Shown here piece by piece: positions 1 to 64,000 of a stretch of DNA of 64,000 nucleotides (position 1 is its first letter; each line of letters starts with the position of its first letter). The stretch lies in the NCBI RefSeq assembly GCF_009914755.1, contig NC_060925.1; one strand, written 5' to 3'. Source of the stretch: the human T2T-CHM13v2.0 reference genome, Homo sapiens. The notes beneath the pieces were generated by a model. That model had not been told where the DNA came from and did not search any database. It saw nothing but the letters and a program-made list of their open reading frames with translations. The position numbers were made by a program, and so were the translations under genes.

Positions 1-22
1 TCTTCTTTTCCGGTTTAGCCTC

Positions 23-317
23 TTTTTTTTTTTTTTTTTCTTGAGACAGGGTCTCACTCTGTCACCCAGTCTAGCTAGTGTGCAGTGGAGCAGTCATCTC
101 AACCTCCCCAGGCTCAGGTGATCCTCCCTCCTCAGCCTCCCACGTAGCTGGGACTAGAGTTGTGTGCCACCATACCCAGCTAATTTTTGTACTTTTTTGT
201 AGAGATGGGGTTTTGCCCTGTTGCCCAAGCTGGGCACAAACTCCTGGGCTCCAGCAGTACACTGGCCTTGGCTCCCCAAAGTGTTGGGATTACAGGCGTG
301 AGCCACTGCACTCAGCC
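23..317 (-). mobile_element. AluJ
   Basis: poly(T), gagacagggtctcactctgtcaccc ... gagccactgcactcagcc. Confidence 0.9.
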
Positions 318-1288
318 TAATTTAGTCTTTTAAAGCTATGTGTTTCCCTCTAAGTACTCCTTTAGTTACATTTCATAAATTTTTATGTTTTATGTTTGTT
401 TTCACTCATTTCAAAATATTGCCTAACATCCATTATGATTTATTCTTTGATCTATGGGTTACTTAGAAGTGTGTGTTTGATTTCCAAGTATTCATGGCTT
501 TCCCTCAAATTTTTTATTTATATTGATTTTTAATTTAATTTTATTGTAGTTTGTATGACTTTTGTTTCATGTATTTTGGAGGTCTGTTAGATGAATATAT
601 AATATATAAGGAATGTATGTATCAGGATATACATTGTTATATATTCCTGATATATTGACCTTTTTATCATTATAATACATCCCTCTTTGTCTCAGTTGAT
701 ATTTATCTTAAAGTCTATTTTGTTTTTTTATCAGTATAGCCACTCCAGCTCTCTTACGGTTACTGTTTGCATGATATATCTTTTTCCATTCTTTTACTTT
801 CAACCTATTTGTATCCTTGAATCTAAAGACAACATATAGTTGGATTTTGGTTTGACTGTAAAATCTTATCCATTCACATTTTAATGTAATTACTCAGTAT
901 TGCTGACTGCTATTTAAAAAATTTTTAAATTGAGATATAAGTCATGTGACATTAAATACATTTTAAAATGTACAAGTCAGTGATTTTTAGTACATCCACT
1001 GTGAGGTACAACCGTCACCACTATTAAGTCTGCCATTTTGCTATTTAGTTTCTAAATGTCTCATGTCTCTTTTGTTCCTTTGTTCCTTCTTTACTACCTC
1101 TTTCGTGTTATAGGAATATTTTGTAGTATACCACTTTGATTCCTCTGACTTCTAAATTTTTTTTGTTATTTTCTTAGTACTTTCTCTGGATACTATAATA
1201 TGCATCTTAATTATTTCAGATTAACGCTAAATTCTGGAAAAATAGAGAAACTTTGCACCAATATAGCTCCATTTCCTCCCGATATACT

Positions 1289-1343
1289 CACATGCATACA
1301 TGCACGCATGCACACACACACACACATACACACACACACACAC
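1289..1343. repeat. (CA)n microsatellite
   Basis: Interrupted cacacaca run. Confidence 0.9.
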
Positions 1344-2171
1344 TTGACCCAATAATATAATTACTGCTTTATATATTCATCTTTTAGAGAAATTAAGAGA
1401 ACTGAGGAAAATACGTATTTATTTAGTCTTACATTTATGCATCTATTTACCACTTATGGTTCTCTTCATTCTTAACATGGATGCAAGTTAACATATGGTA
1501 GCAACTTTCTTTTGGTTAATGGTTGTGTGGTATATGTTTTCCCATCCTTTTACTTTCACCCTTTTTATATCTTAGTAGTTAAAGTGTTTTTATTGTAAGC
1601 AGCATATGGTTTTTCCCTTGTCATTTGGGGCAATCTTTTCTTTCAGTTGTAGAATTTAGTCTTATATGTAGATACTGATGTATTTGGGTTTAGTATGCCA
1701 TGTCACTATTCGTTTTCTATTTGTCCCTCAAGTTATATGTTCTTTTTTCTCTCTCTAGCCTGCTTTTGGACTTCTGAAGTGTTTTTGTTTGTTTGTTTGC
1801 TTTAAATCTGTTTTTCTCTATTACCTTGTTGAGTTTTTTAAACCATAATTTGCTGATTAACTCAGAAATTACAAAATGCATGATTGACTTATCAAGATCC
1901 ACTATAAGTGAGTACTTCTACCACTTCAAGGACCTAAAGCACCTTAGGTACAGTTACCATCATTTCTCCTTTTTTTTGCTATTGTTGTATATTTTAATTG
2001 AACATCTATTTTAAACTTCCTTATATATTATTGTTCTTATTTGTAGTCATTCTTGATTTAGAGTTACCCACATATTTACAGTTCTCCTTTCCATTAGTCT
2101 TCATTTATTCTGGCATCTTTGTGCTTCCATGTGGGATCATTTGCCTTGTGCCTAAAGAACTTATGGTATTT

Positions 2172-2565
<394 letters not shown>

Positions 2566-3480
2566 TCATTTTAAAAACATATTAATCTCAGCTATGATAT
2601 CCTATGTTGACAATTATTTCCTTTCACCACTTAAAAGCTATTATTCAGTTGCCTCCTAGCTACCATGTTTCTATTGAGAAGTCAGTTTTCAGTTTATTGT
2701 TTCCCTTTAAAAATAATACACCTTTTTTCACTGGCTCCTTTGAAGATTTTTTTTTTTTTGGTTTTACTTTGTTAATCTGTTGCTTAGTTTAATCTGTTCA
2801 GATTTATTATTGCTCTTGAACCTACAACTTGATGTCTGTAGTCAATTTTGGAAAATTGACTTGGCCACTCTATTTTTATGTATTGGTCCTGCTCCATTCT
2901 CTTTTCTCTTTCTCAGACTTCAGTTATCTCTCTGTTAGACCATTTCACAAGCCTAATAATGCCTTGTGTGTGTATTATGCTTTTCTCTGTGTTCTTTATC
3001 CTTTTGCTTAACCTACCTCAGTCTGGATATTTTCCTCTGACCTACATTCCACACTTGTGTTTAACCTGCTCTTTAACCTATCCATTGAATTGTTTCCAAT
3101 TTTGATATTTTTTCATTTCCAGAATTTCCATTTTATTTACTTTTACAGTTTCAAATTTTCTGCCAAAATGCTCCAATTGTCATATACTGCTTTGAACAAA
3201 TTAATCATTTATAGTCTGGATATGACAATGCCAGTATTTCAGTCTCCCCTTGGTCTCTTCATTACAGTCAGCTTTTTCCTCTTGGTTTTCAGTCTGTTCT
3301 TAACTCTTTGTATGCCTGGGTATTTTTTTATTGTGTGCTGGGTGTTATGATTGCAAAATTATAACACTAATTTGTAACCTAAGGCTCTGGATAATATCTT
3401 CCTCCATAGGGGATTTACTTTTGCTTCTGGCAGAGAGTTTTTCTAGATACAGCTGTGACTCTCCAGATTGTCTGATTGAA

Positions 3481-4346
3481 AGGACAGAAACAACTGGTTC
3501 AGGAGCCCTTGCCAGCCTCTAGAGAAATCCCAGAACACTCAGCCCTGACACATTAATACCCTGCACAGATCGGAGACTGCTGGCCATGCAGACTCACCAA
3601 GCCACAGACTTGTCTTCCGCAAGCATGTTCTTACCTCAGCCACGAAGTGACCAAGCCACATGTACTAAGGGTTGAAATCAAAGATATGTACAGGGTATTA
3701 AACAAATACCAAGGGGAACAGTTAACTTGAATACAAGGTCAAAATCAGCAACAAGTTCTATGATCCAGTGCTGATATCAGATACTAGCTTCAAGGACAAT
3801 TTCTTTTCGAAGGCTTATTCCAGATTCGTGAGGCTAGCATGAGATGTATGCATTTGCCAGGGACAAATTTATACTTCTGAATTAACCCATGCAGCAAAAG
3901 CTATGCATCTGCTCACAGTCTATTTAGAAGCATTTGTGGTGAACAGTGGAGGGGCCCAACTTGTCATACTCCTGCTTGCTAGTGCACATCTGCTGGAAGG
4001 TGGACAGTGAGGTCAGGATGGAGCCGCCGATCCACACCGAGTACTTTCGCTCTCGGGGTGCAATGATCTTGATCTTCATGGTGCTAGGTGCCAGGGCAGT
4101 GATTGCCTTCTGCATCCTGTTGGTGATGTCTGGGTACATGGTGGTGCCGCTGGACAGCACTGTGTTGGCGTACAGGTCTTTGAAGATGTCCACATCACAC
4201 TTCATGATGCAGTTGAAGGTGGTCTTGTGGGTGCCACAGGATTCCATGCCCAGGAAGGAAGACTGGAACAGCACCTCCGGACACCGGAACCGTTCGTTGC
4301 CGATGGTGATGACCTGGCCGTCGGGCAGCTTGTAGCTCTTCTCCAG
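3481..4346 (-). pseudogene. Processed gamma-actin (ACTG1-derived) fragment: codons ~236-375 plus ~440 nt of 3'UTR, no poly(A)
   Basis: Intronless LEKSY...VHHKCF, 20 substitutions in 140 aa versus recalled cytoplasmic actin; UTR motifs GCTGCATGGGTTAATT and CTGGAATAAGCCTTCGAAAAGAAATTGTCCTTGAAGCT match ACTG1 rather than ACTB. Confidence 0.92.
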
Positions 4347-4527
4347 CTTTTTGTCATCAGCTGTAGCTGTTCTTTGTACCATCTTCTTTCTGTGAGCTGT
4401 ACCCTTGTCCCCATTCTGGACCTGATCCGGAAGTTTGGCTAACTTTTCTTGATTTGTGCTGTTGGTTAATCTGAAGCAGAGAAGGTCTTCCAACTCCAGT
4501 GTGCAGCAAGAACAAGATGGCTGCCCA
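4345..4527 (-). pseudogene. Processed BTF3L4 (beta-NAC-like) 5' fragment: 5'UTR plus first ~35 codons, fused to the actin fragment
   Basis: [38 protein letters not shown] resembles [39 protein letters not shown]; no upstream MKETI and codons AATCAAGAAAAGTTAGCCAAACTT favour BTF3L4 over BTF3; start ATG now ACA (4455-4457). Confidence 0.85.
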
Positions 4528-4529
4528 GG

Positions 4530-4785
4530 AAGATTTCTTAAATAAGAAACAAAACCTACTAACCATAAATGAAAAGATTGATAAATTTGACTACATTGGA
4601 AATAATAATTTGTGTGTATCAAGAATTACCCTAAAGAAGGGGGGGTGGCACAGAAGACAAGTCACAAACAGGTAGAAAATACATAGCCAACAAAGGACTG
4701 ATATCTATAATATACAAAGAAATCCTACAAATATATAAGAAAAAGAAAAAACTAATAGGAAAATGGGCAAAAGACATGTGGAGAT
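4530..4785 (+). mobile_element. Ancient L1M ORF2 3' fragment
   Basis: agatttcttaaataag...gataaatttgactacatt...aaaatgggcaaaagacatg. Confidence 0.7.
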
Positions 4786-5017
4786 ATGACTTTAGGGTTT
4801 TCAGTCTCAATGAAATTAGAAAAGTAGCAGATTTAGAGCTCAGTGAGATTCCATTTCATGCTACTAAGTTTATGGTAATTTTCTTCTCACCTCATACGTA
4901 TACTATAAACTTTAGCACGCTGAACTTAAATGCAATTTTGTTTTACTGTATACCTGGTTGCCACTGTATGGTGCATTGTTGTTGTTGTTCTGCAGAATAT
5001 TCTCCCTTCTCTTAGTG

Positions 5018-5720
<703 letters not shown>

Positions 5721-5729
5721 CCCTATGTG

Positions 5730-6050
5730 AGATATATAGTATTTCCCTCCATAGTAGAAGACAGGTTTGCTTACAAGATTCAGGTTTCCTAAGCTCTGGG
5801 TTTCTTTCCTATAATACAACCCACTGTGTGTGCAGATGTCACCTGGCCTTTGTCCCATCACCCTGTGGGAATTGGGCTTGAGGAACTAGTGTAAGAAAAT
5901 AATGGTGCTGTGGCTATACTGCTATTGCTCTGAGTGAAAAACTGTCCTTTGTCTCTGAGTCTGTCTTTTATCTGTATAAGTGAAACTCTGGCAGGCTAAC
6001 TTTTTAGCTTGCAGGTAGGATAAAAACCTCAGACCTTGCGTGTTCTTGAT
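5730..6050 (+). mobile_element. ERVL LTR fragment (MER68-like)
   Basis: ggcaggctaactttttagcttgcaggtaggataaaaacctcagacc...ttcttga resembles a recalled LTR 3' end; family uncertain. Confidence 0.5.
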
Positions 6051-6331
6051 GCAAGTCCTCATTCTTTGAAGTTAGTGTGCTGAAATGGGAATCATTGCTT
6101 TTGATACTTGTTAATGGGAAGCATAGTATTGAATAGGCTAAATGTATAACAAGACAGATACTTTTTCTGTTGTCAAATTTTGATGTTCAAATATTCTTTA
6201 AAATGTCTCCAATACCCTAGTTTTATTTCCATCTTTAATTTACTCATTCATCAGATATTTCTTTGCATTCTTTGTGTTCTTAATTTTCTCAGATTGTTGC
6301 ACCATTAGAAGCTAGGTTGATCCACAGACAG

Positions 6332-6397
6332 ATGGCTGAAAGTGGAAAAGAAAAAATAAAATGGACAACCACCATTATTATTAGCTCATCTCTTAAG
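6332..6397 (+). CDS. C1orf146: C1orf146 (SPO16/SCRE, meiotic SHOC1 partner) first coding exon; exon starts 6293 in 5'UTR
   Basis: Acceptor ttttctcag|6293; ATG at 6332; translates MAESGKEKIKWTTTIIISSSLK; donor AAG|gtaaag. Matches recalled N-terminus; splices in frame with the next four exons. Confidence 0.95.
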
Positions 6398-7029
6398 GTA
6401 AAGGGGCATTTGGGCCACTGATCTTTAACTTAAAAAAATTAAAAGCAGCTTTCATATAGAACAACATTTTAAAAGGTTCTTAGCTTAATTATCCACAATT
6501 AATTGTGGGGAGCAGGAAGTACATAAGCTAAATGTATTTTAAAGATAAATTAATAGACTTTTTCCATTCATTTTCAACATCCGACTTCCTTAATTCTTTG
6601 AAGGTTGGAGATTTTCTAAAGTTTTTTTTTTTTTCCTTCTGTAAGCACTCTAATAGAGATGTTAAGGAATTCCGGAAACAGTAAAGATATGCAAATATAT
6701 ATTAGTTAAGGCTTTCTGAGAGCTAAAGAACCAGAAACTGATATCCTAGCCTTGGCAGCACTGGAATGAGACTGTCTCCTTATGGTTTGGAGAGGGAGAG
6801 ATGGAAAGTTGAATGCCTGAGAGCAGGTGGTCAGCTCACAACCGTTTTAAACTCCTCAGCTCACAAGACTTCTCCATTGCCCTGATATTTATCTTACGGA
6901 CACCAGCTGATGTCTGGAATGAAGGGGCAAGAAATGATTGTTCCATAGTAACGTGTGGTTTTATGCTTTTTGCTGTATTTTGTTTTATACTTTGTTGTGA
7001 GTCCATTTTCATAAATTATATATATTTTT

Positions 7030-12636
<5,607 letters not shown>

Positions 12637-12834
12637 ATAAATTATATTTTTACAAACATTTGCCCATTTTATAGAGGCTTTTAAATGTGTTAAGTTGAAC
12701 TTTATGAAATTTACATTTCTGTGGTGAAAAGTTTCATGTTGTCATTTTTTAAATTTTCTAATCAACTGTTAAGTGCCCCTTTTCATTCCTGTTTTTACTT
12801 ACATTTTCTTCCTTATGAGTGATAGACATACTAG

Positions 12835-13141
<307 letters not shown>

Positions 13142-13844
13142 GACATAATACTAGTTTTAAATATTATTAATAGATGTTACATATGCAGGAAGGAGTATTG
13201 TATGGATTTTATTTGGGATGCTGGTATAAAAGTTAAACAAGTGTTTTTTTGTTTTGGTTTGGTTTTCTTTTTACTGCACTATTATTCAGAGACTTTAATA
13301 TGCTCAAATGCATTGTAAAACCCCAAAAAGAGATGAGATAATATTCAGCATTTCCGAATCTTATTTCAATCCGGAGCATCTTTTAATATCTCATAGGACT
13401 AATATTCTATGAAACATATTTTGAAAAATCTATACTTAGCTTCCTGGTCATTTTGATGAATCAGCTCTTGAACTTACTGTTTTCTCAATTCAATACTTTC
13501 TAATTTTACCATTTTTTTTTTAAGCATTCCATTATTTTATTCTTTTAGTTGGCTCCTCCTCCTCCTGATAAAAGGATATTATTGAAATTCATTAGCATGA
13601 TATTTATGGGTGCTCATGATCTGCCTGCAGTTATTCCTAACATTGTACCCAAATTAGCTGACTTGTGTATACCTTACACACTCACCATATAAGAACCATA
13701 CCTTTAGGTCTGAATGCCTTTACCTATGTTATTCTTTCTGTCCATACTCTTCTCATATTTGTCTTCTTCCTTCACTTGTCTGCTTAATACACTGCTTTTT
13801 ATTTTAAAGATTTGACTCAGATTTTTTGTTATATTTTTTGTTTA

Positions 13845-13964
13845 TTTTTTAATTAGGGTCTCACTATGTTGCCCAGGCCAGTCTTGAACTCCTGAGCTCA
13901 AGCAATCCATTGCCTTGGCCTCCCAAAGTGCTAGGATTATAGGCATGAGCCACTGTGCCTGGCC
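13845..13964 (-). mobile_element. FLAM Alu monomer
   Basis: ggtctcactatgttgcccagg...gagccactgtgcctggcc. Confidence 0.8.
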
Positions 13965-14331
13965 CTATTTGAATCAAATTTTAGGGAGCTTTCTTAACTC
14001 ATGTTTTTTACATTTTTAAACATATCTTCTAGTTCTTTGCCAAAATTCTCAAGCTAGGTTTTATCTTCTTGATCATAGTAAACAGGCTGTTTTAAGGTGT
14101 GTATTTGATAGATTCACTACATGGATCCCTTGTGGGCCTGTTTCTGTTCTCTATTGTTTCTGATAGTTTTCTTTAATGGAATTGTGTCCCTTTGTATGTC
14201 TGATTATTTTTTATTATATGTTGGAATTTGTATTTGAAAAATTGTAGAAATAATTTGAAGCCTAGAATAGTGCTATCTTCCCCTTGAGAGGTTTTAATTC
14301 TGTAAGAAAATTAAATTCCTGATGCCCTAAG

Positions 14332-14813
14332 TAGGGTTGCCAGATAAAATACAGGACACTCAAGTTTGAATTTCCAGCTAGGTGCAGTGGCTCATGCCTA
14401 TAATCCCAGCACTTTGGGAGGCCAAGGTGGGTGGATCACTTGAGGTCAGGAGTTTTGAGACCAGCCTGGCCAACATGGTGAAACCCTGTCTCTACCAAAA
14501 ATACAAAAATTAGCCAGGCATGGTGGTGCATGCCTGTAATTCTAGCTACTTGGGAGGCTGAGGCAGGAGAATCGTTTGAATCTGGGAGGCAGAGGTTGCA
14601 GTGTCCAAGATCATGCCATTGCACTCCAGTCTGGGTGACAGAGTGAGACCCTGTCTCAAAAAAAAAAAAAGTTTGAATTTCAGATAAACAGTGAATTTAC
14701 TGTAATTATGTCCCAAATATTGCATAGGTCATACTTATATTGAAAATTGCATTGTCACTCATTCACATTTAACTGAGTGTTGTGTATTTTTATTTGCTCA
14801 GTCTGACAACCCA
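14332..14813. mobile_element. MER33 hAT MITE split by AluS (+, 14376-14670)
   Basis: Termini tagggttgccagataaaatacaggacac ... tctgacaaccca; Alu TSD aagtttgaatttc. Confidence 0.82.
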
Positions 14814-15589
14814 ACTCCTAAGGCATCTCTTTTATATGATGAATTAAGTTGTATCCTATACATCTAGAGTGTTGAACTAAATTGTCTCCTGTACATCTGG
14901 CTATGAGAGAATTGAGAAAATAGTCACTCAGATCATTTTCTTTGTTCCATAATTCAGATGAGGAGACCTGATTGGGAAAGGTTGCTCTAGAGAGTGCTTC
15001 TGCAAGGTGCTTGGAAGCACTAGTAATTCACTTATCACCTTAATACAATTTCAGGGATTGAAATGGTTTGAAGCTGGGCTATAGTCCCTGTGAGAGCTGT
15101 TCTATTTTCGTCAAAAGATCTGTTCAGCCTCTCTTCTGCCTCTTTCTGAGCTGGCAGATGCCCTCAGGGAAAAAAGTGGCCTAAATACTTGCTCATATAT
15201 TTGAATTTCTGTGTAGATCTTGGCCTTATAATTTTTTACTATCCTGTTAGCTCTCTGGTGTATTCAAGCAGATTTTAAAAGGTTGTCCAGCTTTTCTAGT
15301 TGCCTTCAGCAGGCGGGTTGGCCTAAATTACTTAATCTGCCATTGCTGGAAGCATTATATAATTTTAAAACAGCAGAAGAAAAGAGCCATAGTTAAACTG
15401 TAGGTCAGGATCTATCTGAGTGACACAAAATACTCTTTAGAAAAGAAAGGAAGCATGTATTTTTATACATAATTTCAGCCTGTGTGCTTAACATATACAT
15501 GTTCTGAGGCAAAACAGAAAATAAAATTAATCTACCTAAGAGATTTTTATCTATCTGGAAACTAACAAGTTTGAGTTTTATTTATTATT

Positions 15590-15730
15590 TTTATTTATTT
15601 TTTAATTTTTAGTAGAAAGAAGGTCTCGCTACATTGCCCAGGCTGTTCTCAAACTCCTGGGCTGAAGTGATTCTCTCACCTCAGCCTCCCAAAGTGCTAG
15701 GATTACAGGTGTGAGCCATTGTGCCTGGCC
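15590..15730 (-). mobile_element. FLAM Alu monomer
   Basis: Antisense left-monomer sequence. Confidence 0.8.
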
Positions 15731-15981
15731 AAGTTTAAATTTTAACCTATCAGGAAAAACTATTAACCACCTAGATTTTAGTATTGTGGGTAATATGATT
15801 TAATTGCCTGGGTGGAATAGGAAATCAGGTGATATTTGAAATGGTTAGTATTAAAACCAAGAGTCCTATAGCTGTTTTCTTACATGTTTTATGACTCATC
15901 TAAGGCTTAAAACATTTTAAAAGTATACTAAAGTAACTGTAATGTAAACTGATGAATTGTCAAATTGGTTGTCTTCTGTGA

Positions 15982-16810
<829 letters not shown>

Positions 16811-17109
16811 AAATTTGCATTTGCTCTGGTTTATACAGTTTTTTAATGCTGTCTTTAAGTTCTGTTCCTAAGTAACATAACTGTAGTACGTAACTCACTC
16901 CCAAACTTGAAATAAATGTTTCAGTAGAACTAAATGTTTTTGCTTTTTTAAAGTTTTTTCTCCATAGAAAGCATATTTATTTATCTTTTGATGATCATAT
17001 CTTTAAGTGGTAGTTATAAAACAACATATTAAACTTTTAATTTTTTCTTTAGCTTTAATACAATTGTAAGCATGCCTTAAATTTGTATTTCTGATATTTT
17101 TTAAAAAAG

Positions 17110-17203
17110 AGTTATGAAGTTGCAACTGCCCTAGAAAATCGAAGCCACAAAGTTCGATATTCAGATTCAGTGGAAAATGGATCAATTATATTTTCTCTTT
17201 CTG
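17110..17203 (+). CDS. C1orf146: C1orf146 coding exon 2 (94 nt)
   Basis: ttttttaaaaaag|AGT TAT GAA..., [31 protein letters not shown]+G, donor CTG|gtatgg. Confidence 0.93.
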
Positions 17204-18193
17204 GTATGGTATATTTGCTCACTGCCTTAAGTTTCTTATGAAATATGTTGGTATAAATTCTAATGACTTCATAGTTCAGTAACCATGTAATGTATTATCT
17301 TTTGGGAAGGGTAAATGTGTAAAACTTTGTTACTACTACAAACACAGTCCATATGGCCAATTCCAAAATATATTCCTTTTTAGATTACAATTGTTAAAAT
17401 AAAGCTGAACTAGTGGAGTCTGGTAGAAGATGGGAAAAAACTACTTTGGAACTGAGATGAAAATAGAAAAAGCCACTTTCCCAACAATCTATACTTACAT
17501 TAAAGTATTACTTGCATTAACAGAGGACACATTTGTCAAAACTGATATACAAAAAAAATAGAATGTTTTCCATTAATTTTTATAAGAGTTTGCTGGATAT
17601 AATATAAATATTAACCAAAAGAATCATGGGGACAAATAAATGTTCATGAAATGACAACTGATATAGCTGTTAGTCATGGACAAAAGTCCAGTAAGGAATT
17701 AGATTAGGATAAGAGAAGGCTGAGGAGATGGGAAGGGGGGAGGTCCACCTGTGCTTGAGAAATGACAGAAGTGATTTTTAAAAAGGTAGAGGTAAAGGAT
17801 TTTATCTGGAGGGTTGCAAATAGACTCTTCTAGCAGTTTTGGAAGACAAGCACATTCAAAAAAGCTCCTAGAATAGATCTCCAGGCTGAAAGTGGTATCG
17901 CCTCAAACTTATTCTTCTGGTTAAATACAGAACCCTCCAGGGAGAAATAAAATATTTGGTGAATATTTGCCTTGGCTACTTCATATACGTGATCTAATTT
18001 ATCCTTCTGACAAATCTAACAAAAAATTTACTCCCATGTTACAGAAGAGGAAACTTATGTTCAGAGAGGTTATATAAGTTGCCCAAGTTTACTCAATTAG
18101 TGTATAATCACAATCATTTTCCTCAGACTGTCTCCCACATCGTTTGAAGAGCTATAATCAAGTTTCCCTTTAGGACCATTCTTAATGGCCTGA

Positions 18194-18544
<351 letters not shown>

Positions 18545-18606
18545 AAAGGCTTGCTTAAGACTCTCTTTCTTTAGCTGATTTCCAGCTTTTAAAAATAATT
18601 AATAAG

Positions 18607-18755
18607 AGCCTCTTGGTTGCTGAACACATGGAGGTGTCTGGAGGGTGGCAGGCCCAGAGAAGGCGTTGAAGCTCCATGTCCCTTCCCACATACCTAGCCC
18701 TACACATATCTTCATCTGTATCCTTTGTAGTGTCCTTTATAATAAACTAGTACAT
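18607..18755 (+). mobile_element. MER21 LTR fragment
   Basis: Homologous to 52585-52730 (tacctagcccta...tcttcatctgtatcctt). Confidence 0.7.
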
Positions 18756-19118
18756 ATTTTAAAAGTATAACATGAAAAATTAACTTTTTAAATGTAATTC
18801 ATCTTTTTAATGAAAAACTACCCAGTATCTTCATGTGGACAATGTCTTCATCTAGGAAAAAAAAAAAAACAGTAGTTACTGATCCAAAAAAGTTTTTCTC
18901 TTATTTAGCACAAGTCATTCTTTTATACAGAGCACTTCAAAGAACTACCTAAATTATTTTGTTGTGTAGGAATTCCATTATAGTACTTTCTATTCCTTAT
19001 GAGTTTAGGGCTTGGACACATGTGGTATACTTACAGTTATTTTGGTTGATTTTGAGTTTATAACAAAATTTCATCTCTATAACAAAGTGACATTTTATAT
19101 TCAATTCACCTTTCCTAG

Positions 19119-19287
19119 GAGTTGCATTTTTATTAATGGATACTAAGGAATGTCTTCTGTCAACTGAAGAAATATTTCTAGCCAAAATTGAGAAATTTAT
19201 TAACATTCACCAAAATAGTTTTTTGGTTTTGTCTGCTGCCCTCCATGGGCCTGAAGAATGGAAACTGATGTTCAGGATTCAGCAGAG
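19119..19287 (+). CDS. C1orf146: C1orf146 coding exon 3 (169 nt)
   Basis: tttcctag|GA GTT GCA..., [55 protein letters not shown], donor AG|gtatgg; phases match neighbours. Confidence 0.95.
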
Positions 19288-19680
19288 GTATGGAAGAATA
19301 GCATTATAGACTTATTTTTCTTATATTGTATTTATTTCAGTTCTTAATTCTTTTAGGTAAGTTTTGTTTTGCTAGATGATGAACACTGTGATGTTAACCT
19401 ATCAAATTTAATGAAACATGGGCCAAATAGCTATTCTATGAATCGAGGTGACAGGGTTCATGATGTTGCAAGGGCTTCTCCAAGACCAAGCCAAAAGTGA
19501 ACACTTTTTTAGTCAGTGATGTTCTGGCTATAAAGCCATCTCAAATCCTCTGTGGAGTAAGGCAGGGCATGAATGCATAGACAAATAACAAACAATAGAG
19601 ATTTGTCTCTTCTTTCCACTTTCTTAAGAGAACAGATGTCAGCAAGTTATATGATCTGTATAACATGAATTGTTTTTCAG

Positions 19681-19759
19681 ATTCCTGGGTTGTAACTTAC
19701 GAATACTTCCAGTACACAACACAGTAAATGCTATTAATCTTATGTGCACTATAGCAAAG
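19681..19759 (+). CDS. C1orf146: C1orf146 coding exon 4 (79 nt)
   Basis: tgtttttcag|A TTC CTG..., [26 protein letters not shown], donor AAG|gtgagt. Confidence 0.95.
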
Positions 19760-20441
19760 GTGAGTCACCCGTGGAATATGACACATACACACATACATTT
19801 TAAGGTTTTTAACTTCCAATTGTCACCCTTTTGAGCGAGACTGGCAAATATCATGCTTCTGTTCCCCTGCGGGAGTTGCTGTTTCAGGGTGCAACTTTTT
19901 CCCAAGCCTAACTCTCTTAAGTCTTCTCAATTTACTTCCAGTAGCCACTACCATTTAAGACTCACTTGGGGCCAAAAGAGCATTTGGCTGGCCCTATTGG
20001 TTACTTATATCTTCATTCAAATTCTAAAGTTATAAGGGTTGGTCAGATTGAAGTCATAAACGGTCAGAGTGCAAGCATACTACCTTATGGAATGTCATCT
20101 ACCAATTGTCTACTTTCTTTTCTTGCTTTTTGTCCTCTGCAAAGTGTGCCCAGACACCTCCAACCCCCTAGGCAGACTTAGGTCTTCCTTGCTTTTATAC
20201 TTGGAACATATCCCCATTAAAGCAATTTTTATATATTCTACTTTTTGGCTTGCATGTTTAAAATTCCTTGATAGAAACTAAGTATTTTCCTGTTGACTAC
20301 TCTAGTAACTCATACATAGTATTTAGCACAAAGATGATCAAGAGATTTGCTGAAAGAATGAAAGTCAGGTATTTTTAAATGTGACCTTGTGAAAATACCT
20401 TATTTCTGTAAATAATGCTGCATCTTTATATCTTCTTCCAG

Positions 20442-20576
20442 ACTACCTCCAAACCATACATAGATAGCATTTGCTACAGAATGATAACAGCTAAAGCTTA
20501 CATCATTGAGCAAAGTCCTGTTTGGAAAACACTTCAGAAGATAAAACTGAATAGTGATTCAGTTAACCCAAATTAG
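20442..20576 (+). CDS. C1orf146: C1orf146 last coding exon
   Basis: tcttcttccag|ACT ACC..., [44 protein letters not shown] then TAG; spliced total 180 aa. Confidence 0.95.
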
Positions 20577-20691
20577 AGTACCAACTTAATGTTTTTCTCG
20601 AAGAATGTGAAAATAATTAGACCTGTTAAATTATAATATTCAAATATCTATTTAAAGACATTTATATTAATTTGAAATAATAACATATACA

Positions 20692-20829
20692 ATTAAAAGT
20701 GATTTTATTTTAGGAGTTTCGCTGCAAGATTTAACGCTCTTTAGCAAAGGACTGATACATACATATACCATAAAACTCAGGTGTAGCTTCTTAGTGAGTT
20801 AAATGGACAAATCTTTAGTAGGAAATAAA
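20692..20829 (+). terminator. Candidate C1orf146 polyadenylation signals (ATTAAA 20692-20697, AATAAA 20824-20829)
   Basis: Hexamers downstream of the stop; which one is used cannot be told from sequence. Confidence 0.5.
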
Positions 20830-21400
20830 AATACAGAATTTTCTAATCAGTTTCTTAAAGTCATATATATTTTTTAGTTTTTTTCCATAAAGGTAGCAAG
20901 TATTTCTAAAATTAATCTTTGCAGATGTTTTCCTATTATAACTTCTGCTGGAGAGGTGGTGATGGGACTCTGCTCCCAAAGACTCCACCTGAGCCAGGAA
21001 AAGAGAAGCTAAGAAAAGTCAACTGGCCTCTTTACACTGGTATGATAGCCAACTTGACACTAGGAGTTCCGAAATGTTACATAGCATCTAACTGCAGCAG
21101 AAAGTGTATCAGTATTTTTATAAGCTCACTAAAACTGTAGGAATGAATATAGACAATTCAGCTACATTTTATGAAGTTATAAAATTATTAGTTTGTATTG
21201 GATTTTCAAAAGTAGTATTTAGGACATATGTGGGCATTATTTACCATTAGATAACTTTAAAACCAAAAAAACCTGTTCTATAGTGTATCATTATAGAAAT
21301 TGATAAATGAGAAAAGCTACATTTATTTTTCAAGCAGTAAATTTTTACAGAAAAATTTTTTATAAAGGTATTAAATGAATCATAATGGAAAGTACTATAT

Positions 21401-21416
21401 TTTATTAGTTTTTATT
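21401..21416 (-). terminator. GLMN tandem AATAAA polyadenylation signals
   Basis: tttatt at 21401-21406 and 21411-21416, within 31 nt after the GLMN TGA. Confidence 0.75.
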
Positions 21417-21431
21417 TAGGAAATGGAACTT

Positions 21432-21548
21432 TCACTTTATCCCAATATTTTCTTCAGAGGTAGACTTTGTTTTTATTTCAATGAGTTCTTCCACTCGAGC
21501 TAGAACACTTTCAATCAAATCAAATGTGAAAAGAGCTGAATGCAGGAC
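21432..21548 (-). CDS. GLMN: Glomulin last coding exon (exon 19)
   Basis: ttgcag|GTC CTG..., VLHSALFTFDLIESVLARVEELIEIKTKSTSEENIGIK then TGA; recognised glomulin C-terminus. Confidence 0.96.
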   Translation of the reverse strand, partial: VLHSALFTFDLIESVLARVEELIEIKTKSTSEENIGIK

Positions 21549-21650
21549 CTGCAATGCCAAGAAAAAGTAATGTTATTAATGCTGCCTTTAAAGCAAAACA
21601 AAGCAAAACATAGAAAAGATTTCAGCTGGAGGTAGCTTAGGAATATTTAA

Positions 21651-21950
21651 GACCAGGTACAGTGGTTTGCACCTGTAATTCCTGTGCTTTGGGAGGCTGA
21701 GCTGAGAGGATTACTAGAGGCCAGGAGTTGGAGACCAGCCTGAGCAACATAGTGAGACCCTATCTCTACTAAAAATTAGCCAGGCATGGTGGTGTGCACC
21801 TGCAGTCCTGGCTAATCAGGAATCTGAGGTGGGTGGATCACTTGAGCCCAGGGAGTTGAAGCTGCAGTGAGCCACAATCATGCCACTGCACTCCAGCTTG
21901 GGCAAGATAGCAAGACCCCGTTTCTAAAGAAGAAAAAGGAAAGAAAAGAA
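21651..21950 (+). mobile_element. AluJ filling most of GLMN intron 18
   Basis: Diverged dimer; A-rich tail ends about 13 nt from the exon 18 donor. Confidence 0.88.
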
Positions 21951-21963
21951 AATTTCAGATCAC

Positions 21964-22046
21964 CTTAAGCTGCATTTCAGGAGGCATATTAGGGATCTCT
22001 TCTCCACTTACAGTTATAGAACAAAGATCTTTAGATTTCTGGGCCT
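21964..22046 (-). CDS. GLMN: Glomulin exon 18 (83 nt)
   Basis: ctcttacag|AG GCC..., AQKSKDLCSITVSGEEIPNMPPEMQLK|gtgatc. Confidence 0.95.
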
Positions 22047-22777
22047 CTGTAAGAGAAGAAAAATCATGTGTGACACTTAACTCTCAGATTTCAATAACAA
22101 AGGTATAAGCTACTTTCATTCACTAACTTAAAACATGTCAGTTATTTGTATAAATTATTAAGTCCATTGTTTAACAGCTCAGGGTATACTTAAGCTATAA
22201 GCAAACAATGAAATATCAAAATTCTGCAACATGTAAATTAATGCTTCTTTAGATAAATAGCATTATTTTGGCATGTATAGGATTCATGAAACTGTTTTCT
22301 TCAGTATATAATCAGAATTATAGCCATTATACTAAAAACAAAATTTCCGGTAATGCCTATAAAAGCACCACCACAGATATACGGAAGAGATCACACGATT
22401 ATTATAGAATTATTGACTTAAAAAAATTCTGGATCTAAGATTCTTTTCATAATTTGTATGGATTTACTTGAGAGTGAGATGGAGAGTGGACCCAGCAATA
22501 CCAAAGGAATGGTACCCAAACGGAAATAGCTGTAATACAGATTCTTAATCAGACCTTGAGGCTTTACAATGTAATATTTGGTTTAAGTCTTCATTAACCC
22601 GATTTTAGGTAAATTAGCTTATAGATCTGCTAAGAATTTTAACTATAAATAAAATGGCTTAGCTGTTATGGTCTCTAAAGTACAAGATTTTTAAAAAGTT
22701 CTTAAATTTGAATATGACAGTTCCAAAATTAGACTACTTTTTAGACCTAATTGAAAACAAAATTGCACATTACCAAC

Positions 22778-22889
22778 CTTGGCTATTTTTAATTTCTGCT
22801 TCATAATGTGCTTTTGACATATTAAGTCCTATATGAAGTGGCTTTAAGAAATTATTCTCAATATTTCCAAGTTCTGTCCATAATCCAGT
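22778..22889 (-). CDS. GLMN: Glomulin exon 17 (112 nt)
   Basis: cttaacag|TGLWTELGNIENNFLKPLHIGLNMSKAHYEAEIKNSQ+G|gttggt. Confidence 0.95.
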
Positions 22890-24404
22890 CTGTTAAGAAT
22901 GAAAGAATGAGTTATTTAGTTCAACAATGATTGATTGCCTACTATTAAACGCGATAAAAGCTCAAAAAACAAAAATAAATGAAACATGGCCCTTGCTTTT
23001 CACAATGGACTTCACTATTTAATAATTATTACTATAGCTAGTTATGTGAATACCAATTAAAAGAAAAATGTACTTGGGGCACTACGCTTATCACTGCACC
23101 ATTTGGATAGCTCCAGGTTTTGAGATCTATTAACTTGTTAAGTTTTATTTATGAGAAAATTATTTGAGGATAAATTCACAGACGTCTCTTCCTCTATGAG
23201 CCATCTCCACAATGACTCTACCTTATTTATGCCTTCATCCCAAGTATGGCCTTTCAATTGATATCCACACCACGGATCTAGTTCTAGAGGATGCTTTCCC
23301 TTTCCTACTGATGGAAACTTTTCTAATACCCGGCTAATTTGAACCTCCCTGGTGACCAAAGTAGGTGAAGATTTTATCTGTTGAGGGCAGCTTATTTTGT
23401 CATGTATCTTAGAGTTTATTCCAAGAGCATTTTCTCTTACAGTACTAATGGAGAGGACTCATGAAGTCTTTATTTTAAAAAATAGAGAAAAGAAAATCCA
23501 TTGGTACTTCCAGTTTCCAAGTACTCTTTACAAAGGAAAATGTCTTAGGTCAAAAAGGGAAACGTAGGGACCCAATTTATTCTTAACTAGAATAATGAAC
23601 TACTTGATAACCTATTTTGTAATGAGCTTATTTTGACCCAAGTAGTACATGTTACTTGCAGCATTCCAAATAAAATCTACACATGTCTATGCTGAATAAT
23701 TGATAATATTAATGTCTCACACCTATCCTTTTCATTTCAGTCATCTTGTCTTATTTATCCTATACTAATAGGAAAAGTAGAATACTAGAGAGGATCTAAA
23801 ACCCTCAAAAATATGCATACCTTTTCACTTAGCATCTATCAACTTATCTTGGGGAAATAAAGATGTATGTTATGATTCTACTGCAGATGTTTTTTAAAAA
23901 TGTTTAGTGAAACATTAGAATTAAAATAACTCAACAGGAGATTCATAGTAAATTATGACATATTAACATAATGGAAAAACTATACAGCCATTAAAATACT
24001 GTTTTTCAGTACATATTGGTGAATGGGAAAAAAGGTTATAAAACAGTGTGATTCTTTTAGTATGATCTCATTTTCTTTTTAAAAAAGAAAAAATGTACAG
24101 ACGTATTAACCCAAAACCTAGAAGGGAATACAGTATATCAACAACGGTGTAATTTTGATTACTATTCTTTTTTTTTTTTTTTTGCTTCTTTATGTTGATT
24201 TTTAAATAATGGATGTTTTAGTTGTATAATTTTTAAATTGTTAAGTGGAAAGTTTTCTTAACCTCTAATGGCAAATTTGGGTTATATGCAGCAGGAATTT
24301 CCTTAACCAGTGTAGCCACACAGTATAACAAGCATATTACTCTTATGTGCACTGACTGCTCTCATTTCTCCTATTTTTACCTCTCTCTATCCAGCCTTTT
24401 TCTT

Positions 24405-24860
24405 TTACTGATACATGATATTTTACATATTTATGGGTACATGTATTTGTTACACGTATAAAATGTATAATAATGTCAGAGTATTTGGGGTATCCATCCT
24501 CTTGAGTATTCATCATTTCTATGGGTTGGTAACATTTCCTGTCCTCTCTTCTAGCTACATTGAAATATACAATATATTGTTGCTAATTATAGTCACTGTA
24601 ATGTGCTATCAAGCAATACAGCTTGTCTTTTATCTAACTCTTTTTGTACCCATTCACCAGTTGCTCTACATTTCCTCCTCCCATGCTCACACTCTGGTAT
24701 CAATCAATCATTCTATATTCTGTATCCACGAGATCAAGTTTGTTAGCTCACACATGTGAGAATATGTGATACTGTCTTTCTGGGCCTGGCATATTTCAAT
24801 GTAATGACATGTAGGTCCATCCACGTTGCTGCAAATAACAGGCTTTTATTCCTTTTTACG
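24405..24860 (-). mobile_element. L1MA-type 3' end fragment with TSD
   Basis: Antisense L1MA 3'UTR (tgatacatgatattttacatatttatgggtacatg...); TSD TCCAGCCTTTT at 24390 and 24861. Confidence 0.8.
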
Positions 24861-25699
24861 TCCAGCCTTTTCTTCACCATTTATTCCCTGCCCCCCAACT
24901 TTTTTTTTTTCTTTTTGCTTTGCATTCACCTCTGGGTTTATAGGCAGAACCCACTGCAACTGATGGCTTTCAAGACTGGGTTACTGATGACTCTCTGTTA
25001 CCCACTAAAGCACATTTGAACATAAAGAGTATAGGGAAAACACCTAGCTTTGACAAAAGGAAACCTTTGACAAAAGGAAACATTTTATCATATTTACTTT
25101 TAAAAAATAAATACTAGATATGGCTGAAATCCCCTTTATTCAAGAGGTAGCCATTATCTAAAACTTGAATGTTTTGCATTCCTAATGTATCACTTAAACA
25201 ATATAATTTTTCATGTTTAAAAGCACATAAATGGTATACTGTATATAACCTGCTTCAGCTTCCTTTTTCTTTGTCAATCTTATGTTTTTGAGAGTTATTT
25301 GTGTTGTAGCTCTAATTTTAATTGGTGCATAAGCATTCCATTATATGGAATTTATCCTAAGTTTTTAGTATTTCAAAATAATGCAGCATTTACATTGCTG
25401 TATGTTTTCCCATTCACACGGGGTAAAAGTTTTTCTAGGATACTGTTTTTCAAATTATTTTTGCCATGACTCTCAGTAAAAACTAGGTTTTACATCACAA
25501 CTCACACGTTTATTTATATAGTTGAAATAAAAGTTTTCCCTCAAATCCTTTCCATATAACACATTTAATCTTAATACTTTAATGTAGAAAAATGGAGAAT
25601 AAACAATTCAAAAGTAAACATCAGAAAGATTTTTACATAATCAGTGTGCTTGCCTGTTCATGAGGTAATTTCAGTCTAATTCACTATTGAGCCTAGTTC

Positions 25700-26590
25700 T
25701 TTTCTTTTTATTATTTTTCAAAGTCAGGTTTGTTGAGATATTGTTTACATACAGTAAAATATAACCTTCTAGCTATACAATTCTGAGCTTTGACAAAGAT
25801 ATATAGTGATATAAAGTCATGTAACCACTGCTGCTGTAAAGATATTCCCATGACCCAGAAATTTCTTTGTGCCCCTTTGTAGTCAGTTTCCTCCCACCTC
25901 CAGCAACCAGCAATCTGATTTTTGTTAAGGTAATTTTTGCCTTTTCCAGAATGCCATAAGTGGAATTAAAACTCTTTGTGGCAGAAATTGACAAAATTCT
26001 AAAATTTATACAGAAAAGGTAAAGGATTTAAAAATAGCCAATACAATTTTGAAAAAGAAGAACAAAGTTGGCAGACTCACATTACTTGAGGTCAAGACTT
26101 CCTATAAAGGAATAAAACAGAATAATTTCTTCCTATAAAGGAATCAAGACAGTGTGGTATTGGTAAAAGAATAGATACAGGTAAATGGAATAGAGTCCAA
26201 AAATAGACCCATACTTATAAAATGATTTTTGATAAAGTTGCCAAGATAATTCAGTAAATTAAGGATAACCTTTTCTACAAATAGTGTTGAGGTCAAAATA
26301 AAAGAAAAAAAAATCTCTCAACCCATATCTCATATCATAAAAAGTTTACTTGAAATGGGGTCATTGACCTAAGTGTAAAACCTAAAACTATACAATTTCT
26401 ACAAGAAATTACCTTTGTGATCTGGGTTAACAAAGACTTCTTAGAACCCATAAATAATGAATCATAAAAGAATAAAATTGATAAGTTGGACTCCATAAAT
26501 ATTAAAATTTCTGTTCTTTGAAAAATACTATTAAAACACAAGCCACAGACTGGAATATTTGCAAAAATATAACCAAAGAATTTGTATCCA
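25700..26590. mobile_element. Ancient L1M fragments in opposite orientations (minus ~25700-25975, plus ~25980-26590)
   Basis: Antisense L1 3'UTR motifs followed by sense ORF2 motifs gaacaaagttggcagactcacattac, agacagtgtggtattgg. Confidence 0.7.
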
Positions 26591-26620
26591 TGAAAAACTT
26601 TCCTCTTGTAGAAGTTCTAA

Positions 26621-26975
<355 letters not shown>

Positions 26976-27162
26976 TGATAAAGTTTTATAATCATTCATT
27001 GGTACAAATATACAATTAAGCTTCACTAATTCTCTTCAGCCAAAAATTTTAACCAAATTACTAAATCAGGACTTTAAAAAGCAAATGTATCTCTAACCAA
27101 ACGTTTTCTTTTAATGTTTCAAATTTCTCAAATGGAAATAATCACATATTAATAAAGAGTAC

Positions 27163-27310
27163 TGGCCCAGCGCAGTAGCTCATGCCTGTAATCCCAGATG
27201 GGAGGATCACCTGAGTACAGGAGGTTGTTATTGCAATGTGCCGTGATTGCGCCACTGCACTCCAGCCTGGGCTATAGAGTGAGACCCCAACTCAAAAGGA
27301 AAAAAAAATT
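27163..27310 (+). mobile_element. Alu monomer (FAM/FRAM-like)
   Basis: ggcccagcgcagtagctcatgcctgtaatcccag...gccactgcactccagcctggg. Confidence 0.75.
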
Positions 27311-28034
27311 AATATAAATTTAAATAGTCACATGTGTCTACTGTCTACTGTATTGGACAGTGCAAATCTAGATCTTTGAATGTTAAAACCTTAGCTGTTT
27401 TCAATGGCAATAGCCCATAATCATAAAACTTCAGGTAATAAAAACACATGCCAAAAGTAGCCTAAAGAAATTTTTTACATATTCTGTTCAGCATAATTCC
27501 ACAAATTTTTCAGATGATAAACTGTAATATTTTTAGAAGCATGTAGGAGTGAAGAAGCTGTGAGAATAAGAATATTTTTTCTCTCAAGGTTACCAGATCG
27601 TTTTTAAAGAAATAATAAATACTACAAAGAAAATCACATTTTAAGATTTCTTAAAATCTTTCAGTGTCTAGAAAAAGTAAATTAAGAGTTTTAAAATAGT
27701 TATAATTAAAAATTTGAAATGTTCACAAATACCTGCTTTTAATTTCATACCCAAGGAGGCTTACTGATTTCCAGTTCTAAGGCTTAAAACTATACATTTC
27801 AAAATTCACTGTAGCATATCTCTCTCACAAAAGGAAGACTAGGCAGTTCTACACTACAATGAAATTTATTGCCAGAACAGTCAGGAACCCTGCAAAGAAT
27901 ACAGTCAGTGATGGTAATGAAGAAATAAAAAGCCATGAACAAGACCCAGGTTTCCCCTTTCTTCTAATTCATATAGAAGTCATCCGGCTCTGCAAATATT
28001 TCATGGATATGTTTTATCTTAGAGAAAGAAACAA

Positions 28035-28105
28035 CTTACACAATATGCCCCTGTACCAAACCTGCACCCCTGAATCTTAAATAGAAATGGAAATTGAAAA
28101 AAAAA
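28035..28105 (+). mobile_element. 3'-terminal fragment of an older L1 (L1PB/L1MA-type)
   Basis: acacaatatgcccctgtaccaaacctgcacccctgaatcttaaatagaaatggaaattgaaaaaaaaa resembles old L1 3' termini. Confidence 0.65.
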
Positions 28106-28110
28106 CTTAA

Positions 28111-33809
<5,699 letters not shown>

Positions 33810-34611
33810 AAAACTTAAATGAGCACCCAAAATATGGATTATATAGAATTTTGTGTATGTGTATTTATTATACAAGATACAGTTTTTTCCTAAATGAAAA
33901 GCACACTCACACAGACTAAGCAATTCAATTTTAAAATTCCTGATATTTACCTGTGGCCTTTGCCATCTCATTGTTTCCCTTGTCCCAGCTTTCATTCTAC
34001 ATACTATAATTACAAACTTTTTAGAAAAAAAGATGAGTAAACAGATGGATGGGAAAGGATATGAGTACACAGGACAGAAGGTAAGGGATAACATGATTAT
34101 TGGATATGTATTAGAATAAATTATTGTAATTCGAAACAACTAATAATTATTTAAAGATACTCTATTAAATATCTATTAAATAGATAATATTTGGTATAAA
34201 AACTAAGTTGGTTTTACCAGTAAAGATGGGAGCATGTTTGTACTATAATATTCAAGAAAAGTTATATGAAATTCAAGAGTAAGAGAAGGTGCCTGAAACT
34301 TAACCAAGGAGATACAAGAGGCATGAAATAGTAGGGTGAGGAAGGAGGGCTTACGAAGAGAATAAGTCAGTTGACAGTAACCCAAAATAGCAAGAAAAGA
34401 AATGGATTATTACTCAATTATGAATCACTTTGTTGTCTTTGTATTTGAATGTGATTCTCTTCTTAATCTTCCTGTTCATATTTCTGACTGTGTGTCTGCT
34501 TTTCATCTGACTAATTACCCTCTTAGCACACTTAAGTGCTCAAAAATAGGTACTGGTAGGAGTCCTTTTGAATAAAATGCCCCATATTTCAGCATCACCA
34601 GACCATCATTT

Positions 34612-34935
34612 TGTTTTTTCTTTTTTTTCTTTCTTTTTTTTTTTTTTTTTTTTGAGACAGACTCTTGCTCTGTCACCCAGTGGGGAGTGCAGTGGCATGA
34701 TCTCGGCTCACTGCAAGCTCCGCCTCCCGGTTCACGCCATTCTCCTGCCTCAGCCTCCCGAGTAGCTGGAACTATAGGCACCCGCCACCATGCCTGGCTA
34801 ATTTTGTTTGTATTTTTAGTAGAGACGGGGTTTCACTGTGTTAGCCAGGATGGTCTTGATCTCCTGACTTCATGAACCGCCCGCCTTGGCCTTCCAAAGA
34901 GCTGGGATTACAGGTGTGAGCCACCACGCCCAGCC
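34612..34935 (-). mobile_element. AluY
   Basis: Diagnostics gcaagctccgcc, ttcacgccattctc, gtgttagccaggatggtc. Confidence 0.92.
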
Positions 34936-35234
34936 CATTTTGTTTTTTCTTTAACCAAAATCTTCCAAAAACTCAGGAAGTGTCATTTTTTATTAACCAC
35001 AGTAGACATATTTGCCTCTCAGTTATTGACACGACCTATTGTCATTGCACTCAGGAGAAATGTTTTCAAGATAGACAGGCTTTTAAGCGCCTAAAAGATG
35101 TGAGGCTGCCAGCTTGGACTGGGTTTTTGCTAATTTCCCTGGTATAATTCTTATGGTAACTTATAAAGCAATAATTTAGAATATTTGATCCCTTAGAAAA
35201 ATTATTAAAAACCATTAAATGAGAGATGCCTGTT

Positions 35235-35757
<523 letters not shown>

Positions 35758-36399
35758 TTATCTATGGATAGTATAGCAGACATTGCACAATGCTAAACTG
35801 CTCTCAGGTCTTCCCTCTCTAAGCAGAGACCAATCTGCTGCCTTTGTATTACTCTGTGTTCCATATCTAACACACCTATCAATCCTAATCAACAAGATTC
35901 CTTTTCTTTTTGTCAGGCAAGTCAGATAATCTCTCAAGTAGGTACAGCCTTTCTTGATTACTAAAAAAATAAAAACTCATACCCTACCCTAAGGCCACCT
36001 TCCTGAAGTCTCAGGGCCTCTACTGCTGCTGAATTTTATATTGTAGCTTTTCAATTTTTATCACAAGCTCCTTCAGGAATCAGGATTTAGTTTGTGATTT
36101 AGAAAGTTCTGGCCACTGCCTGGGGTCATAGCTATTTCTACCACTTTCCAGATGTTTGCCCTTGTGCAAGTTAATGAACTTTTTTCACCTACATTATCTA
36201 TGAAAAGTGAAAAATAAAGAGTACTTTTCTTGGTTTTCCATGGTGGCCCATGCCTGGAAGTTACCCCAGCACTTTGGGAGGCCGAGGTGGGAGGATCTCT
36301 TGAGCCCAGGAGGTCGAGGCTGCAGTGAGCCATGATTGTACCACTGTAATCCAGCCTGGGCAAGAGAACGAGACGCTCTCTGAAGAATGAATGATATAC

Positions 36400-36880
36400 A
36401 GCACTTGGGCAGAATAGTGGTTGTCCCTGGCAGGGGTGAGTAGCACAACGAGGTCAGAATTAACTAGGAAGGGGTATGAGGAACCTCTTGTGATGCTGGA
36501 AATGTTCTATATTGATATGGGTTTGAGTAATATAGATCTATGTATTAGTTAAAATTCAGTGAATATACACTTAAAATTTGAACATTTCATTATGTAAATT
36601 TTACTTCAAAGAAAAACTACAGACAAATATTTAATCAATGTAATGAAATACATGCTGAAATATTTCGGAGAAAGTATGCTGACGTCTGCAGTTTACTTTG
36701 AAATACATCAAAAAATAGACTGATGGAGTGATAGACAGAGGGTGGAGTGATAGATACATGATGAAGTTAGTACAGTAGAATCATAGACTCTAGGTGGTGG
36801 GTAAACCAATGATCACTATAAAATTCTTTCAACTTTGCTGTACATTTGAAAAGTTTCACAACAAAATGTTAAAAAAAAAT
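36400..36880 (+). mobile_element. L1MB/MC-type 3' end
   Basis: agaatagtggttg...gtgatgctggaaatgttctatattgat...tttcaactttgctgtacatttgaaaagtttcacaacaaaatgttaaaaaaaaa. Confidence 0.7.
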
Positions 36881-37764
36881 AGCACCTGATACAGAGTAAG
36901 CACTAGTCAATGATGGCAAATAGCTATTTTCAGCTGAAGAGGGATGAACGGGGGGTCAAATCACTGAATCTACTATAGATCTGTCAGGAAGGAAAGAGAC
37001 TGCTACTTTTCTCATAAACCTTCATCCCAAATCACGATTTACCTAATTTAAAAAAAATTTTCTTTGGCATCTTTATATAAAAATGAATTACTAAAAAAAA
37101 ACCAATTAACAACACATGATTCAGGTAGTTCTAGCTAATAGAGGTGACACATATAGGGAAAGCAATGATCAGAACAGGGTAGAAAGAGAAGATAAAAAGC
37201 AAATATAATTTTACTGTATGACAAATCTCCCTCAAATAGTTTTCTATTTATTGAATACTTCTCTATTTATTGAATACTTCTAATGATGTGCTATTTTTAA
37301 AAAATCCAACTTCCTAAACATATCTAAAAGGTGCTGTTAACAAATTCTGTTTTAGTGCTGAAAATGCTTCAATTTGTCATGTCTGATGAGGCAATATTAA
37401 AATATCAGATGATTTTATACAGCTCATGAGCTATAGGTGGAGGAAACTGAACAAGACACCATATGTACGTTGAGCTCCACAAGGTTAGTTGACTTAGGAC
37501 CTGCAACTTATCCACCCAACAGGACTAAGTGCTTTCAGCAAGAAAGCAGACGTACAATAGGAAATGGAAAGGGAAAGGAAAGCTGGATGTGGGGTGGTAA
37601 ATGCTCCTGGGAATTAACTTCAGGTTTCAGAATAATTGTTGGCACTCTTCCCGGCCTTTATATCTGGGTAAGATATTAAATATTGGCTTTAGGTACTGAA
37701 TATCTGAAACATTCCTTATGCCTTTTGAATATACTCACAGTTTCTTTTCAAATACTTCACTTAC

Positions 37765-37828
37765 TTGATTGTCATTTTCATTATCTTTGATAACCAAATA
37801 CCTCAATAAATTTAATGAAGCCATAATC
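37765..37828 (-). CDS. GLMN: Glomulin exon 16 (64 nt)
   Basis: ttaacag|G+IMASLNLLRYLVIKDNENDNQ|gtaagt. Confidence 0.95.
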
Positions 37829-38524
37829 CTGTTAATTAAAAATATATGTTACTTACAGTATGGTTTTATATAGTCAACAGCAATCTCAATAAGCTAAAAC
37901 TTTGGTCATATTTTTATAATTAGGTTTGCCAATAGAAACTATTTCCATTAATATCTTTTTGAGTAGTAATAACTTATCACTGTTTTCCATTTGTTTAAAT
38001 CATACAATTGTGAAAATTATCATCCTTGTTTAAAGAAAGCCTTGTTATCTTTAATATTTGAGAGCATCATCTCTTGCTTTCTGAATTTTAAGATTACTTT
38101 TTAAATGCTTTAAACCATTTCTCAATATCCATTCCAGTATACTGAAACTGAAATTATATGTTCTATATGAAAAAAAAAATGACCTGGAAAACAATAAAAC
38201 AACAAAACCTAAACACATAAATTACATACACAGATTTTTAGTTTTAAGTCACAAGTGCTGTCATTGCAAATTTCTATGGAATGCTGGGTACATAAAAGCT
38301 ATCAAATCATAGTGCTGGTCATTCATCTAGAAAGAGGAGGTTTTAATTTTGTTTCTACACATTATCAAATCACTTAAATATGAAAAATCTTTATGTAACT
38401 TAATGAATTAGCCATAGATCATAAAATCACAGGAAAAGACATTTTATTACTTTAGGTTCCCTAAGCAGATGTTTCACATTTTATTCTGAATTTACTATGT
38501 GAACTTTGGTAATGGTCACCTCAC

Positions 38525-38634
38525 CTATCTGAGTTTTGCAGTAAATCTGTTTCTGCACCCTCTGGGAGAAAAAGTACCAAATCAAGAAGGGAAATCAACT
38601 GTGGTCCTGTAAACCATTTGTTGTTACGTGTTCT
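38525..38634 (-). CDS. GLMN: Glomulin exon 15 (110 nt)
   Basis: ttttcag|RTRNNKWFTGPQLISLLDLVLFLPEGAETDLLQNSD+AG|gtgagg. Confidence 0.95.
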
Positions 38635-38931
38635 CTGAAAAGCAAACGAAAAATTGAGAAAGCTTTATAATTCATGTAATTCATGTGTTTTTCTAATACC
38701 TTGACACTACAAAAATGAAGAATTGCACATTTAAAATACAGTTTTTAACTTTAATTTCCGTACTTTCATTCACTTTCCAGACACCAGGAACGAACCCTGC
38801 CAGTTTGAGAACACTGGTCACTCTGTTTTCCATTTAGAATTACTGAGCACTCAGAAACAGAAGAGACTTAAGTTTCCATTCATTTTTGAGAAGCATATAA
38901 CAAAGCAAAAATAAGCCACAATATCAGCTCA

Positions 38932-39331
<400 letters not shown>

Positions 39332-39455
39332 TTAATAATATTTAAGTAATAGTAATACTAGAGATAGAGCAATAACTCACATTAATGTATTCTACATATG
39401 AATAAATATACCCTACGAAATAAATTGGTAATTGACACTTTGGCTATGTTCTTAC

Positions 39456-39540
39456 CTTTAATGACATGTCAATTTGATTTTTGATATTTTGAATAATAAA
39501 AGCCTCCACACCTGAGTGATTACTTGTATTCAATAAGCAC
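39456..39540 (-). CDS. GLMN: Glomulin exon 14 (85 nt; skipping gives FAP48-type truncation)
   Basis: tgctttcaag|G+CLLNTSNHSGVEAFIIQNIKNQIDMSLK|gtaaga; visible inside ORF 39444..39686. Confidence 0.95.
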
Positions 39541-39711
39541 CTTGAAAGCAAAATTACAATAGATGTGAAATTATCCTGGACAGCATTAGAATTAAATGGT
39601 GATAAAAGTTTTACAAATTCAAAGAGGCCATGTGTTACTTCTAGGAATAAAAACCCCACAGTAATGGTAATTAGCAAGGTCATCAACCAATTACAAAGTC
39701 ACCTGTAATAG

Positions 39712-40132
<421 letters not shown>

Positions 40133-40395
40133 TAACATGGCAAGAAAGGGCACTAACATAATGGTCTAAAAAATCCCCAAATTATTTCCTGTGAAAGTAG
40201 TCCAGTGCTAGAGTAGCTTAATTGCAAAAAAAAAAACAAAACTAGATATGACTAGCTTAAGAAAAAAAGGGGATTTATTGGTAGAGATACACATAGAACA
40301 GAACAGGAAAGCCGGTATAATACCTAAGAATTGAGATTTCATAAACTTGCTCTTACTATCAATAGAAAACAAGAAAAGATAGAATCAAGAGTGTT

Positions 40396-40660
40396 GGCTG
40401 GGCATGATGGCTCATGCGTGTCATCTCAACACTTTGGGAGGCTGAGGTGGGTGAATCGCTTGAGCCCAGGAGTTTGAGACCAGCCTGGGCAACATGGCAA
40501 AACCCCATCTCCACAAAAAAATTAGCTGGGCATGATGGCATGCACCTGTAGTCCCAGCTACCTGGGAGGCTGAAGCGGGAGGATCACCTGAAGCTGGGGG
40601 GCCAAGGGTGAAGGCTGCAGTGAGCCATGATCACACTGCTGCACCCGCCAAAAAAGAACA
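40396..40660 (+). mobile_element. AluJ in GLMN intron 13 (followed by MER58-like fragment ~40695-40840)
   Basis: Dimer with 3' deletion; then aataaagttttactggaacacaccca. Confidence 0.85.
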
Positions 40661-41320
40661 GTACTAATATTGGCCAATCCCAGGTAAGACATTTTAGCAA
40701 ATCCAGCCTGATGCCCAATTTTATCAATAAAGTTTTACTGGAACACACCCATCCCCAATACAAAGTCAAAGTTGAGCACTTGCAACAGAGACTGTATAGC
40801 CCATAAAACCTATATTTACTATTTGGCTCTTCACAGAAAATTAATTAGAAAGTTTACCAATCTTTAACTTAGAGAGTTGCTAGAATCTTATCCACCTCAA
40901 AGAGCAGTATTAGTAAGCTCTTACTATTAACATAGTGCATAGCCTATCAAAGTTGTAATTCCAGAGCCATCAATTTGAACTGTGAGTAATGGAGATTAGT
41001 GACATACATAAAGTTCCAGCAGGAGCATCATCAATCTCAGTTTAATTATTTTTAAGTCTATTTCAAATTTAGAGTATTCCAATTGATTGAACTGCAATAT
41101 ATACTATTAGTCATACAAAATATAGACATATATATAGTATGTCTGAAATATTTGATTAACCCTTTCTCTAGCCATCACTGAGAATTTATAATATGGGTTC
41201 CAACCAGAGTTGAATTACATGTAAAACATACCGACATACTATGCCCTAAAACAATTACATGGCATTAACATGACTTTTAATCAACCACACACTTAGCAAT
41301 TAGCCATGCTTGATACATAC

Positions 41321-41394
41321 CTAAATAATGTATATTTGCCTTGTGAATCCAACTTGTTAATATACAGCTGAAGCATAGCTAAACTCTTTTTCCT
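41321..41394 (-). CDS. GLMN: Glomulin exon 13 (74 nt)
   Basis: cattttag|RKKSLAMLQLYINKLDSQGKYTLF+AG|gtatgt. Confidence 0.95.
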
Positions 41395-41601
41395 CTAAAA
41401 TGGAACAAACAATATTATTATATAAAATGAATAAAGCTTACCCAGACTTCATCACTATCCATTTTATGCATGTAATACATCCACACTTGTACCTCCTAAA
41501 TAAAAATTTCACAAATTAAAATTTTTAAAAAGAAAATTAAATTATTTGTCAAATTTTCTCACTGTAACTCATTATTCTTTAGTCACCAAATATTTACATA
41601 C

Positions 41602-41643
41602 CAGTGTCTCAATGGGGCAAAGTGTCATTACTTTCACTAAGCC
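41602..41643 (-). CDS. GLMN: Glomulin exon 12 (42 nt)
   Basis: tttccag|GLVKVMTLCPIETL|gtatgt. Confidence 0.94.
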
Positions 41644-42323
41644 CTGGAAATAAAAAAATGTAAAATTCAGATGTAAACAGATTATACTGACTGCAAACAA
41701 ACAACTATAATACATCAATAGGATACTAAAAATTCAGAGAAGTGAGGGTAGGAGATTTAAAAGTGAAGTAAATTAATTTTTCCCTAAGCCTTCCATTCCA
41801 GAAAGCTAACTACAATTGATTTTTTAAGTGATATTGAGTAGAGTGTCACACAGTGTACTTTTAAAAGCAAACGATAATTTTCAATTATGTCTACAGTGGC
41901 AAGAAAATGAAATCAAATCTACAGAAATATAATTTATTAATTAAAAACAATCAAACAATATGTTAACAAAAACCATGTTTTTCTATTTAAATATTAGGAA
42001 AACCAGTTCCCACACTGAAATCTAAGGATTTCCTTGGATATCATAACTAACAAAGAGGATTGGGCAAAATAAACCATAGGAGGGAAAAACACAATGTGTA
42101 TTAGTCTTTCTGGTAATGAGTCAGTGGATGCCTTAGATGGAGTCCTGAGAACTTGAGTTATGAGAAACATAAAGAAGCTTCATTTTCCAAGATCCCTACA
42201 GAAATAAAGTGTTAAAAGAAGAAAGTTATGCTTTTCTACTGGATGCTGTGCTATCAATAATGGTGGCCTCTAATAGCTATTCGTGTTTAAATAAATTAAA
42301 ATTTAAATTTGAAACTTAGTTCC

Positions 42324-42637
<314 letters not shown>

Positions 42638-42814
42638 TCAAGTGTTCAGTTTGGCTAGTGGCTTTCATATTGTCAAAGTTCTACTGGACAGCATTACACC
42701 AGAGTTTTCAAAGGTTGCAGAGAAAAGAGTGGGAAAGGAATCAGAAAAGACCTTACTTTAAGTTCAGAACAGGCAAAGGGCTATTTTCAATATTAGAATA
42801 CATATTTTATTTAC

Positions 42815-42904
42815 CTGAGGTACAGTAAGAAAACTCTTGATTTCTAAGTACTGGTAAAGTAGACTATTGTCTTCTATTCTCAATAAACTATTCTCCAGCA
42901 GCTC
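42815..42904 (-). CDS. GLMN: Glomulin exon 11 (90 nt)
   Basis: tctgtag|ELLENSLLRIEDNSLLYQYLEIKSFLTVPQ|gtaaat. Confidence 0.95.
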
Positions 42905-43006
42905 CTACAGATTAAAATATATGCAGATACATATATAGTGAAGTCAACAGCTGTTATTTGTTGACATAACTATGTATTTAAGTTATAATGGGAACAAACA
43001 TCTTAC

Positions 43007-43037
43007 CAATCCTTTGGAGATAACAGACTCTTCTGTT
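43007..43037 (-). CDS. GLMN: Glomulin exon 10 (31 nt)
   Basis: tttttcag|A+TEESVISKGL|gtaaga. Confidence 0.93.
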
Positions 43038-43816
43038 CTGAAAAATAATATTAAAATTTATCATGAATTTGTAAACTATTTTAGAATGATACTTCATCTT
43101 ATGAAAAATACAGCAAAAACTGAAATTTTAACACTTTTAAAATGCATATCATTAAGGAGAAATTCTGTTGAAGAACTTGATCAAAAGTTTTAATCCATCT
43201 TTGATCTGTCTTTCGGTTTGGCTAAGGCCACTAAATCTGACCAAAATAAATCTACTCAGGGATTATTTCCTAACTTCAAAACAATAGATCTTCAACAGCA
43301 AGTGCTAAGAAACTAACTAAACCTGATATAACCAATGCTATATATTCCAGTTGATTATTCTGTAAAATCTTTCCAATTCTTTTTATTCAAAAAAAGACTC
43401 AATGACTCTGCAGTTTGGAAATCTCAAGAATTTAGGACTTAGATTCAAAACAATACATATTATCACTGTATGAATAACAGAAACTAAATGTAATGAATAT
43501 AAAATCATTAAAACATACATAATACAGCAAATTTACAGAATTAGTAACTACTTGTGCCAGGAGACCCTTGGAAATTCCTGCCTTGTATGCTGAAGCTTTG
43601 GACATTGCCATGTTACAAATCTTCCTTCACCTGGTAAGAGATGGGACTGATAAACTGTCACTAGTGTTCATAGAGGATAATTGCAAAGCCCTAACTGATC
43701 TCAGGGGATAATTTAAACATGTTACATGTTATAGTGAAAGAAAACAAAGCATATAGTTCTGTGAAATTCTTTAATTTCTGTCTAGAAATTATGTATACCT
43801 GTTACTCTGTAATTAC

Positions 43817-44101
43817 CTTTTTTTTTTTTTTTCTTTTGCGACAGGGTCTTACTCTGTTGCCCAGGCTGGACTGCAGTGGCATGATCTCTGCTCACTGCAG
43901 CCCAGACCTCCCAGGCACAGGTGATTCTTTCACCTCAACCTCCCAAGTAGCTGGGACAACGGGCAGGCGCCACCACTCCTGGCTAATTTTTTCTATTTTT
44001 TGTAGAGAGAGAGACTGGTTTCGAACTCCTGGGGTCAAGCAATCCTCTCGCCTTGGTCTCCCAAAGTGCTGGGATTATAGGCGTGAGCCACCGTGCCTGG
44101 C
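43817..44101 (-). mobile_element. AluJ in GLMN intron 9
   Basis: Antisense dimer. Confidence 0.88.
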
Positions 44102-44623
44102 TTTTTTTTTTTTTTTTTAAATAGAAAGTCCTGCTGCTTAGCACCTCAAATGAGAAAAGTTGTAATTGAATGACATCACTGTCAATAATCTAAATTATAA
44201 AAGGTGGAAGTCAAGACACCTCCTTCCTTTTGATGCAATTCACAGACTGTGTCCATGAAGGAAAAATACGGAAGAACTTCTTTTATTGACTGCCCTTCCT
44301 TAAGATGGAGGAGGATGCAGTGGGGTAGAGGTGTTTTAATTTACCAACTTTTGGAATAAGAGAAGAAACCTTAGAAACAGATGACTGTAAAAGCCCTTAA
44401 GACAAAATCTTAATACTGTCTTAAGTTTAAAATAAAACAGACTTTGGTGTAAAACCTCCTTGACTCATTTCTGTCTCTCTCGTGAATTATTTGCCTCGCT
44501 GTTTTATAAAATAACCAATTAATTAATTAGAGCTTAGCAAAGAAAAGGCAGTCTCCGCTGATCTTAACAAGGACTATTTTAACACTACTATTTCATTTTG
44601 AGATACCATCTAAACGATCTTAC

Positions 44624-44677
44624 CTTTGCAAAAAGACTTCAATGTGCCCCATATTAAACTGCAAAAGGTACAATGGG
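44624..44677 (-). CDS. GLMN: Glomulin exon 9 (54 nt)
   Basis: attttag|C+PLYLLQFNMGHIEVFLQ+AG|gtaaga. Confidence 0.94.
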
Positions 44678-44744
44678 CTAAAATAGAAACAAAACAAATA
44701 TATATATTATACACACACACAGAGATATGTACACACATACATAT

Positions 44745-45168
44745 TGTTATGGGTTGAATTGTATCTCCCCCAAAAAAGATATGTTGGAGTCCTAACCTCT
44801 AGTACCTCAGAATTTGACCTTATTTGGAGATAGGGTTATGGAGGTAATCAATTTAAAATGAGATTATTAGGGTGGGCCCTAATCCAATATGACTGTTGTC
44901 CTTATGTAAAAGGAAAGTTTGGAGACAGACACAAGCACACAGGGAGAACAGCATACGAACATGAAGGCAGAGAACAGGATAATGCATCTACAAGCCAAAG
45001 ACCATCAAAGATTGTGAGCAAATCACCAGAAGCCAGGAGAGAGGCATGGAGAAGATTCTCCTTCACAACCCTCAGAAGGAGCATCCAGAACTATGAGACA
45101 AACTATTTCTGTTATTTCAACCATCCAGTTGGTAGCACTTTTTTACAGGAGCCCTAGCAAGTTAATAT
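44745..45168 (+). mobile_element. MLT1B-like MaLR solo LTR
   Basis: tgttatgggttgaattgt...gaccttatttggagataggg...ggtgggccctaatccaatatgact...gccctagcaa. Confidence 0.85.
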
Positions 45169-45189
45169 ACATATGCTGTATAAGTTATT

Positions 45190-46060
45190 TTGGTGATAGA
45201 ATGTGATGCTTAAGAGTATAGGCTCTGGGGTCAGACAGAGCTATCTGCATCCCACCTATGCCACAAAGTAGTTAGATCTTCAGTGGTATATTAACTTGTC
45301 TAAGCCTGTTATTTTCATCTGTAAAATGAGAGAATGCTCTATTTCACAGGCTTATTATAAGGATGAGATAATGCATATAAAGTTATTAGCATAATGTTTC
45401 ATACATGGTGAACATGCAAATGATAGCCAGTATTTCAACATTTACATACGAATGTACTCCTAGCTATATTCATATATAAATGCACAAACTCACACAAATA
45501 CCCAATGCCTATAAGACAAATACACAATCCTTATTATCATAGAACTCAAAGTCCAGAAGATATTACATTATAAAATTATATATTTTAAAAATAATTTTAA
45601 TAAACATTGTGGGAAAAGAAGACAAGGTCAAGGTAATTATAATAGAAGGATTCAACCTAAATTGGGTGGTGAGTGAAGGCTTTCTTCAGAAAGTGACATT
45701 TAAGGATAAAGAGAATTTTAAGCATATACAAAGGCCAAATAGGAAAATTCATAACATTTAAACTAGAAACAAAAGAAGGTCTGTGTCACTGGAGCATAGT
45801 AAACAAGAGGAAAGGTGGTAGGAGATGAATCAGGTCAATTAAGCAGGGACCAGACCAGGCACAAGTTTGTCTCAGAAGTTATGCAAAGGCATTAAGACTT
45901 TATTCTTAAAGCAATAAAAAGCCACTGGAGGGTTTTCAGTAAGGGACTTCTTTTAAGGCTTCGCTTTCTGGTATGTTGAGAATGTGTTAAATTAAAAGGA
46001 AGTAAAAGTAGATATATAAATCCACTCAGGATTACAGCAGTAATCCAGTGAAAAGATGAT
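45190..46060. mobile_element. MIR and L2 fragments
   Basis: ttttcatctgtaaaatgag (MIR core); gaaagtgacatttaag, aagccactggagggtttt (L2). Confidence 0.7.
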
Positions 46061-46365
46061 GATACCCCTGGGTACCTGGCTAGTTCCAGGGTGGTCTCAA
46101 AAGCTTCAAAACCAAGCCCTGTTTATCATCTTCTGATTCTTGTCCCCACCATTCCCTTACACCTATTTCAACACTCCCCACTTTCATTACTTGTCTACTG
46201 CTATCTTTAACAGATTATAGCTGGGATCATTCTTATTAAAAATAGCCTTTACTATTTATTTAAAATGTATTAGTGTGTTAATATGCATATATTGGACATT
46301 AGATAAATGAGAATTTTATGAAATTCCTTTTAGAATACATGAATAAACCAAACACTAACTCTTAC

Positions 46366-46553
46366 CTTAAGACCATTGGAAGCTGATCAATATGGATGCC
46401 CTGTACAAATACTAGATATGCCAGAGAAGCCATTGAGTCTGCTAACTGTTTATTTTCTTCTTCTTCAAATTCAAGGTAATTCCAAGTTCTCTTTTTCCTT
46501 CCATGATTAAAAATCATTTTGGGGAAAGGGTGTCCAATTGCTGATAAAAAACC
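46366..46553 (-). CDS. GLMN: Glomulin exon 8 (188 nt)
   Basis: ttcatag|GFLSAIGHPFPKMIFNHGRKKRTWNYLEFEEEENKQLADSMASLAYLVFVQGIHIDQLPMVL+AG|gtaaga. Confidence 0.96.
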
Positions 46554-46581
46554 CTATGAAATGGATAAAAAAGGAAACCAT

Positions 46582-47282
46582 AGCACACAGACTCTAAAAT
46601 GCCCCCCACCCCGTGTATTCAAACTCCACATTCTCACCAAGGGGAGGTGTAATCACTCCCTTTGAGCGTGAGTGGGACCTATGAGACTTGCTTTCAACCA
46701 ACAGAATGCGCCAAGATGTCACTCCCATGATTAGATTATATGACAAAAGTGAAGGGGTTTTTGCAGATGTAATTAAGGTCCCAAATCAGTAGATTTTGAG
46801 TTGGGTGGCCCTAACTTAATCAGGTATATTTTTAAAGGGGGTCCAGGCCTTCCCTGAGAGTCAGAAACTTTGCTCTCTGACTCTCTCCCTTGCTGGCTTT
46901 AAAGAACTAAGCTGCCATGTTATGAGAAGGCTCATGGACAGAACTACATGGCAAGGGACCAACTACAGGCAGCTCCTAGAAGCTAAATGTGGTCCCTGGC
47001 TGACAGCCAGCAAGAAAATGGGGACCTCAGTCCTACAGCTTAGAGGAAATGAATTCTGCCAGCGGAGGAAACCTGAAAGTGGATCTTTCCCCAGTTAAGC
47101 TTCTGATAAGACTACAGACCCAGTCAACAACTGGCCTGTAGCCCAATGAGACCCTGAGCAGAGGACCCAATTAAGCTGTGGCTGGACTCCTGATCCATAG
47201 AAACTGTGAGATAACAAAGGTATGCTGTTTTAAACTGCTAAGTTTGCAGGAATTTGTTATACAGCAATGAAAAACTAATACA
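46582..47282 (+). mobile_element. MLT1E-like MaLR solo LTR, about 30 nt from the GLMN exon 8 acceptor
   Basis: ttttgcagatgtaattaaggtcccaaatcag, acagccagcaagaaaatggggacctcagtcctacag, end aaaactaataca. Confidence 0.85.
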
Positions 47283-48342
47283 GAAGCCAACAGCAAAATC
47301 GTATTTTACATAGCATTTTATACATCAGAAGTATTCTAAATTAATTCAGAATCATAGTTTAAAAAGTTTAAAATGATGAATTTTATGTATATTTCACCAC
47401 AATTTTTTTTAAAAAAGTGCTTCAGGGATATTTGAGAGCAATCTGAAACGTGAGACATACAAATATATGAAGCAAGGGTAAAGCAACTAAGATGAAGAAT
47501 ACTCTAGGAACAATGCTCCACTAACATTGTGCCTGTAGAGAGTGGGATGCAGGAACGCTGGGCAGGGCAGCTGGGCCTGAGGAAACACTGTTGATCTCTC
47601 AGTCATCAGGGTTCTCATGTGAGATGAGAAAGAGAAGCATCCTTGCATGAGTGGGTAGGACCACAGGGCTAAATAAAGCTTTCCGCTCAGGAAACAAGAT
47701 CACTCCTATGCCTCTTATACTGGTACTAATTCTAGCGTACCAGAAAGCACCTACCTTCAGAATCCACTGACATTGATTTTGAGTTTTGGCTCTACCATTT
47801 ACTACTTGTGTGACACTGGATGAGCCATAAAATGACATAATACCTATGTCAAATATTTATCGAGCAGCTCCACAAAAAAAGCGTAAGAAAGTTAAAGTCA
47901 CAACAAACTACAAGAGTTAAAAGGGAATGAATGACAAAAACAGCTAAAGCAGAATGAATAACTTCCACACAAGTCACTCTTTTATTCAATAAACACTTAA
48001 GTGCAAGGTGCTGGGCCTGACTTTGTGGGGAATTATAAAGCCAAGTATAAGTCTTTTCCAGCCTTCAGGGACTTAAAATCTGCTGATCCCAGATGGTTCC
48101 ATTAGTCATTTCAGAATACAAAAAGGAACCATGGAAAATCATCCTCAGTCACAAGAGACTGCTATTCAGCGACCAGATGCTAAATATATACTGCTGCAGT
48201 GATTTTCAAAGCCATGCATTCTGGTTATAGCTACAAGACAAAAAGTTTATTGCACTCTGATTCCAAATGTCCTTAATCATGAAGCTCCATTTCTTTATTC
48301 AGCCAATGCTACATGTGTTTTTTCCAGAGTAAGGTAGCCCTG

Positions 48343-48658
48343 TTTTTTTTTTTTTTTTTTTTTTGGCGACAAGGTCTCACTCTGTCACTCAGGCTGGAGT
48401 GTAGTGGCATGATCGTGGCTTACTGCAGCCTTGACTTCCCCAGGCTCAAGCAATCCACCCTCCTCAGTCTCCTGAGTAGCTAGGACTACTGGTACATGCC
48501 ACCATGCCCGCTATTTTTTTTTTATTTTTTTTATTTTTTATAGAGATGGGGTTTCGCCATGCAGCCCAGGCTGGTCTTGAACTCCTGGGCTTAAGTGATC
48601 TGCCCACCTTGGCCTCCCAAAGGCCTGGGCCTACAAGCGGGAGCTACCGTGCCCAGCC
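48343..48658 (-). mobile_element. AluJ
   Basis: Antisense dimer with poly(T). Confidence 0.9.
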
Positions 48659-49299
48659 TAAGATACCCTTTTTAAAACATTATTATATGCAACTAGATTC
48701 TACAGTGCTGCTCTGGATATCTGAGATCCAATCTGTTCCCAAATCTGGGCCTTCACTATCTATCCACACACCATCCAGCAGTCTTGCTCAGATCCAGGCT
48801 GTACCTGGCACCATACAATTTCTCAATATTCATGGCAGCTTTTGTCCTTTCAGAAATGTTCCTGTACTACAGCCTTTGGGACATTCTAGTAGTTCTGTAC
48901 CAAAATAACTTGTACCAAAGTGAGGATGGCTGAGGCCTGTGAATCCCAACCACACCACACTTACCAGTACTTCTCCAGCACAGAACAGAAGACATCTCCT
49001 CATTTCATCTCCAAGCTGGTCTCACCTCTACTTCTAGACTGCTATGTGCATCCTTACTGCTGGCTCTTTCTACTTGCAATGTTCCTTCTACTGAGATTTT
49101 AGAACCACTCACCTACATCCTCAGTCTCTTCATAGGATGCTTGTTCTGCCTCACTGCTTTAACTAAACCTGTCTGATTTCTGGTGGGAGATGCTCATTCT
49201 CACACCTTTTATACCACAGGGCCTGGAATGCAGCTGTTGGGTAGAGGAGTACAGGTAGGGGCTTAGCACAGTATTGTAGTATTGGCTTTTTCTGTACTT

Positions 49300-60530
<11,231 letters not shown>

Positions 60531-61399
60531 GAAATCACCTTACATACATGCTCAATCCCTTGCCCCCCTCTTGCTCTCTACAACTTACCCTGTTCTTAAA
60601 ACCCCACCCTAATTCAACCAAATGTTACTCCTATGCTGCACCTGCACTCATGTAGCTGAACATGGCTGAAGAAAACTACACAGCCACATGGACTTTCTCT
60701 TTTGAAATTCAGAAACATCAACTTAAAATAAATTTTTTAATATTTCAGATTATTTCTCTAATACAGAATCTGAGCACATTTTAAAATACTATTGATGCAT
60801 AAAGCCAAATTGCTTTTAAAATAAAATTTACTTAAATATGGAGCTATTTTGAAAATATTTATCACAGGGCATGGAATTTCCACTCTAGGAGTTTTAAGGA
60901 AATAATTTGAAAAGTATGCAAAAATTTAATTACTAGGTTACTTATCATAGACTTAACAGTTAAAAAAAGAAAACTTGGAGTTGTCCTACAATAATGGAAA
61001 ATTAGAAACAATCCAAATGTTGAACTATATGGCACAGGTGAAATACATTATACTAAGTCCATACCATGGAACACTATTAAGCCAATGGAAAAATATTCAT
61101 AATATACTGTTGAAGAGGAAAAAGGTAGATTACAAGATTATATATATATATAAAATCTTTGAAAAATTTATATATATGTATTATTATAAATAAGTATATA
61201 AGAAAAAAGCCTGGAGGATGTTAATATTTATCTTTGGATAATAAAATTATTGCTGTTTTATTTTCCATCTTTTGTTTATGTGTGTTCTACAAAAAATACA
61301 CATTTCTTTATTAATGAATGTATCAATTTACATGTGCAGTACTGAGAATATAGTGGGATAACATTTAAGATTATAGCAGATTAAATTAGCTGTACTTAC

Positions 61400-61502
61400 T
61401 ATTATTTCTGATGCAAAATACCTGAAAGGATCATTTCCACCTTCTTCAGACTGTTCAAAGAATTGTGCTGTCAGCAAAGGGCATTTCAAGCTTTTGAAAC
61501 AA
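61400..61502 (-). CDS. GLMN: Glomulin exon 7 (103 nt)
   Basis: tgccttag|T+CFKSLKCPLLTAQFFEQSEEGGNDPFRYFASEII|gtaagt. Confidence 0.95.
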
Positions 61503-61604
61503 CTAAGGCATAAGAAATAGGTAACTATGAAATCAACACTTCCAAGTATAAAATCCCTAGGTCTTCAAATCTAAGTTAATTTTACTTGAAAAATAACATA
61601 AGCA

Positions 61605-61922
61605 CTGCTATGGTTTGAATGACTCTGCTCTCCAAAACTCATGTTGAAATTTAACTGCCATAAGGAGGTGGGAATTAGGCCAAGGGGGCTCCACTCTCAC
61701 GGATGAGATTAATGCTGTTATAAAAGGGCAAGTTCAGCCCACTTTTGCCTTTTGCCCTTTTACCTTCAGCCACATTATGACACAGCTAGAAGGCCCTTGC
61801 CAGATGCCAGCGCCTTAATTGCAGACTTCCCAGCCTCCAGAACTGTGAACCAATGAATTTCTGTTCATTATAAATCACCCAGTCTTAGGTATTCTGTTAT
61901 ATCAGCACAAATGGATTAAGAC
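61605..61922 (+). mobile_element. MST (MaLR) solo LTR with internal deletion
   Basis: tgctatggtttgaat...aaactcatgttgaaatttaa...ttcccagcctccagaactgtga...ggattaagaca. Confidence 0.85.
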
Positions 61923-62251
61923 AAGCATCAATAACTCAATGGTCTATAAAACTGGTGATGTAACGTCGTTCGTACTAGTAATGGGGAGAACATGAGAACA
62001 CCTTGCTAGACTCAACATGCTAAGACTGACTTCTACATCTGAACTATTCCATTGAATTCTGAATGTTTGAGGGCTGGTGCTAGTCTATGATGTTGTTTTC
62101 ATTAGTTCAAAGAAAAAATCAAGAAATACAGTCATTTTTTCACACAGCTCTATTTGTTTTATTTAGAAAACCAAACTTTATTCTGTGATTAAGCCTTTCC
62201 TATTTCTTTAGTTAAAATACCTTTTCTTTTATGAAATAATGGGTTTTATAA

Positions 62252-63637
<1,386 letters not shown>

Positions 63638-63823
63638 CTATAATTTTTTAAAATATAAATGTCTCAAGTTCCCATGCTGTATCAACTGAACCCCACATTC
63701 TTCTAAAATTCAAAATCTGAAACTAGATTTCTATTTACATGTCAAACAAAGTGAAGAAACATAAAATAACTGAACTATCAATTACTTAAGTCCACTGTGA
63801 GATGTTCTTAAAATTATACTTAC

Positions 63824-64000
63824 AATTTCAGTAATTCATCCTTTAACTTTTCATTTTCCAGTGAGTTTTCTTTGTTATCAATGACTTCTTCCACAAAAGG
63901 CTTAGTGAACTCTATTAAGGCCTTGCAACACTGACAAAGGCCATAGTCATCCATTTGTATTTGTTCTTTTGAGTATGGAACAGGAAGAAGAGATAGCTGA
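63824..64000 (-). CDS. GLMN: Glomulin exon 6 (partial, runs off window end)
   Basis: QLSLLPVPYSKEQIQMDDYGLCQCCKALIEFTKPFVEEVIDNKENSLENEKLKDELLK+TT|gtaagt. Confidence 0.95.

What the first reader, a model, noticed from the sequence alone, without database searches (positions are those of the whole stretch)
3481..4527. Chimeric BTF3L4::ACTG1 processed pseudogene joined in frame at a 2-nt microhomology
Seen: on the - strand, BTF3L4-like 5'UTR and N-terminal codons run directly into actin codon 236 at GACAAAAAG-CT-GGAGAAGAGCTAC (CT at 4345-4346), with no introns in either part. Knowledge: recalled parents read AAAAAGCTTCAG (BTF3L4) and TCTCTGGAGAAG (ACTG1), so CT is shared. The parents are on different chromosomes and neither break is at an exon boundary as I recall, which argues against read-through or trans-splicing. 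Inference: template switching between two cellular mRNAs during L1-mediated reverse transcription. mRNA-mRNA chimeras are rarer than U6-L1 chimeras, and standard annotation may record only the actin half.
Basis: partly seen in the sequence, partly recalled or inferred. Interest (0 to 1): 0.8.

Follow-up and report, generated by a model that had tools for sequence, protein, structure and literature searches.

The report
BTF3L4–ACTG1 composite dead retrocopy
A dead, intron-less copy of the start of the BTF3L4 message is joined to the back half of a gamma-actin message inside an intron of C1orf146; the join is real, but it looks more like two separate insertions than one rare chimeric event.

Summary
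On the minus strand, 4525-4345 is the spliced first 181 nt of BTF3L4 mRNA. 4346-3481 is spliced ACTG1 from codon 236 through 443 nt of 3'UTR. The two overlap at CT, and neither break lies at an exon border. The junction is single-copy in this genome.

- The ACTG1 3'UTR stops about 290 nt short, with no polyA and no target-site duplication.
- It abuts an older L1 5'UTR, and the 5' side abuts a different, inverted L1 ORF2 fragment.
- The halves differ in private divergence: BTF3L4 20/179 (11.2%), ACTG1 42/838 (5.0%), Fisher p=0.003. The first 181 nt are not intrinsically fast in five other BTF3L4 retrocopies.

An A5 tract sits just before the join, and the 5' part is not a full-length RNA copy. 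I therefore favour two steps (about 0.5): an older BTF3L4 retrocopy, later interrupted by an ACTG1 cDNA, with the distal part lost. A single-event chimera stays open (about 0.3). Only primate orthologues can decide. It shows no sign of function. Interest is low.

The parts
4528..4790 (+). Flank: old L1 ORF2 C-terminal fragment ('L1b'). It is sense on the + strand, so antisense to the composite, and it is cut off at its 5' side by the insertion.
   Evidence: tblastx links 4529-4787 to the region downstream of the RT domain in the Pfam-verified L1 at 7004-12241, in the opposite orientation to L1a. blastn links 4690-4778 to 59636-59723.
4527..4542 (-). Candidate L1-endonuclease target: TTT|AAGAAATCTTCCT, a 13-nt possible 5' copy of a target-site duplication that ends at the insert.
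   Evidence: Read. An endonuclease-like hexamer 7-20 nt upstream of a random position occurs at about 10% of positions in this window. No second copy lies downstream.
4526..4526 (-). One extra G ahead of the first BTF3L4 base, possibly cap-derived.
   Evidence: Alignment. The independent retrocopy L003 starts the same way. The cap origin is inference.
4345..4525 (-). BTF3L4 mRNA nt 1-181: exon 1 at 4525-4471, exon 2 at 4470-4404, exon 3 up to AAAAAGCT at 4403-4345. The start codon is lost (ATG to ACA).
   Evidence: There are 22 of 181 mismatches to the parent and one 3-nt gap.
4345..4346 (-). CT shared by both parents at the join.
3924..4346 (-). ACTG1 codons 236-375 plus the stop codon (3926-3924). 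Exon joins are at 4250|4249 and 4068|4067.
   Evidence: (Pfam Actin, E=1.3e-49).
3481..3923 (-). First 443 nt of the ACTG1 3'UTR. It ends abruptly, with the last ~290 nt and the polyA absent.
   Evidence: polyA of retrocopy L014 lies ~290 nt past the break.
1..3480 (-). Flank: older L1 ('L1a'), sense on the minus strand and truncated within its 5'UTR at or near 3480. ORF1 lies at about 2491-2769 and EN at about 632-1610. It is interrupted by Alus at about 2170-2477 and 20-340, and continues about 2.8 kb beyond the window start.

Best explanation
This is a two-step composite, not a one-step chimera.

Step 1 (inferred). A BTF3L4 mRNA was retrocopied by L1 machinery into an old L1 ORF2 fragment at TTT|AAGAAATCTTCCT. 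The copy reached the mRNA 5' end and carries one extra G.

Step 2 (inferred). Clearly later, an ACTG1 cDNA that was 5'-truncated at codon 236 entered that retrocopy in the same orientation, just after AAAAAGCT. The CT overlap is the usual short microhomology at a truncated 5' junction.

Loss of the distal part. Everything distal is gone: the last ~290 nt of the ACTG1 3'UTR, its polyA, the rest of the BTF3L4 copy, the downstream target duplication and adjoining L1 sequence. Two routes could explain this, and I cannot separate them. The ACTG1 cDNA may have been captured during repair of a break, with deletion in the same event. Or a later deletion may have removed the distal part. Either way the ACTG1 3'UTR now abuts the 5'UTR of an older L1.

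Function. The product is a decaying pseudogene and the open fused frame is accidental.

Shown: the anatomy, the parents, the break points, the missing 3' end and the relative divergences. Inferred: the order of events and their mechanism.
For: (a) Ages differ. Private changes are 20/179 (11.2%) in the BTF3L4 part and 42/838 (5.0%) in the ACTG1 part, Fisher p=0.003; for non-CpG sites, 17/171 against 31/800, p=0.003. The same three-point K2P yardstick gives 0.115 against 0.052. Sliding 179-site windows inside ACTG1 give 3-16 changes, never 20.

(b) The first 181 nt are not intrinsically fast. In 5 of 5 other BTF3L4 retrocopies the ratio of first-181 to rest is 0.39-1.32, none significant.

(c) The join is preceded by AC|AAAAAGCT, an A-run at the distance expected for the start of a short target duplication of a nested L1-type insertion.

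(d) The 5' part is an mRNA's first 181 nt only. That is what an interrupted host retrocopy looks like, whereas described template-switch chimeras have full-length 5' parts (PMC2104539, Background read).

(e) The outer 5' junction has an endonuclease-like site 13 nt upstream, with a chance frequency of about 0.10. This fits ordinary target-primed insertion of the outer element.

(f) The ACTG1 part is truncated at both ends, with no polyA. The flanks are two non-contiguous L1 pieces in opposite orientation, so target DNA was lost.

(g) The actin part evolves without actin-like constraint: 19 of 140 residues are changed.
Against: The divergence contrast rests on 179 sites. The ACTG1 part is itself heterogeneous (CDS 29/399 against UTR 13/439, p=0.006), and BTF3L4 against ACTG1 CDS alone gives p=0.15.

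Five of the 20 BTF3L4 changes are shared only with an old retrocopy on contig 12. Without them p=0.10. A diverged source transcript could therefore explain part of the excess.

AC|AAAA is not among the nine common endonuclease hexamers I tested, and an 8-nt duplication would be short.

No remnant of the rest of the BTF3L4 copy, of a polyA or of a second duplication copy exists in the window or 10 kb upstream. The model therefore needs an unobserved deletion of more than 1 kb.

No outgroup genome could be consulted.
Confidence: 0.5

Rival explanations
1. One-step break-repair or endonuclease-independent event. A DNA break between the two L1 pieces was repaired by reverse transcription primed inside the ACTG1 3'UTR. 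The enzyme then switched at CT onto BTF3L4 mRNA and ran to its cap. Alternatively, two separate cDNA fragments were co-captured. Target DNA was lost in the same event.
For: It explains in one event the missing polyA, the absent duplication, the truncation of ACTG1 at both ends, the non-contiguous flanks and the 2-nt overlap. Capture of spliced mRNA fragments without polyA, joined by 1-5 nt microhomologies and sometimes several per site, has been seen experimentally in mouse zygotes (PMC4516963, passages read).
Against: It predicts equal age of the halves; observed are 11.2% against 5.0%, p=0.003. The endonuclease-like site 13 nt upstream of the 5' end would be coincidence, at about 0.10. So would the A5 tract at the join.
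Confidence: 0.2
2. One reading: a canonical L1 target-primed reverse transcription of ACTG1 mRNA from its polyA tail, then a template switch at codon 236 onto BTF3L4 mRNA. This gives a bipartite chimeric retrocopy. A later deletion removed its 3' end.
For: The join is direct, in the same orientation and has 2-nt microhomology. Both breaks are inside exons. The 5' end reaches the transcription start and the outer 5' flank has an endonuclease-like site. Such chimeras are described in mammals (PMC2104539).
Against: Divergence is unequal. The 5' part is not a full-length RNA copy. There is no polyA or flanking repeat, so two of the five listed hallmarks fail and a later deletion must be added.
Confidence: 0.12
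3. Retrocopy of a pre-formed hybrid RNA, made by RNA ligation of two cleaved mRNAs, by a transient fusion gene, or from a transcript of an already diverged BTF3L4 pseudogene joined to ACTG1.
For: It would give a direct join in the same orientation. The five changes shared only with the contig-12 retrocopy hint that the BTF3L4 template may not have been the present gene.
Against: Neither break is at a splice site. No second copy of the junction exists in the genome, and the diagnostic 21-mer occurs at only two loci. The shared changes may be chance: I expect roughly 2 by chance on my own rough estimate (no call), against 5 observed.
Confidence: 0.05
4. Tripartite chimera BTF3L4-ACTG1-L1. Reverse transcription started on the downstream L1's polyA, left it in the 5'UTR for ACTG1 mRNA, then jumped to BTF3L4 mRNA.
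For: The L1 lies directly downstream in the same orientation, truncated in its 5'UTR at or near the ACTG1 break, with no filler evident. Its tail lies about 6.3 kb away.
Against: The L1 is far older than the ACTG1 part. Its three-point branch is 0.137 (range 0.095-0.170; 10 relatives, about 480 nt) against 0.052. All 39 non-self matches scored for its 3' region, out of 7287 first-look candidates, are only 69-77% identical. No flanking repeat of the 5' target was found after its tail.
Confidence: 0.03

Closest known systems
Nested retro-insertions (a 5'-truncated processed pseudogene inside an older processed pseudogene)
   Same: Both parts are intron-less. The older element lies outside and the younger inside. 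Orientation is compatible, an A-run precedes the inner 5' junction, and that junction shows short microhomology.
   Different: The inner polyA, both downstream duplication copies and the distal half of the host copy are missing. The nesting cannot be seen directly.
Bipartite chimeric retrogenes formed by L1 template switching (Buzdin and co-workers; features as listed in PMC2104539)
   Same: Two cellular RNAs are joined directly in the same orientation. The 3' part is 5'-truncated at an arbitrary site.
   Different: The 5' part is not a full-length RNA copy. There are no flanking direct repeats and no polyA. The halves differ in divergence.
RT-product-mediated double-strand-break repair / endonuclease-independent insertion (PMC4516963)
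   Same: The ACTG1 piece is a spliced mRNA fragment truncated at both ends, without polyA or duplication. One junction has 2-nt microhomology, and the flanking DNA is not contiguous.
   Different: Those cases are fresh experimental events with a known pre-insertion sequence. Here the pre-insertion state is unknown, and the outer 5' junction looks endonuclease-made.
ACTG1 processed pseudogenes of the same cohort (contig 1 27.17 Mb, contig 6 46.04 Mb, contig 3 142.24 and 12.07 Mb, contig 5 15.39 Mb)
   Same: They are 88-90% identical to the ACTG1 part over 866 nt and have similar private divergence (5.2-7.1%). They share an 8-nt 3'UTR stretch that the present gene lacks.
   Different: Those copies run on through the whole 3'UTR, and they extend further 5'. 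They are not joined to BTF3L4.

Membership tests
Processed (L1-mediated) pseudogene | Parent introns precisely absent | tested here: met
   Two BTF3L4 and two ACTG1 exon joins are present without introns.
Processed (L1-mediated) pseudogene | 3' polyA tail at the end of the parent 3'UTR | tested here: not met
   ACTG1 homology stops at 3481, about 290 nt before the polyA position seen in retrocopy L014. No polyA follows.
Processed (L1-mediated) pseudogene | Target-site duplication flanking the insert | tested here: not met
   The 13-mer at the 5' flank has no second copy downstream. With up to 2 mismatches there are 8 window hits against 5.1 expected, and 1 hit in the upstream 10 kb against 0.56 expected. 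None is placed after an A-tract.
Template-switch bipartite chimeric retrogene | 5' part is a full-length copy of a cellular RNA | tested here: not met
   Only nt 1-181 of BTF3L4 mRNA are present. The other retrocopies run to about 940 nt.
Template-switch bipartite chimeric retrogene | 3' part is 5'-truncated, with both parts joined directly in the same orientation | tested here: met
   ACTG1 starts at codon 236. The join is direct with a CT overlap.
Template-switch bipartite chimeric retrogene | Whole chimera flanked by short direct repeats, with a polyA at the 3' part | tested here: not met
Template-switch bipartite chimeric retrogene | Both halves of one age | tested here: inconclusive
   11.2% against 5.0%, p=0.003, and 0.115 against 0.052. 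However, ACTG1 CDS against UTR gives p=0.006, and BTF3L4 against ACTG1 CDS gives p=0.15.
Break-repair / endonuclease-independent cDNA capture | Insert truncated at both ends, without polyA or duplication | tested here: met
   Met for the ACTG1 part. The BTF3L4 part has a complete 5' end.
Break-repair / endonuclease-independent cDNA capture | Junction microhomology judged against the pre-insertion sequence, and loss of target DNA | not testable with these tools
   This needs an empty-site allele from another primate, and none is held.
ACTG1-derived (not ACTB-derived) pseudogene | 3'UTR homologous to ACTG1 | tested here: met
   The last exon plus 3'UTR (window 4069-3483, 587 aligned columns) is 91% identical to the intron-containing gene on contig 17; the 3'UTR portion of the full alignment is shown. 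The naming of that gene by its position is recalled.
BTF3L4-derived (not BTF3-derived) sequence | 5'UTR and coding nucleotides match BTF3L4 rather than BTF3 | tested here: met
   It matches exons 1-3 of the contig-1 gene. BTF3-type copies (L009, L010) differ throughout and carry extra N-terminal codons. The protein of a near-identical retrocopy is a paralogue of PDB 'Transcription factor BTF3', not that protein itself. The gene name by position is recalled.

The most novel reading that the evidence does not exclude
The composite arose in one event. A germline DNA break between two old L1 fragments was repaired by reverse transcription primed inside the ACTG1 3'UTR, followed by a switch at CT onto the BTF3L4 mRNA, which was copied to its cap. 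That would make it a fixed human example of multi-template, polyA-less cDNA capture. The extra divergence of the BTF3L4 part would then come from a diverged template or from chance.
Probability: 0.2. Interest if true: 0.45.

Novelty: new member of a known kind. Interest (0 to 1): 0.2.

Why it matters
Mostly this matters for annotation. RefSeq's ACTBP12 covers 434 of about 1046 nt of the element and names it after ACTB, although its 3'UTR is ACTG1's. It also misses the BTF3L4 part.

The locus is a caution for catalogues of 'chimeric retrogenes'. A direct in-frame join with microhomology is not enough to call template switching when the polyA, the target duplication and equal age are missing.

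If primate orthologues showed a single event, it would be a rare fixed example of two mRNAs joined during reverse transcription or break repair. I found no sign of function: 19 of 140 actin residues are changed and the BTF3L4 start codon is lost.

Tried and rejected
- **Tripartite BTF3L4-ACTG1-L1 chimera.** Attractive because the L1 lies directly downstream in sense. Rejected on age and for lack of a flanking repeat after its tail.
- **Twin-priming or inversion of one L1 to explain the two opposed L1 flanks.** Rejected because the two pieces overlap in L1 coordinates.
- **The missing 3'UTR displaced by an insertion.** No remainder of ACTG1 or BTF3L4 mRNA was found in the 64-kb window or 10 kb upstream. 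All 22 hits were A-tract matches (also for window 1-7000).
- **Second copy of the 5' target 13-mer.** Hits were at chance level.
- **Pfam on 21 stop-free pieces of the flanks.** 0 of 21 matched. The flanks were instead placed by tblastx against a Pfam-verified L1 in the window.
- **A variant BTF3L4-like source gene.** The diagnostic 21-mer occurs exactly at only two loci. The 13 two-mismatch hits equal the 13 control hits.
- **Intrinsic fast evolution of the BTF3L4 first 181 nt.** Not seen in 5 of 5 other retrocopies.
- **Purifying selection on the fused frame.** Not seen.
- **The 2003 paper listing human chimeras.** It is not held, so I cannot say whether this locus is in its tables.
- **First search with the L1 3' region.** It was swamped by an embedded Alu and repeated without the Alu.

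Full report
**What is there**

On the minus strand, window 4525-4345 aligns to exons 1, 2 and the first 59 nt of exon 3 of the intron-containing gene on contig 1 at 51.937-51.946 Mb. Exon borders fall at 4471|4470 and 4404|4403, with no introns. By position this gene is BTF3L4; the name is recalled. BTF3-type copies (L009, L010) are clearly different. The protein of a near-identical BTF3L4-type retrocopy is a paralogue of PDB 'Transcription factor BTF3', not that protein itself.

Homology begins at 4525, preceded by one extra G at 4526. Two independent retrocopies (L003, L004) begin within a few bases of the same point, and L003 has the same extra G. The copy therefore reaches the mRNA 5' end.

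Window 4346-3481 aligns to three exons of the intron-containing gene on contig 17 at 82.427-82.428 Mb. Its 79- and 93-nt introns are removed, with joins at 4250|4249 and 4068|4067. This part covers codons 236-375, the stop at 3926-3924, and 443 nt of 3'UTR. The UTR match identifies ACTG1 rather than ACTB. Pfam sees Actin (E=1.3e-49).

**The join**

The BTF3L4 gene reads AAAAAGCT then TCAG. The ACTG1 gene reads TCTTCT then CTGGAGAAG. CT at 4346-4345 is common to both. BTF3L4 exon 3 continues 55 nt beyond the break, and ACTG1 coding sequence continues at least 60 nt upstream of it. Splicing-based joins are therefore excluded. The frame is open across the join. Of 10 genome matches to a 211-nt probe across the join, only the locus itself spans it.

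- **The 3' end is missing.** ACTG1 homology ends at 3481, in the middle of the 3'UTR. Five full retrocopies and the gene continue there, and the polyA of retrocopy L014 lies about 290 nt further on. No polyA follows in the window. No remainder of either mRNA exists in the 64-kb window or in 10 kb upstream: all 22 hits were A-tract matches.
- **The downstream flank is an older L1.** It lies in sense ('L1a'). blastn similarity to seven other copies starts at 3433-3440. In the alignment, the 40 nt up to 3480 follow the same family's 5'UTR loosely, and the other copies continue upstream. tblastx places ORF1 at about 2491-2769, EN at about 632-1610 and the ORF2 C-terminus beyond the window start. 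These are collinear with the L1 at 7004-12241, whose ORF1, EN and RT domains Pfam recognises. Its tail is at about L051:7180-7330.
- **The upstream flank is a different L1 piece.** 4528-4790 is a fragment of the ORF2 C-terminal region in the opposite orientation ('L1b'). The two pieces overlap in L1 coordinates, so they are not halves of one inverted element.
- **The 5' flank looks endonuclease-made.** It reads TTT|AAGAAATCTTCCT, an endonuclease-like site 13 nt from the insert. The chance frequency of such a site is about 0.10 in this window. There is no second copy.

**Ages**

| Element | Mismatches to parent | Private changes vs majority of relatives | Three-point K2P branch |
|---|---|---|---|
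| BTF3L4 part | 22/181 | 20/179 = 11.2% | 0.115 |
| ACTG1 part | 72/854 | 42/838 = 5.0% | 0.052 |
| L1a | – | – | 0.137 (range 0.095-0.170; 10 relatives, ~480 nt) |

- Fisher p=0.003 for private changes overall. For non-CpG sites, 17/171 against 31/800 gives p=0.003.
- No 179-site window within the ACTG1 part exceeds 16 changes.
- A shorter ORF1 stretch of L1a gave a branch of 0.15.
- All 39 non-self matches scored for the L1a 3' region, out of 7287 first-look candidates, are 69-77% identical.

L1a is therefore much older than the ACTG1 part, which rejects a tripartite chimera.

Caveats on the contrast between the halves:
- The ACTG1 part is heterogeneous: CDS 29/399 against UTR 13/439, p=0.006. 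BTF3L4 against ACTG1 CDS alone gives p=0.15.
- Five non-CpG BTF3L4 changes, including an adjacent TA-to-AT, are shared only with an old retrocopy on contig 12. Without them p=0.10.
- Against these caveats, the first 181 nt are not faster than the rest in 5 of 5 other BTF3L4 retrocopies, with ratios 0.39-1.32.

**Weighing the mechanisms**

Described template-switch chimeras have full-length 5' parts, 5'-truncated 3' parts, the same orientation, and flanking repeats (PMC2104539, Background section read). Here the second and third hold. The first and fourth fail, and equal age is doubtful.

A nested insertion explains three things: why the 5' part is an arbitrary stub, why it is older, and why an A-run (AC|AAAAAGCT) precedes the join. 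It needs loss of more than 1 kb of distal sequence.

That loss could be part of the ACTG1 insertion itself. Spliced mRNA fragments truncated at both ends, without polyA and joined by 1-5 nt microhomology, are captured at breaks in mouse zygotes (PMC4516963, passages read). Or the loss could be a later deletion.

My estimates are:
- two-step origin, about 0.5;
- one-step break-repair chimera, about 0.2;
- canonical template switch plus deletion, about 0.12;
- pre-formed hybrid RNA, about 0.05;
- tripartite chimera, about 0.03.

These weights are judgement, not computation.

**Function**

None is indicated. The BTF3L4 start codon is lost. 19 of 140 actin residues differ from the inferred source. 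Changes split 22 in amino-acid-changing codons to 15 in synonymous codons, against a neutral expectation of 70-78% non-synonymous.

**Literature**

- 'ACTBP12' occurs in 4 papers (listing). I read passages of one, where it is only a name in an expression signature.
- 'BTF3L4' + 'ACTG1' + 'chimeric' gives 1 paper, on lymphoma cell lines (listing only).
- A 2025 preprint on L1 chimeras mentions neither gene (term search).
- The 2003 survey of human chimeras is not held, and supplements of such surveys were not seen. Prior listing of this locus cannot be excluded.

**Verdict**

The join is real and under-annotated, but ordinary in kind. Its origin as a single template-switch event is not supported by the available tests, and it can only be settled with primate orthologues.

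Noticed in passing
window 3913-4346 (RefSeq ACTBP12) against 3481-4526: The curated pseudogene record covers only the actin coding part and is named after ACTB. The adjoining 443 nt are ACTG1 3'UTR, so the parent is ACTG1. The BTF3L4 part is unannotated.
   Followed up: yes
window about 3497-3504; loci L012-L016; L023: An 8-nt stretch (GGGCTCCT) in the 3'UTR is present in this copy and in five other ACTG1 retrocopies but absent from the present ACTG1 gene. The gene seems to have lost it after that cohort of retrocopies formed.
   Followed up: partly
window 4399-4419 and contig 12:31728999-31729019 (L006): Five non-CpG substitutions, including an adjacent TA-to-AT that turns RIGG into QNGD, are shared only by this BTF3L4 part and a much older retrocopy on contig 12. 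The 21-mer is found at just these two loci. It could be chance or a lost variant source; this is unexplained.
   Followed up: partly
window 4526; L003: Two independent BTF3L4 retrocopies start with one extra G before the first templated base. This fits copying of the cap, but that origin is inference.
   Followed up: no
window 4380-4390; L003-L006, L010: A 3-nt (AAG) length difference in the Lys-codon run recurs in several BTF3L4- and BTF3-type retrocopies relative to the genes. It is probably slippage in the AAG repeat.
   Followed up: no
window 632-1610 and L051 about 9380-9600: The old L1 downstream seems rearranged. Two stretches (729-818 and 1506-1610) match the same EN segment of the reference L1. 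The RT region (about 1.6 kb) has no tblastx match between the EN and ORF2 C-terminal matches.
   Followed up: no
window 7004-12241, minus strand: This is a much better preserved L1 in the same C1orf146 intron. Its open stretches carry L1 ORF1 domains, endonuclease and reverse transcriptase. It was used here only as a coordinate ruler.
   Followed up: partly
L051 7530-7800 and 8436-8751; window 20-340, 2170-2477, 5090-5700: At least five or six Alu insertions pepper the two L1 flanks. One sits between duplicated AAGAAATACAAAC-type flanks near the L1 3' end.
   Followed up: no
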